Of a DNA stretch of 64,000 bases, positions 1-64,000 are shown piece after piece. Location of the stretch: contig NZ_MWQY01000013.1 in assembly GCF_002087085.1 (NCBI RefSeq), positions 1 to 64,000 on the forward strand, in the 5' to 3' direction. Under the pieces are notes generated by a model that worked only from the letters and a program-made list of their open reading frames with translations, made no database searches and was not told where the DNA came from. Numbering within the stretch: the stretch's first letter is position 1; each line of letters starts with the position of its first letter. The position numbers and the translations under genes are program-made.

Positions 1-55
1 GCTAGGGTAAAACCGCTGGCGGAGTTCATTTCTATTCGGAATCGCTCACTTTAGG

Positions 56-341
56 TAAAACCATAAAGCAGAATTTAAACATAAAGAAGTTCTTCGGAAC
101 ATCCAGAAATGCTGTGATGACTCAGATATGGATCGCATTGATTGCATTCTTGTTGCTCCAACAATTGAAAATGCTGTCTACCAGAACATGGACTCATTTT
201 TCGCTTATGAAATTGATTCCGACTATTCTGAACTCCCGAAAAGATATATGGACTATTCTTAATAAACCACCACCAAAGGGTAGAGTAACAAAATCTGTCA
301 ATCTTCAGATGGTGATGTTATGATTGTTTTGGACAGCTATG
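56..341 (+). mobile_element. 3' part of an IS4-family insertion sequence (transposase C-terminus plus right terminal repeat)
   Basis: Frame 57-323 reads KTIKQNLNIKKFFGTSRNAVMTQIWIALIAFLL, typical of the IS4 transposase tail. The stop is followed by ttttggacagctatg (327-341), resembling an IS4 right end. Confidence 0.75.
57..323 (+). pseudogene. IS4-family transposase C-terminal fragment
   Basis: Similarity breaks upstream of position 57: the expected WxIExFF motif is absent and there is an in-frame TAG at 3-5. Confidence 0.7.
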
Positions 342-1003
342 ATGTGAGAGATATCTATTATGATTGGGACGCGCCATATAACGAGGACATTGGAGACCGA
401 ACAGATACTGGAGACTGGCCGGCATGGTTTACTGATACAACAATTCAGGGCAACGGAGAAACCCAGCGAGACAACATAATGAACGCTGTTTACACCACAG
501 CAAACAAGAATGCGACGTATACGGCTATCGCCGATCCAGGTGGGGAGAATGACATCATAATGTTCAAGTCCTGTTATCCGTTAAGCGAAGTCGGTTCAAG
601 TATTGACGATGAGAAGGCTATATACAATGAGATATTGAGCTACTTTGAGCTAAGACAGGATAAACTGTTCATACTCGTAACTCCTCCCGGAGAGACTGTA
701 GTTTCAAGCTATGTACTTACTCGTGAACTGTGTGAATGGCTGGTGGACGAAGAGAATGGCTGGCTCTCAGGTTACTCTGGAAATAACGTTGGTGTATTCG
801 ATTTCTACTGTGTCCTCTCGGAAACGGGTTCCCATCATACCATTGAGGATGGAGAGCTGGTCTACACCTACGCACCTGACTACGATGGAACATCGCCGTA
901 TCATGACGGAAATAATCATCCTAACAGCACAGGGAACCAGAAATCGACTGACGAGTTTGTTCCTCTGCTGAACTACTATTACAACAGATGGAAATGTAAT
1001 TAG
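342..1003 (+). pseudogene. 5'-truncated SGNH-like hydrolase/hypothetical protein interrupted by the IS4 element
   Basis: The ORF 320-1003 start codon lies inside the IS end. The remainder has IIMFKSCYP, FILVTPP and a C-terminal GNNHPNSTGNQK (DxxH-like) motif. Confidence 0.55.
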
Positions 1004-1068
1004 TTTGGAAAAATAAAAGGCGGCCCGGAATTAAATCAAAAAATGTTAAGCGATGTATCGTTGGCGTT

Positions 1069-1518
1069 GTGTTCTTTTTTTTCACTCTCCAACTCTTCAC
1101 CGATACCTCCGAACTCTCCCTTGGAGCTGGCATCAGCATTGACGTAGCTCCTTACGGTATCGAACAGACATTCATTACTATCTATTCAACCTATAGGCCG
1201 GGGAATGCTCCCTGGTTAATGGCAAAAGCATCTTTTTCGTTTAACCGTTCTGCAGTAATTGCAGGATTTCCTCTCTGCCTGATTGTTCCTCTGAGTAATG
1301 GTGATGACAATCCGGGCTTGGAAGCCTGGATGGGTGGGGGATTTGAATACTTCCACAGCCGGGAACTATCTGCCTTTTTACCTCTATTATCCGCTGGAGG
1401 CAGGCTGATGCTCAGAAACGTTTTTTTCGATATACTTGTAGAATCTGTATTCCGGACAGATAAAAATGACATCGATTCAAGCATCGGGTTTTCCGCAGGA
1501 TATCTTCTCAGTTTTTAA
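1069..1518 (+). CDS. hypothetical exported protein, possibly a small outer-membrane beta-barrel
   Basis: Hydrophobic N-terminus, alternating beta-strand pattern and C-terminal Phe. Start uncertain. Confidence 0.5.
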   Translation: MFFFFTLQLFTDTSELSLGAGISIDVAPYGIEQTFITIYSTYRPGNAPWLMAKASFSFNRSAVIAGFPLCLIVPLSNGDDNPGLEAWMGGGFEYFHSRELSAFLPLLSAGGRLMLRNVFFDILVESVFRTDKNDIDSSIGFSAGYLLSF

Positions 1519-1551
1519 TTCCAAAATGAATTACACTGAGATACACTATAC

Positions 1552-2382
1552 CTATTCGGCTGGTGTAAACCGGATCCAGTCAATCTGATAAATACACTCC
1601 ACATCCGCTTCCGGTGGACCATTGATCCAGTTTTCCTTGCTCCAGACGTTGAGCTTTAACTGGTAGGGTTCAGTGATGTTTATATCACCTTCACTATACG
1701 TATAGGTTCGAAGAGTAATATCATCGACAAACCAACGGATAAACTCAGGAGTAATTTCAAATCCCCAAGTGTGAAAATCATCGGATGGATTGAAATCAAG
1801 GGCAATGTCCGGTACTGACTCATAACTGTTATATCCCTCTGCGTGTACTGCATAATGCACTCTTCCAAAATCTTCTGCGAATGTATAGGTCAAGAATTCG
1901 ATGTCGATTTCCTGTTTGGTTCCATCACTGGTTGAAGAAGAAGTACTCATATCGTCCCAGTCAATTGTGAAGAAAGAGTTGAGAACACCAGGAACGGAGG
2001 AAGGTTTAAGACTAGCCTCCCAGGTTCCGTAGAGGTATTCCTCTCTGGTTTGCAGTGCAGCATTCAAGTACCCATCTACGCTGTCATTGATGAATATCAT
2101 ATTGAGCTTGCCATCCTCAACAAAACACCGATCATAACCGGTTTGGCCACCATGTTCACTCCAAGTGGCGACCTGCCATACTGAAGTGTCCAGGGTGTCA
2201 AAGGTTTCTAAGAATACATTTGGATTAGATTCTCCCTCATTTTCTTCCTCAGCTTCGTCTTGTTCTGTAAGCTGTTCATTCTCATCTACAGCATCAACTG
2301 GAAGGTCAAGTGCACATCCAATAGTTCCAATCGAAACGATTAATATAATCGTAGCAATGAGGAGTAATGTATGTTTAGTCAT
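1552..2382 (-). CDS. glycoside hydrolase family 16 lipoprotein (beta-glucanase-like)
   Basis: Catalytic EIDIE motif, DFHTWGFE..P..IRWFVD and YQIDWIR; signal peptide ending in TIGC. Confidence 0.85.
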   Translation of the reverse strand: MTKHTLLLIATIILIVSIGTIGCALDLPVDAVDENEQLTEQDEAEEENEGESNPNVFLETFDTLDTSVWQVATWSEHGGQTGYDRCFVEDGKLNMIFINDSVDGYLNAALQTREEYLYGTWEASLKPSSVPGVLNSFFTIDWDDMSTSSSTSDGTKQEIDIEFLTYTFAEDFGRVHYAVHAEGYNSYESVPDIALDFNPSDDFHTWGFEITPEFIRWFVDDITLRTYTYSEGDINITEPYQLKLNVWSKENWINGPPEADVECIYQIDWIRFTPAE

Positions 2383-2703
2383 ACTACCACCTTGATATAA
2401 AAGATATTAATACAAAGCAAAAAGTATGCCAGAATGAATTATTTTAGGAAAGAAAATATAATTCTTAACAATATAAGTATTTATCTATCAAACAATCTTT
2501 TTCAAATATAAATATGTGCACAAAATCATACATATTTATTATTGTATCCATTTATAATAGTCCAATAAATCCATTTTCGCGCATTTCAATGCCATGTAGT
2601 TCGCTTTGGCACAGACAGGATGTTGGGATACCTATTGCATTGCGGCTGGATTTGTTCTAATATCTTCCCCCATACAAGCCATTTCAAGGTAATGAGGAAG
2701 AAG

Positions 2704-3015
2704 ATGCCAACCTATGATTATGAGTGCCAGTCCTGCGGACACGTTTTTGAGTATTTTCAGAGCATGTCCGACGACCCCCTCAAGGAATGTCCAAAGTGCG
2801 GCAAAGAGGTAAAACGCCTTATCGGCGGCGGCATGGGCATAATCTTCAAGGGGAGCGGTTTCTATGTTACCGATAACCGCTCGGGTTCCAGCGGCTCCGG
2901 GGGCGGGGCTAAAAAGTCCTCGTCCGGCGGCGGAGACTCAAAGTCTTCCGATCCTTCGTCGGCCGGAAGCCCCGCCGGGGATAAAAAAAGCGGTAACAGC
3001 AAGGAGAGCGCCTGA
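2704..3015 (+). CDS. FmdB-family zinc-ribbon protein
   Basis: MPTYDYECQSCGH...CPKCG...IFKGSGFYVTD followed by a Ser/Gly-rich tail. ATG at 2704 follows AGGA. Confidence 0.9.
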   Translation: MPTYDYECQSCGHVFEYFQSMSDDPLKECPKCGKEVKRLIGGGMGIIFKGSGFYVTDNRSGSSGSGGGAKKSSSGGGDSKSSDPSSAGSPAGDKKSGNSKESA

Positions 3016-3040
3016 TTCACCATCGGGCGCTTTTTTTTTT
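3007..3040 (+). terminator. intrinsic terminator
   Basis: agcgcctgat-tcacc-atcgggcgct stem followed by a T run, between convergent genes. Confidence 0.8.
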
Positions 3041-3060
3041 GCTCTTTTGCTTCCTGCCCG

Positions 3061-4260
3061 CTATTCGTTCTCCGGGTACGGCGGAATGTAAATCCGCTCA
3101 CTCTCCTCATAGGCTTCGGTCAGCTCGTTTTCAAGTCCTGCCTGCCGGTATATCCCCAGGATTTTGCTGAAATTCGGCGATGTCAGGGGGTGTTTCGGCG
3201 AGAATATTGTGCAGCAGTCCTCGTAGGGCAGTATGGAGGTCTCATAGGTTCCGATTCTCTCTGCCGTGCGGATAATCTCTTCCTTGTCCATGCCGATAAG
3301 GGGCCGGAACACAGGGTAATCCGTTACGCTCCCGGTAAAGCGCATGCTGCCTGCTGTCTGGCTGGCAACCTGGCTCAAGGCCTCACCGCTTACAAGGGCG
3401 CCGGCTCCACGCTCTTCCGCGGCCATATGGGCTACCTGCATCATTCCCGCCCGCATTATCAGGGTAACCGCCTCCTTGGGGACCCTCTCCTTTATTTTAA
3501 GCTGAGTTTTCGTAAAGGGTACCACAAAAAGGTTCATTCCCCCATTCCAGGGGGCCAGGATGCGGGCCAGCTGCACAACCTTTTCCTTTGCCTCGTCGGA
3601 GGTGTAGGGGTAGGCATGAAAATAGACAGCATCCAGCTTTAATCCCCGCTTGGCCATCATCCAGCCAGCCACGGGTGAGTCGATTCCCCCGGAAAGGAGC
3701 AGTATTCCCTTGCCGGCGCAGCTTACAGGGAGTCCCCCGGGTCCCGCGGACTGGGGACCCCAGATGTACACCTTGTCCCGGACCTCGATCTGAAGGGATA
3801 CATCCGGATTCTTAACATCCACCGTCAATCCGGGTATGTCACGGGTAAGCCTGTCTCCGAGCTCCACGGCAATCTGGTAGGAGTTCAGAGGAAAACTCTT
3901 GTCTGTCCGTTTGGCGTTTATCTTGAAGCTGAGTGTTCCCGAGGCCGAAGCCCTTACTTCTTTCTGTAAAAGCTCTGCCGCGGTAGCCCTGATTGCTTCC
4001 ATATCCTTTTCGCTGACACGAACCCGGGCAAAGGCGACGATACCGAAGGTTGATGCAAGTACCTCCTCAGCAACCGCCGGATTGCCGGAAAACAATTCCA
4101 GAAAAAAGCGTCCCCGTCCGCCGGTAACCCGTGCCTCAAGTCCTTTAAGGCGGCGCTTTATGTTTTCCTTGAGCTGCTGTTCGAACATCCTGCGGTTGTT
4201 GCCCTTGAGTCCGATTTCTCCAACCCGGATCAGGTAGTGGGCAGTTAGCTCCCTGTTCAT
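3061..4260 (-). CDS. thiI: tRNA 4-thiouridine synthase ThiI (no rhodanese domain)
   Basis: GEIGLKGNNR, THUMP region, PP-loop LLSGGIDSPVA, QVASQT and PYEDCC. Confidence 0.95.
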   Translation of the reverse strand: MNRELTAHYLIRVGEIGLKGNNRRMFEQQLKENIKRRLKGLEARVTGGRGRFFLELFSGNPAVAEEVLASTFGIVAFARVRVSEKDMEAIRATAAELLQKEVRASASGTLSFKINAKRTDKSFPLNSYQIAVELGDRLTRDIPGLTVDVKNPDVSLQIEVRDKVYIWGPQSAGPGGLPVSCAGKGILLLSGGIDSPVAGWMMAKRGLKLDAVYFHAYPYTSDEAKEKVVQLARILAPWNGGMNLFVVPFTKTQLKIKERVPKEAVTLIMRAGMMQVAHMAAEERGAGALVSGEALSQVASQTAGSMRFTGSVTDYPVFRPLIGMDKEEIIRTAERIGTYETSILPYEDCCTIFSPKHPLTSPNFSKILGIYRQAGLENELTEAYEESERIYIPPYPENE

Positions 4261-5438
4261 CCCAGCTGCTCCTTGATGGTTCCGATTTCCCTTGTGGCTG
4301 TTTCTACAAAGGCTTCGATTTCTTCATCCCGTGTCGCCGGACCCAGAGAAATCCGAATTGAGGATTCGGCAGCCTGCGGGCTGACTCCAAGGACCTTCAA
4401 TACCCGGTTGATCTTCTCTTTTTTCCGTCCCCTGTCTGCGCTGCTGGAACAGGCCGATCCGGTGGATACGGCGTAGCCGCAGTCGCTTAAGACTCGCTGC
4501 AGTACCTCTCCCGGTACGGGAGGAAAGGAGCACTTCAATATAAAAGGCGATATATGCGAATCTGTGCCCGCAGCCTGTTCAGGAATAAAAAGTACTCCTG
4601 GTATTTCCGAAAGCCCCTCCATAAGACGGGTCTTTTGTCGGCGGGCCTGTTCCCGATGCTCCTCTATTAAGGGAAGGCGTTTTTCCATGACCCTGGCAAG
4701 GGCCGCTATTCCGGGAAGGTTTTCCGTCCCGGGGCGGACGCCTTTCTCCTGTCCGCCACCTTTAAAAAGTCCCTGAATGGGGCGTCTCAGGTAAAGTATA
4801 CCGATGCCCCTGGGGGCGCCTATTTTATGGCCGGAAAAAGAGGCCGAATCCACCCCCAGATCTTCAAGATCGATCTTCTCTTTTCCCAGGGCCTGAACGG
4901 CGTCGGTATGAATATGGGGCGGTTTTTTCCCCCCGCGGGCATCCCGTAAGGCTGCGGCAATGCTTTTTACGTCCTGGACAATTCCTGTCTCATTGTTAAG
5001 GAGCATTATGCTTATAAGCTCTGTTTCAGAGCTAAAAGCGTGCAGGGCCACATCCGGACTGATGCGTCCGTCCTTTCCCGGTTTTACCTCGTGTACCGGA
5101 TAGCCGAGTTCGGAATAGACTCTGGCCGTTTCCCATACCGAGGGGTGTTCCGTGGCGCCAATCAGAATCGATCCCTTCCTTACGCTTAATAGGAGCTGGG
5201 AAAAAACGATGGAGGTCGACTCGCTTCCTCCTGAGGTAAAATAAATCTGCTCCGGTTTGCAGTTCAGCAGTTCTGCGATTCTTTTTCGGGATTCAGCGAG
5301 GAGTTCCGCGGCTTTTTTCCCGTAAGAATGCAGGGATGAGGGGTTTCCGAAGTATTCCAGGGCCACCTGCCGCGCGTAATCCAATGCATCCGGATCTGGT
5401 GGGGCGGTGGCTGCCCAGTCCAGGTAAGTAGAAATCAT
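4257..5438 (-). CDS. cysteine desulfurase (IscS/NifZ-like), coupled to thiI
   Basis: YLDWAAT, FTSGGSES, HTDAVQA, SGHK (PLP lysine) and STGSACSS. Confidence 0.92.
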   Translation of the reverse strand: MISTYLDWAATAPPDPDALDYARQVALEYFGNPSSLHSYGKKAAELLAESRKRIAELLNCKPEQIYFTSGGSESTSIVFSQLLLSVRKGSILIGATEHPSVWETARVYSELGYPVHEVKPGKDGRISPDVALHAFSSETELISIMLLNNETGIVQDVKSIAAALRDARGGKKPPHIHTDAVQALGKEKIDLEDLGVDSASFSGHKIGAPRGIGILYLRRPIQGLFKGGGQEKGVRPGTENLPGIAALARVMEKRLPLIEEHREQARRQKTRLMEGLSEIPGVLFIPEQAAGTDSHISPFILKCSFPPVPGEVLQRVLSDCGYAVSTGSACSSSADRGRKKEKINRVLKVLGVSPQAAESSIRISLGPATRDEEIEAFVETATREIGTIKEQLG

Positions 5439-5444
5439 TCTGCC

Positions 5445-5473
5445 ATAATAAGAATTAGCCCATTATTACTCAA
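5445..5473 (-). promoter_or_regulatory. sigma70-like promoter, probably leaderless
   Basis: TTGAGT-N17-TATTAT, then 6 nt to the ATG at 5438. Confidence 0.6.
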
Positions 5474-5561
5474 GGGCACAGAAATGTTACGGATTATGGA
5501 ATCGTTATATATGAAATCAATACTTGATTTTGATTCCCTTCTAGGTGTACAGTTGCCTAAC

Positions 5562-5855
5562 ATGAATCAAGCAACCTGTTGTCCAGATTCTCTGATTGAG
5601 TCCTATGCCGAACGTCTCAAGGTCTGCGGGCATCCGGTACGGCTGAAGATACTCTGTCTTATAGAAAAAGAGAACGCCTGCGTAAGCGAACTCTGGCAGT
5701 GTCTTCAACAGTCCCAGCCGGTTATCTCCCAGCATCTCGCGGTGCTGAAAAACAAGGGGATAGTCAGCTCCGCCGTCGACGGTAATCGGCGGATCTATTC
5801 AATCAGCGATGATTTTGTAAAGGCTATTATTAAGAGTTTTCCCCATCAGGTGTAG
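5562..5855 (+). CDS. ArsR/SmtB-family transcriptional regulator
   Basis: LKVCGHPVRLKIL...CVSEL...SQPVISQHLAVLKNKGIV. The ATG at 5562 is preferred over 5484. Confidence 0.88.
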   Translation: MNQATCCPDSLIESYAERLKVCGHPVRLKILCLIEKENACVSELWQCLQQSQPVISQHLAVLKNKGIVSSAVDGNRRIYSISDDFVKAIIKSFPHQV

Positions 5856-5856
5856 G

Positions 5857-6897
5857 GTGGATCGATCTTTTACCCTTGGTCTTCGCAGAACTCGGGTCCG
5901 GTCTTTCGACTCCGGGAGTATCGATCCGGATAATCTGCCTTCGAGTAGGGCAGCACTCTGGGTCTGCGACGAGGCAACCCGACAGTTCCTCCCTTCCGGG
6001 GCTGATCCTGTGCTTGTGCTTTCCCGGGGGGAGGCCGCCAAGAACTGGGACTCTGTGTTAAAGATCATCGATGCCGCTCTTTCCGTACCCCTCGGCCGGG
6101 ATGATCTGGTCATCGCCCTGGGCGGCGGTGTCGTCTGTGATACCGCGGCTTTCGCAGCTTCCATCTACATGCGGGGTTGCGGACTGGTTCTGATTCCTTC
6201 CACCCTTCTTTCCATGATCGATGCCTCCCTGGGCGGAAAAACCGGTATCGATTACGGCACTTACAAGAATATAATAGGCAGCTTCTATCCCGCCGGTGAA
6301 ATCCTCATCTATCCATTCCTGCTCAAGAGCCTTCCGGAATCCGAGTATCTCTCCGGCCTGGCGGAGGTGTTAAAGCACGCCCTTCTGGAAGACAGCGATC
6401 TGTTTTCAGACCTCTCTGCCCGGAAGAGTGATGTGCTGTCACGGGACGTTCGGGTGTTGAACGATCTTATTCCCCGTTCCCTGGCGGTTAAGGGCAGAAT
6501 CGTCGAGGCGGATCCCACCGAAGAGGGTATCCGGGCGCAGTTGAATCTGGGACACACCTTTGGTCATGCTCTGGAGAGTCTTCTGGGTCTGGGGGTCCTG
6601 CCCCACGGTCATGCCGTCGCCTGGGGGATCGCTCGGGCAATGGAGGCCGGAGTGTCTCTGGGAGCGACGGATCCTGACTACGCTGCGGAAGTAAAGAAGT
6701 TTTTCACATCCTACGGTTACGATCTTGGCTACCGTATTCCCGACCTTGGCGTCTACCTGGATGTCCTCGAGCGGGACAAGAAGCGGAAAAACGGGGAGGT
6801 CCATTTTGTCCTTCAGCACCGCAGGGGCGACACCTTCTTTACTCCTCTTTCTGAGGAACTCCTCAAACAAGTGCTTGCCCCTTTTTCTGACGGCTAA
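5857..6897 (+). CDS. aroB: 3-dehydroquinate synthase
   Basis: GGGVVCD, DASLGGKTG, KNIIGSFY, LNLGHTFGHALE and HGHAV. Confidence 0.92.
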   Translation: MDRSFTLGLRRTRVRSFDSGSIDPDNLPSSRAALWVCDEATRQFLPSGADPVLVLSRGEAAKNWDSVLKIIDAALSVPLGRDDLVIALGGGVVCDTAAFAASIYMRGCGLVLIPSTLLSMIDASLGGKTGIDYGTYKNIIGSFYPAGEILIYPFLLKSLPESEYLSGLAEVLKHALLEDSDLFSDLSARKSDVLSRDVRVLNDLIPRSLAVKGRIVEADPTEEGIRAQLNLGHTFGHALESLLGLGVLPHGHAVAWGIARAMEAGVSLGATDPDYAAEVKKFFTSYGYDLGYRIPDLGVYLDVLERDKKRKNGEVHFVLQHRRGDTFFTPLSEELLKQVLAPFSDG

Positions 6898-6904
6898 TCT
6901 TTAT

Positions 6905-7053
6905 TACTGTCCCGAATCGTGGGGATGGATAGCAATTAAGGCTGCTTGCTCAAAGGAATTATCCAACCCGATGTTACATATTGCGGGGAATTTTCCATTG
7001 TATCGGTAACATCCGGCTGCATGGTACTTATATCCCCACGATTCGGAACAGTA
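6905..7053. repeat. MITE-like element with 22-bp terminal inverted repeats
   Basis: tactgtcccgaatcgtggggat (6905-6926) versus atccccacgattcggaacagta (7032-7053), 21/22 complementary; inner pair gatgttac/gtaacatc. Confidence 0.7.
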
Positions 7054-7071
7054 TGCAACTGGGATCCCGTC

Positions 7072-9573
7072 TTACTCCTCGTAGAGCCTGGATAAAAAGC
7101 GGTAGCGGTCGTTCACCGTCTTGGCGTACTTCTTGTTGGCTTTGGGGTCAAGTTCGTCTATAAGGACCTCCAGGCTTGCCAGGCTCATCTCTACGGCGGT
7201 GCTGAAGCGTTTGGCGGGTTTGAGCCAGTAGTTTCCTTCGCCGTTGGTATAGAGGGCCAGAAAGCCCAGGACGGAGCTGTTCTTTTTTGACGGCGCCAGC
7301 AGAAGGAGCTTCTCCAGTATTCCCGCCAGTTCTTCCATTCCCTGATAAGAGTTGAAGGTCTTTCCCTGGGGCCAGTCGCTGGTCAGCATCTGGGGAAGCT
7401 CTATGTGCTTCATCCAGCGGACGATCTTGCGGAGCTTCTCTCCGTTCAAAAACTCCCGGCCTTCGTAGACGACTACTCCTCGCAGGTTTCCCAGGTTGCT
7501 GCCGGAAAGGTCTCCCCGGCTGCGCTTTATGGCTTTTTTCAGGTCCTGGTAGGGGAGGAGAGCCAGTTTCTTCTTTCCTTTTCCCTTGCCTGAGCCCTGT
7601 TTCAGCATGAAGGTAACCCCGGCAATCTGGACCTCCCAGGTGGTGTCCCGCTGTTTTTCCCGGGTGCTCCGTTCCTCCTTGCCGCCCTTTCCCGGGGCAA
7701 GTCCCTTGGCCAGCAGGGGAGATATCCGGGCGAGCCACTCCTTCTTCAGGGGAGAGACGGAGCGGGCAAAGGTCCGGGAGGTTTTGACGATCTCTCCCGC
7801 GACGATGTACTGGGGGTTCTCACGGAACATCACCGATCCGGGATGAATCTGGATCTGCTCCGCCGTCAGGCTGTGGTAGACCCCGCGGCCTGAGCGGGCG
7901 CAGACAAACTGGATAAGTCCGGTGGATACGGCGCAGAGGTAGTCCTCCATGCTGCCGCCGGAGGATATGGGGACTCCCATGTCGCTGACGATCTGGGAGA
8001 GCTGCTGCTGGATATTGACTATCTCGTGGACGATCCGCTCGTCCAGGTAGTGGTGTTCGCAGAAACGTTTTTTGTTCTTTGAGGCTGTAAAGGCCCGGAA
8101 GAGCTTCAGGTAGGAGACGAAGTCTCCTGCAGCGTCGGCGAACTGATGGTGCGCCCGTCGGGCTTCCATCTCTTCCCCCTGGGGCAGCAGGAAGGGGGTG
8201 TTGGCGGAAAGAAAGGCCGCGGCGATCAGTATCTCCTCCAGGACATCGGGATGGCGCATGATTCCTTCGACGATCATCCGGGAGTGCCGGGGGAGCAGGG
8301 GGAACTGGACCATCATTTCTCCCACCCGGGAAAGATGACGTTCACCGTCCAGGGCTTCCAGGGTGTAGAGGGTCTCCACGGCGGATCGAATTCCCTGGAT
8401 TCCCGGGGAAGAGATAAAATCGAACTCCTCGAAGTCGCTTATTCCCAGTTCCGCCATCCTCAGGACTACCTCGGAGAGGTCTGTGCGGTAGATCTCTTCC
8501 ATGGTAAAAAGGGGCCGCTCCCGGAAGTCTTTTTTCGAGTAGAGACGGAAGCAGGTTCCCGGCTGGGTTCGTCCGGCCCGACCTTTTCGCTGGTTGCAGG
8601 AGGCCTGGGAAATGGGGTTCTCCACCAGGGAGGACGTAAAAGTTTTTGGATTGTAGTAGTTGATCTTGGCAAGTCCCGAATCGATCACCGTGGTTATCCC
8701 GTCGATGGTTACGCTGGTTTCGGCAATGTTCGTAGCCACAACGACCTTGTATTTTCCTTCCGGGGTTTCATCGAATACCCGCTCCTGTTCCTCCTTGCTC
8801 AGGCGCCCGTAGAGGGGCAGAACCTTGAGCCTCGGGGAAAAAGAGGAGCTCTCCAGGGCGTTGACGCACTCCTTGATGTTCCGTTCTCCCTGCAGAAAGA
8901 TCAGTACGTCCCCCGGGCTCTTCTGCTGGATCTTTTTCCGTACGATATCCACGATGGTCTGAACCAGGGTCTCTTCAGAGGAGCGTTCCGGCAAAGGTTC
9001 ATAGATCTCCTTGATGGGATAGATCCGGGTGTCGATATGAATGATCGGAGCACCGCTGAAGTACTCGGAAAAGACCACCGGATTTATGGTTGCCGAGGAG
9101 ACCACCACCTTGAAGTCCTTTCTGGCTTCCAGCACCTGCTTGAGGAGGCCCAGGATAAAGTCGATATTGAGGCTCCGTTCGTGGGCCTCGTCGACGATAA
9201 TCGCCGAGTAGCGGCTCAGGTAGCGGTCCGCCTTCATCTCCTGAAGCAGAATGCCGTCGGTCATGATCTTGATGCGGGTCTCCGGCAGGGTCTGGTCGTC
9301 AAAGCGCATCTTGTAGCCCACCTCGCCGGGGATCTCCGATCCGATCTGTTTGGCGATGTAGTCGCTCACCGACAGGGCCGCGATGCGCCGCGGCTGGGTT
9401 ACCCCAATGGTTCCCCCGTCGGAGTATCCCGCTCGATGGAGAATCAGGGGAAGCTGTGTCGTCTTTCCCGATCCCGTGGGACTTTCCACTATGATCACCT
9501 GGTTCTCTTTGAGGGCGTCCAGGATTTTCTCTTTCTGCTGGTAAACCGGCAGGTTTTCCGGGCTTATACGCAA
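7072..9573 (-). CDS. hrpA: ATP-dependent DEAH RNA helicase HrpA
   Basis: GSGKTTQLP, TQPRRIAA, DEAHERS, SAT, TNIAETS and QRKGRAGR. Confidence 0.93.
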   Translation of the reverse strand: MRISPENLPVYQQKEKILDALKENQVIIVESPTGSGKTTQLPLILHRAGYSDGGTIGVTQPRRIAALSVSDYIAKQIGSEIPGEVGYKMRFDDQTLPETRIKIMTDGILLQEMKADRYLSRYSAIIVDEAHERSLNIDFILGLLKQVLEARKDFKVVVSSATINPVVFSEYFSGAPIIHIDTRIYPIKEIYEPLPERSSEETLVQTIVDIVRKKIQQKSPGDVLIFLQGERNIKECVNALESSSFSPRLKVLPLYGRLSKEEQERVFDETPEGKYKVVVATNIAETSVTIDGITTVIDSGLAKINYYNPKTFTSSLVENPISQASCNQRKGRAGRTQPGTCFRLYSKKDFRERPLFTMEEIYRTDLSEVVLRMAELGISDFEEFDFISSPGIQGIRSAVETLYTLEALDGERHLSRVGEMMVQFPLLPRHSRMIVEGIMRHPDVLEEILIAAAFLSANTPFLLPQGEEMEARRAHHQFADAAGDFVSYLKLFRAFTASKNKKRFCEHHYLDERIVHEIVNIQQQLSQIVSDMGVPISSGGSMEDYLCAVSTGLIQFVCARSGRGVYHSLTAEQIQIHPGSVMFRENPQYIVAGEIVKTSRTFARSVSPLKKEWLARISPLLAKGLAPGKGGKEERSTREKQRDTTWEVQIAGVTFMLKQGSGKGKGKKKLALLPYQDLKKAIKRSRGDLSGSNLGNLRGVVVYEGREFLNGEKLRKIVRWMKHIELPQMLTSDWPQGKTFNSYQGMEELAGILEKLLLLAPSKKNSSVLGFLALYTNGEGNYWLKPAKRFSTAVEMSLASLEVLIDELDPKANKKYAKTVNDRYRFLSRLYEE

Positions 9574-9574
9574 A

Positions 9575-10894
9575 TCAGTTCCGTTCCTTTTTTGTCAGTT
9601 CTCTGACCAGTTTAATGGCTTCCTCGGGAGAAAGACCCCCGTGGTTTTTTCTGGCGGCCAGGTCTTTTACGGTTACCGTTCCCGCCTTTCTCTCTTCCTC
9701 TCCCAGAAGAACCGCCGCCAGGGCCCCTTTCTTTTCCGCAAAACTGAACTGGGCTCCCAGCTTGCGGGGATCCGGATACACCTCGGCACGGATACCTGCG
9801 GCACGCAGTCTGCGGGCTAAGGCGTGGAAGTCGCCGGTACCCTCTTCATCCATACAGAGCACCATGGCTTCCACCGGGGCCTCTTTCCGTCCGGAGCTTC
9901 CGATCTCCTCCAGGGCGGCCATCAGCCGGTCCAGTCCGATGGAGGCTCCCACTCCGGGCAGTTCCTGCTTTGTGTAGAGGGATGCCAGGTTGTTGTAGCG
10001 CCCGCCGGAGCAGACCGAGCCGATCTGGGGAAGCTCATCCAGAAAAGTCTCAAAGACCACCCCGGTATAGTAATCCAGGCCCCGGGTTATGGAGGGGTCG
10101 AGCACAAAGCTTTCCTGGATTCCGCACCTTGCCATCGCCGCCTTCAGATCCTTGAGGCGGCGGGTATCCTCGTCTTCCCCGCCTGCAAGATCCTCCATCT
10201 TTTCCAGAACCGCCGAAAAATCCCCCTCCGCGCCGATGAAATCCAGAATTGCCCTGGCATTCTCCTTCCCGGATAGCTCCTCAAGGAGTTCCAGCACCGC
10301 GTCGGAACCGATCTTGGAGAGCTTGTCCACGGTCCTGAGAATCTCCGCCGAATCCTTCGCAATGCCCCGGTGGGCAAGAAAGCGGTTGAATATTCCACGA
10401 TGAGAGAGGCGGATCGTAACACCTGATACCCCCAGGGCGTGGAAAGAGTCGTGCATCATGGTCAGGATCTCGAAATCCGCCGAAGCGGTATCTGTCCCGA
10501 CGATGTCGAAATCGCACTGCATGAACTCCCGGTAACGTCCCCGCTGGGTGTTCTCGCCGCGGAATACTTTTGCCATGTGGTAGCGCTTGAAAGGAAGGTA
10601 GAGTTCGTTTACATGGGCGGCCATGAAACGGGCAAAGGGAACGGTAAGGTCGAAGCGCATGGCCACATCCCGGCCGCCGTGGTCTTCAAAGCGGTAGACC
10701 TGCTTGTCCGTCTCTCCGCCTCCCTTGCCTAAAAGAACCTCGGTGTATTCCAGTATGGGGGTATCGATGGGAACAAAACCGAAAAGACGGAACTGCTCCT
10801 CCAGTATCTTTACAATGCCCCGGCGCTGGATTTCCGTTTCCGGCAGAAAATCACGGAAGCCTTTCAGGACCCGGGGTTGGATTATGGACGCCAT
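9575..10894 (-). CDS. hisS: histidine--tRNA ligase
   Basis: KGFRDFLP, RFDLTVPFAR, GRYREFMQCD, RGLDYYTG and GGRY. Confidence 0.97.
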   Translation of the reverse strand: MASIIQPRVLKGFRDFLPETEIQRRGIVKILEEQFRLFGFVPIDTPILEYTEVLLGKGGGETDKQVYRFEDHGGRDVAMRFDLTVPFARFMAAHVNELYLPFKRYHMAKVFRGENTQRGRYREFMQCDFDIVGTDTASADFEILTMMHDSFHALGVSGVTIRLSHRGIFNRFLAHRGIAKDSAEILRTVDKLSKIGSDAVLELLEELSGKENARAILDFIGAEGDFSAVLEKMEDLAGGEDEDTRRLKDLKAAMARCGIQESFVLDPSITRGLDYYTGVVFETFLDELPQIGSVCSGGRYNNLASLYTKQELPGVGASIGLDRLMAALEEIGSSGRKEAPVEAMVLCMDEEGTGDFHALARRLRAAGIRAEVYPDPRKLGAQFSFAEKKGALAAVLLGEEERKAGTVTVKDLAARKNHGGLSPEEAIKLVRELTKKERN

Positions 10895-11055
10895 TGGAGT
10901 ACCTCGCTTGCAGAAGTATAGTGCTGCTTCTACTATGAACTACTGGGCTTTCATTTTCAAGCGTTCATACGGTGCTTGAAATTAAGTATAAAACACGTTA
11001 TATCTAAGAGTTGTACACAAAAACAAACAATGCATTTTCGTAAGCAGGTACACCA

Positions 11056-12252
11056 TTGCTGATCCGGTACGGTATTGACAAAGCAGGAAAGCGCTATGAA
11101 CGCGCCCGCATCTACACGCTTGAAGAACACAGAATTTCACGACAAAAGATAGACAAAGAGGCCCTCATTATAACCGATCGTCTCCAGCGGGAGGGCTATC
11201 ACGCCTATATCGTCGGCGGGGCAGTCCGGGACCTTCTGATCGGGAAAACCCCCAAGGATTTTGATATTACCACCGACGCACAACCTAAAAAGGTGCGCAG
11301 GCTCTTCTGGAATTCCCGGATAATCGGCCGCCGCTTCCGGCTGGTGCACGTTCATTTCAAGGATGGAAAGATTATCGAGGTTTCCACCTTTCGTTCCAAC
11401 GAACCCGGTGCGGACAATAATGATTTCGGTACCCTGGAAGAGGATGTGGAGCGCCGGGATTTTTCCATTAACGCCCTTTATTACGATCCCAAAAAAGAGT
11501 ACGTCTACGATTTTGTCTCTGCCATGAAGGATGTACGCAGTAAACGCATGCGTTCACTGCTGCCTTTGGAGACGACCTTTCAGGATGATCCGGTCCGGAT
11601 GATCCGGGCGGTAAAATACGCTGCCGCCGGCCAGTTTTCCATTCCCTTCGGCTTGAGAAAGGCCATCAGGAAAAACGCAGGAGAGCTGGAGAACATATCC
11701 AGTTCCAGGATGACCGAAGAGGTCTTCAAGGTTCTGGAGGGCGGGTCCTCCGCGGCGATTATACGACTGGCGGAGCAGTACGGCCTGCTTTCTTTCATGA
11801 TCCCCTCCCTTCTTGAGGAGATCAGCGGAATCGGAGGTAAAAAGGCATTCCGTGAGTTTCTCAGTCTTCTCGATGAACTGGATAAAAGAATCGCCGGGGC
11901 CGGGGAACCCTTGAGCAGGGGCGAGCTTATCCAGCGGATCTTTGGTCCTTACCTGCGTCTTCCCGGAGACGAGGGGTATGATCAGCTCTTCAAAACAGCC
12001 TTCCGCGGTTTCAAGGGGCTTCTCTCGCCTCTGACACCCCCCAATCTGGACGTCGAAAACGCCGTCAAACTGCTTTTTGATGAGCGGGGGATTGTCAAGG
12101 AAAAGAAGAAGAAAAAGAAGCGCCGCCGTCGGAAACGTACAAAAAAGGCCCCCTCCGAAGAGGGGACCAGGTTACAGGAGGAGTCTGTTCAGGCTCCTGC
12201 ATCGGGTTCTGATTCATCGGATACGGGGTCATCAGGTTCCTCGGGGTCCTGA
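11056..12252 (+). CDS. pcnB: poly(A) polymerase
   Basis: VGGAVRDLL..PKDFD, the PAP signature IIGRRFRLVHV, RRDFSINAL and DDPVRMIRA. Confidence 0.9.
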   Translation: MLIRYGIDKAGKRYERARIYTLEEHRISRQKIDKEALIITDRLQREGYHAYIVGGAVRDLLIGKTPKDFDITTDAQPKKVRRLFWNSRIIGRRFRLVHVHFKDGKIIEVSTFRSNEPGADNNDFGTLEEDVERRDFSINALYYDPKKEYVYDFVSAMKDVRSKRMRSLLPLETTFQDDPVRMIRAVKYAAAGQFSIPFGLRKAIRKNAGELENISSSRMTEEVFKVLEGGSSAAIIRLAEQYGLLSFMIPSLLEEISGIGGKKAFREFLSLLDELDKRIAGAGEPLSRGELIQRIFGPYLRLPGDEGYDQLFKTAFRGFKGLLSPLTPPNLDVENAVKLLFDERGIVKEKKKKKKRRRRKRTKKAPSEEGTRLQEESVQAPASGSDSSDTGSSGSSGS

Positions 12253-13493
12253 ACCGCTTCTTCCCCGTCGGGAGCTGTTTTCTCTGGCTCATCCGTTTCC
12301 AGTCTGGTCAGGAGCTCCCGGGCCTTTACGCCGTAGCCTTCGGGGTCTTCTTCTATTACATAGCTGAGCAGCTCTTTTGCCTCATCGTCCCTGCGGGCGG
12401 AGTAGGCGGTAATGCCCCTGGCATAATAAATGAGTCCCGCAGCCCCGCCTCTGTCCATGGCGAGCTGGTAGTAGTTATCGGAGGCGCTGTAATCCTGCCG
12501 GGCGTATTCAATAAGCCCCAGGTAGTAGTAGGGGATGTAATGGTTCTGTCTGAGTTCCAGGGAACGGGTGAAGAGTTCTTCCGCTGTTGTGTAATCCTCA
12601 CGGTTATAGGCGACAATTCCTTCCTGAACCAGCTCCGGAAATGTCTTTATGTTCCGTACGTACTCCTCGAAGTCTTCAAGAAAACGGTCCTTGTCCACCC
12701 AGCCGAAGCCCTTCTCAATAACGATGGTCTCGTTCTCCTGGCGGCTTGCGTCCTTTTTGAGGGATGAGAGGGTATCCCAGATAATACGGTTATACTCTTT
12801 ATCACCGCTGTTCAAAAGAAAATGGATGAGTCCCCAGCTCTGGGCATAGAAGCTTTCTATCCGGCTGTTGGCGGCCGCCACGTCCATGGTAAGCAGAATC
12901 GAGACGGGGATCACTTCGCTTTCGAGGGCAATATAGGTCTTCAGGCTTTTAAGCCATGCCAGGTTCTCCCGGTATTCAGCGCGATCCTGCTCGGGCACAT
13001 AACGGGAGTTTTCCAGGTAGATCGCCATGCCCTTTTGGAGCCAGAGGGGAGGGTGGGGAACAAAACTCTTGAGATACTGGATAAAGGAGTGGTGCACCAG
13101 GGAGCTTTCGAAGCCCGGACCGGTTTCATAGCCCACCAGTTCATTCATGCCCGGATCGCTGTACTGGAGATACACAAAGGAGTCCCTGGGCTCGCCGATG
13201 ATCTTTTCGAGATAGCCGGCATAGCTCTCCCGGTCGGAGAAAATTCTCACCTTCAGTTTTTCCTTTAATCCTGTTCGTTCAAAATGGAGATACTCTTCAA
13301 AGAGCTCCCCGTAGGCGTCCAGCTGGCGTGCAAGATTCTGAGCTCTGGATACCGGCCCGGTGTAGAATGCCCGGTAGTAATCGCTCCCGGCCTGGGAAAA
13401 CTCCGGGGCCTGGGCGAGCAGAGTTCCCGCTGTCAGCAGTAAGCTTATTATCAGAGCCGTCTTTGCGACTCCGCTGTGTGTGACCCGCTTCAT
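12189..13493 (-). CDS. exported DUF1570/peptidase-MA-like protein with C-terminal TPRs, metal motif degenerate
   Basis: Signal peptide from MKRVTH (SD aaggaggg); LVHHSFIQY, PLWLQKGMA, YAQSWGLIHFL and TPR helices. Confidence 0.7.
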   Translation of the reverse strand: MKRVTHSGVAKTALIISLLLTAGTLLAQAPEFSQAGSDYYRAFYTGPVSRAQNLARQLDAYGELFEEYLHFERTGLKEKLKVRIFSDRESYAGYLEKIIGEPRDSFVYLQYSDPGMNELVGYETGPGFESSLVHHSFIQYLKSFVPHPPLWLQKGMAIYLENSRYVPEQDRAEYRENLAWLKSLKTYIALESEVIPVSILLTMDVAAANSRIESFYAQSWGLIHFLLNSGDKEYNRIIWDTLSSLKKDASRQENETIVIEKGFGWVDKDRFLEDFEEYVRNIKTFPELVQEGIVAYNREDYTTAEELFTRSLELRQNHYIPYYYLGLIEYARQDYSASDNYYQLAMDRGGAAGLIYYARGITAYSARRDDEAKELLSYVIEEDPEGYGVKARELLTRLETDEPEKTAPDGEEAVQDPEEPDDPVSDESEPDAGA

Positions 13494-13555
13494 CTGTCCT
13501 GATCCCTCCTTCCTGTTACTTCCCATATTATCTATCGACAGGCACCCCTATAATC

Positions 13556-14440
13556 TCAAATTCTCCTCATTTCCCGGGAACTGAAGTCCTCGATGATCAC
13601 ATTTACCTTCTGGATCATGATTCCGGCGTAGCGTTCCAGGTTGTCGATGAGGTACTCCTGAAAGCCGTGGAGGTTTCCCGAGAGCTGCACCCCGTAGGGA
13701 ACATGGATGTGCAGGGTCAGAATATAGCCGTGGGAGTCGATACGGGCATGGACCTTTTTCAGGGTGATGGTGGAGTCGTATTCCTCCGCACAGTGGAGCA
13801 CCATCTGGGTAAGGGCGGCCTTGGAGATGGAAACCCTTCCCCGTTTGGAGAATTCCGGCCGTACAACGGTTTTTTCAAAAACCTGCTGCCTGCTGGAGGT
13901 CAGAAAGGGGAGCTTGTTTTTCAGGAATATCTTGACTGAATCATAGACAATGTGGGAGTAGTTGCGGGCTATTTCCACCGAGGGGACGGGTATTATATGC
14001 TTTCCTTCGATCTTTCGGGATCGGATGGCCGTCTCGATCTCGTCGGTGGTGGCGATGTCCTCTATCTTGATCATCTTCGAGATTGACGGCAGGCGCAGCC
14101 GCTTGCAGATCTTCTCCACCATCCGTTCACTGGTGCCTATAAGGAGTATGCGCTTGAACTTTGTTTCGTGCAGGGCTGACAGAACCTCCGCCCGGTGTTC
14201 GTGATCGTCAAAGAGGGCGGTTTTAATGGCTCCCAGGTAGGCCTTCTCTTTCTTTGCCGATTTTCCGGCGATGATCTTCTGGTCATGTATAAGGAGACCG
14301 TCGTCGATTATGAGCTCTATGCCGTACTTCTGGGCCACGAGTTTTGCCCTGAAGCTTTTTCCGGTACCGCTGCGTCCCACCAGGGCAAATACCTTGATCC
14401 CTTTAAGGAGGAACTGGATGTGGTTGAATATGCGTTTCAC
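13556..14440 (-). CDS. P-loop ATPase-like protein with C-terminal Asp23/Gls24-like domain
   Basis: ALVGRSGTGKS and IIDDGLLI; C-terminal GRVSIS...YG...IQKVNVII. GTG at 14440 is supported by promoter spacing. Confidence 0.75.
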   Translation of the reverse strand: MKRIFNHIQFLLKGIKVFALVGRSGTGKSFRAKLVAQKYGIELIIDDGLLIHDQKIIAGKSAKKEKAYLGAIKTALFDDHEHRAEVLSALHETKFKRILLIGTSERMVEKICKRLRLPSISKMIKIEDIATTDEIETAIRSRKIEGKHIIPVPSVEIARNYSHIVYDSVKIFLKNKLPFLTSSRQQVFEKTVVRPEFSKRGRVSISKAALTQMVLHCAEEYDSTITLKKVHARIDSHGYILTLHIHVPYGVQLSGNLHGFQEYLIDNLERYAGIMIQKVNVIIEDFSSREMRRI

Positions 14441-14446
14441 ATCCAA

Positions 14447-14497
14447 ACTATACTCTTTTCGTCCTGCCTTGACAAATGGCGGGGAGGCGGGGAAAAT
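14447..14497. promoter_or_regulatory. back-to-back sigma70-like promoters with overlapping -35 boxes
   Basis: Minus strand TTGTCA-N17-TATAGT; plus strand TTGACA-N17-GAAAAT. Both -35 hexamers lie within ttgacaa at 14469-14475. Confidence 0.55.
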
Positions 14498-14530
14498 ACC
14501 TTCAGCATGATCGCCTGCGGGGTAAGTTAA

Positions 14531-14986
14531 GTGTATCGCCTTCTCAGTCATCCAGTTTTTTTATCGGCGATCTTCGGCTGGTTTATGGCTCAGTTCGTCA
14601 AGGCCGCCGTTGAATTGTTCAAACCCCGTTCCCTCAAATCCCGGGATGTAGTCTACAGTCTTCTGTGGCGTACCGGAGGGATGCCTTCGAGCCACTCCTC
14701 GACGACTGCTGCGCTGACCACCTCCCTCGGATTCATCGAGGGAATGGATTCCCCGATTTTCATTTCCATGCTCTTCTTTTCCATGCTTGTCATCCGCGAC
14801 GCCCTTGGTGTGCGCCGTTCGGCGGGGCTGCAGGCCAGAGCCCTGAACAATCTTGGTGCGGAGCTGCAGAAACGCTATAAAATCCCCTTTCATCCGGTAA
14901 AAGAGGTTCACGGACACACCCCGGCGGAGGTTTTTATCGGGGCGCTTCTCGGCTTCTTTATCGCAGTTGCGTTCTGCAAACTGTAA
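14531..14986 (+). CDS. divergent PAP2 family protein (DUF212)
   Basis: GGMPSSHS, DALGVRR.AG.QA..LN and KEVHGHTP.EV. Confidence 0.9.
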   Translation: MYRLLSHPVFLSAIFGWFMAQFVKAAVELFKPRSLKSRDVVYSLLWRTGGMPSSHSSTTAALTTSLGFIEGMDSPIFISMLFFSMLVIRDALGVRRSAGLQARALNNLGAELQKRYKIPFHPVKEVHGHTPAEVFIGALLGFFIAVAFCKL

Positions 14987-14989
14987 GGG

Positions 14990-16513
14990 GTGGTGCTTCC
15001 CATGAAGCTGTTTGTTCGTGCGGGATTATTTGTTCTCCTCTATCTGGCTGTCTGTATCATGCTGGCAGCGGGAAAACCCGCCGAAGGTCCCCTGAAGATC
15101 TGGCCCGACTGGTATACCCTGGTTGCCAGAAACGGCAGGGATGTACAGGAACGGCTTTCTCCGGAGCTGGATATACTCTCTCCCCGCACCCTTGAGGTGG
15201 ACATCAACGGTTTTTCTTCAATGCTGCAGATTCCCCTGGATCAGGTGGAAACCAGTCTTTCGCCCCTGGATCCGCGGATCGATCCCTTTATCCGGACCCT
15301 GCCTTTTCTTTTCCGGGCCGACTGGCAGGGAGAAGAGGCGGACGTGCTGTATATTCCCCGGAGTCTTCCTCCCCGTGATGTGGAAGTCCTGCTTCGGGAA
15401 AAGGGTATCGGCTCCGAAGATGCCCTCCTTGTGGATACGAGTCGTCCCTCTAATCTGCCCCTGGTGCTTACCTTTCTGTTGGTCGCTCTGCCTGTACTTA
15501 TCCTGCAGCCTTCCCGGCGTCTGCTGTCCGCTCTTATGCTGCTCCCCTGGGGTATCGGCATACTTTTTTCCGGCAGGGACGCCGCTTTTCTGGCCCTCCT
15601 GGCCCTCTTTGTCATTCCCCGGCTGCTTTCCCTGGTTCTGCCTTTTCTGCTTCGCCGGTATCACGACAGGGAGACGGCTCTGGAACCGGCTTTTCGCTTC
15701 GAAGCAGCCCTGCTGGCCCTCGGGCTCTTTACCGGTATGGCCATGTACGGGGCCTTTGTCTCCTTTGCCGATTTTCTGCGTTTTCCCTTTTCCGCGGCCC
15801 TTGCAGCCCTTGCCCTGCTGCGCTTCAGGCTGCTGATCGAGGAACACCGGCAGAAGCAGCTTCTGCATTCCCTCTTTGTACCGGTCTCTCTGGGGAGCCC
15901 GCGGGAGAAGGGCGGAAAGATGACCCTCCAGGCAGCGGCTGCGGCCTGCGGGATGTTGATAGTACTTCTGCTGCCAGCGGGGCTGGAAGAGACGGATCTC
16001 AAGCTGCCCGTCCCGGTGGAACTTGCCCTTCCTGCGAAGGACCTTGACCGGAGTCTTGCCGCCCTGGAGGAGCTTGGGCGGAAACAGGACGCCCCGTCGC
16101 TGCCCCTCTACCTGACCCACCGGTATTTCCAGGAGAATTACCTTTACCATCCGGATTTTTCCCTTCCAAAATTGAACGGCGAGCTTGCCATCGAGAACTA
16201 TCGGGAGGCCGAGGGCCGGATTCTCTCGGAAAGAAATACTGTATGGCGGTTTACATATACTTGGTATACAGATATAATCAGTGACGATACCGACCGAATA
16301 AAAGATTTTTTCATTCACGAAGGCATACCGAAAGGTATTCTGCGCACTACGATTACCTTCGGCCGAACTCCTGTCTATGGCGTCTATACGGGCTTCGGAC
16401 TCCTGTTCTCCTTTGCAGCCATACGTCTGTTCCAGGGCGCAAGGGGAAGAAGGCGATTAATCGGCTGCAGCACTAGAAGATTCGAATCAAGGAGAATGAG
16501 CCAAACTGCATGA
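14990..16513 (+). CDS. hypothetical multi-pass membrane protein
   Basis: Long ORF with several hydrophobic segments; its stop overlaps the rnfC start (ATGA). Confidence 0.7.
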   Translation: MVLPMKLFVRAGLFVLLYLAVCIMLAAGKPAEGPLKIWPDWYTLVARNGRDVQERLSPELDILSPRTLEVDINGFSSMLQIPLDQVETSLSPLDPRIDPFIRTLPFLFRADWQGEEADVLYIPRSLPPRDVEVLLREKGIGSEDALLVDTSRPSNLPLVLTFLLVALPVLILQPSRRLLSALMLLPWGIGILFSGRDAAFLALLALFVIPRLLSLVLPFLLRRYHDRETALEPAFRFEAALLALGLFTGMAMYGAFVSFADFLRFPFSAALAALALLRFRLLIEEHRQKQLLHSLFVPVSLGSPREKGGKMTLQAAAAACGMLIVLLLPAGLEETDLKLPVPVELALPAKDLDRSLAALEELGRKQDAPSLPLYLTHRYFQENYLYHPDFSLPKLNGELAIENYREAEGRILSERNTVWRFTYTWYTDIISDDTDRIKDFFIHEGIPKGILRTTITFGRTPVYGVYTGFGLLFSFAAIRLFQGARGRRRLIGCSTRRFESRRMSQTA

Positions 16514-17871
16514 AAACAATAAACGAAAATAAGACCGTTTTTACCTTCACCAGGGGGGGGATCCATCCTCCGGATAACAAGCATTACAGCGAGGGCATCG
16601 CCATCACGGACGCGCCGGTCCCCGAACTCTTCATCGTACCCCTCTCTCAGCACCTGGGAAGCCCCGCGGAGCCGGTGGTTGAAGCGGGTGATACCGTGGC
16701 CTACGGCGATCTTCTGGCAAAATCCAGCGGGTTTATCTCCGCGAATATACACAGCCCCTGTGCGGGGGAGGTGAAGGAGTTTACCGAGATATTTCTGCCC
16801 CATGGCGGAAGATCCAAAGCTGTGGTAATCGCCTCCGACGGTTCCGCTCCTCCGGATTTTCCCGAGACCGATGACTGGAAGTCCATGGGCAAGGAGGACA
16901 TCCTCAAGGCCATAGCAGACTACGGTATCGTCGGAATGGGCGGAGCGACCTTTCCTGCCCATGTAAAGTTTTCCCTTCCCAAAGGGTACAGTGCCGAATA
17001 CCTGGTAATAAACGGAACAGAGTGCGAACCCTATCTGACCTCCGACCACCGTCTGATGCTGGAGAAAACCGAGGAGCTTTTCAAGGGGATGAGGATCCTC
17101 CATTCCGTGCTGGAACCGAAGGAGGTCCGCATCGGCATAGAGAAGAACAAACCCGACGCCATCGCACGCATGCAGGAGTTCGCCGCTAAAGCCGATTTTC
17201 CGGTCCGGGTCTTCCCCCTGAAGGTAAAATACCCCCAGGGAGATGAAAAGCAGCTTTTGAAGGCGGTAATCAACAGGGAGGTCCCGTCAGGAGCACTCCC
17301 CATTGAAGTCGGTGCCGTGGTTGCCAACATCGGAACGGTAAACGCCGTATACGAAGCAGTTGCCTGTAAAAAGGCCCTCTACGAACGGATTGTCACCGTA
17401 TCCGGCGGCGGTATTAAAAAGCCGGTGAACCTGAAGGCGAGGGTAGGTACTCCCGTGAGCATGCTGATCGAGGAGGCAGGCGGAACCGTTGATGAAACCG
17501 TCAAGCTCGTAGCCGGCGGCCCCATGATGGGTTTTGCCTTCTTTGATCCCGAAACCCCGGTAACCAAGGGTACATCGGGCATCCTGGCCCTTACGGAAAA
17601 GGAGCTGCGCCGCAGCAGGGAGACCGCCTGTATTTCCTGCGGCCGCTGTGTAGCCGCCTGTCCCATGGGACTGAATCCCAGTCGGCTCTTCAAGTTTCTG
17701 GACCATCAGGAATATGAAGAGGCCATGGCCATCGGTCTTCTGGACTGCAAGGAGTGCGGCTGCTGCGGTTTTTCCTGTCCCGCCCATATACCCCTCGTTC
17801 AGGGCATGAAGGGCGGTAAGTACGAACTGCGGCGACGCAAAGCGCGCAAGGATGCGGCGGCCAGGGCATGA
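16510..17871 (+). CDS. rnfC: Rnf complex subunit C
   Basis: GGIHPP, GMGGATFP.HVK, ECEPYLTSD, KYPQGDEK and two 4Fe-4S motifs. Confidence 0.96.
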   Translation: MKTINENKTVFTFTRGGIHPPDNKHYSEGIAITDAPVPELFIVPLSQHLGSPAEPVVEAGDTVAYGDLLAKSSGFISANIHSPCAGEVKEFTEIFLPHGGRSKAVVIASDGSAPPDFPETDDWKSMGKEDILKAIADYGIVGMGGATFPAHVKFSLPKGYSAEYLVINGTECEPYLTSDHRLMLEKTEELFKGMRILHSVLEPKEVRIGIEKNKPDAIARMQEFAAKADFPVRVFPLKVKYPQGDEKQLLKAVINREVPSGALPIEVGAVVANIGTVNAVYEAVACKKALYERIVTVSGGGIKKPVNLKARVGTPVSMLIEEAGGTVDETVKLVAGGPMMGFAFFDPETPVTKGTSGILALTEKELRRSRETACISCGRCVAACPMGLNPSRLFKFLDHQEYEEAMAIGLLDCKECGCCGFSCPAHIPLVQGMKGGKYELRRRKARKDAAARA

Positions 17872-17915
17872 GGCCCCTGGTTGATGCATGAACTCCATAT
17901 AGATATGAGGTTAGG

Positions 17916-19001
17916 ATGAACACCGATTCCCTTATAATCACGACATCGCCCCACATCCATCACCGGGACACCACCGCATCGATCATGTGGCGTGTCTCCG
18001 CCGCCCTTGCACCGGCGGCACTGTGGGGAGTATACCAGTTCGGGCTTTCGAGCCTGACGGTACTGCTGGTTTCCATTGCAAGTTGTCTGCTCTTTGAATA
18101 CTTTGCCGGACGCGCGACCGGTCGTTTTACCCTGAACGACGGCAGCGCCTTCCTTACCGGGCTTCTGGTGGGAATGAACATGCCCGGCACCATTCCCCTC
18201 TTTATTCCGGTTATCGCATCGGCCTTTGCCATCCTGGTGGTCAAGTGGACCTTCGGCGGGCTCGGCCGCAACTGGATGAATCCGGCCCTGGCGGGGCGGG
18301 TTTTCGTCTTTTTCTCCTGGACCGGAGATATGACCACCTGGCCGGTCCCCAGGGCCCTGCGTCTTGACGCCGTGACCATGTCGACCCCCTTGAGCAGCAT
18401 AAAAACGGGCCTCCTGGAGCTGACGGAGCCTGTATCCGGCCCCATGGCCCTGCTGCGGGATCTCGGGTTTCCGGTGAGCGATCTGGATATGAACCTGACA
18501 GCCTCTTTCCGGGGTATCTTCCCCGGCCTGGAGAACGGCTATTTTGATCTCTTTCTCGGGAACATTCCCGGCTGCATAGGCGAGGCCTCGGCCCTGCTGC
18601 TCCTTGCAGGCGGCATTTACCTGATGCTGGTCAAGATCGTCAACTGGGAGATTGTCGCCTCCTACGCGGCGAGTTTTGTCGTCCTCATCTTTCTCTTTGC
18701 GGGAATCCCTTTTGGCTCCGGTCTTTTTGCCGGAGACGTGCTGTTCCATATCCTTTCCGGGGGCTTCATGCTGGGACTCCTTTTTATGGCCACCGATATG
18801 GTCTCTTCGCCCCTTACGAAGAAGGGCATGCTGATCTACGGAGCAGGTATCGGTTTCCTGACCTTCCTCATCCGCATTTTCGGTTCCTTCCCGGAAGGGG
18901 TTTCCCTGGCGATTATCCTTATGAACATCTTTGTTCCCATGATCAACCGCTATACCCAGCCGAAGCTTTTCGGTGAAGTCCGCGAGGAGGCCGCCAAATG
19001 A
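17916..19001 (+). CDS. rnfD: Rnf complex subunit D
   Basis: SPHIH, FGGLG.N.MNPA, STPL (FMN threonine) and FMATD. Confidence 0.95.
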   Translation: MNTDSLIITTSPHIHHRDTTASIMWRVSAALAPAALWGVYQFGLSSLTVLLVSIASCLLFEYFAGRATGRFTLNDGSAFLTGLLVGMNMPGTIPLFIPVIASAFAILVVKWTFGGLGRNWMNPALAGRVFVFFSWTGDMTTWPVPRALRLDAVTMSTPLSSIKTGLLELTEPVSGPMALLRDLGFPVSDLDMNLTASFRGIFPGLENGYFDLFLGNIPGCIGEASALLLLAGGIYLMLVKIVNWEIVASYAASFVVLIFLFAGIPFGSGLFAGDVLFHILSGGFMLGLLFMATDMVSSPLTKKGMLIYGAGIGFLTFLIRIFGSFPEGVSLAIILMNIFVPMINRYTQPKLFGEVREEAAK

Positions 19002-19558
19002 AGACTATTACAGTAATCGGCGGTAAGCTCGCCCTGATCTGCGCTGTGGCCGCCTTCAGTCTCGGACTTGTCAATGCCGTAACTGCACCGCGCATAGAGG
19101 AATTGAGGCGCGCACGCCTTCAGGCAGCCCTGGCTGCTGTCGTTCCCGAAGGCTCCGCCGGAGAGTACGAAGAGGTTGCCGAAAGCGGCGTTGTCCGGGG
19201 GTACTATCCGGTAACCAGCGCCTCGGGTGAAAAGGTCGGTTATGTCCTGCGCCTGGTCGGCTCAGGCTACGGCGGCGACCTTAACATGATCGCCAGCTAC
19301 CTCAAGGACGGTACGGTGCACTCCGCTGTTCTTATGGACAACCAGGAGACCCCCGGGCTGGGAAAAGAGGCGGAGAAGCCTGAATACATGCGCATGTTCA
19401 AAGGAACCGGCGGAGAAAAAGAGGTTCCCTACCGTAAGAGCCAGCTTCCGCAGGACCAGGCGGATGCCATCTCCGGCGCAACCATAACATTCAGCGGCAT
19501 TGGCAAGGCCCTTAATACGGGCAGCGAGTTCGCCGCTGAAATGGGAGGAACAGAATGA
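18998..19558 (+). CDS. rnfG: Rnf complex subunit G
   Basis: N-terminal TM segment, GYGG, ETPGLG and DAISGATIT. Confidence 0.93.
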   Translation: MKTITVIGGKLALICAVAAFSLGLVNAVTAPRIEELRRARLQAALAAVVPEGSAGEYEEVAESGVVRGYYPVTSASGEKVGYVLRLVGSGYGGDLNMIASYLKDGTVHSAVLMDNQETPGLGKEAEKPEYMRMFKGTGGEKEVPYRKSQLPQDQADAISGATITFSGIGKALNTGSEFAAEMGGTE

Positions 19559-20223
19559 TACGCGAGTTTACCAAGGGACTCTTCAAGGAGAATCCCATAT
19601 TTGTAGTCCTTCTCGGACTCTGCCCCGCCCTTGGGGTCTCCACAAAAGTCATAAACGCCCTGGGTATGGGAGCGGGCACCCTCTTTGTACTCGTCGGGTC
19701 AAACATCTTTGTCTCCCTTCTTAAAGGCTTTATCCCCGAGAAGGTCCGCATCCCGGCCTACATTGTAATAATCGCCTCCTTTGTTACCATCGTGGAGATG
19801 GTCATGCAGGCCTACGCTCCTGACCTGTACAACAGTCTCGGGGTTTTTGTTCCCCTTATAGTTGTCAACTGTATTATTCTCGGCCGTGCGGAGGCCTTCG
19901 CCAGCAAGAACAGGCTGCTTCCTTCGGTCATGGATGCCCTGGGGATGGGACTGGGATTTACCCTTGGTCTTTCGGCGATCTCCCTGGTGCGCGAGTTCTT
20001 CGGTAACGGTACCATTACCATTTTCCCGATTGCACCTTTGGGATTCGACGGTATCATCAGGATTCCCCTGATTTACCAGTCCCCCGCCAGAATTATGACC
20101 CTGGCCGCCGGGGCCCTCCTGGTAATCGGCTATCTGAAGGCTCTTCTCAACTACTACGAAGAAAAGAAGAAAGATGCGCCGAAAAGCGAAAAAGCTGTAA
20201 AGGAGGCCGCTTTAGCGGAATAG
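19555..20223 (+). CDS. rnfE: Rnf complex subunit E
   Basis: ENP...LGLCPAL and PLIVVNCIILGRAEAFA. Confidence 0.95.
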   Translation: MIREFTKGLFKENPIFVVLLGLCPALGVSTKVINALGMGAGTLFVLVGSNIFVSLLKGFIPEKVRIPAYIVIIASFVTIVEMVMQAYAPDLYNSLGVFVPLIVVNCIILGRAEAFASKNRLLPSVMDALGMGLGFTLGLSAISLVREFFGNGTITIFPIAPLGFDGIIRIPLIYQSPARIMTLAAGALLVIGYLKALLNYYEEKKKDAPKSEKAVKEAALAE

Positions 20224-20226
20224 TCC

Positions 20227-20823
20227 ATGATCTACATCGGAATATTTATAACCTTTGTTTTTATCAATAATTTCATTCTGACCCAGTTCCTGGGTATCTG
20301 TCCCTTTATCGGGGTCTCGAAAAACGTCGAATCCGCTGTGGGAATGGGTTTCGCGGTCATCTTTGTCATGTCCATCGCCACCCTGGCAACCTGGATCATC
20401 TATCACTGGATTCTGGTTCCCCTGGATCTTACTTTCTTGAGGACCATCTCCTTTATCCTGGTGATTGCCTCCCTGGTTCAGCTGGTGGAGATGGTGATTC
20501 AGAAGGTCTCTCCCGCTCTGTATAAGGCCCTGGGTATCTATCTACCCCTGATAACCACCAACTGCGCCGTAATGGGTATGGCGGTTATCGCGGTACAGAA
20601 CAACTATAATGCCCTGGAAAGCTTTATCGCCGGTTTCTCCGCGGGGGTGGGCTTCCTGCTCGCCATCGTGCTGATGTCCACGATACGGGAAAAGCTGGAT
20701 AGCGAATGGATTCCCAAACCCTTTCAGGGAGTCTCCATCGCTTTTATTACCGGCGGGCTGATGGCAATGGCCTTCATGGCCTTCGATAAAACCCTCCTGA
20801 ACAACCTGTTCCCCGGACTATAG
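20227..20823 (+). CDS. rnfA: Rnf complex subunit A
   Basis: NNFILTQFLGICPFIG and YLPLITTNCAV. Confidence 0.95.
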   Translation: MIYIGIFITFVFINNFILTQFLGICPFIGVSKNVESAVGMGFAVIFVMSIATLATWIIYHWILVPLDLTFLRTISFILVIASLVQLVEMVIQKVSPALYKALGIYLPLITTNCAVMGMAVIAVQNNYNALESFIAGFSAGVGFLLAIVLMSTIREKLDSEWIPKPFQGVSIAFITGGLMAMAFMAFDKTLLNNLFPGL

Positions 20824-20832
20824 GAAGTAAGC

Positions 20833-21642
20833 ATGAGTATTATTTCTGCATTGTATGCATTAGCTGTTGTCGGAGTTCTCGGACTGCTGTTTGGGGCAGG
20901 TCTCGCTGTGGCTTCACGGGTTCTGTCGGTTGAAAAGGACCGGCGAATCGAAGAGGTTGAAGCTGTACTCCCGGGAATCAACTGCGGCGCCTGCGGTTTC
21001 GCCGGATGCGCAGCCTATGCTGAGGGCATGGTCAAACAGGATGCCGAAATCAGCCTCTGTTCTCCCGGTGGTCAGGAAGTCATGGTTGCTCTGGGAAAAA
21101 TTCTCGGCAAAGAGGTCGATCTTACAAAGGAAAAGATGGTAGCCCAGGTACACTGCAGGGGCAACCGTGAAAGATCAGTGTACAAGTATGACTATAAGGG
21201 CGTGGAAGACTGTGTCAGTGCCCATATACTCTACGGTGGCGACAAGGTATGCCCCTACGGCTGCCTGGGACTCGGCAGCTGCATAAAGATCTGTCCGGTA
21301 GACGCGATCTCCTATGACGAGGATAACTGCGTCTGGGTGGACAAGGACAAGTGCATCTCCTGCGGCAAATGTGTCGATATATGCCCCACCGGTGTTATCC
21401 GGATGATTCCCTATTCGGCAGACAGGATTGTCGCCTGTAATTCCACCGACAAGGGTGGAGTTACAAAGAAATACTGTACAGTCGGGTGTATCGGGTGTAA
21501 GCTATGCGAGAAGAAGTCTCCTGAAGGGGGATTTCAGGTGGAGAATTTCCTGGCTAAAATCGACTATGCCCACAAGGGTGAACGTGAGGAGGCCGCCAAG
21601 GCCTGTCCTCCGAAGTGTATAATAGCCGCGGATAAAAAATAA
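20833..21642 (+). CDS. rnfB: Rnf complex subunit B
   Basis: LPGINCGACGFAGC, CSPGG and multiple ferredoxin cysteine motifs. Confidence 0.95.
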   Translation: MSIISALYALAVVGVLGLLFGAGLAVASRVLSVEKDRRIEEVEAVLPGINCGACGFAGCAAYAEGMVKQDAEISLCSPGGQEVMVALGKILGKEVDLTKEKMVAQVHCRGNRERSVYKYDYKGVEDCVSAHILYGGDKVCPYGCLGLGSCIKICPVDAISYDEDNCVWVDKDKCISCGKCVDICPTGVIRMIPYSADRIVACNSTDKGGVTKKYCTVGCIGCKLCEKKSPEGGFQVENFLAKIDYAHKGEREEAAKACPPKCIIAADKK

Positions 21643-21665
21643 AAAAAGGAAAAACTATTTCTGTA

Positions 21666-23576
21666 ATGCCGATTCAAAAGTTGGTGCTTGGAATACGAAA
21701 CAGTCTTCCTGTCGGAACATCGGAGGAGGAGTTCGAAGAGAATTATCAGAAGGTCCTGAAACCCTTCATGACTCTCCTCTACAACCATCCGGGAGTGTAT
21801 CTCTGGAATTACTTCTCAGGGAACCTCCTGGAGTGGCTTGAAGAGCGGCACCCCGAGTTCATAATGCTTTTGAATGACATGTCCAAGCGAAAACAGATCG
21901 AGCTTTTGGGGGGGGTGCATTACGAGGCGTTCCTTCCCCTGATACCGAGTCCTGACCGCCTGGGGCAGATTGAATATCTTACAACCTTCATACGAAAGCG
22001 CTTTGGCCGTCGTCCCAGAGGAGGGGTCCTTCCCGGAGACGTATGGGAACCCTCCCTGGCGAGTACCCTCAAGAGCGCCGGTTTCGACTACATCCTGCTG
22101 CCTGACAGCTACTTCGCCAATGCCGGGTGCCGGGGAAAAGAGCTCTATATGCCCTGTTATACCGAGGATCTGGGAAAGAACCTGATTGTCTATCCCGTAT
22201 CCACCGGGCTTTCCGGACGTATCGGTACCATCGACCCGGGCACTTTTATCGATGAGCTCTCTCTTATCTATCGGAATACCGGCACCGAGGTTATCTGTCT
22301 CTATCTGAATCCTCTGGGGCTTCAGGACTGGTACGACGAGTTTTTCAGCCTCCTTGAAGAGCGCAGCAATGAGATGTCCACGTTCAGACCTGTCCGTTGT
22401 ACACGGAATCTGGAGAACCTCGGTAAACGGTACTTTTCCAGCGTCACCTTTCAGAGCATGATGCGCTGGATCGAACGCCGACCTGCAGGAAAGGACCAGG
22501 AAGATCTGGATGCCTCGGTCCTGCCCGCCGGATCCTACCGTCATTTTCTTACCCGTTACCCGGAAGGAAACGCTCTCTACAGCAAAATGATGTATACCAG
22601 CCTTCTGGTAAACCAGATCCGTGGCGACCGCTCACGGAAAAAGACCGCCCGGGAGGAACTCTGGAAGGCCCAGTGCCACTCCGCCTACTGGCACGGAAGG
22701 GATGGTGGAATCTATCGCCGTGCTTTCCGTCAGGCCGCCTATTACTCCCTCCTGGAATCAGAGAAGGTCACCAAGGAACGGGGAATCTTCAAGCCCTCGA
22801 TCTTTACCACTGATTTTGATATGGACGGCAACCAGGAGTACCTGTATCGCGGAACCAATATAAACGCCTATGTCCACCGCTTTGGCGGGGGACTCATCGA
22901 GCTTGATTATTTCCCCGCCTCCTGGAATTACTGCGCCACCATGGCCCGGCACGAAGAACTGTACCTCAACGATGAGCTGCCCACCGACAGCGTTCCCAGG
23001 TACTCCTTTCTTGATCACATAAGCGACAGAGCCCTGGTTCAGGAAGATCTGAAACATGGGGTGGTCCCGGATATCGCTGATCTGTCCAGGAAGGTGTACG
23101 AACAGGATGCTTTCCACCGCGAAACCCGGGAAGTCAAACTCAAGGTGGACGGCAGCATCAAGACAGAAGAGGGCGAGCTGCCTGTAGTTCTCCATAAACA
23201 GTACAGCTTCAAAAAGAATATCTTCATGGTTGGCTATCACCTGTCAACCGGTGCCCCCAACAGCAGGGAGTTCTATTTCAATACGGAATTGAATTTCGCG
23301 TTTACTTCTCCGGGGAACCTCCGGATCCAGCTGAATGAAAATTCTGCCGAGGGAATGACACTGCTGCTGGAAGACCGGGGCATCAACAGCCGAATAAGCC
23401 TGAGCTGTCAGACTCCCTTTACATGGCACAGCCTTCCCATGAATATTCCCTACCTTACGGAAGGTGGAATCGTGGAAGAGTATCAGCAGCACATGCTGGT
23501 CCTGGGCTGGAAGATTCTCCCGGATATGGAGATCCCCTGGACGGTCGAGGTCCAGGTAAAGCTGGACAAGATATAG
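21666..23576 (+). CDS. GH57-like alpha-amylase/4-alpha-glucanotransferase homolog (DUF1926-type), catalytic motifs degenerate
   Basis: SGNLLEWLE, ELLGG.HYE, VWEPSL, FLTRYPE.N and AQCHSAYWHG..GG.Y. Confidence 0.75.
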   Translation: MPIQKLVLGIRNSLPVGTSEEEFEENYQKVLKPFMTLLYNHPGVYLWNYFSGNLLEWLEERHPEFIMLLNDMSKRKQIELLGGVHYEAFLPLIPSPDRLGQIEYLTTFIRKRFGRRPRGGVLPGDVWEPSLASTLKSAGFDYILLPDSYFANAGCRGKELYMPCYTEDLGKNLIVYPVSTGLSGRIGTIDPGTFIDELSLIYRNTGTEVICLYLNPLGLQDWYDEFFSLLEERSNEMSTFRPVRCTRNLENLGKRYFSSVTFQSMMRWIERRPAGKDQEDLDASVLPAGSYRHFLTRYPEGNALYSKMMYTSLLVNQIRGDRSRKKTAREELWKAQCHSAYWHGRDGGIYRRAFRQAAYYSLLESEKVTKERGIFKPSIFTTDFDMDGNQEYLYRGTNINAYVHRFGGGLIELDYFPASWNYCATMARHEELYLNDELPTDSVPRYSFLDHISDRALVQEDLKHGVVPDIADLSRKVYEQDAFHRETREVKLKVDGSIKTEEGELPVVLHKQYSFKKNIFMVGYHLSTGAPNSREFYFNTELNFAFTSPGNLRIQLNENSAEGMTLLLEDRGINSRISLSCQTPFTWHSLPMNIPYLTEGGIVEEYQQHMLVLGWKILPDMEIPWTVEVQVKLDKI

Positions 23577-23613
23577 GGTTTTTTTAAAAGCTGCTGTTTC
23601 CTGTTTGACCATG

Positions 23614-23637
23614 GGACACCGGGTTTTAGAGGTGTCC
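23614..23637. repeat. MITE-end remnant forming a hairpin between convergent genes
   Basis: ggacacc...ggtgtcc inverted pair; ttttagaggtgtcc (23624-23637) is identical to 54234-54247. Confidence 0.6.
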
Positions 23638-23663
23638 AGGGCTGGCTACGACAGGAACGTTTC

Positions 23664-24911
23664 CTAGGGGGAAGTCGCAAGACGCGGATAGATCCTGTCG
23701 ATCCACGGCTGGGATTCGGCGTAATAATCCTCTTCAGCCGTCAGGAACTGATAAAGGGCCTCCCGATAATTACCGGTAAAGTAGTATGCCTGTCCCAAGT
23801 AAAAACGGGCTGCATGATCCACTGAATCTTCCCGTCTGATGGAAAGGAATTCCTCCAGGGCCGCCGCCGTTTCCTCGTATTCTCCTTTGGAAAAACGTTC
23901 CCTCAGAATGAGCGAGAGGGTATAGGCCGCACCGCTGAAATCACCGTGAAGGTGGGACGGGAGAATTTCCGCTTCGGCGGGCTTCTCGTGCTTCTCGGGA
24001 ATATCGGCAAGCAGCTGGTCCACAACGGCCGCGGCTGCCGCTCCCATGGGACGCGGGGCCGGACTTATCTGGTTCAGGGAAGGAGCGAGCTGGTCTCCTG
24101 AGACTACGCTGCGCTGGAGCATCAGCCTGGGAAGGGGCGGGGAGCGGAGGCTTATACTTGGAGCAGCCAGGCCTGTGCGCCGGGCTTCCTCTCCTATTTT
24201 AACCGGCTGCACGCTGATATTCTGACCGGGATTGAAAACAAAGGTACCGGTCTGGATCAGCTTGGTATCGAAAATGCCGTAATAGTAGGGGATCCCCGGA
24301 ATGGGATAATCGGTAAATGTGGTCTGATCGCTTTCGATCATGCCGATGCTGCTGGCACCCAGCAGCCCGTCCACGTCGGCGATGGGGTCGGTATGCCGGT
24401 AGATTGTCAGGCTCCGGTCTTTCCTGTCTGCCTGGAAGCGAAGCTGAATTCCCTCTCCCCGGACTTCCGCTTTCAGCCCGGTGACCGAGGCGGCAAGCTC
24501 TTTTTCGGAGACCACCGGGAGAGCCGATACGGGGTATACCGTCTTGTTTCGAAAGGGAATAAAGAGTTCGAAGAGTCCTCCGTCGGGATCCTCCAGGAGA
24601 ACGGCATAATAATATTCCTGCCTGTCTCCGGGATAATCGACAAAGGTGGAAATCCCGGGAGGAACGGCAGCTATCTCCTTCGCATCGCTGAAATTCCCTT
24701 CCTCTATCTCGGTGCTGTGGCGGAAAATATGATAGGTTCCCAGAACGTCCGGGGAATCCCTCCAGGTAAGGCGGATTCCTTCGCCTGCTTCCACGGCCCG
24801 CAGGCTGGATGGAAAAGGGGAGAAGATGGTTCCGGACTGTGAGTACAGCGGAAGGCTGTACAGGAAGAGACCCATAACTGCAATTGTCAGGGGAAATCGA
24901 AAACCTTTCAT
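23664..24911 (-). CDS. exported protein with two FN3-like repeats and a C-terminal TPR
   Basis: Signal peptide; internal duplication GEGIRL...IFRH...TFVDYP...YYY versus GEGIQL...IYRH...TFTDYP...YYY; ARFYLGQAYY. Confidence 0.7.
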   Translation of the reverse strand: MKGFRFPLTIAVMGLFLYSLPLYSQSGTIFSPFPSSLRAVEAGEGIRLTWRDSPDVLGTYHIFRHSTEIEEGNFSDAKEIAAVPPGISTFVDYPGDRQEYYYAVLLEDPDGGLFELFIPFRNKTVYPVSALPVVSEKELAASVTGLKAEVRGEGIQLRFQADRKDRSLTIYRHTDPIADVDGLLGASSIGMIESDQTTFTDYPIPGIPYYYGIFDTKLIQTGTFVFNPGQNISVQPVKIGEEARRTGLAAPSISLRSPPLPRLMLQRSVVSGDQLAPSLNQISPAPRPMGAAAAAVVDQLLADIPEKHEKPAEAEILPSHLHGDFSGAAYTLSLILRERFSKGEYEETAAALEEFLSIRREDSVDHAARFYLGQAYYFTGNYREALYQFLTAEEDYYAESQPWIDRIYPRLATSP

Positions 24912-24992
24912 ATGCCTACCAGTATTATCGGAAAACGCTGGTATAATCCATAGTCCTTTCCCTCTTCTGTAGGTCCATCAGTGTATATCTGC

Positions 24993-25022
24993 TTGCCCAG
25001 AAAGGCTTTTTCCCTGTACACT
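24993..25022 (+). promoter_or_regulatory. sigma70-like promoter, probably leaderless, for the cas2-like gene
   Basis: TTGCCC-N18-TACACT, 7 nt before the ATG at 25030; no SD. Confidence 0.5.
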
Positions 25023-25029
25023 GACTTCA

Positions 25030-25299
25030 ATGTTTGTTGCCGTTGCCTGTGATTTTGCCAATGACGATCATTCCCGGGAGGTAATCAAGCTGCTTGGCTG
25101 GTACGGATTCGAAAAGGTCCAGGAAGGAGTGTGGGAGACCGCCTCGATTCCGGAGAACACCCTGGCTCGTTTAAAACGCGATATCGATCGCAACTGCGAT
25201 TCCTTCGATTCCATCCGGTTTTACCAGTTCCCCATGGAAGAGACCATGGTCATTACCTCGTTAAAGGGAAAACGCTGGCGGCGTATTATTCTTGAATAG
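25030..25299 (+). CDS. stand-alone Cas2-like protein
   Basis: 89 aa. Beta1 ends in Asp (MFVAVACD); LL..YG..VQ..VWE matches Cas2 L..YG.RVQ.SVFE; DSIRFY matches DSxRxY. Confidence 0.75.
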   Translation: MFVAVACDFANDDHSREVIKLLGWYGFEKVQEGVWETASIPENTLARLKRDIDRNCDSFDSIRFYQFPMEETMVITSLKGKRWRRIILE

Positions 25300-25323
25300 C
25301 TGATTGAAAAGGAGAACATGAAC

Positions 25324-26431
25324 ATGCTGAGTGAACTTGACGATGCAATACAGTCCCTGAACACCGAAATCCTCGAAATCTGGAGGGGTCTTTGACCCGG
25401 AACGGATAGAACACCAGATTCGTGAAAAAGAGGCGGTGACGGCGGAACCGGATTTCTGGAACGACCGTGAGGGAGCGGAAAAGCTCATGTCGGAGATTAC
25501 CGCACTGAAACGCTCCTACGAGCCCTGGAAGGATCTCAAAGGGAAGATCGAAGATCTTTCGGAGCTGTACAGCCTGGCTCTCGAGGAGGGAGATGACTCT
25601 GTCGAAACTGAGCTGAAGTCGGGGATCGATGAACTCGGCGCCGAGCTTCAACAGCTGCGGCTGATGGACATGCTCTCCGACGAGTTCGACCGTAATCCGG
25701 TCTTCCTGACCATCCACTCCGGGGCCGGCGGAACCGAAGCCTGCGACTGGGTCAGTATGCTGTACCGGATGTACAGCCGCTGGATAGAACGGCGGGGGTT
25801 CAAGTCGGAGATTCTGGATCTGCAGGAGGCCGAGGGGGGCATAAAATCGGTAACCCTTCAGGTAAAGGGAGATTATGCCCACGGCTATCTCAAATGTGAA
25901 ACCGGCATTCACCGGCTGGTACGGATCTCACCTTTCGACTCCTCGAGCCGAAGGCATACCTCCTTTGCTTCGGTCTATGTCTCTCCGGTTATCGAGGATG
26001 ATATCGAGGTTGATATCAGGCCCGAAGACCTGAGGGTCGATACCTATCGTGCCCAGGGGGCCGGAGGTCAGCACGTAAACAAGACGGATTCAGCAGTGCG
26101 AATGACCCACCTGGCTACCGGAATTGTCGTGCAGTGTCAGAACGAACGGAGCCAGCACAAAAACCGGGACATGGCCATGAAGATGCTGAAATCCCGGTTG
26201 TACGAATACTACAAGGCTGAGAAAGAGGCGGAAAAGGAGAAGAGTGCCCAGGAAAAAAAGGATATCTCCTGGGGTAACCAGATCCGGTCCTATGTTTTTC
26301 ATCCCTACAACATGGTCAAGGACCACAGAACGAAGCACGAAACAGGGAATGTCCAGGCTGTCATGGACGGAGATCTGGATCCCTTCATCGAAAGTTATCT
26401 CAATTTTATGTGGAAACAGAAGAAGGAATGA
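25324..26431 (+). CDS. prfB: peptide chain release factor 2, decoded by programmed +1 frameshift
   Basis: A 23-codon ORF ends CTT TGA C and the +1 frame continues into the RF2 body with GAGGTEA, SPF and GGQ. Confidence 0.97.
25382..25396 (+). promoter_or_regulatory. prfB frameshift cassette
   Basis: Internal SD GGAGGGG, then CTT TGA C at 25390-25396. Confidence 0.95.
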
Positions 26432-26790
26432 ACGGGGTCCTCATCGTCGACGATCTGGAGTTTATGCGAACCGCGCTGCGGGAGATACTCGATAAAGCAG
26501 GAATTCCTGTTGTCGGCGAGGCCTGTAACGGCATCCAGGGGGTGGAGTTCTACTCCCGGCTGAATCCCGAGGTTGTCCTTCTTGATATAACCATGCCGGA
26601 GATGGACGGTCTCGCTGCCCTCAGGAGAATCCGAAAGGATGACCCTTCCGCCCGGATTATCATGTGCTCAGCCCTGGGGCAGGAGTCCACTATTCTCAAG
26701 GCTATCCGCTACGGGGCCAGGGATTTTGTTGTCAAACCCTTCAAGCCTGAACGGATCGTCTCCGCCGTCAAAAAGGCACTGCCCGGATAA
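26428..26790 (+). CDS. single-domain response regulator, CheY-like
   Basis: LIVDD..FMR, LDITMPEMDG, MCSALGQ and KPF. Confidence 0.88.
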   Translation: MNGVLIVDDLEFMRTALREILDKAGIPVVGEACNGIQGVEFYSRLNPEVVLLDITMPEMDGLAALRRIRKDDPSARIIMCSALGQESTILKAIRYGARDFVVKPFKPERIVSAVKKALPG

Positions 26791-26792
26791 AA

Positions 26793-28160
26793 ATGAAACG
26801 AGGAGCACTGTCCGGAGGGATTTTCCCGGTACTGCTTAATCTCCTGCTCCTGATTCCGCAGTATGCAGGTGCTGCCGAGGATCCCCGGGAGGAGTACAGG
26901 ATCGCCCTTACCGGTTTTACCGCCCTCGGTCTGCCCCGGGAACATGCGTATCTGGCCCAGGCCCTTCCGCGCCTTATGCTGCATACCCTTGCGGGACTGG
27001 ATTCCCGCTATATCAGCGATAAGGAGAAGTCTGCTTATATCTGGAGAATCGAGAGGGAAGTCCGGCGGGAAGCTGCGCTCAAGTCGGCGAAAGCCAGAGA
27101 GGAGAACTCCTTCGACGCGATAAAAAGCGGGAGTCTTGAGAGCCGGCTCAATGACGAGACTGCCGAAACCGAGGAGGAACTCCTTCCTGCGGAAATTCAG
27201 GACTATAAACGGATAGAACTCTTCAATGGTCCGGGAGAGATTCCGGATCTTCCGGTTGATCCTGCGCAGTACTGCAGGAAGAATAACCTGGACATGCTGA
27301 TATCCGGCCGGATAGAATCGATCGGCGAGCTGGTTTACTTTTCCCTGGAGGCCTACACCTTTGCAGAGGCCCGCTGGGATGAGTTCTTCTTTTCCGCTTC
27401 CGGATTCACCACCCTGGAGGATGCCCTTCTTCAGGCCCGGGGAGCCCTCAGAGAAAAGGTCCTGGGAAGACCCTGGAGTTCCCTCTCTATTATCACCCGG
27501 CGGGATGCCTGGATCTATCTGGACGGGGAACTCCGAGGTGTCGGGGGGCTGAATAATCTGATTCTCTCTCCGGGCGGGCACAGGATCCGAATCGAGGCGG
27601 AGGCTGCTGAAACCCTGGAAGAATCAGTATTCCTTAAAGCCGGGGAAGAACAGCGTCTTGAGTTCAGCCTGACCGAATCCCCGGTGCCGGAGGTGGAAAT
27701 CGTCAGTGATCCTGAGGGCGCTGAAGTATATCTTTCCTCCCTGTGGGCAGGAACGACCCCTCTGCTTCTTCCGGATACCGGGCGCAGCGGAACCCTCAGA
27801 CTTGTGCTGGAGGGCTACAGGGATGTTCTTGTTCCCGCAGCGGAGCTTGAAACCGGGAAAAACAGTTTTATCCTGGAGCGGCAGCTCTACGATCCTGACC
27901 TTCGGCTCAGGGCAAAGCGGGACCGTCTGTATACGGCGGTGGGGCTTTTTACCCTTTCTCTGCCGGTGACCATGTTCAGCTATTCCCTGTACCGGGATTA
28001 CTGGAACCAGGCGGCCCTGTACAATGACAGCGGTTTTTCCGACCGTTCCTTTTTGTACAACGGCGCTTTTTATGGTAGTCTTTTCGGGTCTTCCATGCTG
28101 TTTGTACATATGGTACGGTCCCTTATCGATTACCGGGTTGCCGGCGCGGAGACATTTTAA
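26793..28160 (+). CDS. PEGA-domain exported/membrane protein
   Basis: Signal peptide, AWIYLDG...PGGHRIRI, SDPEGAEVYL....GTTP and C-terminal hydrophobic segments. Confidence 0.8.
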   Translation: MKRGALSGGIFPVLLNLLLLIPQYAGAAEDPREEYRIALTGFTALGLPREHAYLAQALPRLMLHTLAGLDSRYISDKEKSAYIWRIEREVRREAALKSAKAREENSFDAIKSGSLESRLNDETAETEEELLPAEIQDYKRIELFNGPGEIPDLPVDPAQYCRKNNLDMLISGRIESIGELVYFSLEAYTFAEARWDEFFFSASGFTTLEDALLQARGALREKVLGRPWSSLSIITRRDAWIYLDGELRGVGGLNNLILSPGGHRIRIEAEAAETLEESVFLKAGEEQRLEFSLTESPVPEVEIVSDPEGAEVYLSSLWAGTTPLLLPDTGRSGTLRLVLEGYRDVLVPAAELETGKNSFILERQLYDPDLRLRAKRDRLYTAVGLFTLSLPVTMFSYSLYRDYWNQAALYNDSGFSDRSFLYNGAFYGSLFGSSMLFVHMVRSLIDYRVAGAETF

Positions 28161-28187
28161 TCACACATAAATAAGGAAACAGACAAG

Positions 28188-29048
28188 ATGCGGGGAATAG
28201 GCGCAAGGCTCAAGAGTATTTTTTCCGGGAACCGGATAGACGACGAGACCTTTGAGGATATAGAGGACCTGCTGGTGGAAGCCGATATCGGCGCCGCTGC
28301 GGCCATGGAGACGGTGGATCAGCTGAGGAAGGAACGGGGAGTAAAAAGCCGGGAGGAACTTGTTCTCATTCTGCGGAACAGACTGAAGGCCTATCTCCTG
28401 GAGGGAGAACTTGCCCTGGAGCCGGATAAACTCAATGTCGTGCTGGTTCTTGGTGTAAACGGTGTGGGAAAAACCACCAGTATCGCCAAGATGGCCTCCC
28501 TGCTGCACAAAGAGCAGGGGATTGAACCGATGCTGGCGGCGGGAGATACCTTCCGTGCTGCTGCCATTGACCAGCTGATGCTTCATGGTGAGCGTCTCGG
28601 CTTCAAGGTTGTACACCAGCACCCGGGAGCGGATCCCGGCGCAGTGGTCTGGGATGCCATTGAGAGCGCCCAGGCAAAAGGCTGCTCCCTGGTTCTGGCG
28701 GACACCGCCGGACGAATGCACAACAAGCAGAACCTGGTAAACGAGCTGAAAAAGATCGACGGAATAGTGCAGAAACGTAAGGTCAACGGGGCCTATCGAA
28801 AGGTGCTGGTTATTGACGCTACAACCGGACAGAACGGTCTCAGACAGGCGGAGATTTTCCACGAAGCCGTCGGACTTGACGGGGTTATCCTGACCAAGTT
28901 CGACTCCGCTGCCAAGGGGGGAATAATCCTTTCGGTCTGCCGGAACCTGAAGATACCCTTTCTGTACCTCTGCGACGGCGAGTCCTATGACAGTATCCGA
29001 CCCTTCCGGACAGATGAATTCCTGGATGCCCTTCTGGCGGAGAATTGA
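28188..29048 (+). CDS. ftsY: signal recognition particle receptor FtsY
   Basis: GVNGVGKTT, DTFRAAA, DTAGR, DATTGQN and TKFD..AKGG. Confidence 0.95.
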   Translation: MRGIGARLKSIFSGNRIDDETFEDIEDLLVEADIGAAAAMETVDQLRKERGVKSREELVLILRNRLKAYLLEGELALEPDKLNVVLVLGVNGVGKTTSIAKMASLLHKEQGIEPMLAAGDTFRAAAIDQLMLHGERLGFKVVHQHPGADPGAVVWDAIESAQAKGCSLVLADTAGRMHNKQNLVNELKKIDGIVQKRKVNGAYRKVLVIDATTGQNGLRQAEIFHEAVGLDGVILTKFDSAAKGGIILSVCRNLKIPFLYLCDGESYDSIRPFRTDEFLDALLAEN

Positions 29049-30100
29049 TGCGTCGATATTTCCTTTTGCTATGCTTTTTTCCCCTGCTTGTTCCGGAACT
29101 TACCGCCGACTGGTACCGGTCCGATGCCCTGGGAAGACCCGCGGAATTCCTGCAGGAGGGAGATCGTATTGATGAGAGCCTGAAGGAGAATGAGGAGTAC
29201 CTCCTTTACCGCAACGAAAGCCCGGAAGGATTCAGGGAAGAACTCTATCGGTACGGTATTCCAGTAAGGGAAAAGACTGTCCGTAATCTTTCCGCAGGCA
29301 GAAGGGAAGAGACGGTACTGGAGGGTTCTGAACGCCGGATAAGCCTCTACGAAGGCAGCCTCCCTGTCCGGGAGGAGATCTACCTCGAGGATACCCTCGA
29401 GCGGGTCCTCGTTTACGGCTGGGAGGGGATACAGCTGAAATTTCTCGAAGCAGGCAACGGCGCAGAGCTCCTCTATCGTCAGGAATATTTCCGTGACCCC
29501 CGGGGCCGACTGCGTACCCTGCTGCGTCATATAGCCGGGGATAAAGATCCGGAGGCTGAAGGAGTCAGGGTTATTCAGTACGGCTATCGGGAGGGAAGTC
29601 TTGCAGAGACCTGGGTCGGAGATTACAACGAAGGGGTTCGGACCCGCTTTGCAGGGCTTCAGGCGCTGGAGGAGACCAGAATGTCCGGGACATCGGTTGT
29701 CGGCCGGATAGAACGGGAGACCCTGGGGGAGAACCAGGTGGAACGCAGTTACGCCCTTGACGGATCCCTGGTTTCAATGACAATCCGGGGCCCCGGGGGA
29801 AGAACCCTAATGGAGACTATCTACCTCGATGGCGGCAGGGTACGGGAAAGGGAGTACCGTTATAGGGGAGATCTTCTGATGGAGATGGTTATTCGCGAAC
29901 CCGAGAGGCTCGAGCGCCGGGTCTATACCTATCAGAATGATACACTCCGGAAGGAGGAGGTCTTTGTGAACCGCCGGCTGGTCAAGGTATCCATGTTTGA
30001 AGGAGACCGGAGACTGGAGGAGTTTTATCGGCGGGGCGAGGTGATTACACGCCGCCGCTACGAAGGGGATAGCCTGGTCTCAGAGGAGAGTTATGAATAG
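29045..30100 (+). CDS. hypothetical exported beta-rich repeat protein
   Basis: Signal peptide and recurring E/R/Y/G beta-hairpin units; overlaps ftsY and the permease gene. Confidence 0.65.
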   Translation: MMRRYFLLLCFFPLLVPELTADWYRSDALGRPAEFLQEGDRIDESLKENEEYLLYRNESPEGFREELYRYGIPVREKTVRNLSAGRREETVLEGSERRISLYEGSLPVREEIYLEDTLERVLVYGWEGIQLKFLEAGNGAELLYRQEYFRDPRGRLRTLLRHIAGDKDPEAEGVRVIQYGYREGSLAETWVGDYNEGVRTRFAGLQALEETRMSGTSVVGRIERETLGENQVERSYALDGSLVSMTIRGPGGRTLMETIYLDGGRVREREYRYRGDLLMEMVIREPERLERRVYTYQNDTLRKEEVFVNRRLVKVSMFEGDRRLEEFYRRGEVITRRRYEGDSLVSEESYE

Positions 30101-31397
30101 GATTGGCTGGGTACTTTTTGTTGCCCGTAGGTACCGCAGGGAACGGCGCTCGGGTAAGGCCAGCGCGGCGGGTTTTCTCTCCACCGCCGGCATCGCCCTG
30201 GGGGTCATAACCCTGGTGGTGGTAATCGGAGTCATGAACGGTTTTCAGCTGGGCTTTATTGAGGACATTCTGGAGATCCGTTCCTTTGATCTTCAGGTGT
30301 CGTCCCTGGATATGGATACCGCTCTGCGGGCCGCTGATTCGGCCAGGACGCTCTCTTCTGTCCGGACAGCACTCCCCTTCCTGGAGACCCAGACCCTGGT
30401 GCAGGGGCGTTTCAGCGAGTTCGAAGCCGTGGTTCTGCGGGGACTTCCATCAGATACCGAAGAGCTGGATCCCGGACTGGTATCCCAGCTTTCCATGGAC
30501 CGGGGGGAGTTTGATCTTGCCGGGGGACTCGTTCTTGGCGGGGAGCTCGCACGGGCGCTGGGGGTTCGCATCGGGGACACCGTTACCCTGGCCGCCCTTA
30601 CGGGCGATGGCTTCGCAGGGCTGGTTCCCGCCTCCCGCGAGCTTCCGGTAACAGGGACATTTACCAGCGGTTTTTATGAATACGACCGTGGTCTGGCTTT
30701 TACCTCCCTGGATCGTATACAGGAATTTGCCTCCGTGAACGACAGGCCCGCTCTGGGGATCAAGCTCAGGAACAGGTACCGGATCGACACGGCCCTTGCG
30801 GCACTCAATGCGGAGTTTTCCTCACTGCCTGGGTTCCGGAGCGGGGATGCTGAGATTGTCTCCTGGCGGGAGAGCAATCGTGCCTTTTTTGGCGCTCTTC
30901 GTATGGAAAAACTCATGATGTCCCTGCTGATCGGTGTCATGTTTCTGGTAACCGCCGGCAATATTTATCACTCCCTGCGCCGGGGGGTGCAGGAAAAACG
31001 CTCCGCCATTGCAGTGCTCCGGGCCCTGGGTGGAGGGCAGCGGGAGATTCAGCTGGTTTTCGTTCTGGAAGGCGGTCTCATGGGGCTTACCGGGACCTTC
31101 TGGGGACTTTCTTTGGGACTCCTTCTGGTGAATCATATAAACAGCCTGTTCTCCTTTCTGGAACTCCTTTCCGGCTGGACTGCCGCTTTTCTGAACAGCC
31201 TTTTCGGGGTCCAGTCCCTGGGAGGGCTCGCCATAACCCCGGCGGCTTTTTATCTCTCCGAGGTTCCGGTGCGAATCCTTCCCATGGAGATTTTTCTGAT
31301 CGCCTTTTTCGCGATCTCCGTCTCCCTGCTTTCCGCCTGGGGGGCATCACGGGATGTTTCCGGAATGAATCCAAGTACAATACTGAGGTATGAATAA
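30093..31397 (+). CDS. lipoprotein-releasing ABC permease (LolC/E family)
   Basis: GIALGV..L.VV.GVMNGF and IAVLRALG; 1+3 TM layout. Confidence 0.87.
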   Translation: MNRIGWVLFVARRYRRERRSGKASAAGFLSTAGIALGVITLVVVIGVMNGFQLGFIEDILEIRSFDLQVSSLDMDTALRAADSARTLSSVRTALPFLETQTLVQGRFSEFEAVVLRGLPSDTEELDPGLVSQLSMDRGEFDLAGGLVLGGELARALGVRIGDTVTLAALTGDGFAGLVPASRELPVTGTFTSGFYEYDRGLAFTSLDRIQEFASVNDRPALGIKLRNRYRIDTALAALNAEFSSLPGFRSGDAEIVSWRESNRAFFGALRMEKLMMSLLIGVMFLVTAGNIYHSLRRGVQEKRSAIAVLRALGGGQREIQLVFVLEGGLMGLTGTFWGLSLGLLLVNHINSLFSFLELLSGWTAAFLNSLFGVQSLGGLAITPAAFYLSEVPVRILPMEIFLIAFFAISVSLLSAWGASRDVSGMNPSTILRYE

Positions 31398-32071
31398 TGG
31401 AACTGCTGCGATTGGAGGGACTCACAAAACGTTATGTCTCCGGGACGGAGGTTCTGACTATACTGGACAAGGTCGATCTTTCCATTCCCGCCGGCAGTGT
31501 TACTGTCTTTACCGGTGAGAGCGGCTCGGGAAAAAGCACCCTGCTCAACATAATCGGGGCCCTGGACAATCCGGATTCCGGGCAGATCCAGGTGGACGGT
31601 ATCCGGGTTGATCAGCTCTCTGAGACAGAAACCAACAGGTACCGGTCAGAGACCGTGGGCTTTGTCTTTCAGTTCCATTATCTCCTCGAGGGCTTCAGCG
31701 CACTGGAAAACACCATGCTTCCCGCCTATATGCGCGGACTTCCTCTGACCGAAGCCCGGGAACGGGCCCGGACCCTGCTGTCCCGGGTCGGTCTTGAAAA
31801 GCGGCTGGATCACACCCCGGCCATGCTGTCGGGAGGGGAACGGCAGCGGGTTGCCCTTGCCAGGGCCCTGATAAACGATCCCAAACTGCTGCTTGCCGAC
31901 GAACCCACGGGTAACCTGGACGAAGGAAACACCCGGAGGGTCAAGGAGCTGCTTTTTTCCCTTGTCCGGGACACCGGCAGGACCCTGCTGCTGGTTACTC
32001 ATGAGAGCGCCTTTATCCCTGAAGGAGACCGGGCTTACCGGCTTCATGCCGGCGGACTGGAGACCCTGTAA
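31397..32071 (+). CDS. lolD: lipoprotein-releasing ABC ATPase
   Basis: GESGSGKST, the LolD motif GFVFQFHYLL, LSGGERQR and LADEPTGNLD. Confidence 0.87.
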   Translation: MELLRLEGLTKRYVSGTEVLTILDKVDLSIPAGSVTVFTGESGSGKSTLLNIIGALDNPDSGQIQVDGIRVDQLSETETNRYRSETVGFVFQFHYLLEGFSALENTMLPAYMRGLPLTEARERARTLLSRVGLEKRLDHTPAMLSGGERQRVALARALINDPKLLLADEPTGNLDEGNTRRVKELLFSLVRDTGRTLLLVTHESAFIPEGDRAYRLHAGGLETL

Positions 32072-33357
32072 TGTTCTCAGCGCCCCTCATGATAGCCCGC
32101 CGGCTCGTATTCCGTCGTGAACGACGCATAAGCTCCCACCTGAAGGGCACCGTTCTGGGGATATCCCTTTCTCTGATTCCCCTGATACTGGTAATGATTG
32201 TCTCTTCAGGAATGATAAAGGGAATTACCGCCCGCTTCCTTGAACTGGGAACCTTTCATCTCCAGGCACGCAGCTATAATCAGGATGTCCCCTGGCAGGA
32301 CATCGGGAACCAGCTGGCTGAGGAGCACGGAATCAAAGCTGCTTTTCCCGTTATTCAGGGACTGGGCATGCTCTATTCCCCCCGGGGAAGGGTGGGGGTT
32401 ACCCTCAAGGGGTTTACCCCCGATATGTGGGAAAAGGATCAGGGGTTCCGGGATTTCATGATTGTAGAGGCCGGGGAGTTCGATCTTTCCGATCCTGAGG
32501 GAATAGTCGTGACCTCCGGGGTCGCCGAGTCCCTGGGGGTGGAAGTCGGGGACCGGGTCAAGCTGCTGACCTCCCGGACATCCTCATCCGGGGCGCTTTT
32601 CCTGAGGCCGAGCTTTTTTACCCTGAAGGGGATCTGTTCCACCGGCTATTACGAACTGGATGCATTGACCGCCTACATTCCCTATACCCGGGCAGATTCG
32701 ATTTTGCGGGGACAGGGGACACACTATATCGGCATGAAGATTGAGGAGCCTTTTTCAGGAATCCGGGAAATCAAGGGACGGCTGGCAGGTGATCTTGGAA
32801 TGGACTGGTATATCCTGGACTGGCAGGAGCTGCAGCGTCCGATGTACAGTTCCTTTGAGACCTCCCGAAATCTTATCCTGCTTATCATGGCCCTTATTGT
32901 TCTGGTGGCTACCCTGAATATATCCGCCACCCTGGGCATGCTGGTGTTGGAAAACCAGGAACAGATAGCCATACTGAAGGCCACAGGAAGTTCCGGCTTT
33001 CAGGTAGGTCTTGTGTTTATTATCGCGGGACTCCTTACCGGACTCGCCGGGGTGCTCCCGGGACTTGCCTTCGGACTCCTTCTGGCGGTGAATATAAACG
33101 GTATCATCTTTGCCCTTGAAAGCACCCTGAACTTTACCGTTCTTATAATAAGCCGCCTGTCTCCCCTTTCCGGTGCTCCTGTTTCACTGGACCTTTTCGA
33201 TTCCAGTTATTATCTTGAGACGATACCGGTAGAGCTTGATCCTGTCTCCCTCTGGCTGGCAGTCCTCTTTACCCTATCCGTTTCCTGTGCTGCTGCTATA
33301 ATCCCCGCCCTGCGGGCAGCATCTGTCCAGCCCATGGAGATTCTCCGGCGGCGTTGA
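32071..33357 (+). CDS. lipoprotein-releasing ABC permease (LolC/E family)
   Basis: IAILKATG and PALRAA.VQP.EILR; LolE-like topology. Confidence 0.85.
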   Translation: MFSAPLMIARRLVFRRERRISSHLKGTVLGISLSLIPLILVMIVSSGMIKGITARFLELGTFHLQARSYNQDVPWQDIGNQLAEEHGIKAAFPVIQGLGMLYSPRGRVGVTLKGFTPDMWEKDQGFRDFMIVEAGEFDLSDPEGIVVTSGVAESLGVEVGDRVKLLTSRTSSSGALFLRPSFFTLKGICSTGYYELDALTAYIPYTRADSILRGQGTHYIGMKIEEPFSGIREIKGRLAGDLGMDWYILDWQELQRPMYSSFETSRNLILLIMALIVLVATLNISATLGMLVLENQEQIAILKATGSSGFQVGLVFIIAGLLTGLAGVLPGLAFGLLLAVNINGIIFALESTLNFTVLIISRLSPLSGAPVSLDLFDSSYYLETIPVELDPVSLWLAVLFTLSVSCAAAIIPALRAASVQPMEILRRR

Positions 33358-33446
33358 AGCAGCTCTTCTAAAAACTGAAATACTGTAGAAATTATGAGAA
33401 AAATCGCTATACTATTATTGGAAGCATACGATGGGAGGGTGACGGT

Positions 33447-33947
33447 ATGAAATGCGAACTGTGCAATGAAAATGACGCTGTTATCCATATTCAGCAGATT
33501 GTCGGCAATGAAGCCAAAGAGATACACCTGTGTGAGAAATGCGCTCACGAGAACGGTATCTCCTCCAACAGCGACAAGATAGAACTGTCCCTGAACGAGC
33601 TTCTCAACGGACTGATTGACTTCTCCTCCCGGCCCAGACGACAGGACACCTGTCCGACCTGCGGGGGACGACTGAAGGATTTCAGGAAAAGCGGTATGGT
33701 CGGCTGTGCCGACTGTTATACCACCTTTCGGGACGAGATCGTCAGTTATCTGGAGGAGTCCGTGGGGACCGTCAAACACGCCGGAAAATACCCGAAAAAA
33801 CTGCAGGCCTACAAGACCCTTCTGGTGGACAAAGAGATCCTGAAAAAACGGCTGGAAGAGGCCGTGGCCGGTGAGGATTACGAAACCGCGGCAGGCATCC
33901 GGGATCGCATACAATCCATCGAGGCTGCGGAAGGAGGGGAGGGGTGA
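33447..33947 (+). CDS. mcsA: McsA zinc/UVR-domain protein
   Basis: Four CxxC motifs and the UVR motif EDYETAAGIRDRI. Confidence 0.92.
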   Translation: MKCELCNENDAVIHIQQIVGNEAKEIHLCEKCAHENGISSNSDKIELSLNELLNGLIDFSSRPRRQDTCPTCGGRLKDFRKSGMVGCADCYTTFRDEIVSYLEESVGTVKHAGKYPKKLQAYKTLLVDKEILKKRLEEAVAGEDYETAAGIRDRIQSIEAAEGGEG

Positions 33948-35008
33948 TTTCCTTTGAGAGCACCGTCGACTCTCCGGGCTGGTATTCCCAGTCGGGTCCG
34001 GAAAACGATGTGGTGGTATCCACCCGTTTGCGCCTCTCCCGGAATCTTTCGGGATACCAGTTTGCTTCGAATCTGGACGCCCGGGAGGGCGAGGCGGTAC
34101 AGACGGGTATACGGAATGCCTTCTCCGGTATGGGCAAGGAGTACCACTACTGCCCCATGTCGGATCTTGCCCCGGTTGAGCGTCGAATGCTTCTGGAGCG
34201 GAACCTGATTTCCCAGGATTTCAGCCTGCAGACTGCGAAAGCGGCGGTTCTCCGGGAGGATTTCAGGTTCTGCGCCATGGTTAATGAGATCGACCATCTG
34301 CGGATGGGGCTGATTTATGCAGGATCCTCATTTTCCGAACTCTGGAAGGAGCTGAACAGCATCGACAGCCGGCTTGAGGACTCCCTGGATTACGCGGTTT
34401 CCCTGGAGTGGGGCTATCTTACCGCTGATGTGAGCAACGTCGGAACCGGACTGAAAGCCTCGGCCATGGTGCATCTGCCGGCCCTGGTGGAGACCGGAAT
34501 GATAGACAAGGCCCTCAAGGCTGTCGTGCAGCTGGGATACTCGGTAAAAGGCTTCTTTTCCGATACGGAGAACAGCCTCGGATATCTGTATCAGATTGCG
34601 AATCCTGTATCCACCGGGGAAAGCGAAGAGGATTTACTGGGAAAACTTGATGGTGTGGTCAATCAATTGGTACATTATGAGAGGACGGCACGGGAAGAAG
34701 TTCTCAAAAAGGAACGTCTGGCCACGGAAGACAAGATTTTCCGGGCCCTGGGAACACTTCTTCATTGCCGGATTATTGAATCCAAGGAGGCTATCGATGC
34801 CCTGAACCTTGTACGGTTCGGCATCGAATGCGGTATGATTTCTTTACCAATACCTGCGGTAACGTCGCTACTTTTTCTCAGCCAGAAGTCTCATGTACAG
34901 GGGCTGATGGAGAGGGAGAAAATACAGGATACACCCGTGGACGCCTATCGCGCCAGAATGATACGGGAAACACTCAGCAGTAAAATGGCAGGAGGATGGA
35001 ATGTTTAA
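33944..35008 (+). CDS. mcsB: McsB-like ATP:guanido phosphotransferase
   Basis: VVSTRLRLSRNL, MVNEIDHLR and GYLT....NVGTGLKAS.M.HLPAL; lies between mcsA and clpC. Confidence 0.87.
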   Translation: MISFESTVDSPGWYSQSGPENDVVVSTRLRLSRNLSGYQFASNLDAREGEAVQTGIRNAFSGMGKEYHYCPMSDLAPVERRMLLERNLISQDFSLQTAKAAVLREDFRFCAMVNEIDHLRMGLIYAGSSFSELWKELNSIDSRLEDSLDYAVSLEWGYLTADVSNVGTGLKASAMVHLPALVETGMIDKALKAVVQLGYSVKGFFSDTENSLGYLYQIANPVSTGESEEDLLGKLDGVVNQLVHYERTAREEVLKKERLATEDKIFRALGTLLHCRIIESKEAIDALNLVRFGIECGMISLPIPAVTSLLFLSQKSHVQGLMEREKIQDTPVDAYRARMIRETLSSKMAGGWNV

Positions 35009-37505
35009 AGGCTTGACCCAGCGGGCCCAGCGTTTATTGACAATCTTCGCCCAGGAAGAGGCAAAACGGTTTCATTCCGACAAGCTTCTGCCGGAACATA
35101 TTATTCTTGCCCTTCTGAAGGATGGTGAAGGGGTCGGTTACAAGGCCCTGAAAGAGTTAAAGGTAGACCCGGTGGAACTGCAGCTTGAGATCGAAAAGAG
35201 TATTCCCAAGCGGCATACGGGTTTTATTCTCGGGGATGTTCCCCCGTCAAAGCGGGGCAAAAAGATGCTCGAAGACAGTGCCGAAGAGGCCCGTAATCTG
35301 GGCCATGAGTATATCGGTACTGAGCATCTTTTGCTTGCCGCGGCCAGGGAAACCGGCAGTGTCGTCGCCCGTACCCTGGCAAAGTATAATGTTAACGTGG
35401 AAGCCCTGCGTTCCGCGATCACCGATCTCTCCGGTTCCAGCGCCGCCCAGCAGGCCCAGGCACGCAAGAGTGCTTCATCCGCTGGGCAGCAGAAACGGAC
35501 CCAGCAGCATCCTAAAAAGGCGACCCCGACCCTGGATGAGTTTTCCAGAGACCTGACGGACTACGCCGTACAGAAGAAGCTGGACCCGGTTATCGGCAGG
35601 GAAGACGAGATCGAGCGGGTCATCCAGATCCTCGCCCGGCGCACCAAGAACAATCCGGTGCTCATCGGAGAGCCCGGGGTAGGAAAGACCGCCATAGTCG
35701 AAGGGCTTGCCCAGAGGATAACCGACGGAACCGCCCCGGAAGTCCTGATAGACAAACGGGTGGTGACCCTGGATCTTGCCTCGCTGATTGCCGGTACAAA
35801 GTACCGGGGAGAGTTCGAAGACCGTCTGAAGCGTGTCATGAAGGAGATCCTCAGCGCCGGTAACGTGGTCCTCTTTATCGATGAGCTCCACACCATAATC
35901 GGGGCGGGAGGCGCGGAGGGGGCAATTGATGCCTCCAACATGCTCAAACCGGCTCTCTCCCGGGGAGAGCTCCAGTGTATCGGTGCGACTACCCTGAACG
36001 AGTACAAGAAATACATCGAGAAGGACGCGGCCCTGGAACGCCGCTTTCAGAGCATCTACGTCAAGGAACCCTCGGTGGACGAGACCATTGAAATTCTGAA
36101 GGGAATAAAACGGCAGTACGAGGACCATCATAACGTAATCTATACCGACAAGGCCATTGAAGCCGCCGTCAGCCTGTCTCACCGCTACATAATAGAGCGT
36201 TTTCTTCCGGACAAGGCCATCGACCTGCTGGACGAAGCGGGAAGTCATAAACGCATCCGCAACAGTGTACGGCCGTCGGAGCTCTCGGAGCTGGAGCTCG
36301 AGATCGAGCGTCTGACGCAGGAAAAGATCAACCTGGTGAACAACCAGGACTATGAGCGGGCCGCCGCGTTGCGGGACACGGTCCGACAGCTGAAAGGGCA
36401 GGTCGAGGACCTCAAAAAGGGCTGGAAGGACAGCCTGAGGTCCGAGCGCAACATTGTAGATGCCGAGGATATCCACACCATAATAGCCCGCATTACGGGA
36501 ATTCCGGTATCCCGGCTGGCCCAGAGCGAGTCGGAAAAGCTGCTGGATATCGAAGCTGAACTCCACAAGACCGTCATCGGGCAGGACGATGCCATCAAGG
36601 TCATTGCGTCGGCCATACGAAGATCCAGGACGGGCTTGAGCTCACCGAAACGCCCTCTGGGATCCTTTATCTTCCTCGGCCCTACGGGGGTGGGAAAATC
36701 CCTGCTGGCCAAGACCCTGGCGGTATTCCTTTTCGGAGACGAGAACTCCCTGATCCGCATAGATATGTCGGACTTCATGGAAAAGCACAACGTTTCCCGC
36801 CTGGTTGGAGCTCCTCCGGGCTACGTGGGTTACGAGGAGGGAGGTATCCTTACCGAGAAGATAAGGCGCCGTCCCTACAGTGTCATTCTGCTGGATGAGA
36901 TCGAGAAGGCCCATCCTGATGTCTTCAATATCCTGCTTCAGGTGCTGGAGGAGGGTGAACTCCAGGACAACCTGGGGCACAAGGTCTCCTTCCGTAATAC
37001 TGTCCTGATAATGACATCCAACGCCGGGGCCAGGGAGATTACCCGTGACTCGAGCCTCGGATTCCGGGCGGACGATGGCATACTGGATCACTCGGAGATC
37101 AAATCCTCCGCCATGAACGAGCTCAAGCGCTTTTTCCGTCCCGAGTTTATCAACCGGGTGGACGAGATTGTTGTCTTCCACAGTCTGAGCCGCGATCAGG
37201 TTTCCACCATTTTCGACATCCTGGTCGACGAAGTGCGCCTCCGGCTTCTGGAGATGAATATTTTTCTGGAGATCAGCAAAAAGGCCAAAGACCTGCTGCT
37301 TGACAAGGGTTACGATGTCAAGTTCGGAGCCCGTCCAATGCGCAGGATCATCCAGAAAGAGCTGGAGGATCCCCTCTCCATGGAGATTCTCAAGGGTAAA
37401 TGCGCTTCCGGAAATGTTATTCAGGTAAGCGTGCGAAACGACAGGATATCCTTCAGGGTAAAAACCCAGAAGAAACTTCCTGCTCCTGCGGAAGTTGTCA
37501 ATTGA
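35001..37505 (+). CDS. clpC: Clp protease ATP-binding subunit ClpC
   Basis: Clp N repeats, [17 protein letters not shown] linker, GPTGVGKS and [11 protein letters not shown]. Confidence 0.95.
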
Positions 37506-37537
37506 TTGTCACCTTCACGGGTCAGGAGTAGGTACTG

Positions 37538-38164
37538 ATGGAGGGTTTTCTCGATTTCTACAGTCCCAGGCAGGAGGAGCTTCCCTATGGGGAGGCTCTC
37601 TTCTGTGCTCTCGACTTTGAAACCACCGGTCTGTATCCCGGTTCCGACTCGATTATAGAAGCCGGTGCAGTCCTGTACCGGGGAGGACAGGAGATCGATT
37701 CCTTTTCATCCTTTATCCGTCCCGCAGGGGAAATCCCGGCTGCTGCAACGGCCGTACACGGAATAGATGCCGGTATGGTGGAGGATGCTCCGGAACTGGA
37801 GGAGGTTTTTCCCTCCCTTCTTATCTTTCTGGAAGGGGCGATTCTTGTGGGGCACAATATCAATTTCGACCTCGCTTTTCTCGATGCGGGGTGCCGCAAA
37901 AGCGGCAGGCCCATGCCCTCAGCGCCGGGTATCGATACCTGCAGTTTTGCCCGGTCTGTCCTCAAAGGGGAGCCCAGCTACAGTCTTGAAAACCTGAGCA
38001 GGCGTTATGGGCTGGGGAATGGAAACCATCACCGGGCTCTGGATGATGCCCGCTCTGCCATGGGTCTTCTGTCGCTTATTGTTTCCCGCATTCCCGACGA
38101 CGGCGAACTGAAAGCTTCCGATATCATACGCCGATCCAGGACTCGTCCGTATAATCCCCGCTGA
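37538..38164 (+). CDS. DEDDh 3'-5' exonuclease (DnaQ-like)
   Basis: DFETTG, GHNINFD and HRALDDA. Confidence 0.9.
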   Translation: MEGFLDFYSPRQEELPYGEALFCALDFETTGLYPGSDSIIEAGAVLYRGGQEIDSFSSFIRPAGEIPAAATAVHGIDAGMVEDAPELEEVFPSLLIFLEGAILVGHNINFDLAFLDAGCRKSGRPMPSAPGIDTCSFARSVLKGEPSYSLENLSRRYGLGNGNHHRALDDARSAMGLLSLIVSRIPDDGELKASDIIRRSRTRPYNPR

Positions 38165-38208
38165 ATTCTTTATGTCTCTTCTCACTGGCCCCCTTTTATG
38201 GTAGGTTC

Positions 38209-39147
38209 ATGCCTGCTATGAATCTTGAAGCTTTTGTACTGGGAAGCGGCGGTATGATGCCCCTGCCTTCCCGCCATTTAACATCTGTATTGTTACGAAA
38301 AGACGGCGATCTGTTTCTGTTCGATTGCGGGGAGGGAACCCAGGTTTCCCTGCGAAAGCTGAACCTGCGCTGGAAGAAGATCTCCGCGATTTTTATTTCC
38401 CATACCCATGCTGATCATGTTACCGGCCTGCCGGGAATCCTGATGCTCTCTTCCCAGGTCGACCGGGACGAACCCCTCTACATCTATGGCCCTCCGAAAA
38501 TCCGGGACTATGTCGAGGCAAACCGGCGGGTCCTCGATATGTATATTAACTACGAAATACGGGTTATCGAGTTTACCGAGGGGGGGACTGTATTTGAGGG
38601 TAAGGATTTTTCCGTATCCAGTTTTCCCCTGGAGCACACGAAACCCTGTTTCGGCTATACCCTGGTGGAAAATCCGAGACCGGGAGTCTTCTACCCTGAA
38701 AAGGCCAGGGAGCTCGACGTCCCGGTGGGGCCGCTGTGGGCGACCCTCCAGGAGGGGAAACCGGTGCAAAACGCGAAGGGTGATCTGGTGGAACCCTCTC
38801 AGGTGATGGGAGAGCCGAGGAAGGGCAGAAAGTTCAGCTATGTGACCGACACTGTATATCGGGATGATATCGCCCCAAGGGTCAGCGGATCCGATCTGCT
38901 GATCTGTGAAGGGATGTTCGCTTCTGATCTTGAAGAGAGCGCGCGGGAAAAGAAACACCTTACCGCAAAACAGGCTGCAGGGATTGCCAGGGACGCCGGA
39001 GGAGTCAAGCGTCTGGGACTTATCCACTTCAGCCCCCGATATGGAAAACGGGAGCTCAAGAAATTAAAGGAAGAGGCAAGGGAGATATTTCCCGAAACCT
39101 TTCTGACCCGGGACCAGCAGGTACTGGAAATACCCAACGAGGATTAG
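38209..39147 (+). CDS. rnz: ribonuclease Z
   Basis: FDCGEGTQ, HTHADH, GP exosite and HFSPRY. The start may be 38218. Confidence 0.93.
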   Translation: MPAMNLEAFVLGSGGMMPLPSRHLTSVLLRKDGDLFLFDCGEGTQVSLRKLNLRWKKISAIFISHTHADHVTGLPGILMLSSQVDRDEPLYIYGPPKIRDYVEANRRVLDMYINYEIRVIEFTEGGTVFEGKDFSVSSFPLEHTKPCFGYTLVENPRPGVFYPEKARELDVPVGPLWATLQEGKPVQNAKGDLVEPSQVMGEPRKGRKFSYVTDTVYRDDIAPRVSGSDLLICEGMFASDLEESAREKKHLTAKQAAGIARDAGGVKRLGLIHFSPRYGKRELKKLKEEAREIFPETFLTRDQQVLEIPNED

Positions 39148-39161
39148 GCCGGGCACGGGAT

Positions 39162-40139
39162 TCAGACTGTTTCGGCCAGGCGGGCCCGGTACTTCTCGGG
39201 ATCTGCCCGGAATCCGAAGACGGCACGGTCCGGATCCTGTCTGGATTTCCGGAGGGCCGATACAGCTTCGGTTAAAAGAAGATCCGGGTCAATGAGCCGG
39301 CCGCTTCGTGAGCTCAAGCCTCCCCAGGCGCTGATGTGGGGAAAGTTCTTTTCCAGTTGTTTACGGAAATCCCTGACCGTGCGAATCCCGTCATCGAGTT
39401 CCGTATTCGGCAGGATCAGGCATGCCCGCTCCGCGCCGTATTCATAACAGAGATCGCGGAAAACAAAGAATTGACGTATCTCCGGTGATACCTCCTTCAG
39501 TTTCAGGAGCGGATCAAGGCCATCAAAGACTATCACGGCAATTGTAAGGTCCTGGTCGAAGGAAGCCGCCCGCTTCAGTTCCGATTCAAGACGCATGGAT
39601 AGATACTCGCTGGACATGAGACCCGAATCATGATCGGATTCAGTGTCTGCGGGTGCACTCAGGGCCCGAATTTCCACCCTTTCCACTGGTCTGGAACGGG
39701 GTAAAAAGGCCAGAATCAGGCCTGAGAGGAGCACCGCCGCGCTCGCGGTATACAGCAGAATTCGCAGCCGGGGAAGAAGTTCAGCCCGGTCGATAAGGGA
39801 ACTCCGTATTCGAAGCAGGGTATCCGGCCGGCTGGCATCAAGGGAATACTCGTAGGTTCCATTTACAAGGGAAAGAAGGGACGATGAGAGGGCCTTCGAA
39901 CGGTACAATACCCGCTCAGATTCCCCCTGTACAAGGTCGATGCGCAAAATGTCCTGCAGCTCCTCGCTGCCGGGGGTTCCCCCGCTGCGAATCAGCATCG
40001 CCAGTTCCATGACCTTTTCACGATTATTCTCGTAATTGTTTCGGGAGAGTCGTGAAAGATCGTACAGGACATAGGTTGATGCCGAGACAAGAATAAGTAC
40101 AATCAATGCGGCATAGGTTTGCACAACAACCTTATTCAT
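39162..40139 (-). CDS. membrane protein with degenerate GGDEF-like domain
   Basis: Two TM segments, then SGL.....L..RL.SELKRA and DLCYEYGAER..LILP.T. Confidence 0.7.
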   Translation of the reverse strand: MNKVVVQTYAALIVLILVSASTYVLYDLSRLSRNNYENNREKVMELAMLIRSGGTPGSEELQDILRIDLVQGESERVLYRSKALSSSLLSLVNGTYEYSLDASRPDTLLRIRSSLIDRAELLPRLRILLYTASAAVLLSGLILAFLPRSRPVERVEIRALSAPADTESDHDSGLMSSEYLSMRLESELKRAASFDQDLTIAVIVFDGLDPLLKLKEVSPEIRQFFVFRDLCYEYGAERACLILPNTELDDGIRTVRDFRKQLEKNFPHISAWGGLSSRSGRLIDPDLLLTEAVSALRKSRQDPDRAVFGFRADPEKYRARLAETV

Positions 40140-40211
40140 AGGCCTATTATACGGTAAATACCGGAAAAGTGAATCGATTTATTCTGGTTTTTTCCCTTTT
40201 GTCATGGCACA

Positions 40212-41051
40212 ATGGAATGGATGAGAGAAGGAATTCATAATCCTGGTCTCCCTTCCGGCTGGTACCCCCGCAGTATGGAGAAAATACGTTCTTTCCTTGG
40301 TGAGCTCGACAGGGGCGACGCCATTCCCCATGGCTGCGCCTGTATCGTACCCCACGCAGGATGGACTTTCTCCGGCAGAACAGCTGCCAGAGCCATTGCC
40401 TCCCTGGAAGCCTGCGATGTTATCGTTCTCGTGGGCGGTCATCTTGGTCCCGGGGAAAAGCTTCATTGTCTCCCTTTCAGAGCTTACAACACCCCGGCGG
40501 GTTTTATCGAGACCGACGGGAAACTCGTCTCCCTGATAGATTCCCGCTTTGATCTTCATTATTCCGGCGGAGTTGACAACACAACGGAAGTACAGCTTCC
40601 TCTTATCGCGTTTTATCATCCGGATACGCCGGTTGTCGTGCTTCGTGCTCCCCCTTCCGGGCTTGCGTCTGAACTCGGTCAGATGCTTGCGGAATATGAA
40701 AAAGAAAAGAGCGTAAAGATCGGGGTGATCGGATCCACCGATCTGACCCACTATGGTCCCGGCTACGGTTTTACTCCCAGGGGCCCTGTTGGAGAGGCCT
40801 ATGCCTGGATCCGGGAGGTCAACGACCATCGCTTTATTCAGGCTGCCATGAAGGGGGATGTGCAGCAGCTTCTGCGACTCGGCCTGGCTGAACGCTCGGC
40901 CTGTTCTCCCGGTGCGGCTGCAGCCGCGGTCTCCTTCGCATTTTCCTCGGGGTGCTCAAGAAGCCAACTCCTTGAGTATACCACCAGTTACGATATGATG
41001 CCCTCGGAAAACCTGGTTGGATACGCTGCGGTTCTCTATTCCCCTGCATAG
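40212..41051 (+). CDS. AmmeMemoRadiSam system protein B (MEMO1 family)
   Basis: GWYP, VPHAGWTFSG, EVQLP and STDLTHYG..YGF. Confidence 0.85.
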   Translation: MEWMREGIHNPGLPSGWYPRSMEKIRSFLGELDRGDAIPHGCACIVPHAGWTFSGRTAARAIASLEACDVIVLVGGHLGPGEKLHCLPFRAYNTPAGFIETDGKLVSLIDSRFDLHYSGGVDNTTEVQLPLIAFYHPDTPVVVLRAPPSGLASELGQMLAEYEKEKSVKIGVIGSTDLTHYGPGYGFTPRGPVGEAYAWIREVNDHRFIQAAMKGDVQQLLRLGLAERSACSPGAAAAAVSFAFSSGCSRSQLLEYTTSYDMMPSENLVGYAAVLYSPA

Positions 41052-42646
41052 AGGGAAACGAATTTCAGAAAGAGGCTGCGGGCTTCCTCGATAATTTCGC
41101 CGGTTACTGCGACGGAGGATTCACGCTGCTTTCTCAGAAATGAAATGAGGGGGTAGAGCAGCTGCACGGTACCGGGAGCGTTGTTTCTGAGTTCCTCCGA
41201 GATCTCACGGAGAAGCACGGAGGGTTTCGGGGTTTCCTCCGTCGGAAGGACCTGAAGGGCCTGTGCCCCGGACGATGGGGTACTTCCCGTTGCCAGAAGC
41301 GGGGCGGAAACGCCGTGGATCTTCAGCTTCCCGGAACACGTTTTCAGGTAGGCTGCCATGTTATCCCGGTATCGGTCAAGGCGAGGGCAGGGGTAAAGTC
41401 GGTTGTACTCGGGGATCTCCTGTCCCCTGCGTCCTTCGAAGGTAAATCCCAGGGACTGTGCAAGAAAGGGCGAAGTTCTTGTCTCCCTGAGGCGGAACCA
41501 GCGGTCCACGTAGGTTGCCGGAGCGTAGGGAATCCCTCCGGGCTGGGAATAATCAACGCCGAAGACTGTCAGCTCTTCCATCCCTGCGGAAAGCGCCAGC
41601 GAAAGGGCCGCCTGCAGAACGTTTCCTCCTCCGGTATCCATGATCGGAAGGCCGGTCTTCCGGGCCAGCGCAAGCTCCAAAGGAATCCCGCCGGCAAAGA
41701 CGAAGGGTTTTTTGAGACTGCGAAGCAGTGCCGGCGGCGCGGAGAGGGTGACGGCCCAGGGGATGTCCAGACTTCCCGGCTGCATGGCATGAAGAAGGGT
41801 ATAGTACTGGCTGTCGATGCTGACAACCAGGTCCGGTTTCAGATCCAGCTGCTGAAGAAAGGGAAGGGCGGTGTCCACTGCAATAAGCATGGAGTCCGCG
41901 GCCGTCCGCAGTAACAGCTCACGGTCTTCCCGCAGGCTCGGTCCGGCTCCCACAAGGATGGCCTTTTTTATCGATTTTTCAAAAAGAGAAAGATAATCCG
42001 ATGCTGCGGGAAAGTCCTGAAGATAAGCAAGGTTGGCAATGCAGTTGCGGCTCCACAGAAGTCCGAAGTGGGCCTGCACTGAAAAGTCGTTCCTGATCTG
42101 GTTCAGGGCAAGATCAGCGGCACGTTTAAGCTGCTCATAGCGTTCCCGCCGGCGGATGGAGAGGGCCGGCAGACAGATAAAGCTGAAGCCGCCGTGAAGA
42201 CCCGGCAGGTAGTTGTGCACCAGGTGATCAGTAAGCTCCTCGGGACCGGGATCGAGAAGCATTTTGAAACGCGGGTGTTCCAGGATTTTCCGGTAATCTC
42301 GTCCGCTGAGAAAACTCCTGAGGCGTCCCGGCCCGTCAATGATGAGAAGGACCTCCCTGTCGTTCAGGTTCAGAAACTCTTCCAGGTGCCACGCTGCACC
42401 AAGGCCGTAGACGACGGTGAACCCGGAATTTCCAGCGGTCTGAAGGAGGCGACGAGCCTCACGGGAAGGGTCTATCGTTGAATGCAGAGGATACTCCCGC
42501 TCTCCAAAGGTTTCGTACACAATCTGCAGGCCGTTTTTTGACGATGAGAAGCGGATGTACGGCTCCGGATCCGCCGCCAAAACCCGGCGGGCTATCTCCG
42601 GAAAGCGGCGTCCAAGGATGCTCAGGTTTGCTTCCAGAAGCTTCAC
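41036..42646 (-). CDS. Maf/MptE-like (DUF115) protein
   Basis: LVGAGPSL, IAVDTAL, PDLVVSID, GGNV and GVD. GTG at 42646 has SD GGAGG and overlaps the upstream stop. Confidence 0.8.
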   Translation of the reverse strand: MKLLEANLSILGRRFPEIARRVLAADPEPYIRFSSSKNGLQIVYETFGEREYPLHSTIDPSREARRLLQTAGNSGFTVVYGLGAAWHLEEFLNLNDREVLLIIDGPGRLRSFLSGRDYRKILEHPRFKMLLDPGPEELTDHLVHNYLPGLHGGFSFICLPALSIRRRERYEQLKRAADLALNQIRNDFSVQAHFGLLWSRNCIANLAYLQDFPAASDYLSLFEKSIKKAILVGAGPSLREDRELLLRTAADSMLIAVDTALPFLQQLDLKPDLVVSIDSQYYTLLHAMQPGSLDIPWAVTLSAPPALLRSLKKPFVFAGGIPLELALARKTGLPIMDTGGGNVLQAALSLALSAGMEELTVFGVDYSQPGGIPYAPATYVDRWFRLRETRTSPFLAQSLGFTFEGRRGQEIPEYNRLYPCPRLDRYRDNMAAYLKTCSGKLKIHGVSAPLLATGSTPSSGAQALQVLPTEETPKPSVLLREISEELRNNAPGTVQLLYPLISFLRKQRESSVAVTGEIIEEARSLFLKFVSLYAGE

Positions 42647-44130
42647 GTTTCCTCCATGGAGGAAACGATTTCCCGCAGCTCCAGGATCTTCCCCGCTGTG
42701 TATTCGTCCGGATCCGCCTCGATTCCGGGAGGACATAATTTCAGCCGGAGCTCTCTGAAAAGGGGAGAGGAGGGATCCCGTGAAGCCATCCGACGGCTGT
42801 CGTCAAGGAGTTGTAACAAACGATCCTTTCTGAGACTGAAGGACGGGACGGAAATTCCCTGGAACGAGAGTCGCCCCTCGCTGCCTGAAATCTCTTCAGG
42901 ATGTGGTGCCTGGACCGGAGGAAAAGGAAGGCCAATCCTGGATGGATTAAGCCGGAGAATTCTGTGCGCTGTCTCCTCCCCGAGGCCTGCGAACCAGTCG
43001 CTGTAGGTCCGGAGAGACGGAGACTGGCCCTGCTCCGGGGCTGTGTCCCGGGAGTAGCGGTATTTCCGGGAATAGAGAGGATGCGTACGGCAGACGTCTT
43101 TTGAAAAAGCAGGGTCAAAGCTGTGGGGCCGCACATGGGGATGTATATCGTCATAGCAAAGGTCGAGGCCGGCAATTATTACCGGTTCCCTGCTCAGGCC
43201 GAGGGAAAAGAATATGGCGCTTGCGGCGACGGTACCCATGGCAGGAATATTCAGGGGTTCGATATCAAGCAGGGACCAGAGGGCCTCCTCAAAAGGTTCA
43301 CCGCAGCTTACGGGAAGAACCGGGCCCATGTGGCGGCGGATGCCGGTATCTGTAAAAAGCGGAGCCGCCAGAGGGACCTTCATGCCCTGAGCTTCTGAGA
43401 GATGCAGAGAGGCGTAGTACCCGGGATCTGTCTGGATAATGATGTCCGGAATACGCCCCAGGTTTCTGAGAAAGCTGAGGCTTGAGGGCAGGGCGATAAG
43501 GGCGGCCCTGCTGTTTCGAATATACTCCTCGTCGCGATTAAGGCTCGGACCTGATGCCGCAATCAGAAAGGGCCCCCGGGATTCTGAAATCCGGCAGAAA
43601 TTCTGCGGGAAAAGGAAGTTGGATATACTGTTCCGTATCCAGCGGAAGCCGAAGGCTTTTATGGTGGTTATGTTACCGTTCAGAATGCGTATCCGCCGCT
43701 GGATTTTCGCGAGTACCTCCGAGGCTGTATCGGAAAATGCATTGATCGACGGCTGCCATTCCAGAAGAGCAAAACCCTGGACAAGGAGGATCTCTTCGTC
43801 AATGCAGCCCGTGAGGATTGCATCCAGAGGGTCCGAGGCCGGGGACCAGTATATTTCCCTTGCACCTCCGGAGAGATTCTCCGTCATCAGGTCGGAATGA
43901 AGAGACAGACTGACTATTCTTGTTTCGGGAAAGGTTCTGCGGACAGCCCCGGCAAGATACCCCAGCAGGTCACCGACAATAAGGACAGTCCCGGAGGCCT
44001 TAAAGGAACCGTGTATGCTGGAACGGACAAAACGTTCAGCTTCTCTGGAAGGATCAAACCGGGATATCAGGGCCCTGCCGTCCATGAGGGGAATGATATC
44101 TCCTGTTCGGCTTGCTTCAAAGCTCAGCAT
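42643..44130 (-). CDS. Maf/MptE-like (DUF115) protein
   Basis: SRFDP.REA, IAASGPSL, PDIIIQTD, GTVA and AGLDL. Confidence 0.78.
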   Translation of the reverse strand: MLSFEASRTGDIIPLMDGRALISRFDPSREAERFVRSSIHGSFKASGTVLIVGDLLGYLAGAVRRTFPETRIVSLSLHSDLMTENLSGGAREIYWSPASDPLDAILTGCIDEEILLVQGFALLEWQPSINAFSDTASEVLAKIQRRIRILNGNITTIKAFGFRWIRNSISNFLFPQNFCRISESRGPFLIAASGPSLNRDEEYIRNSRAALIALPSSLSFLRNLGRIPDIIIQTDPGYYASLHLSEAQGMKVPLAAPLFTDTGIRRHMGPVLPVSCGEPFEEALWSLLDIEPLNIPAMGTVAASAIFFSLGLSREPVIIAGLDLCYDDIHPHVRPHSFDPAFSKDVCRTHPLYSRKYRYSRDTAPEQGQSPSLRTYSDWFAGLGEETAHRILRLNPSRIGLPFPPVQAPHPEEISGSEGRLSFQGISVPSFSLRKDRLLQLLDDSRRMASRDPSSPLFRELRLKLCPPGIEADPDEYTAGKILELREIVSSMEET

Positions 44131-44133
44131 CGG

Positions 44134-45189
44134 CTAAGGCTGCTTCTCCGGCGGATACTGGGCAATAAGTTCCTCCAGGGAATCAAATGCGGCGGGAGGA
44201 GGTGCCAGGTGAAAATCTATCCCGGCCTCATTATCGGAAAAAAAGTTCTGCAGGGCAAGGCGAACCTGATGCTGCAGAAGCTTCGGATTCGGACGCTGCC
44301 GGGTTCCCAGCAGCAGGAGATACTCCTCGTCCTTCAGCGGAACAATCCGGGAGCTGCCCTCGAAGAGGGTTTCGATGATCCGCAGGCTGTCTCTCCTGGC
44401 TCTGAAAAGATCTACATCCGCGGAGAGGGCGGCAAGATGTATCAGCAGTCTGTTGAGGGAAAACCTTATTGCCGTCAATTCCTTTTTCCGGGAGTCAATC
44501 TTTCTCAGAAAATCTTTGATCTCCGAAACGCTGCCGGAGCTGCCTGTTCCCGGACTGCTCAAGCGGAGCAGTTTGTTTCGCCGGAGATAATTGCCCAGAG
44601 AAAGCTGCAGGGCCTCTATCTGATCTTCCGCCAGCGAAATGTAGTCCAGTTCGTTCGGCTCTTCGCCGAAAAGAAGGATCATTCCCGCCGGTTCATCATC
44701 GACACGGATCGCCAGCATGCGCAGATCTTCCAGGAGTTCATATTCCCTTGAAGAGAGAAAGGGCTCAAGAAAGGAGTAATCGTCAAAGGAGAGCCACGTC
44801 CCCTTCCGGGGGCTGCTGAAGGCATCTGCCGGAAAGCGGAGGCGGTTCCGGCTGGTAACATCCAGTCCGGTCTGTGCCCTGGGCAGAAAAAAACGCTCGT
44901 CCCTGTTTTTTGTGAGAAAAGCGCCTTTTTTTATGGAAAAAAGTTGTTTGACGTCTTCGAAAAGCTCCACGATCCCTTCCAGGGAGGGTGCCAGACTGTC
45001 GATCTTATCGCAGAGCTCCGTCAGCCCGGCCGCTGTGTCGGCCAGGTTTTTTTTTTTGCCCGGATCCCTGCCCGATTCGCCGCTTTTATTATCAGCCGGA
45101 GAGCTGTGGTCTTTGTACTCCTCAGCTCGGGCCCGCAAACCGCTTTTTGGCAGATTGCGGCGGGCCGAGGCTTTCTCAAGCAATCCCAT
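44134..45189 (-). CDS. hypothetical protein with basic N-terminus and GAF-like core
   Basis: Its start overlaps the upstream stop (TAATG); GLLEKA/GLRARA repeats; an A11 tract within the KKKN codons. Confidence 0.7.
   Translation of the reverse strand: MGLLEKASARRNLPKSGLRARAEEYKDHSSPADNKSGESGRDPGKKKNLADTAAGLTELCDKIDSLAPSLEGIVELFEDVKQLFSIKKGAFLTKNRDERFFLPRAQTGLDVTSRNRLRFPADAFSSPRKGTWLSFDDYSFLEPFLSSREYELLEDLRMLAIRVDDEPAGMILLFGEEPNELDYISLAEDQIEALQLSLGNYLRRNKLLRLSSPGTGSSGSVSEIKDFLRKIDSRKKELTAIRFSLNRLLIHLAALSADVDLFRARRDSLRIIETLFEGSSRIVPLKDEEYLLLLGTRQRPNPKLLQHQVRLALQNFFSDNEAGIDFHLAPPPAAFDSLEELIAQYPPEKQP
45025..45057 (+). other. GC hairpin plus T11 inside the coding region (antisense terminator-like, or an A11 slippage site on the sense strand)
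   Basis: cccggccg-ctgtgt-cggccagg followed by 11 T (45047-45057). Confidence 0.55.
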
Positions 45190-47486
45190 TAGGACGATAT
45201 CCCCAGTTCATCAAACAGTTTCTGATATACCTTGAAATGCTCGGATCTGGCAAACTCTTCAATCTTCTCTTCCGGCAGAGCCTCAAGAAGCTGGTCCATA
45301 TAGGAGAGAACAGACTTTATCTCACTCTGCAGCGCAGGATTAAGGTCCAGAGACTCTGCGGAAGCTGCAGCATCTTCCCCGGTATACTCGGGTTCCGTGG
45401 CGGAATCTTCATACTCTTCTGCAGAAAGCTCATCAGCTTCGATTTCTTCAAAGTCATCAACAGAATCCCCGGCTTCAAGGCCGATTTCCTCTTCGCTCAG
45501 GTCGAGAATTTCATTCTCGGGAAATTCCGCCTCTTCTTCTGATGCTTCGATAATCTCTTCCATCTCCTGGGAGTCCTCGGGAGATATTTCCAGCTCTATT
45601 TCTTCCTCCAGATCTTCCAGTTCATTCCCGGTATCTTCGCCTTCAGTTTCCTCTTCTGCTTCGAGGGAAAGCTCTTCTTCCAGTTCTGAATCTTCCGATC
45701 CAAGTTCCAGATCTTCCAGATCGAGGTCTGCAAAATCCGGCTCTTCTGACTCTTCTCCAAACTCATCTTCGCTGAGGCTGAACTCATCACCTGCTTCAGT
45801 CTCCGGCTCTTCGGTACGTTCTTCCGCCGGGTACAGTTCTTCTTCCTCGATATCGAGGATGTCTTCGCCATCAAGAAGATCATCCGATCCAAGGTGTTCT
45901 TCAGGATTGTCCAGAAGTTCCAGTTCATCCTCGTCAAGGGTGTCAGCTGCTTCCGGGCTTTCGTCCAGATCCTCAAAATCATCCATGGCGGTGATGTCGA
46001 GTTCTTCCACTGCCTCGGATTCGGAAATATCGAAGTCTTCATCGTCTGCCCCGATTTCAGGCAGGCTTATCTCCTCTGCAGTTGCTTCCTCTTCCTCTTC
46101 AGGAATTCCCAGATCCGAAAGATCAAGCTCCTCCCCGGTATCCAGATCGGAAAGCTCGAGTTCATCCTCTTCGGTATCCGGCTCCGAGAGGTCTATTTCC
46201 TCTTCATGTTCCTCTTCCGGGCTTTCCAGTCCTGAAAGATCAAGCTCTTCAGTTTCTGACTCTTCCGTGCTTTCTTCGGCGGGGGAGAAGTCGATGGCCT
46301 CCGCAAGGCTGCTGTCCATGCTGGAGATGTTGATGTCGAGTTCCTCTTCGGGACCTTCGGAAGCTTTTCCCGCCTCTTCCGTAACATCCGCAGTATTCAG
46401 AATGTTGTCGAGCTCATCACCGGTCAGCGCGATGGTTTCATCCTCGTCTTCCTCGAAAAAGCCGGGCAGGCGCTCTTCGTCTTCCTCCTGATCCCGGTCC
46501 GCCGCTTCCCTTTCGGCGCCTGCGGGGGAAAGCTTCAGGCTGCTGAGCTCACTCTTGAGGGAGGCAAGTTCATCGCGAATTGAATGCAGTTCATCTTCAA
46601 TTTTCCTCAGAACTTCGGATTTTTCCTCTATGGCCGTGTCCAGTTCTGAAGAGACGATGTTCTCCTCCACAAGGTTCTCCACGGAAAGTTCCGGCAGATC
46701 CTCTTCTTCGTCCTGTCCCAGGTCATCCAGGCTTATCTCCTCGGGTTCTTCGGAGAAAACGGAAGTATCGGAGAGTCCGGATTCTTCGGAATCCTTCTCC
46801 AGAGACATGGCTTCAAACTCTTCCTCATCAAAGGAGGGAAGTTCTTCCTGTCCGGCTTCCTCCGTATCCGCTTCCAGATTATCCAGGTCTAAATCGAAAA
46901 AGTCCTCTTCCTCGGATTCCCGGATTTCGTCTGCAGCTTCTTCTTCCTTATCCGGTGCTTCATATTCTGGTTCAAACAACTCGTCTTCCTCGTGCTGAGA
47001 GGTCTCTTCTTCCGAAGCCGGTTCGGAAAAAGAATCCTCCGGGGTGTCGATGGTGAAGATGTCTTCGTCGAGGGAGAACTCTTCCTCCGAAGGACTTTCC
47101 TGCTCTTCGGCTTCTTCCTCTTCGATGGAGTCAAAATCACTCATATCATCCAGGTCCTCCAGGCTGAAATCTTCCTCTATTGAATCATCCTCGCCGAATT
47201 CAGTCATCTCCGGGGCCTGCTCTGAAGTCGTATCGTCATTATTGTCTTCTTCTTCGGAGCCGCCTGTTTCAAGGTCTCCGAGAAGAGACTCCTCTTCCTC
47301 GGTCAGGAATGATGTGGCCCCTTCTATCTCGGGCAGATTCTCAAGGGAAAATGAGTCGCCGTCCGTTGTTTCGTCAATGTCTTCAGGGCCGGATTTTACC
47401 CAGACTCCGTACTCCTCAAGGGTCCCCCCCGTTGAATCGAGTTGTTCTGATGTATCCAGCGTATCAAAATCCTTTTCAACACCCAT
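45189..47486 (-). CDS. very acidic, largely disordered protein with a central coiled coil and helical C-terminal domain
   Basis: 765 aa dominated by D/E; non-repetitive islands LEEYGVWVK, LRKIEDELHSIRDELASLKSEL, GFF...DETIALTGDELDNIL and EIKSVLSYMDQLLEALPEEKIEEFA. Confidence 0.85.
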   Translation of the reverse strand: MGVEKDFDTLDTSEQLDSTGGTLEEYGVWVKSGPEDIDETTDGDSFSLENLPEIEGATSFLTEEEESLLGDLETGGSEEEDNNDDTTSEQAPEMTEFGEDDSIEEDFSLEDLDDMSDFDSIEEEEAEEQESPSEEEFSLDEDIFTIDTPEDSFSEPASEEETSQHEEDELFEPEYEAPDKEEEAADEIRESEEEDFFDLDLDNLEADTEEAGQEELPSFDEEEFEAMSLEKDSEESGLSDTSVFSEEPEEISLDDLGQDEEEDLPELSVENLVEENIVSSELDTAIEEKSEVLRKIEDELHSIRDELASLKSELSSLKLSPAGAEREAADRDQEEDEERLPGFFEEDEDETIALTGDELDNILNTADVTEEAGKASEGPEEELDINISSMDSSLAEAIDFSPAEESTEESETEELDLSGLESPEEEHEEEIDLSEPDTEEDELELSDLDTGEELDLSDLGIPEEEEEATAEEISLPEIGADDEDFDISESEAVEELDITAMDDFEDLDESPEAADTLDEDELELLDNPEEHLGSDDLLDGEDILDIEEEELYPAEERTEEPETEAGDEFSLSEDEFGEESEEPDFADLDLEDLELGSEDSELEEELSLEAEEETEGEDTGNELEDLEEEIELEISPEDSQEMEEIIEASEEEAEFPENEILDLSEEEIGLEAGDSVDDFEEIEADELSAEEYEDSATEPEYTGEDAAASAESLDLNPALQSEIKSVLSYMDQLLEALPEEKIEEFARSEHFKVYQKLFDELGISS

Positions 47487-47521
47487 GGCCGTCTCCCGGA
47501 TTATAGTTCACAGTACTCAAT

Positions 47522-47549
47522 ATATCGGCAAGAATCAATCATCCATTGA
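47522..47549 (-). promoter_or_regulatory. sigma28 (FliA/SigD)-like promoter
   Basis: TCAA-N16-GCCGATAT, 35 nt upstream of the acidic-protein ATG. Confidence 0.6.
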
Positions 47550-47620
47550 ACAGAAATCTGATGCCCACTGTATAGTCAGAAATATATGCAGGAAACCCGG
47601 TATATACAGGTACTATCCAA

Positions 47621-47771
47621 GGGCTACCTCGTAACGCTGCCCTTATTCCATATCCTGTGTCCTCAGGTTTTTCCGCGATCCTCAACTCTGTATCAGCACG
47701 AGAGTTTGCGGGCACTGCAGGACCTGTCCTTCCTGATCAGGATAAAAAATACCATGGTTTTGGAGGCGCCC
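47621..47771 (-). repeat. structured MITE-like element, diverged copy A
   Basis: The reverse complement is colinear with 54099-54247 (tggtattttt, gcccgcaaactct, tgagga.cgcgg, ggatatgg, gaggt); the ends are imperfectly complementary. Confidence 0.75.
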
Positions 47772-47776
47772 CAATA

Positions 47777-47803
47777 TAAAGTTTAACCCTAGTTGGCCGT
47801 TAT
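47777..47803 (+). promoter_or_regulatory. sigma28-like promoter, probably leaderless
   Basis: TAAAGTTT-N11-GCCGTTAT, 7 nt before the ATG at 47811. Confidence 0.55.
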
Positions 47804-47810
47804 TTAAAGT

Positions 47811-48266
47811 ATGAAGATTGGTACCCGTCTGCTTTTCTCGTTATATATCGGCTTTATGGCTGCCTCGCTTGTCTACTACCTGTACAGTCCAACGGGATTA
47901 TTTGCTTATCGTCAGCTTCAGGGTGAGATTGTACGCCTTGAAAATAATCTTCAGGACCTGAAGGATCTTCACAGGGAGCTTTCCGGAGAATTCGACTCCC
48001 TGCGACGATCTTCCGAGACGGTAATTCTTCGGGCGCGGGACCTGGGCTATGCCCGGAGCGGTGAAACATTCCTGATGCTAGAGGATTTTAAGCCCAGACC
48101 GGGAAACTACTATTCCGTCGGACGGATTATAACTCCTGGAGCGGCTGAAGCGAATCGTAATGCAGCCTCCCTTCTGACTGGCATTGTTTCCATGGCTGCG
48201 GCTTTTCTGCTTATCGCAATTTTTACCAATCCCAGGGGAAGGGCAGACGGTTCTGCCCACAGTTAA
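47811..48266 (+). CDS. septum formation initiator family protein (FtsB/DivIC-like)
   Basis: TM segment, TGL..Y, coiled coil and ARDLGYARSGE; has an extra C-terminal TM. Confidence 0.78.
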   Translation: MKIGTRLLFSLYIGFMAASLVYYLYSPTGLFAYRQLQGEIVRLENNLQDLKDLHRELSGEFDSLRRSSETVILRARDLGYARSGETFLMLEDFKPRPGNYYSVGRIITPGAAEANRNAASLLTGIVSMAAAFLLIAIFTNPRGRADGSAHS

Positions 48267-49255
48267 TGATGAAAACTCCTGACGGGATTCTGCTCAATCT
48301 TCAACCCTTTCCGCCCCGGGGAGAAATAATGCGGGACCTGCTCCTTGTCCTTAAGGAGCGGGATATACATACCTTCTATATCGACCCCGACAGACAGTTC
48401 TGCTGGAGTTTCGATCCAGCCCTGAAGGATTCCGCTGCCTACCCGGAAGAGTTCTTCCGGGGACTGCTTGCGACCGCAGAATCCCTCGGGCTCACACTGA
48501 TTCCCGTTCTCTCCACCCGACGGATCTTTGAATTCATTCATGCCCATCCCGGAACAAAGAGCTCTGTATTGCCCGAAAAAGGAGCGCCCCAGATAAGTAT
48601 CATTCAGCATCTTGTTGAAGACATGGTGGAGGATCTGCTCTCCGTGTTTGCCATGTCTCCCTGCATCGCAGTCACTGATTGCGGCCTGGAAGATGCGGAG
48701 GGCTCCGAAACCATGATTCCCGGGATATCCGAAATCCTGGAAGGGGTAGCTGAAGCCTTTGAGGAGAATCTTATTTCAATTGAACCCGGGGAGTGCTCAT
48801 ATGTCGAGGCAGAGGAAATCCGCGCCGGGTTTTCCGGCATTGTAAGGGTCCGTTCCAGACGTTTTTCGGGATTTTCCCTGCCGTCTCCCCCGGCATGGCT
48901 GGAACTGCTTCCGGAACCCCTGGTTTCTCGGGTCGCGGAGTTCACGGATTCCTATGCTCGAACAGACACACTTTTCAACGAGGCCTGGCACCTTCTGCGC
49001 CTCAGGTGGGAGAGAAGAACGGGAAGTGCGGCTCCCTTCATGGCAAGGCTGCGGGAGATCCGGAAGTTCGCTTCTCCTTTAAGGGAGCAGGGGAAAAGGC
49101 TTTTTCATTCGGAATGGTTCGAAAATGAACAGAGACGATGGCATTACTCCCTTTACGAGGCTGCTCTCCACCAGTTTGCAGTCCGGCCGGGATCCCAGGA
49201 GGAACTCTCCTCTGTCCGCGCACTGCTGGATCCGGTATCTGGAGTCAAGAGGTAG
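48266..49255 (+). CDS. hypothetical protein with a degenerate GH20-like N-terminus
   Basis: GILLNLQ..PP and AYPEE....L...AESLGLTLIPVL; coupled to the upstream gene (TAATG). Confidence 0.55.
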   Translation: MMKTPDGILLNLQPFPPRGEIMRDLLLVLKERDIHTFYIDPDRQFCWSFDPALKDSAAYPEEFFRGLLATAESLGLTLIPVLSTRRIFEFIHAHPGTKSSVLPEKGAPQISIIQHLVEDMVEDLLSVFAMSPCIAVTDCGLEDAEGSETMIPGISEILEGVAEAFEENLISIEPGECSYVEAEEIRAGFSGIVRVRSRRFSGFSLPSPPAWLELLPEPLVSRVAEFTDSYARTDTLFNEAWHLLRLRWERRTGSAAPFMARLREIRKFASPLREQGKRLFHSEWFENEQRRWHYSLYEAALHQFAVRPGSQEELSSVRALLDPVSGVKR

Positions 49256-49257
49256 AT

Positions 49258-50538
49258 ATGAGCTCAATTCCGGTTATTTCGACGGCAAAAAACATCAACT
49301 CCCGTATAAGAGAGTATGTTTCCCGGCAGTTCTCCGGGGATGAACCGATTTTCCTCACAAAAAGGGAGGATGTCCTCGCGTATCTGAAATATGAGCTGCC
49401 CGAACTGGTGATTTATAATCTGAGCGACGGGCAGATCAACATCCGCGGAGTACTGGACGAGGTATTGAAGGATCCCTGGATTCTTTACGGAGGAATAATC
49501 GGCATATACAAAGGAAGTCTGGACCCGGAGTTTGAAGCCTACCTCAAACAGTTCAACTGCATATCTCTTATTCCTGAGTATGACCTTGATTTCAGCTTTC
49601 CCAGGGCCTTGAGAATAATCCGTCAGAACAGGAACATTCTGTTTCACCGGGACCTGTACAATAAGCTCTTCGACTCAATAAACGGTGCCTTCGTTATCGA
49701 CAACGATCCCTTCGATATAAAAACCTATGCCAATCTTTTAACCAACTATCTGTTCAATTCAGATTTTATCAATAAAGACTCCAGGGACAGGCTTCAGGTT
49801 TCCCTTATGGAGCTTCTCATGAACGCCATCGAGCATGGAAACTGCCGTATTTCCTACGAAGAAAAGAGCAGCTGGCTCAAGGATCACAATGATATCTTTG
49901 AACTGATCCGGGAGAAGAACAGAAATCCCGAAATTGCCCGGCGAAAAGTCCGGTTCAATTATCATATAACAACCGACCACAGCAGTTTCTCCATCTGTGA
50001 CGAGGGTGAGGGCTTTGACTGGCAATCGGTAATATGCAACAGTGACAGCAGGGTCAATCTGGGAAAACACGGTCATGGTATACGGATGTCCAATTACTAC
50101 ATGGGCGGGCTTGAATACAACGAGGCCGGCAACTGCGTCTCCTTTCGGATCATGCATCAGAAGGACGAGGTCAACATTGTCCCCGGAATCCTGCGGGGGC
50201 AGAAGGAACGGATATTCAATGACGGAGAGGTGGTTTTTACCGAGAACGAGGACTCGAATTACCTCTATTATATTGTCAGCGGAACCTTTGACGTTACCTC
50301 CAAGGGCAAACATCTCTCCACTCTGACGACTGCGGATATGTTTCTCGGGGAGATGTCCTTTCTGATCAATAACCGGCGTTCCGCCACGGTCACCTCCAGG
50401 GGAAGGTCGATTCTCCTGAAAATTTCCAAGGTTGATTTTGTAAATCTGATACGCCGGAATCCACACTACGGTCTCTTCCTTGCACGGCTTCTGGCTCAGC
50501 GCCTGTCCAGGTTAAATGAATATATAGCAAAAATGTAA
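49258..50538 (+). CDS. pseudo-receiver / RsbW-type HATPase / cyclic nucleotide-binding protein
   Basis: ELLMNAIEHGN, DEGEGFDW and HGHGI, then YYIVSG...FLGEMS.....RRSATV. Confidence 0.85.
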   Translation: MSSIPVISTAKNINSRIREYVSRQFSGDEPIFLTKREDVLAYLKYELPELVIYNLSDGQINIRGVLDEVLKDPWILYGGIIGIYKGSLDPEFEAYLKQFNCISLIPEYDLDFSFPRALRIIRQNRNILFHRDLYNKLFDSINGAFVIDNDPFDIKTYANLLTNYLFNSDFINKDSRDRLQVSLMELLMNAIEHGNCRISYEEKSSWLKDHNDIFELIREKNRNPEIARRKVRFNYHITTDHSSFSICDEGEGFDWQSVICNSDSRVNLGKHGHGIRMSNYYMGGLEYNEAGNCVSFRIMHQKDEVNIVPGILRGQKERIFNDGEVVFTENEDSNYLYYIVSGTFDVTSKGKHLSTLTTADMFLGEMSFLINNRRSATVTSRGRSILLKISKVDFVNLIRRNPHYGLFLARLLAQRLSRLNEYIAKM

Positions 50539-50617
50539 TTTCCCGGGTCCCTCCACGAAAATCCCCCAAGGCAGATGCTCCTTTCTATTGATGATTCTTC
50601 CGGTTTACTGATACATT

Positions 50618-50699
50618 AGACGCACACGACTGGCGCTGCTTTGAAGGCGGAATCGACCGCCGGGAAGTTATCCGCCGTTGTCCCGCGCGCCTGGGGACG
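50618..50699 (+). ncRNA. ZMP/ZTP (pfl) riboswitch
   Basis: GACTGGCG, P2 ggcgg/ccgcc, GGGAAG, linker and a P3 hairpin with CGCCTGGG; lies upstream of glyA. P1 is weak. Confidence 0.75.
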
Positions 50700-50721
50700 C
50701 GACGCATATTTAGGAGGATTT

Positions 50722-52227
50722 ATGAACATCACCAAGGAGTATCTCTCCGCCAATCCGAATCCCGATGCCGGCGCGCTGGCGTATGTAGCCTCACTGGAGT
50801 CGGTCCATTCCGTTGCCCCGGAAATTGCCGACAAGATTGTGCAGGAACTCGCGGACCAGCGGACGAACCTGAAGCTTATCGCCAGCGAAAACTACTGTTC
50901 CCTGCCGACCCAGCTGGCGATGGGAAACCTGTTAACCGACAAGTATTCCGAGGGTTTCCCCTACCACCGCTTCTACGCCGGCTGCGATAACGTCGATGCC
51001 GTCGAGAGCAGGGCGGCGCAGATTGCCTGTGAGATTTTCGGCGCCGATTACGCCTATGTTCAGCCTCATTCGGGAGCCGATGCCAACCTGATCGCCTACT
51101 GGGCCATATTGAACCAGCGCATAGAGGTTCCGGGCCTGGAGGAGATTGGCGAGTCCAATCCCTCGAACCTTTCCCGGGAGGACTGGGACAGACTGCGGGA
51201 ACGTCTCGGAAACCAGCGGCTCCTGGGCCTGGATTACTATTCCGGCGGACACCTGACCCACGGATACCGCCACAATGTTTCCGCCCAGATGTTTGATTCC
51301 TACACCTATACGGTTGACCGTGAGACGGGACTTCTCGACTATGACGCCATCGAGGCCCAGGCCGAGGAGATCAAACCCCTGATTCTGCTGGCCGGTTACA
51401 GCGCCTATCCCCGGAAGATCGATTTCAAACGTATGCGCCGGATCGCCGACAAGGTCGGGGCGGTGCTTATGGTGGACATGGCCCACTTTGCCGGTCTTGT
51501 CGCCGGAGGTGTCTTCAGCGGAGATTTCGATCCCGTGGCCCACGCCCATGTAGTCACCACTACCACCCACAAGACCCTCAGGGGACCCCGGGGCGGAATG
51601 ATTCTCTGCACGGAGGAGTTCGCCGAAGCCGTCAACAAAGGATGCCCCATGGTAATCGGCGGGCCGCTGCCCCACATCATGGCCGCCAAGGCGGTAGCCT
51701 TTACCGAAGCGGCCAAGCCGGAGTTCAGGGAATATGCAGCCAGGATTGTAGATAACTGTCAGACCCTTGCTGCGGACTGCCAGGCCGAGGGAATGACTAT
51801 CGCCACCGGCGGGACGGACAATCACCTGTTTCTTATCGATGTGCGGGGTTTCGGGCTAACCGGCCGTCAGGCGGAGAGCGTGCTTCGGGAATGCGGTATT
51901 ACCCTGAACCGGAACTCCCTTCCCTTTGATCCCAACGGTGCCTGGTATACCTCGGGTCTGCGTGTAGGTACCGCCGCCGTTACCACCCTGGGAATGGGAA
52001 AAGGCGAGATGAAAGAGATTGCCTCAATCATCGGTACTGTACTCGGCAATACCCGCCCCGCCACCGTTACGAAGGGAAAGAACGCAGGAAAGTCCAGCAA
52101 AGCCAGGTATGAAATATCTGAAGAGGTGGCAGCGGCAGCAAAGCAGAGGGTAAGGGATCTTCTGTCGAGGTTCCCTGTATACCCGGAACTGGACCTTAAC
52201 TTTATGCAGGAGCATTTTCAGGACTAA
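50722..52227 (+). CDS. glyA: serine hydroxymethyltransferase
   Basis: [23 protein letters not shown] and [16 protein letters not shown] at 50722 follows AGGAGG. Confidence 0.96.
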
Positions 52228-52243
52228 TTCGAGGAGAAAACCC

Positions 52244-54094
52244 ATGGCAAATACAACAAAACCTGCGCGGACACTGCGCAGCACCACTACGACCTTCGGC
52301 CGCAGGATGGCGGGGGCCAGAAGCCTGTGGCGGGCAAACGGCATGAAGGAGGAACAGTTCGGTAAGCCGATAATAGGCATTGCCAACTCTTTTACCCAGT
52401 TTGTTCCCGGCCATGTGCATCTGCACAGCATAGGACAGCAGGTGAAGGAATGGATCGAGGAGCAGGGCTGTTTCGCGGCGGAGTTCAACACCATCGCCAT
52501 CGACGACGGTATTGCCATGGGACACGACGGCATGCTCTACAGTCTGCCGTCCCGGGACCTTATCGCCGACAGTGTCGAATACATGGTCAATGCCCACAAG
52601 GTGGACGCCCTGGTCTGCATCTCCAACTGCGACAAGATCACCCCGGGCATGCTGATCGCAGCCATGCGCCTGAATATTCCCACAATCTTTGTCTCCGGCG
52701 GTCCCATGGAAGCCGGCCGGGTAGGGGAGAACCGCTACGATCTTATAGACGCCATGGTCATGGCCGCCGACTCCAAGGTCGACGACGAGACATTGACCCA
52801 GGTGGAACAGAACGCCTGTCCTACCTGCGGTTCCTGTTCAGGCATGTTTACCGCCAACTCCATGAACTGTCTGGCCGAGGCAATCGGACTGGCACTGCCG
52901 GGGAACGGCACCATAGTGGCGACCAATGAAAAGCGTATCGATCTTTTCAGGTCAGCGGCGAAACGCATTGTTGAAATGGCCGAGGCCTACTACTTCAAGG
53001 GCGATGAATCCGTTCTGCCGCGATCGGTGGCGAATCGCCAGGCCTTCCTGAACGCCATGAGCCTCGATATCGCCATGGGCGGATCTACCAATACCATCCT
53101 GCATCTTCTTGCCATCGCCCTGGCCGGGGAGGTCGATTTTACCATCGACGATATAGACAGGCTTTCCCGCAGGGTTCCCTGCCTCTGCAAGGTTGCCCCC
53201 AGTTCTTCCTACCACGTGGAAGATGTAAACCGGGCTGGAGGAATCCTCGGCATCATGGCAGAGCTCGACAGAGCCGGTCTACTGGATACCTCCGCAGGAC
53301 GGGTTGACGGTCTCAGTCTGAAAGAGGCTTTAGCCCTCTACGATGTGAAGGCGTCTACAATCAGCGAAGAGGCCGATTCTGTCTACCGGGCGGCCCCCGG
53401 GGGCGGCCGCAATCTGGTTATGGGCAGCCAAAGGGCCCGCTTCAGAGAGCTGGACCTGGACCGGGAGAAAGGGTGTATACGGGATGTTTCCCATGCCTAT
53501 TACGACGACGGCGGCCTTGCCGTGCTCTACGGAAACATCTGCTCCCGGGGAGGTATTGTCAAAACCGCCGGTGTGGATCCCTCAATATTCCATTTTGAAG
53601 GCAGGGCCAGGGTGTTCTATTCCCAGGACCAGGCTGTTGAGGGGATTCTCGAAGGAAAGGTCGAGCCCGGCGACGTGGTCGTAATACTCTACGAAGGCCC
53701 AAAGGGCGGACCGGGAATGCAGGAGATGCTCTACCCGACATCCTACCTCAAGTCCATGGGGCTGGGAAAAAGCTGTGCACTGATTACGGACGGCCGTTTT
53801 TCCGGGGGGTCCTCGGGACTCTCCATCGGACACGTTTCTCCCGAGGCCGCCGCCGGCGGAGAGATTGCCCTGGTCCGGGAAGGGGATACGATTCTTATCG
53901 ATATTCCGAACCGTAAGCTGGAACTTGTAATCAGCGATGAGGAAATGAATAACAGGAAGGCGGAAATGGAAGCTAAAGGTCCCGATGCCTATAAGCCGAC
54001 CGGCCGGGAACGGGAAGTCTCGACAGCGCTGAAGATCTACTCCATATTTGCCTCTTCCGCGGACACGGGTGCGGCCCGAATGCTGCCGGAATAA
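52244..54094 (+). CDS. ilvD: dihydroxy-acid dehydratase
   Basis: [43 protein letters not shown] and TDGRFSG. Confidence 0.97.
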
Positions 54095-54098
54095 TGGA

Positions 54099-54247
54099 AG
54101 GCAGCTCTAAAAACGTGGTATTTTTACCATAGTCAAGGAGGAAAGATTTTGTAGCGCCCGCAAACTCTTGTGGTAACAAGTGGTGAGGACCGCGGGAAAT
54201 CTTGACGACGCCGGATATGGGGAAAAGAGTAGTTTTTAGAGGTGTCC
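54099..54247 (+). repeat. structured MITE-like element, copy B
   Basis: 16-bp imperfect TIRs aggcagctctaaaaac / gtttttagaggtgtcc (13/16), flanked by direct TGGA at 54095-54098 and 54248-54251. Confidence 0.8.
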
Positions 54248-54268
54248 TGGAAAAATAGACAGTGTCAG

Positions 54269-54302
54269 GGCGCGGCTCCTTCCGGGGTCGCGCCTTTTTT
54301 TT
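54269..54302 (+). terminator. intrinsic terminator of glyA-ilvD
   Basis: ggcgcggctcc-ttcc-ggggtcgcgcc followed by T8. Confidence 0.85.
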
Positions 54303-54336
54303 CTGTTTTACGAACGAGACTCCGGAAAAAAAGCCC

Positions 54337-55269
54337 CTACAGGGACATCAGGATAACATAGCCCGCAAAAGAGAGAATCGTATAATAGATCAGGAGCTCG
54401 CTGAAGAAGGAGATCTCCTCATGGTGATCCTCTTTAATAAACAGGGGAAGTATGAATGGCGGGGGCAGCAGGATGAAGGCGTAAAAAGCCAGCTGAAAAA
54501 AATCATCCACCCCCGGAAGTCCCTCCATGAGATGCACAAGGGCTATACCGATAACGAGGACCGCAATCCAGCGGCTTGTCAGAAGTGCCAGGGATTTTGC
54601 AAGGGGGATCCTTCTGAAGCTGATTGAATAGCCTATAATGAAAAGAATAAGGGGTGCTATAAGGGCGCTGATCATCTCGAGGCTCTTCAGGAAAGCCCTG
54701 CCAGCGATTACGCCGGAAATTTCCGGATAGATGTGAAGCACATTGACAAGGAAGCCCAGGGCAATGGAGATGGTGGTGGGGGTTTTGAAAAAATCTTTCA
54801 GTATCCGGGTGATTTCAATCTTTCCGGTTTTTCTGGAGCTGAGGATCGGAACATATACGAACCAGATAAAAATCTCGTGACCGAAGGCGATCATGGCAAT
54901 GGTGGGCAGTTTCTCCATGCCCCAGATAGCCGTAAAAAGGCCTATTCCGATCATGCCGAACTCAAAACCGGTAAAATAAGCGTTTGTGTACTCCTCGGGA
55001 AAAAGTCGGGGCAGGGTTTTATGGAGAATGCCGCCTGTGAGATAGAGGATTCCACAAAAAAGGAAGACCATAAGAAATATCCAGGTCTTTTCTATTCTCA
55101 TGTCCGCCTGGGCAAAGGCCAGAAACAGGGCACTCGGGAGGGCTATCTTTATGATAATTGTCTTGAGGCCGTCCACGGCCTCTCTGCCGAGAATGGAAAA
55201 CCTGCGAATGAGTACACCGGTTCCCAGAAGAAGAAAAACAGGAAGAAGACTGACGATCATTTGATTCAT
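54337..55269 (-). CDS. AEC (auxin efflux carrier)-like membrane transporter
   Basis: LLPVFLL.G.G and I.KIALP.ALF; about 10 TM segments. Confidence 0.7.
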   Translation of the reverse strand: MNQMIVSLLPVFLLLGTGVLIRRFSILGREAVDGLKTIIIKIALPSALFLAFAQADMRIEKTWIFLMVFLFCGILYLTGGILHKTLPRLFPEEYTNAYFTGFEFGMIGIGLFTAIWGMEKLPTIAMIAFGHEIFIWFVYVPILSSRKTGKIEITRILKDFFKTPTTISIALGFLVNVLHIYPEISGVIAGRAFLKSLEMISALIAPLILFIIGYSISFRRIPLAKSLALLTSRWIAVLVIGIALVHLMEGLPGVDDFFQLAFYAFILLPPPFILPLFIKEDHHEEISFFSELLIYYTILSFAGYVILMSL

Positions 55270-56090
55270 GCTGCCTGGTCCTTGTTCAATGAAATACTGA
55301 AGATGATGTTATAGTTACCCGAGGCCGTCGGGATATAATTGTAGCTCCCGCCGATCTGGGAGCAGAGGTTTCGTATCAGGATTACCCCCAGCTGTTTTTC
55401 AAGTACCTCTTTTGTCGATTCCGTGATTCCGGGACCCGTGTCGAAGACCCTGATTGTGTACGCTGTGTTCCCGGCAGAATCCATCGCCGTGTCAGGTGCA
55501 AGTTCAATATTCAATTCTCCGGAGCCGTCGGAAAAGGCGTAGGAATAAAGGAGGCTGATAACTTCGTTGACAATCAGGGCAAGGGGGGTAGCCAGGTCAA
55601 CCCCGCAAAAAAGCTGATTTTCATTCATCCTGTAGTTGATTCTGACCCCGGGTTTTTTTACGGAGTAGTATGCGTCGGCCGCAATATACCGCAGCAGCTC
55701 AGCGATTTGGACCTTCAGCAGAATACCGGAGTGCAGCATCCGTTCGTATACCTGGGCCATTACCTGTATCCTGCGTCCTGTTTCGGAAAAATTGGCTGCT
55801 TCAGAGGGCAGCAGGGCGGAGTTTCGTCCCAGGTTAAGAAGACTTGATATAATCTGGAAGTTGTTTTTTACACGATGATGGACCTCTTCCAGAAGAATGC
55901 TTTTTTCTTCCACCAGGTTCTCCAGTTCTTTCTCCCGTTCCTCCAGGGTATGGACCGTCTCGATGAGTTTTGCCCGTTCCTCCTTCAGCTCCCGGATATT
56001 CTCAAGCAGTTGAGGATAATAGCTCTTTCTTGCCGAGCTTTCACCCAGGCCGATTATCTTGTCCCGTATTTTCTTATTGCTGTTACTCAT
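55266..56090 (-). CDS. small cytoplasmic HisKA_2 histidine kinase-like protein with an ErcS-like N-terminal motif
   Basis: IIGLGESSARKSYYPQL, coiled coil, EVHHRVKNNFQIISSLL and DTGPG. Confidence 0.8.
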   Translation of the reverse strand: MSNSNKKIRDKIIGLGESSARKSYYPQLLENIRELKEERAKLIETVHTLEEREKELENLVEEKSILLEEVHHRVKNNFQIISSLLNLGRNSALLPSEAANFSETGRRIQVMAQVYERMLHSGILLKVQIAELLRYIAADAYYSVKKPGVRINYRMNENQLFCGVDLATPLALIVNEVISLLYSYAFSDGSGELNIELAPDTAMDSAGNTAYTIRVFDTGPGITESTKEVLEKQLGVILIRNLCSQIGGSYNYIPTASGNYNIIFSISLNKDQAA

Positions 56091-57277
56091 TTTTGTATTT
56101 TTCGGTGGAGGATTTTTTCATAGATTTTTATAAGATCGTCTGTATCCGCATCTTTCGGGTTTGTTACCGTACACGGATCGTTCAGGGCCCGGTAGGCCAG
56201 CTTGTTCACCGTTGTCTCATCGATCGCTCCGGCATCGAGGGAGTTCCCCAGGAACAAAAGTTCCCGCAGGTCCTTCAGGGCTTCCTTCAGGACATGAGGG
56301 GTGCTTTGCAGCGGTATATCCTCCAATGCCCTGCGGGAAAGAACTGCAGCAACCCGGCGGTACCTTTCCGGTTCAGCGTCAAAATTAAACAGAGATACAT
56401 GCTCCAGCAGCAGGGAGTTGCAGAGTCCGTGGGGCAGATCGAGCAATCCCCCCAGGGAATGGGCCATGGCATGGACGAGGCCCAGGCTTGCATTGGAAAA
56501 GGCGAGTCCCGCAAGAAGACTTCCCATCATGATTCCCGACCGTACCGTACTGTCCCGGGGTTTATTGATAACCCGGGGCAGATACAGGGCGAGGTACTCC
56601 ATGGCTCTGAGGGCGTGCATATCCGTAACCGGGCTTGAGGCATTGGATACAAACGCCTCCACCGCGTGGGTCAGGGCGTCCATTCCGGTTTCCGCGCTGA
56701 GGGCCATGTCCATGGTTTTAGTTGTTTCCGGATCAATCAGACTTATATCGGGGACAACCCCTTTGCTGACGATGGCAATCTTGTTGGAATTTCCGGTATC
56801 CAGAATGATAGCGAACTGGGAAACATCCGCCGAGGTACCTGCAGTGGTGGGTATGCAGATAAGGGGAGGCATGGGTACGGGAACATTGTCTACGCCTTCA
56901 AAGGAGAGTATGCTCCTGTCATTGGAAACGACGATCCCGATTCCCTTGGCGCAGTCAATGGGACTCCCCCCGCCGACAACCAGTATCATGCTGCAGTCGT
57001 TCTGCAGATAGAACTCCGCGCCTTTCATGACCTCGGTATCCCGGGGATTCGGGCTGACGGAGTCATACAGGGCATAGGGTATCCGGTTCTGCCGGAGGAG
57101 CGCTGCAATCTCTTCCGTCCAGCCTGCATCTTCCACACCCGGGTCGGACACAAGCAGTACCTTGCCGCCTCCGAAGGTCCGGATATAATCGGGACAGCGT
57201 TTTCGGGCGCCGATGCCGAAAATAAACTCCGGGGCTACAAACTTTCTCATTTCCGTCAGGCCGTGATCAACCTGCAT
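56087..57277 (-). CDS. ercA: iron-containing alcohol dehydrogenase-like regulator (ErcA-like)
   Basis: RKFVAPEFIFG, GGGSPIDCAKG, GMDALTHA, GLVHAMAH and LPHG; adjacent to a KSYYP kinase. Confidence 0.75.
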   Translation of the reverse strand: MQVDHGLTEMRKFVAPEFIFGIGARKRCPDYIRTFGGGKVLLVSDPGVEDAGWTEEIAALLRQNRIPYALYDSVSPNPRDTEVMKGAEFYLQNDCSMILVVGGGSPIDCAKGIGIVVSNDRSILSFEGVDNVPVPMPPLICIPTTAGTSADVSQFAIILDTGNSNKIAIVSKGVVPDISLIDPETTKTMDMALSAETGMDALTHAVEAFVSNASSPVTDMHALRAMEYLALYLPRVINKPRDSTVRSGIMMGSLLAGLAFSNASLGLVHAMAHSLGGLLDLPHGLCNSLLLEHVSLFNFDAEPERYRRVAAVLSRRALEDIPLQSTPHVLKEALKDLRELLFLGNSLDAGAIDETTVNKLAYRALNDPCTVTNPKDADTDDLIKIYEKILHRKIQK

Positions 57278-58483
57278 TCAGGATATCGCCTTCCTTAAAA
57301 TATAAGCTTCTGAAACGGGAACTGCAGTTCTAATATAATAATATGATCCGTGGTCGGCCTTTGCAACAGGAAGCAAATCCTTATCCAATAAAACAAAAGC
57401 GGTATCCGCCAGAAAGGCTGTGTCCGGGCCTAGGAACTCTATTCTGTCTTCCGCCAGGATCTGGTTTTTAACGTTCAGTTCCCAGGTGCCCGGATGTTCA
57501 GGGTGCTGTTTTCCCAAACTCCCGAGAAACATGTAGCGCCGCTGGTAGCTTGTCCGGGTGGGCTCCTCTATATCCGTTTTACTGAAGTAGAAGCCCGTGG
57601 AGTACTCCCGGTGGCTTACGTTAAAAAGCTCCTCTCTGTAGGCGGAAAAATCCGGATCAGCCTCTCCCTCCAGACTGTCCAGGGCTTTACGGTAGGCCCT
57701 GGTCACGACGGCGGTGTAATAGATCGACTTCATTCTTCCCTCGATCTTGAAGGAATTGATCCCGGAATCTTTCAGCTCTTTCAGGTGGTCGATCATGCAG
57801 AGGTCTTTGGAGGAGAGGATCGTGGTAAATCCTTCACCGGTCTCCACCGGGTAGTACTCCCCGGGTCGCTTCGACTCCTCCAGGACCCGGTAGTCCCAGC
57901 GGCAGGAGTGGGAGCAGTTTCCTTCGTTGGCACTTCTGCCCGCCATGTAGGCGCTTAAAAAACAGCGTCCCGAGTAGGCGAGACACATGGCACCGTGAAC
58001 AAAGGCCTCCAGTTCAATCTCCGGAACGGCCCGGCGGATCTCTTCAATGTCGGCGAGGGAGGTTTCCCGTCCTAGGATTATGCGACGGAAGCCCAGATCC
58101 CGGTAGACCTTGACGGCCTCTCCGTTTATACAGTTCGCCTGGGTGGACAGATGCAGAGGGGTGTCGGGAAACCGCCGCTGCAGAAGCCGGGCTGCCCCCA
58201 GGTCGGAGACGATAAAGGCATCCAGGGGGTACTCTCCCAGATAGTCCAGGTTTTCCTCCAGGGAGCGGATGTCCGAGGGGTGAAAATAGATATTCAAAGC
58301 GGCGTAAAGCTTTCGATCTCCCTTGATTCTGCGGATTATTTCGAACTCTTCGTCGTGGAAATTCTCCGCCCTGGCCCGGAGGGAGAAGGCCTTGATTCCG
58401 ATATAGGCCGCATCGGCTCCATAGCTGTAGGCATAGCTCAGTTTTTCCAGGTTCCCCGCGGGGGCAAGCAGTTCGCTCTTCAC
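57278..58483 (-). CDS. peptidase U32 family protein (TrhP-like tRNA hydroxylase)
   Basis: ELLAPAG, HLSTQAN, FVHGAMC.AYSGRC, CSHSCR and KIEGRMK. Confidence 0.88.
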   Translation of the reverse strand: MKSELLAPAGNLEKLSYAYSYGADAAYIGIKAFSLRARAENFHDEEFEIIRRIKGDRKLYAALNIYFHPSDIRSLEENLDYLGEYPLDAFIVSDLGAARLLQRRFPDTPLHLSTQANCINGEAVKVYRDLGFRRIILGRETSLADIEEIRRAVPEIELEAFVHGAMCLAYSGRCFLSAYMAGRSANEGNCSHSCRWDYRVLEESKRPGEYYPVETGEGFTTILSSKDLCMIDHLKELKDSGINSFKIEGRMKSIYYTAVVTRAYRKALDSLEGEADPDFSAYREELFNVSHREYSTGFYFSKTDIEEPTRTSYQRRYMFLGSLGKQHPEHPGTWELNVKNQILAEDRIEFLGPDTAFLADTAFVLLDKDLLPVAKADHGSYYYIRTAVPVSEAYILRKAIS

Positions 58484-59325
58484 GGCAGACGCCGTTCCTG
58501 GAAGAAGCTTCGGTGGGCATCGAGGAAATAGAGGAAATTATGCTGAATCCCTTCAAAAAAGAGCTCAGTCATGCGTGCAGCCGGCCGCCCGATATAGCGG
58601 TAATGCCAGCTTTCCCAGGCGTATCCGGTCAAATCCTCGTAGCCTTCAGGGTATGAGAGGGAGAAGCCGAAGCGCCAGGCATTCTTTTTCAGCCAGCGGC
58701 CTTCGGGGGTTTCCGCAAAAGCGTCGGTAATGGAGCCGAAGTCAACGGTAGTCCCCAGCTGATGCTGACTGGTTCCCGGCCGGGCGGAGATCCTGTCAGC
58801 GGCTTCCTGTCCCATCTGGTTCACGTGCCGCTGGTAAACCTGTTTCTGGTAATCATAGGAGCGGTAGCTTGAGGAGTAGACAAGCTTGAGCCCTTCGTTT
58901 CGGGCGGCCTGGTCCATGGCCAGGAGATCCGGCATTATTCGTTCCCGGAGGCTCAGGTCCTTTCTGTTCAGTGTAAGGGGGAACTCCGTCAGGGCGACGA
59001 GGTCCTCCGGTGTGTAATCCTCCGGAAGGGTATGCTTCTTGTCGGCAATAAGGAAGAGATCCTCCGGTTCCTTCAGGATCTCCCGCATCAAAAGCAGAAA
59101 CTCCGCGGGGCGGACCATGATTGCCTCAGCGGTCCCCGGATTCGCGTTATCTGCGGCAAAGCGGGCAAGGTCGTCCCGGGACAGGGAGAAGTCCGGAATA
59201 AGCGGAAACGGATTCTCCCCGGCCTTTGCGGCTTTGTCCTCCGCCGGCTCTATTGTCTCCTCTCCGATTCCGGGAGAGCATGAGACCAGCACAAGCAGCA
59301 GAGCAAGGTTTATAAGGAGCCTCAT
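58480..59325 (-). CDS. M15B D,D-carboxypeptidase lipoprotein (VanY-like)
   Basis: Lipobox LVSC, SSYRSY..Q, SARPGTSQHQLG..VD and ESWHYRY. Confidence 0.87.
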   Translation of the reverse strand: MRLLINLALLLVLVSCSPGIGEETIEPAEDKAAKAGENPFPLIPDFSLSRDDLARFAADNANPGTAEAIMVRPAEFLLLMREILKEPEDLFLIADKKHTLPEDYTPEDLVALTEFPLTLNRKDLSLRERIMPDLLAMDQAARNEGLKLVYSSSYRSYDYQKQVYQRHVNQMGQEAADRISARPGTSQHQLGTTVDFGSITDAFAETPEGRWLKKNAWRFGFSLSYPEGYEDLTGYAWESWHYRYIGRPAARMTELFFEGIQHNFLYFLDAHRSFFQERRLP

Positions 59326-61727
59326 GGGGTTCCTTTCTTTTTTCCCGACTTTGTGCCTGCTTTGGTCTCCCCGTCGGTGCCGACTCCGGGAAGCAGCAGA
59401 TCCAGGACCTCTTCCATCCGTTCCACCGGATAGAAGCTAAGGCCCTTGCGGACCTTTTCCGGAATCTCGTCCAGATCCCTCTCGTTGGGTTTGGGGATAA
59501 TTATCTTCTTAAGCCTGTTCCGCCTGGCGGCTATTACCTTCTCCTTGAGTCCGCCGATGGGAAGCACGTTTCCCACGAGGGAGAGTTCCCCGGTCATGGC
59601 GAAGTCGGCTTTGAGCTTCTTCCCGGTTGCCAGGGACATCAGCGCTGCGGTCATGGTAATCCCGGCAGAGGGGCCGTCCTTGGGGGTCGCCCCGGCGGGA
59701 ATATGCAGATGTATCTGGTTTTTCTCAAAGAAGGACTTGTCCACTTTGTAGCGGCCGGCTATGTGCCGGGAGTAGGTATAGGCAATCCCCGCCGACTCCT
59801 GCATTACACTTCCCATCTGACCGGTAATCCGGAAGCCCTCTTTTCCGGGATTCGACACCGCCTCGATAACCAGGATGTCTCCGCCGAAGTTGGTCCAGGC
59901 AAGACCCACAGCGGTTCCCGGTACGGCGGCCTGCTTTTTAACGTCTTCCCGGAATATGGGCTTGCTGAGGTACTCCTCCAGGTCCGCTGCGTCAATCTTG
60001 ACCGGAGGTTCCAGCTCCTTCAGTACCAGCCTGGTCGCGATTTTACGGTGTATCTTGTCCACCGCCTTCTCGTAGTTGCGCATTCCGGCTTCCCGGGCGT
60101 AATTGACCGCAATCCCCGAGAGGGCCGCTTTGGTAAAACGGACCTGGCTCTTTTTGAGTCCGTGCCGGGAGAGGGATTTGGGGATTATGTACTTGCTGGC
60201 GATGGCGATCTTCTCCTGCTCGATATAGCCCGAGAGACGGATAACCTCCATCCTGTCCAGAAGGGGCCGGGGAATCGTATCCAGGGTATTGGCGGTTACG
60301 ATAAAGAGCACCGTGGAAATGTCGAAGGGCAGGTCCAGGTAGTTGTCCCGGAAGGAGACATTCTGCTCCGGGTCCAGCACCTCCAGCAGGGCGGAGGAGG
60401 GATCTCCCTGGTAGCTGGCTCCCATTTTGTCGATCTCGTCGATCATAAATACGGGGTTCCGGGATTTTACGATCTTGAGGCCCTGAATGATCTTGCCCGG
60501 CATGGCACCGACGTAGGTGCGGCGGTGGCCCTTTATCTCCGCCTCGTCCCGCATTCCCCCCACGGAGAAGCGGAAGAACTGCTTGTTCAGCGCCCTGGCA
60601 ATGGACTTGCCCACGGAGGTCTTGCCCACCCCCGGGGCACCCACCAGGCAGATAATCGAGCCCTTGGTGTCTTTTTTCAGTTTGCGTACCGCCAGAAACT
60701 CGATGATCCTTTCCTTGACCTCGTCCAGACCGTAGTGGTCGGCGTCGAGGATTTTCCTGGCCTTTTCCAGTTCAAAATCCTCCGGCTTCGGCTCCTCCCA
60801 GGGAAGGGATACAACGGTATCCAGGTAGTTGCGGGTAACGATAAATTCCGAGGCGTTCGGGTCCATAAGAGAGAACTTTTCGAGTTCCCGTTCCACTGTC
60901 TCCCGTACTTCCTCCGGCAGAGGAAGGGTATCGATGAGTTCCCTGAAACGCTGGTATTCCCCGCTTTTGGCATCCACGGGCATGCCGAGCTCTTTCTTTA
61001 TTGCCTTGAGCTCCTCCTTGAGAAAGTACTCCCGCTGGCTTTTTTCGATTTTCTCGTTGATCTGCTGCTGAATCTTCTTCTGAATACTCAGGAGTTCCTG
61101 TTCCTTCTTGATGAAGATCAGCACCTGTTCCATCCGTTGCTGAACGTCCAGGGTTTCCAGGATACGCTGCTGGTCCTCACGCTTGATATTCAGGATGGAG
61201 GTAATGAAGTCTGCGATCTTGCCGGGATGGTCTATGTTGATCATGTTGAGGCGCACCTCTTCGGAGAAGATGGGATTGTTCTCCGAAAGCTGCTTCATCT
61301 CCGTCAGGAGTGCCCGGGAGAGGGCCTTCACCTCGTCGGACTGGTCATTGATGTCGTCCAGATAGTCAACCGCCGCCGATATCGGCTGCTCCTGGGTAAT
61401 GAATTTCTTTATTTTAAAGCGTTTGAGGGTGGAAATAAATATGTTCATACCACCGTCGGGAAGATTGATACGCTTTACTATCTTGGCCACCGTTCCCACG
61501 GAATGCAGTTCGCTTCCCACGGGGCTTTCCGTTTCCGGATCCTTGAGCAGAGCCAGGCCGATGAGCCCGTTGGACTCCATGGATTTATTGACAACCTCCA
61601 TGTCCTCCTGGCCGGAAATCATCAGGGGAGTAAATATTCCGGGAAATATGGGGCGTCCGTTCAATGGGATTATGAACAGCTTGTTGGGAAGAATCTGGTC
61701 CGCCGGTATTATGTTTTTTTCTGCCAT
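59322..61727 (-). CDS. lon: Lon protease
   Basis: GAPGVGKT, HRRTYVGAMPG and PKDGPSAG (catalytic Ser). Confidence 0.97.
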   Translation of the reverse strand: MAEKNIIPADQILPNKLFIIPLNGRPIFPGIFTPLMISGQEDMEVVNKSMESNGLIGLALLKDPETESPVGSELHSVGTVAKIVKRINLPDGGMNIFISTLKRFKIKKFITQEQPISAAVDYLDDINDQSDEVKALSRALLTEMKQLSENNPIFSEEVRLNMINIDHPGKIADFITSILNIKREDQQRILETLDVQQRMEQVLIFIKKEQELLSIQKKIQQQINEKIEKSQREYFLKEELKAIKKELGMPVDAKSGEYQRFRELIDTLPLPEEVRETVERELEKFSLMDPNASEFIVTRNYLDTVVSLPWEEPKPEDFELEKARKILDADHYGLDEVKERIIEFLAVRKLKKDTKGSIICLVGAPGVGKTSVGKSIARALNKQFFRFSVGGMRDEAEIKGHRRTYVGAMPGKIIQGLKIVKSRNPVFMIDEIDKMGASYQGDPSSALLEVLDPEQNVSFRDNYLDLPFDISTVLFIVTANTLDTIPRPLLDRMEVIRLSGYIEQEKIAIASKYIIPKSLSRHGLKKSQVRFTKAALSGIAVNYAREAGMRNYEKAVDKIHRKIATRLVLKELEPPVKIDAADLEEYLSKPIFREDVKKQAAVPGTAVGLAWTNFGGDILVIEAVSNPGKEGFRITGQMGSVMQESAGIAYTYSRHIAGRYKVDKSFFEKNQIHLHIPAGATPKDGPSAGITMTAALMSLATGKKLKADFAMTGELSLVGNVLPIGGLKEKVIAARRNRLKKIIIPKPNERDLDEIPEKVRKGLSFYPVERMEEVLDLLLPGVGTDGETKAGTKSGKKKGTP

Positions 61728-61780
61728 GAGAACCTCGTCTGGTGTTTGTTGTTCGCGGGTCTATAAGGTACAAAGATTTA

Positions 61781-61809
61781 TTGAAATCATCAATAGAAAG
61801 ATGTATTAT
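61781..61809 (+). promoter_or_regulatory. sigma70-like promoter, near-leaderless, for recO
   Basis: TTGAAA-N17-TATTAT, 8 nt before the ATG at 61818. Confidence 0.6.
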
Positions 61810-61817
61810 GACCGGAA

Positions 61818-62582
61818 ATGAGCCGCGCCAGTGTAACAGAAGCCCTGATCCTGCGGGCATCCCGGGTTGGAGAGTATCACAAGCAGCTTCTGTTGCTGAC
61901 CCCCGACACGGGGCTGGTAAAGGCCCTGGCTTTCGGTGCCTTCAAGGGAAAAAGCCGCCTGGTCAGTGCAAGCGATCCCTACTCCCATGCCAGGATCCAC
62001 CTGTACCGGAATCCGGTACGGGATCTTCTCAAGATTACCGATATCGAGGTGATCCATACCTACGAAGGTCTGAGAAACGACCTGGAACGCAGCTACGCCG
62101 CAGCTCTACTGGCGGAACTCGTCGCAGCCAGCTACGGAGGCGGAGGTCCGGATTACCGCTACCCCTTCGGTCTGCTGCGCCGCTGTCTGATGGTTCTGGA
62201 GACCGGGGACGCCAGGGCGGGCCGCCGGACGGTGTTCCAGTTTCTGCTTCGCTTTCTGCTGCACGCCGGCTTTCTGGGATCCCCCGGGGAGTGCGGTCGC
62301 TGCGGAGTCGATTTTTCCCCCTCACAGGAGGTTTTCTTCTACAGCCGGGACGGAGAACTCATGTGCGGATCCTGCGCTGTGGAAGGGTCCCTCCCGGTCT
62401 CTCCGGGGGTACGGCGTCATATGGAAGGGGCTTCAAAGTTCCCCCTGTCCAGGGCCCTGGAGATCGGGACAGACACATCTCTGGAGCAGGGGCTGGTCCG
62501 CCTGCTGCGGGATCTTCTTCAGATTACCCTGAATCTGCAGTTGAAGTCCTTTGAGATCTATTTCGGGTTACCCGTCGTATGA
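61818..62582 (+). CDS. recO: DNA repair protein RecO
   Basis: ALILR....GE, LLT...G...A.A.GA.K.KSR and a CxxC...CxxC zinc finger. Confidence 0.9.
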   Translation: MSRASVTEALILRASRVGEYHKQLLLLTPDTGLVKALAFGAFKGKSRLVSASDPYSHARIHLYRNPVRDLLKITDIEVIHTYEGLRNDLERSYAAALLAELVAASYGGGGPDYRYPFGLLRRCLMVLETGDARAGRRTVFQFLLRFLLHAGFLGSPGECGRCGVDFSPSQEVFFYSRDGELMCGSCAVEGSLPVSPGVRRHMEGASKFPLSRALEIGTDTSLEQGLVRLLRDLLQITLNLQLKSFEIYFGLPVV

Positions 62583-63169
62583 TAAAACTGAGGCTGTTTA
62601 CCGCCCTGGTGCCGGAATCGGAGCTGATTAAGGGTATCATTGCCCTTCAGAAGACCTGCCGGCGAAGCGGCATGGAGAATCTGCGGTATATAGAGACAGA
62701 AAACCTGCATGTAACGGTGAATTTCCTGGGGGATACCAGTCCACAGGATCTCAGTGTTCTGCATGAAATCCTGACGGGGGGAGTTTCCGTGCTGAAATCC
62801 CCGGCGTTCCGGCCCCATACCCTGGGACTTTTTCCTTCCCCCCGGCGGGCGAGGAGTATCAACCTGCTGCTGGAAGACCCTGAGGGCAGCATGGATGCCA
62901 TGTTCCGGCATCTCGACGGGACCTTAAGAGGCGCAGGTTTTCCGGGGGAGAGGCGGAGCTTCCGTCCTCACATCAGTTTCGGCCGTTTCCGGAGCCGCCG
63001 GGGTGAGCTGATGGAGGAGGATTCGCTGCCCTCTTTGACCGCGGGTATCAGGAGAATTTTCCGGTGCAGTGAGCTTGTTCTGTTCCGTTCGGAACTGGGA
63101 CCGGGCGGGGCGCGCTACTATCCCGAAGGACGGTACCGCTTCGGGAACCAGACAAATTTGGGAGATTGA
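62579..63169 (+). CDS. thpR: RNA 2',3'-cyclic phosphodiesterase
   Basis: RLFTAL, 2H motifs LHVTVNFLG and PHISFGR, and S.L...GA.Y. Confidence 0.88.
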   Translation: MIKLRLFTALVPESELIKGIIALQKTCRRSGMENLRYIETENLHVTVNFLGDTSPQDLSVLHEILTGGVSVLKSPAFRPHTLGLFPSPRRARSINLLLEDPEGSMDAMFRHLDGTLRGAGFPGERRSFRPHISFGRFRSRRGELMEEDSLPSLTAGIRRIFRCSELVLFRSELGPGGARYYPEGRYRFGNQTNLGD

Positions 63170-63175
63170 TAAGGC

Positions 63176-64000
63176 ATGGTTTGGCAGAAATATCCTATAG
63201 AGAGCGATACGGTCAGGAAGATTTCCGAGGAGTTCGGAATCGATCTTCTTCTGGCATCCATTCTGGTACGGCGGAACCTGCATCGCAGGGAGGATATAAA
63301 GTTTATCCTCGAGGACGACCTCCTCTTTACCCATAACGCCTTTCTTTTTGTCGAAATGGAGGACGCGGTGGACCGGATCCACCAGGCTCTGGAGGAAGGG
63401 GAGAAGATCCTTATCTTCGGAGACCGCGACGTGGACGGAATCACCTCCACAGTTCTTCTTACCCAGACAATCCGGGATCTCGGAGGAGATGTGCGCTGGC
63501 AGGTTCCCATGGGAGACGATCCCTACGGTCTCAACATGGAGTCGGTGGAAAGGTTCGCCGCCGATGACGGCAGCCTGATCATTACGGTGGACTGCGGCAT
63601 CTCCAACAAGCAGGAGATAGAGCGTGCCCTGGAACTTGGAATCGAGACCCTGGTGGTCGATCATCACAATCCTCCCGAGGAACTCCCCCCGGCGGTTGCC
63701 ATTATCAATCCCAAGGTGGAGGACTGCGGTTATCCCTTCCGTGACCTGGCCGGCTGCGGAGTCGCATCCAAGCTGGTCTGGGCACTTCTTTTTTCCCGCT
63801 CCCCTTTTTACAACCAGAGTGTCTGTCTTCTGAACGTAAGGCCCGGAAACGACAGCTACTTTATCGAGGCGGTCAAGCTGGTCAACCTGGTGGAGACGGA
63901 CCGGGTTGTCGAGACCCTGAATCCGGGGATGGTGGGCCTCGCGGATACCCGGCTCTACCGTTTTCTCGAGGGCGAGGAGATCCTGGTTTACGATGCTGGC
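63176..64000 (+). CDS. recJ: ssDNA exonuclease RecJ (runs off the window end)
   Basis: Hand translation from ATG 63176 gives IFGDRDVDG, ITVDCG, VDHH, YPFRDLAGCGVA.KL. Missing from the ORF track because there is no stop. Confidence 0.92.
   Translation, partial: MVWQKYPIESDTVRKISEEFGIDLLLASILVRRNLHRREDIKFILEDDLLFTHNAFLFVEMEDAVDRIHQALEEGEKILIFGDRDVDGITSTVLLTQTIRDLGGDVRWQVPMGDDPYGLNMESVERFAADDGSLIITVDCGISNKQEIERALELGIETLVVDHHNPPEELPPAVAIINPKVEDCGYPFRDLAGCGVASKLVWALLFSRSPFYNQSVCLLNVRPGNDSYFIEAVKLVNLVETDRVVETLNPGMVGLADTRLYRFLEGEEILVYDAG

Follow-up and report, generated by a model that had tools for sequence, protein, structure and literature searches.

The window (the whole 64,000-nt stretch of DNA analysed) contains a gene for an 89-aa Cas2-fold protein directly upstream of prfB, the gene for release factor 2 (RF2). 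The gene lies at 25030..25299 on the + strand and runs from an ATG start to a TAG stop. Our preferred reading, to which we assign a probability of about 0.6, is that this is a working gene of a diverged Cas2-fold family that has left CRISPR, is inherited vertically and stands as the first cistron of the prfB operon, and that its product is probably a nucleic-acid protein.

The ORF matched the Pfam model PF09827 (CRISPR_Cas2) with 35.8 bits against a cut-off of 23.8, residues 1-69 aligning with profile positions 1-68. It also passed TIGR01573 (cas2), by a narrow margin, since the score was 25.3 bits and the cut-off 24.5. About half of the relatives have no precomputed Pfam match. An AlphaFold (AF2) model of the protein had a pLDDT of 93. 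With Foldseek, all ranks above 39 were Cas2 or a Cas2 domain, the best with TM scores of 0.66-0.74 at 25-33% identity, and in an unbiased structure search of 48,161 chains ranks 1-13 were all Cas2 (Z 8.6-11.1). PaaX (Z 7.5) and VapD (Z 6.7-6.9) came behind. The 89-aa protein is thus a true Cas2-fold protein. The earlier note had proposed weighing Cas2 against VapD and PaaX by profile and structure, and a Cas2-fold match was found by both routes, with Cas2 ahead. A search of the ESM Atlas with the protein returned only clusters of its own family.

The note had also pointed to the aspartate of the first strand, and this residue was located. Asp8 ends the sequence MFVAVACD, within the first strand (E2-8) of the model, and in alignment it pairs with the Asp of the YDV motif in the canonical Cas2 of the same genome. 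Among 112 family proteins, position 8 was D in 91, E in 20 and S in one. The protein further keeps Gly26, Glu36, Lys49, Asp57, Asp60, Arg63, Tyr65, Gln66 and Pro68, as well as a C-terminal motif K81-x-W83-R-R. E36, K49, D53, Q66, P68 and W83 were invariant in all 112 proteins, and M1, F2, G26, E36, K49, D57, D60, R63, Y65, Q66, P68 and W83 were invariant phylum-wide.

Fold, order of elements and approximate length were the same as in canonical Cas2 proteins (the subtype I-C Cas2 of the same genome; TT1823, 1zpw; Streptococcus pyogenes Cas2, 4qr0). Both the Pfam and TIGR cut-offs are passed, and the strand-1 acid, a G, the Q..E motif and the D..D(S).R.Y motif are shared. Unlike canonical Cas2, the family has no basic first helix. 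In the alignment with the Cas2 of the same genome, a 5-residue gap lies opposite QGGQRRLRK, and the arginine-rich first helix is absent, which argues against the canonical mode of DNA binding. On the other hand, the family has gained an invariant Q-x-P (Q66-x-P68) and a basic-aromatic hairpin, K-x-W-(R/K)-(R/K), with K81-x-W83 in this protein.

The gene had been described as an orphan, with neither cas1 nor a repeat array in the window. This held for the window but not for the genome. No cas1 was found within the 64,000 nt, and the search for CRISPR-like arrays there gave a single 2-copy repeat and no array. The ORF is the sole match to the Cas2 Pfam model on the contig of the window. Elsewhere in the genome, where the note had advised looking for cas1 and arrays, both turned up: on contig C11, cas4, cas1 and cas2 form a complete locus accompanied by a 19-repeat array, and this cas1 is the only one in the genome. 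The canonical Cas2 of that locus (subtype I-C) scored 97 bits, and 148 bits with the PADLOC Cas2c model, versus 35-36 bits for the protein of the window. The same separation was seen over 41 genomes, in which canonical Cas2 proteins adjacent to cas1 scored 52-97 bits and those linked to prfB 25-42 bits.

The Cas2-like family was present in 25 of the 41 genomes. It is single-copy and has so far been found in Spirochaetota only. Nine of the 25 carriers had a cas1. In the other 16 none was detected by the one Pfam model used, and some of these 16 genomes are incomplete (81-94%). They also include genomes that are 97-99% complete, in 2-80 contigs. No cas1 adjoined the Cas2-like gene in any of the 129 loci of the class to which the window belongs, or in 14 loci from other classes. 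A tree was built from 15 canonical spirochaete Cas2 proteins together with 38 of the 112 distinct proteins of the family. In it, the family formed one side of a branch of length 1.09 (SH-aLRT 87), apart from canonical Cas2.

Selection on the gene was estimated from within-genus pairs. The dN/dS of the Cas2-like gene was 0.008-0.048 in seven of 15 pairs; in the remaining eight dS was saturated. For prfB it was 0.017-0.038 in four well-aligned pairs, after pairs with dN > 3 had been left out as artefacts of crude end-trimming. These values point to strong purifying selection on the Cas2-like gene, as tight as that on RF2. Pairwise protein distances of the two also correlated (Spearman 0.61, a value reached by none of 200 permutations; mean RF2 distance 0.36); the note had suggested examining the congruence of the two trees. 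The family is therefore CRISPR-independent and no stray CRISPR remnant, as the note had supposed in calling it a non-CRISPR Cas2: most carriers (16 of 25) have no detectable cas1, the family groups separately in the tree, and dN/dS is low. Four genomes of the same class (G011, G016, G012 and G017) have prfB and no Cas2-like gene. Since these keep prfB without it, the gene is dispensable in some lineages.

The linkage to prfB was constant within the class. prfB lay directly 3' of the Cas2-like gene and had the same orientation in 20 of 20 and 30 of 30 loci, and in 129 of 129 overall. The 129 loci represent 112 distinct proteins; a further 115 relatives and 12 same-class hits were left out. The linkage is thus not peculiar to this strain, nor do these homologs of the class sit in CRISPR loci. 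Genes farther upstream and downstream of the pair varied. The usual divergent neighbor in the class is a gene like that at 23664..24911 on the - strand of the window, which encodes a 415-aa protein with no Pfam or NCBIfam match. This protein was 32% identical to the corresponding neighbor in Breznakiella homolactica (E 5e-59).

The gap of 24 nt to prfB given in the note was correct for the start at ATG 25324; the alternative start at ATG 25318 would leave 18 nt. The closest relatives have only the 24-nt start. A Shine-Dalgarno sequence, AAGGAG, lies at 25309..25314 (+), 9 nt before ATG 25324. The frame-0 part of prfB (25324..25395, +) ends at an in-frame TGA (25393-25395); read from 25318, this frame gives MNMLSELDDAIQSLNTEILEIWRGL followed by the stop. 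An internal SD-like GGAGGGG (25382-25388, +) lies upstream of the slippery site CTT TGA C (25390-25396, +), and related loci keep the CTTTGAC context. The +1 frame (25394..26431, +), reached by programmed frameshift, encodes release factor 2. It contains the SPF and GGQ motifs and scored 510 bits with TIGR00020 (cut-off 370). Profile, slippery context and SD-like element of a prfB with programmed +1 frameshift are therefore all present.

Downstream on the same strand, a gene for a CheY-type receiver (26410-26790, +) overlaps the last 22 nt of prfB, and one for a PEGA-domain protein (26793-28160, +) comes next. Both recur in related loci. An FtsY-like SRP GTPase gene and LolC/D/E-like ABC genes come further on, so the co-directional run through ftsY and lolCDE was found as the note had described it.

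The note had given the Cas2-like gene its own, apparently leaderless promoter. A predicted sigma-70 promoter lies at 24993..25022 (+), with a -35 of TTGCCC (24993-24998), an 18-nt spacer and a -10 of TACACT (25017-25022). Between the -10 and ATG 25030 lie 7 nt, and no Shine-Dalgarno sequence is present. This copy is weak, matching the consensus at 8 of 12 positions, and it was absent from the output of a generic promoter/terminator scan. Taken alone, the predicted promoter of the window is no better than chance, and its support is comparative. The arrangement TTGACA-17/18-TAnnnT, ending 5-11 nt before the ATG, occurred in 101 of the 112 distinct loci, compared with 8 of 3336 random control ATGs, and the commonest end of the -10 in related loci was 6 nt before the ATG. 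An SD-like motif preceded the Cas2-like gene in only 2 of the 112 loci, versus 102 of 112 for prfB. A promoter ending so near the start, together with the missing Shine-Dalgarno, implies a leaderless mRNA, and we consider the predicted leaderless start quite likely. Public RNA data consisted of metatranscriptome contigs with small shares, whose coverage was limited to parts of prfB and the upstream gene and did not reach the Cas2-like ORF.

The family extends beyond the class. Fourteen members from other Spirochaetota classes were 27-42% identical. Neither prfB nor cas1 was found near these within about 1.9 kb per side, where the contig allowed. Their genes have ordinary GGAG-type Shine-Dalgarno sequences, and their neighbors vary (a TPR protein, GGDEF, OmpA and M3 peptidase). 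Since the 14 members stand without nearby prfB and with ordinary Shine-Dalgarno sequences, the link to RF2 is class-specific. The divergent TPR protein adjoins four of the 14; similarity between it and the 415-aa protein was at the TPR level only (BLASTP E 0.03).

According to our preferred reading, the family would have left CRISPR and then been inherited vertically under strong purifying selection, and in the class of the window the gene would have become the first cistron of the prfB operon. Transcription from the sigma-70 promoter would start at or next to the A of the Cas2-like ATG and give a leaderless mRNA. prfB would be translated from its own Shine-Dalgarno sequence, 0-60 nt downstream in most loci, with the +1 frameshift control kept. 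The first-cistron position would tie production of the Cas2-like protein to transcription of release factor 2. As for the product, our best guess is a metal-dependent nuclease or a nucleic-acid binder, small and probably dimeric, whose target may be RNA and not the prespacer DNA of CRISPR. A retained strand-1 acid is no proof of catalysis.

The note had further suggested that the protein might act in the quality control of RNA or translation. This is weakened by the 14 members of other classes, which have no prfB nearby and normal Shine-Dalgarno sequences, and we hold an RNA or translation role to be tentative at most. A bolder version is that a Cas2 descendant was recruited to spirochaete core gene expression as a small nuclease or RNA-binding factor, is made from a leaderless mRNA together with RF2, and acts on ribosome-bound RNA in termination or in the rescue of stalled ribosomes. 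The protein might then, for example, cut or hold the mRNA so that RF2 can act. We consider this improbable; if true, it would give the Cas family its first member with a housekeeping function in translation. It is quite possible, instead, that the job of the protein is unrelated to translation (for example in the metabolism of DNA or RNA, or in a process peculiar to spirochaete cells) and that adjacency to prfB reflects a shared promoter only. The only consensus promoter of the class is upstream of the Cas2-like gene, so that the two genes could not be separated without silencing an essential one. The members of other classes, which stand without prfB, with their own Shine-Dalgarno sequences and among varied neighbors, fit with this, as do the lineages of the class that lost the gene and kept prfB. 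On the other hand, the pair was kept in all 129 loci while the outer genes varied, and linkage over a mean RF2 distance of 0.36 is often functional, though linkage does not specify the function.

Two further explanations would keep the protein nearer to known systems. It might be a spare Cas2 for adaptation, acting in trans with the Cas1 of contig C11 or with incoming CRISPR systems; after all, the genome has a cas4-cas1-cas2 locus with an array, and the protein passes the Cas2 models. This is very improbable, as the C11 locus has its own Cas2c, the arginine-rich first helix is missing, the gene was never beside cas1 in the 129 + 14 loci, cas1 was not detected in 16 of 25 carriers, and the family lies apart from canonical Cas2. 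The family differs from canonical Cas2 in all these respects of context: it is found away from cas1 and arrays, it is present in cas1-less genomes, and it passes vertically along with prfB. A toxin of the VapD type, or an addiction element, beside an essential gene seems even harder to credit. Cas2 and VapD share the ferredoxin-like fold, and VapD toxins (Haemophilus influenzae, 6zi0/6zi1; Campylobacter jejuni, 9kan) are likewise small and possibly have RNase chemistry. Cas2 homologues without antitoxins have moreover been described on mobile elements (Makarova et al. 2012, PMC3506569). However, the Cas2 matches were clearly better than those to VapD, which reached Z 6.7-6.9 against 8.6-11.1 and came in at Foldseek rank 40. 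The neighbors are the 415-aa divergent gene and prfB rather than a small partner or antitoxin gene, the flanks sampled showed no genes of mobile elements, and the gene is single-copy, under strong purifying selection and co-diverges with RF2. The central domain of PaaX (Escherichia coli PaaX, 8a39) is also a Cas2-like ferredoxin domain (Z 7.5 over 66 residues), but PaaX is a 305-residue repressor that holds it as an internal domain, whereas the protein here is a free 89 aa; it gave no Pfam match to the PaaX family.

Canonical Cas2 forms a homodimer, which joins two Cas1 dimers and binds prespacer DNA. Because its part in spacer uptake is that of a scaffold, the purpose of its conserved nuclease-like site has long been a puzzle. 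The spirochaete family thus provides a natural experiment, in which the Cas2 fold and the acidic site are kept in cells often without CRISPR, and its activity could reveal what the Cas2/VapD fold does alone. Spirochaetes have kept a protein with the Cas2 fold outside CRISPR loci for very long, so an everyday job seems to have passed to a Cas protein. The family would be a further clear case in which a protein from a defence system was put to cellular use, and it would provide a conserved example of an essential translation factor encoded in a bicistronic operon with a predicted leaderless mRNA.

A precedent for a free-standing Cas2-like nuclease is BPSL1038 of Burkholderia pseudomallei, described in its abstract as a Cas2/VapD-like nuclease from a genome without CRISPR (PMC10491678). 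As in our family, the Cas2 fold is conserved outside CRISPR and the Cas2-equivalent Asp is kept. The D11(X20)SST motif of BPSL1038 is absent here, residues 29-31 being KVQ (family consensus K-V/I-Q). BPSL1038 belongs to a different lineage, and its abstract mentions neither linkage to prfB nor a leaderless arrangement. In the literature outside subscription journals, we found no description of a Cas2-prfB linkage or of a Cas2-like spirochaete family. Annotation and CRISPR-finding tools name the genes of the family 'CRISPR-associated protein Cas2', a label that is misleading for spirochaete genomes.

A search of Rfam over 24000-27000 gave no match at E <= 1. A weak terminator-like stem was found at 25272-25284, in the 3' end of the Cas2-like ORF, and such stems were fewer than in shuffled sequences.

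The ORF at 25030–25299 (+ strand, 89 residues) matched the Pfam CRISPR_Cas2 profile from end to end at 35.8 bits (cut-off 23.8) and TIGR01573 at 25.3 bits (cut-off 24.5), confirming its earlier naming as Cas2-like. It scored 35–36 bits on generic Cas2 models and fitted no subtype model well. An AlphaFold2 model, with 20 relatives as input, had a mean pLDDT of 93 and the order strand, helix, two strands, helix, strand and a C-terminal hairpin. When this model was searched against the PDB with Foldseek, all matches above rank 39 were Cas2 or Cas2 domains, the best being 4qr0, 1zpw, 5h1o and 4es2 (TM 0.66–0.74, 25–33% identity); VapD appeared earliest at rank 40. An independent structure search of 48,161 chains placed Cas2 in ranks 1–13 (Z 8.6–11.1), followed by the PaaX central domain (Z 7.5), with VapD at Z 6.9 and 6.7. 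The Cas2 fold call is therefore sound, and Cas2 is the better match than VapD and PaaX, the folds named for comparison in the earlier note.

The gene had been described as an orphan. This held for the window, in which neither cas1 nor a CRISPR array was found, but not for the genome, in which both were present. The assembly (79 contigs, 4.2 Mb) contained a single cas1 (355 bits), on another contig, C11. It lay in a complete adaptation module (G000:C11:40180–43413; retrieved as L002 1–3234) consisting of a Cas4-like ORF, called from reading its translation alone, cas1 (343 aa), a subtype I-C-type cas2 (96 aa) and then an array. In the array, the 32-nt repeat GTCGCGCCCCTCGCGGGCGCGTGGATTGAAAC occurred 19 times or more, separated by 34–35-nt spacers, and the repeats ran to the end of the retrieved stretch. 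The canonical Cas2 encoded there reached 97 bits with the Pfam model and 148 bits with PADLOC Cas2c.

With the window protein as query, exactly one copy of the family was found in 24 of 40 related genomes. A profile search extended to another 400 genomes from across the phylum matched 58 of them, with no match in three large families (0/75, 0/38 and 0/17 genomes). Three weaker matches of the 400-genome search were ordinary Cas2 genes adjoining cas1.

The carriers (25 of 41 genomes, the window's own counted) were compared with the results of searching all 41 for cas1. Nine carriers had cas1 and in 16 none was found, the latter including G004 (98% complete), G005 (97%, 4 contigs), G038 (99%) and G040 (98%, 2 contigs). 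Five of the 41 had cas1 without the family. Pfam Cas2 scores in these genomes split cleanly: 52–97 bits for genes adjoining cas1, and 25–42 bits or below threshold for those adjoining prfB. A maximum-likelihood tree (98 columns) was built from 15 canonical Cas2 of spirochaetes and a sample of the 112 distinct family proteins, 38 in all: the window's own and one in every three. A branch of length 1.09 (SH-aLRT 87) set the family apart from the canonical proteins. A single origin of the family is likely rather than proven, because the alignment has few columns and long branches come together at this point. The proposal of a non-CRISPR Cas2 was thus upheld by carriers without detected cas1 and by the separate branch.

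When 5.8 billion proteins were searched with a profile, 318 clusters were obtained at E ≤ 1e-8. Among the best 120 of these, all organism names shown were spirochaete, and the proteins were called 'CRISPR-associated protein Cas2' or 'hypothetical protein'. The best 80 genome loci had spirochaete titles, with two exceptions: a MAG labelled Borreliella and an 'uncultured bacterium'. Among named organisms, Marispirochaeta had the proteins nearest to the window's (82–87% identity).

A profile alignment with the window genome's own canonical Cas2 showed D8, YG, the Q..E of strands 2–3 and the D..D..R.Y of strand 4 in common. The Asp of the first strand, reported earlier as retained, was aligned with that of the canonical protein; over the 112 distinct family proteins, position 8 was Asp in 91, Glu in 20 and Ser in 1. 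E36, K49, D53, Q66, P68 and W83 were invariant over the same 112, and M1, F2, G26, E36, K49, D57, D60, R63, Y65, Q66, P68 and W83 in 22 of 22 sequences phylum-wide. Two motifs, Q-x-P and K-x-W-(R/K)-(R/K), were peculiar to the family. The canonical protein carries an arginine-rich QGGQRRLRK, whereas the Cas2-like protein has a five-residue gap there. In canonical Cas2, prespacer DNA is contacted by basic residues of this region. Because the acidic site is kept and a basic-aromatic hairpin has been gained, the protein is predicted to bind or cleave nucleic acid; without the arginine helix, a prespacer-binding role would be less likely. Within the genus, dN/dS was 0.008–0.048 for the Cas2-like gene (the 7 of 15 pairs with unsaturated dS) and 0.017–0.038 for prfB (4 well-aligned pairs). 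The remaining prfB pairs were set aside as badly trimmed or saturated. Some family members in Breznakiellaceae and Treponema-like genomes were longer, 107–137 aa against about 90, through C-terminal extensions (L090 3001–3414, L117 3001–3378, L053 1501–1854 as oriented, and L066 3001–3324).

Frame 0 of prfB (+) ran from ATG 25324 (alternative 25318) to an in-frame TGA in the slippery site CTT TGA C (25390–25396, +), with GGAGGGG upstream. The +1 frame ended at 26431 (+) and scored 510 bits on TIGR00020 prfB (cut-off 370). ATG 25324 had AAGGAG 9 nt upstream and was the sole start in the nearest relatives; the 24-nt gap given earlier between the Cas2-like stop and prfB agrees with it.

In related loci prfB lay directly downstream on the same strand without exception: 20/20 in the first search, 30/30 in the phylum search and 129/129 overall. 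These 129 loci represent the 112 distinct proteins, with the window's own counted and some genomes entering by way of both of two collections. The CTTTGA frameshift site was present throughout, and the gap between the genes was mostly 0–60 nt, in a few loci 100–385 nt. Pairwise distances of RF2 (mean 0.36) and the Cas2-like protein (mean 0.52) were correlated over 106 loci (Spearman 0.61, a value that none of 200 permutations reached). Such a correlation is consistent with vertical inheritance of the two together, although neighbouring genes would have a common history in any case. The pairing with prfB was thus not confined to this strain.

The gene had also been given its own leaderless promoter. 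A strict test required a −35 with at least 5/6 matches to TTGACA, a 17- or 18-nt spacer, and a TAnnnT −10 ending 5–11 nt before the ATG. It was passed by 101 of 112 distinct loci and by 8 of 3336 random ATGs from the same loci. Among those passing, TTGACA was exact in 93, and the spacer was 17 nt in 90 and 18 nt in 11; the distance from the −10 end to the A of the ATG was most often 6 nt. Shine-Dalgarno-like motifs preceded the Cas2-like start in 2/112 loci and a prfB start in 102/112. Because only 6–7 nt separate the −10 from the ATG, standard promoter geometry predicts that transcription should start at or next to the A. The predicted arrangement was conserved, but the window's own copy failed the strict test. 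The −35 was weaker in the window and its genus (TTGCCC or TTGCTC), which were among the 11 failing loci; five of these matched TTGACA at 4/6 positions, the window's included, and six did not. A generic promoter and terminator scan did not list the window's promoter. It placed no terminator-like site between the two genes; its single weak one lay inside the ORF, and shuffles gave more. L104, from a Sediminispirochaeta sp. MAG, and L018/L025, from G038, started with GTG, and L104 had GGGAG 8 nt upstream. By these exceptions, the predicted leaderless arrangement has been replaced at least once within the class.

For 14 family members from elsewhere in the phylum, outside the window's class, flanks of about 1.9 kb per side were retrieved where the contig allowed. 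These proteins were 27–42% identical and kept every hallmark residue. Neither prfB nor cas1 was found in any of the fetched stretches, of which L177 has just 148 nt downstream. All 14 had a GGAG-type Shine-Dalgarno 6–10 nt before the start, and none had the leaderless promoter. Their neighbours differed: a divergent long TPR protein in four, an adjoining GGDEF in two, an adjoining OmpA-like protein in two, and other genes in the rest. Four genomes of the window's class had prfB without the Cas2-like gene; in a fifth, G006 (81% complete), prfB itself was not found, which made it uninformative on gene loss. Because of these 14 loci and four genomes, adjoining prfB is not required for the protein's function, and the gene can be lost. 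Put most cautiously, the gene is a Cas2 paralogue removed from CRISPR and retained as a cellular gene across the phylum; in one class it has come to head the prfB operon as a probably leaderless cistron.

We put the probability that the protein is linked to translation at roughly 0.3. The main rival, that adjacency to prfB reflects only a shared promoter, is rated slightly higher, as a possible but not a probable explanation; against it stand the 129 linked loci. A literature search found no description of the family or its prfB linkage. The closest earlier example is BPSL1038 (PMC10491678), a nuclease of the Cas2-like type from a Burkholderia without CRISPR; the window's Cas2-like protein lacks the motif that defines it.

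Gene content varied further out from the pair. The usual upstream neighbour in the class was a divergent gene of about 405–475 aa of no family. In the window it lay at 23664–24911 (−, 415 aa) without Pfam or NCBIfam match, and was 32% identical to its Breznakiella counterpart (E 5e-59); homology with the outgroup long TPR proteins was not established (E 0.03). Its product had a hydrophobic N-terminus and a TPR-like C-terminal end. Other upstream genes in related loci encoded a GH57 enzyme, an Hpt protein, a methyltransferase, acetate kinase and a restriction subunit.

Downstream, the co-directional run described earlier was recovered, with a CheY-type receiver, a PEGA-domain protein, an FtsY-like GTPase and LolC/D/E-like genes on the same strand. 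The receiver, starting 22 nt inside the prfB end, and the 455-aa PEGA-domain protein occupied 26410–28160 (+). After prfB, many loci had a PEGA protein, either alone or preceded by a receiver domain, so conservation may extend beyond the pair of Cas2-like gene and prfB. The FtsY-like protein (28188–29048, +) was only 286 aa, with SRP54_N and the GTPase domain and without a long acidic N-terminal domain. After the Lol-like genes, two ORFs (33447–35008, +) resembled McsA and McsB (protein arginine kinase) from their translations alone, the McsA-like one reading as a Cys-rich N-terminus and a UVR-like end.
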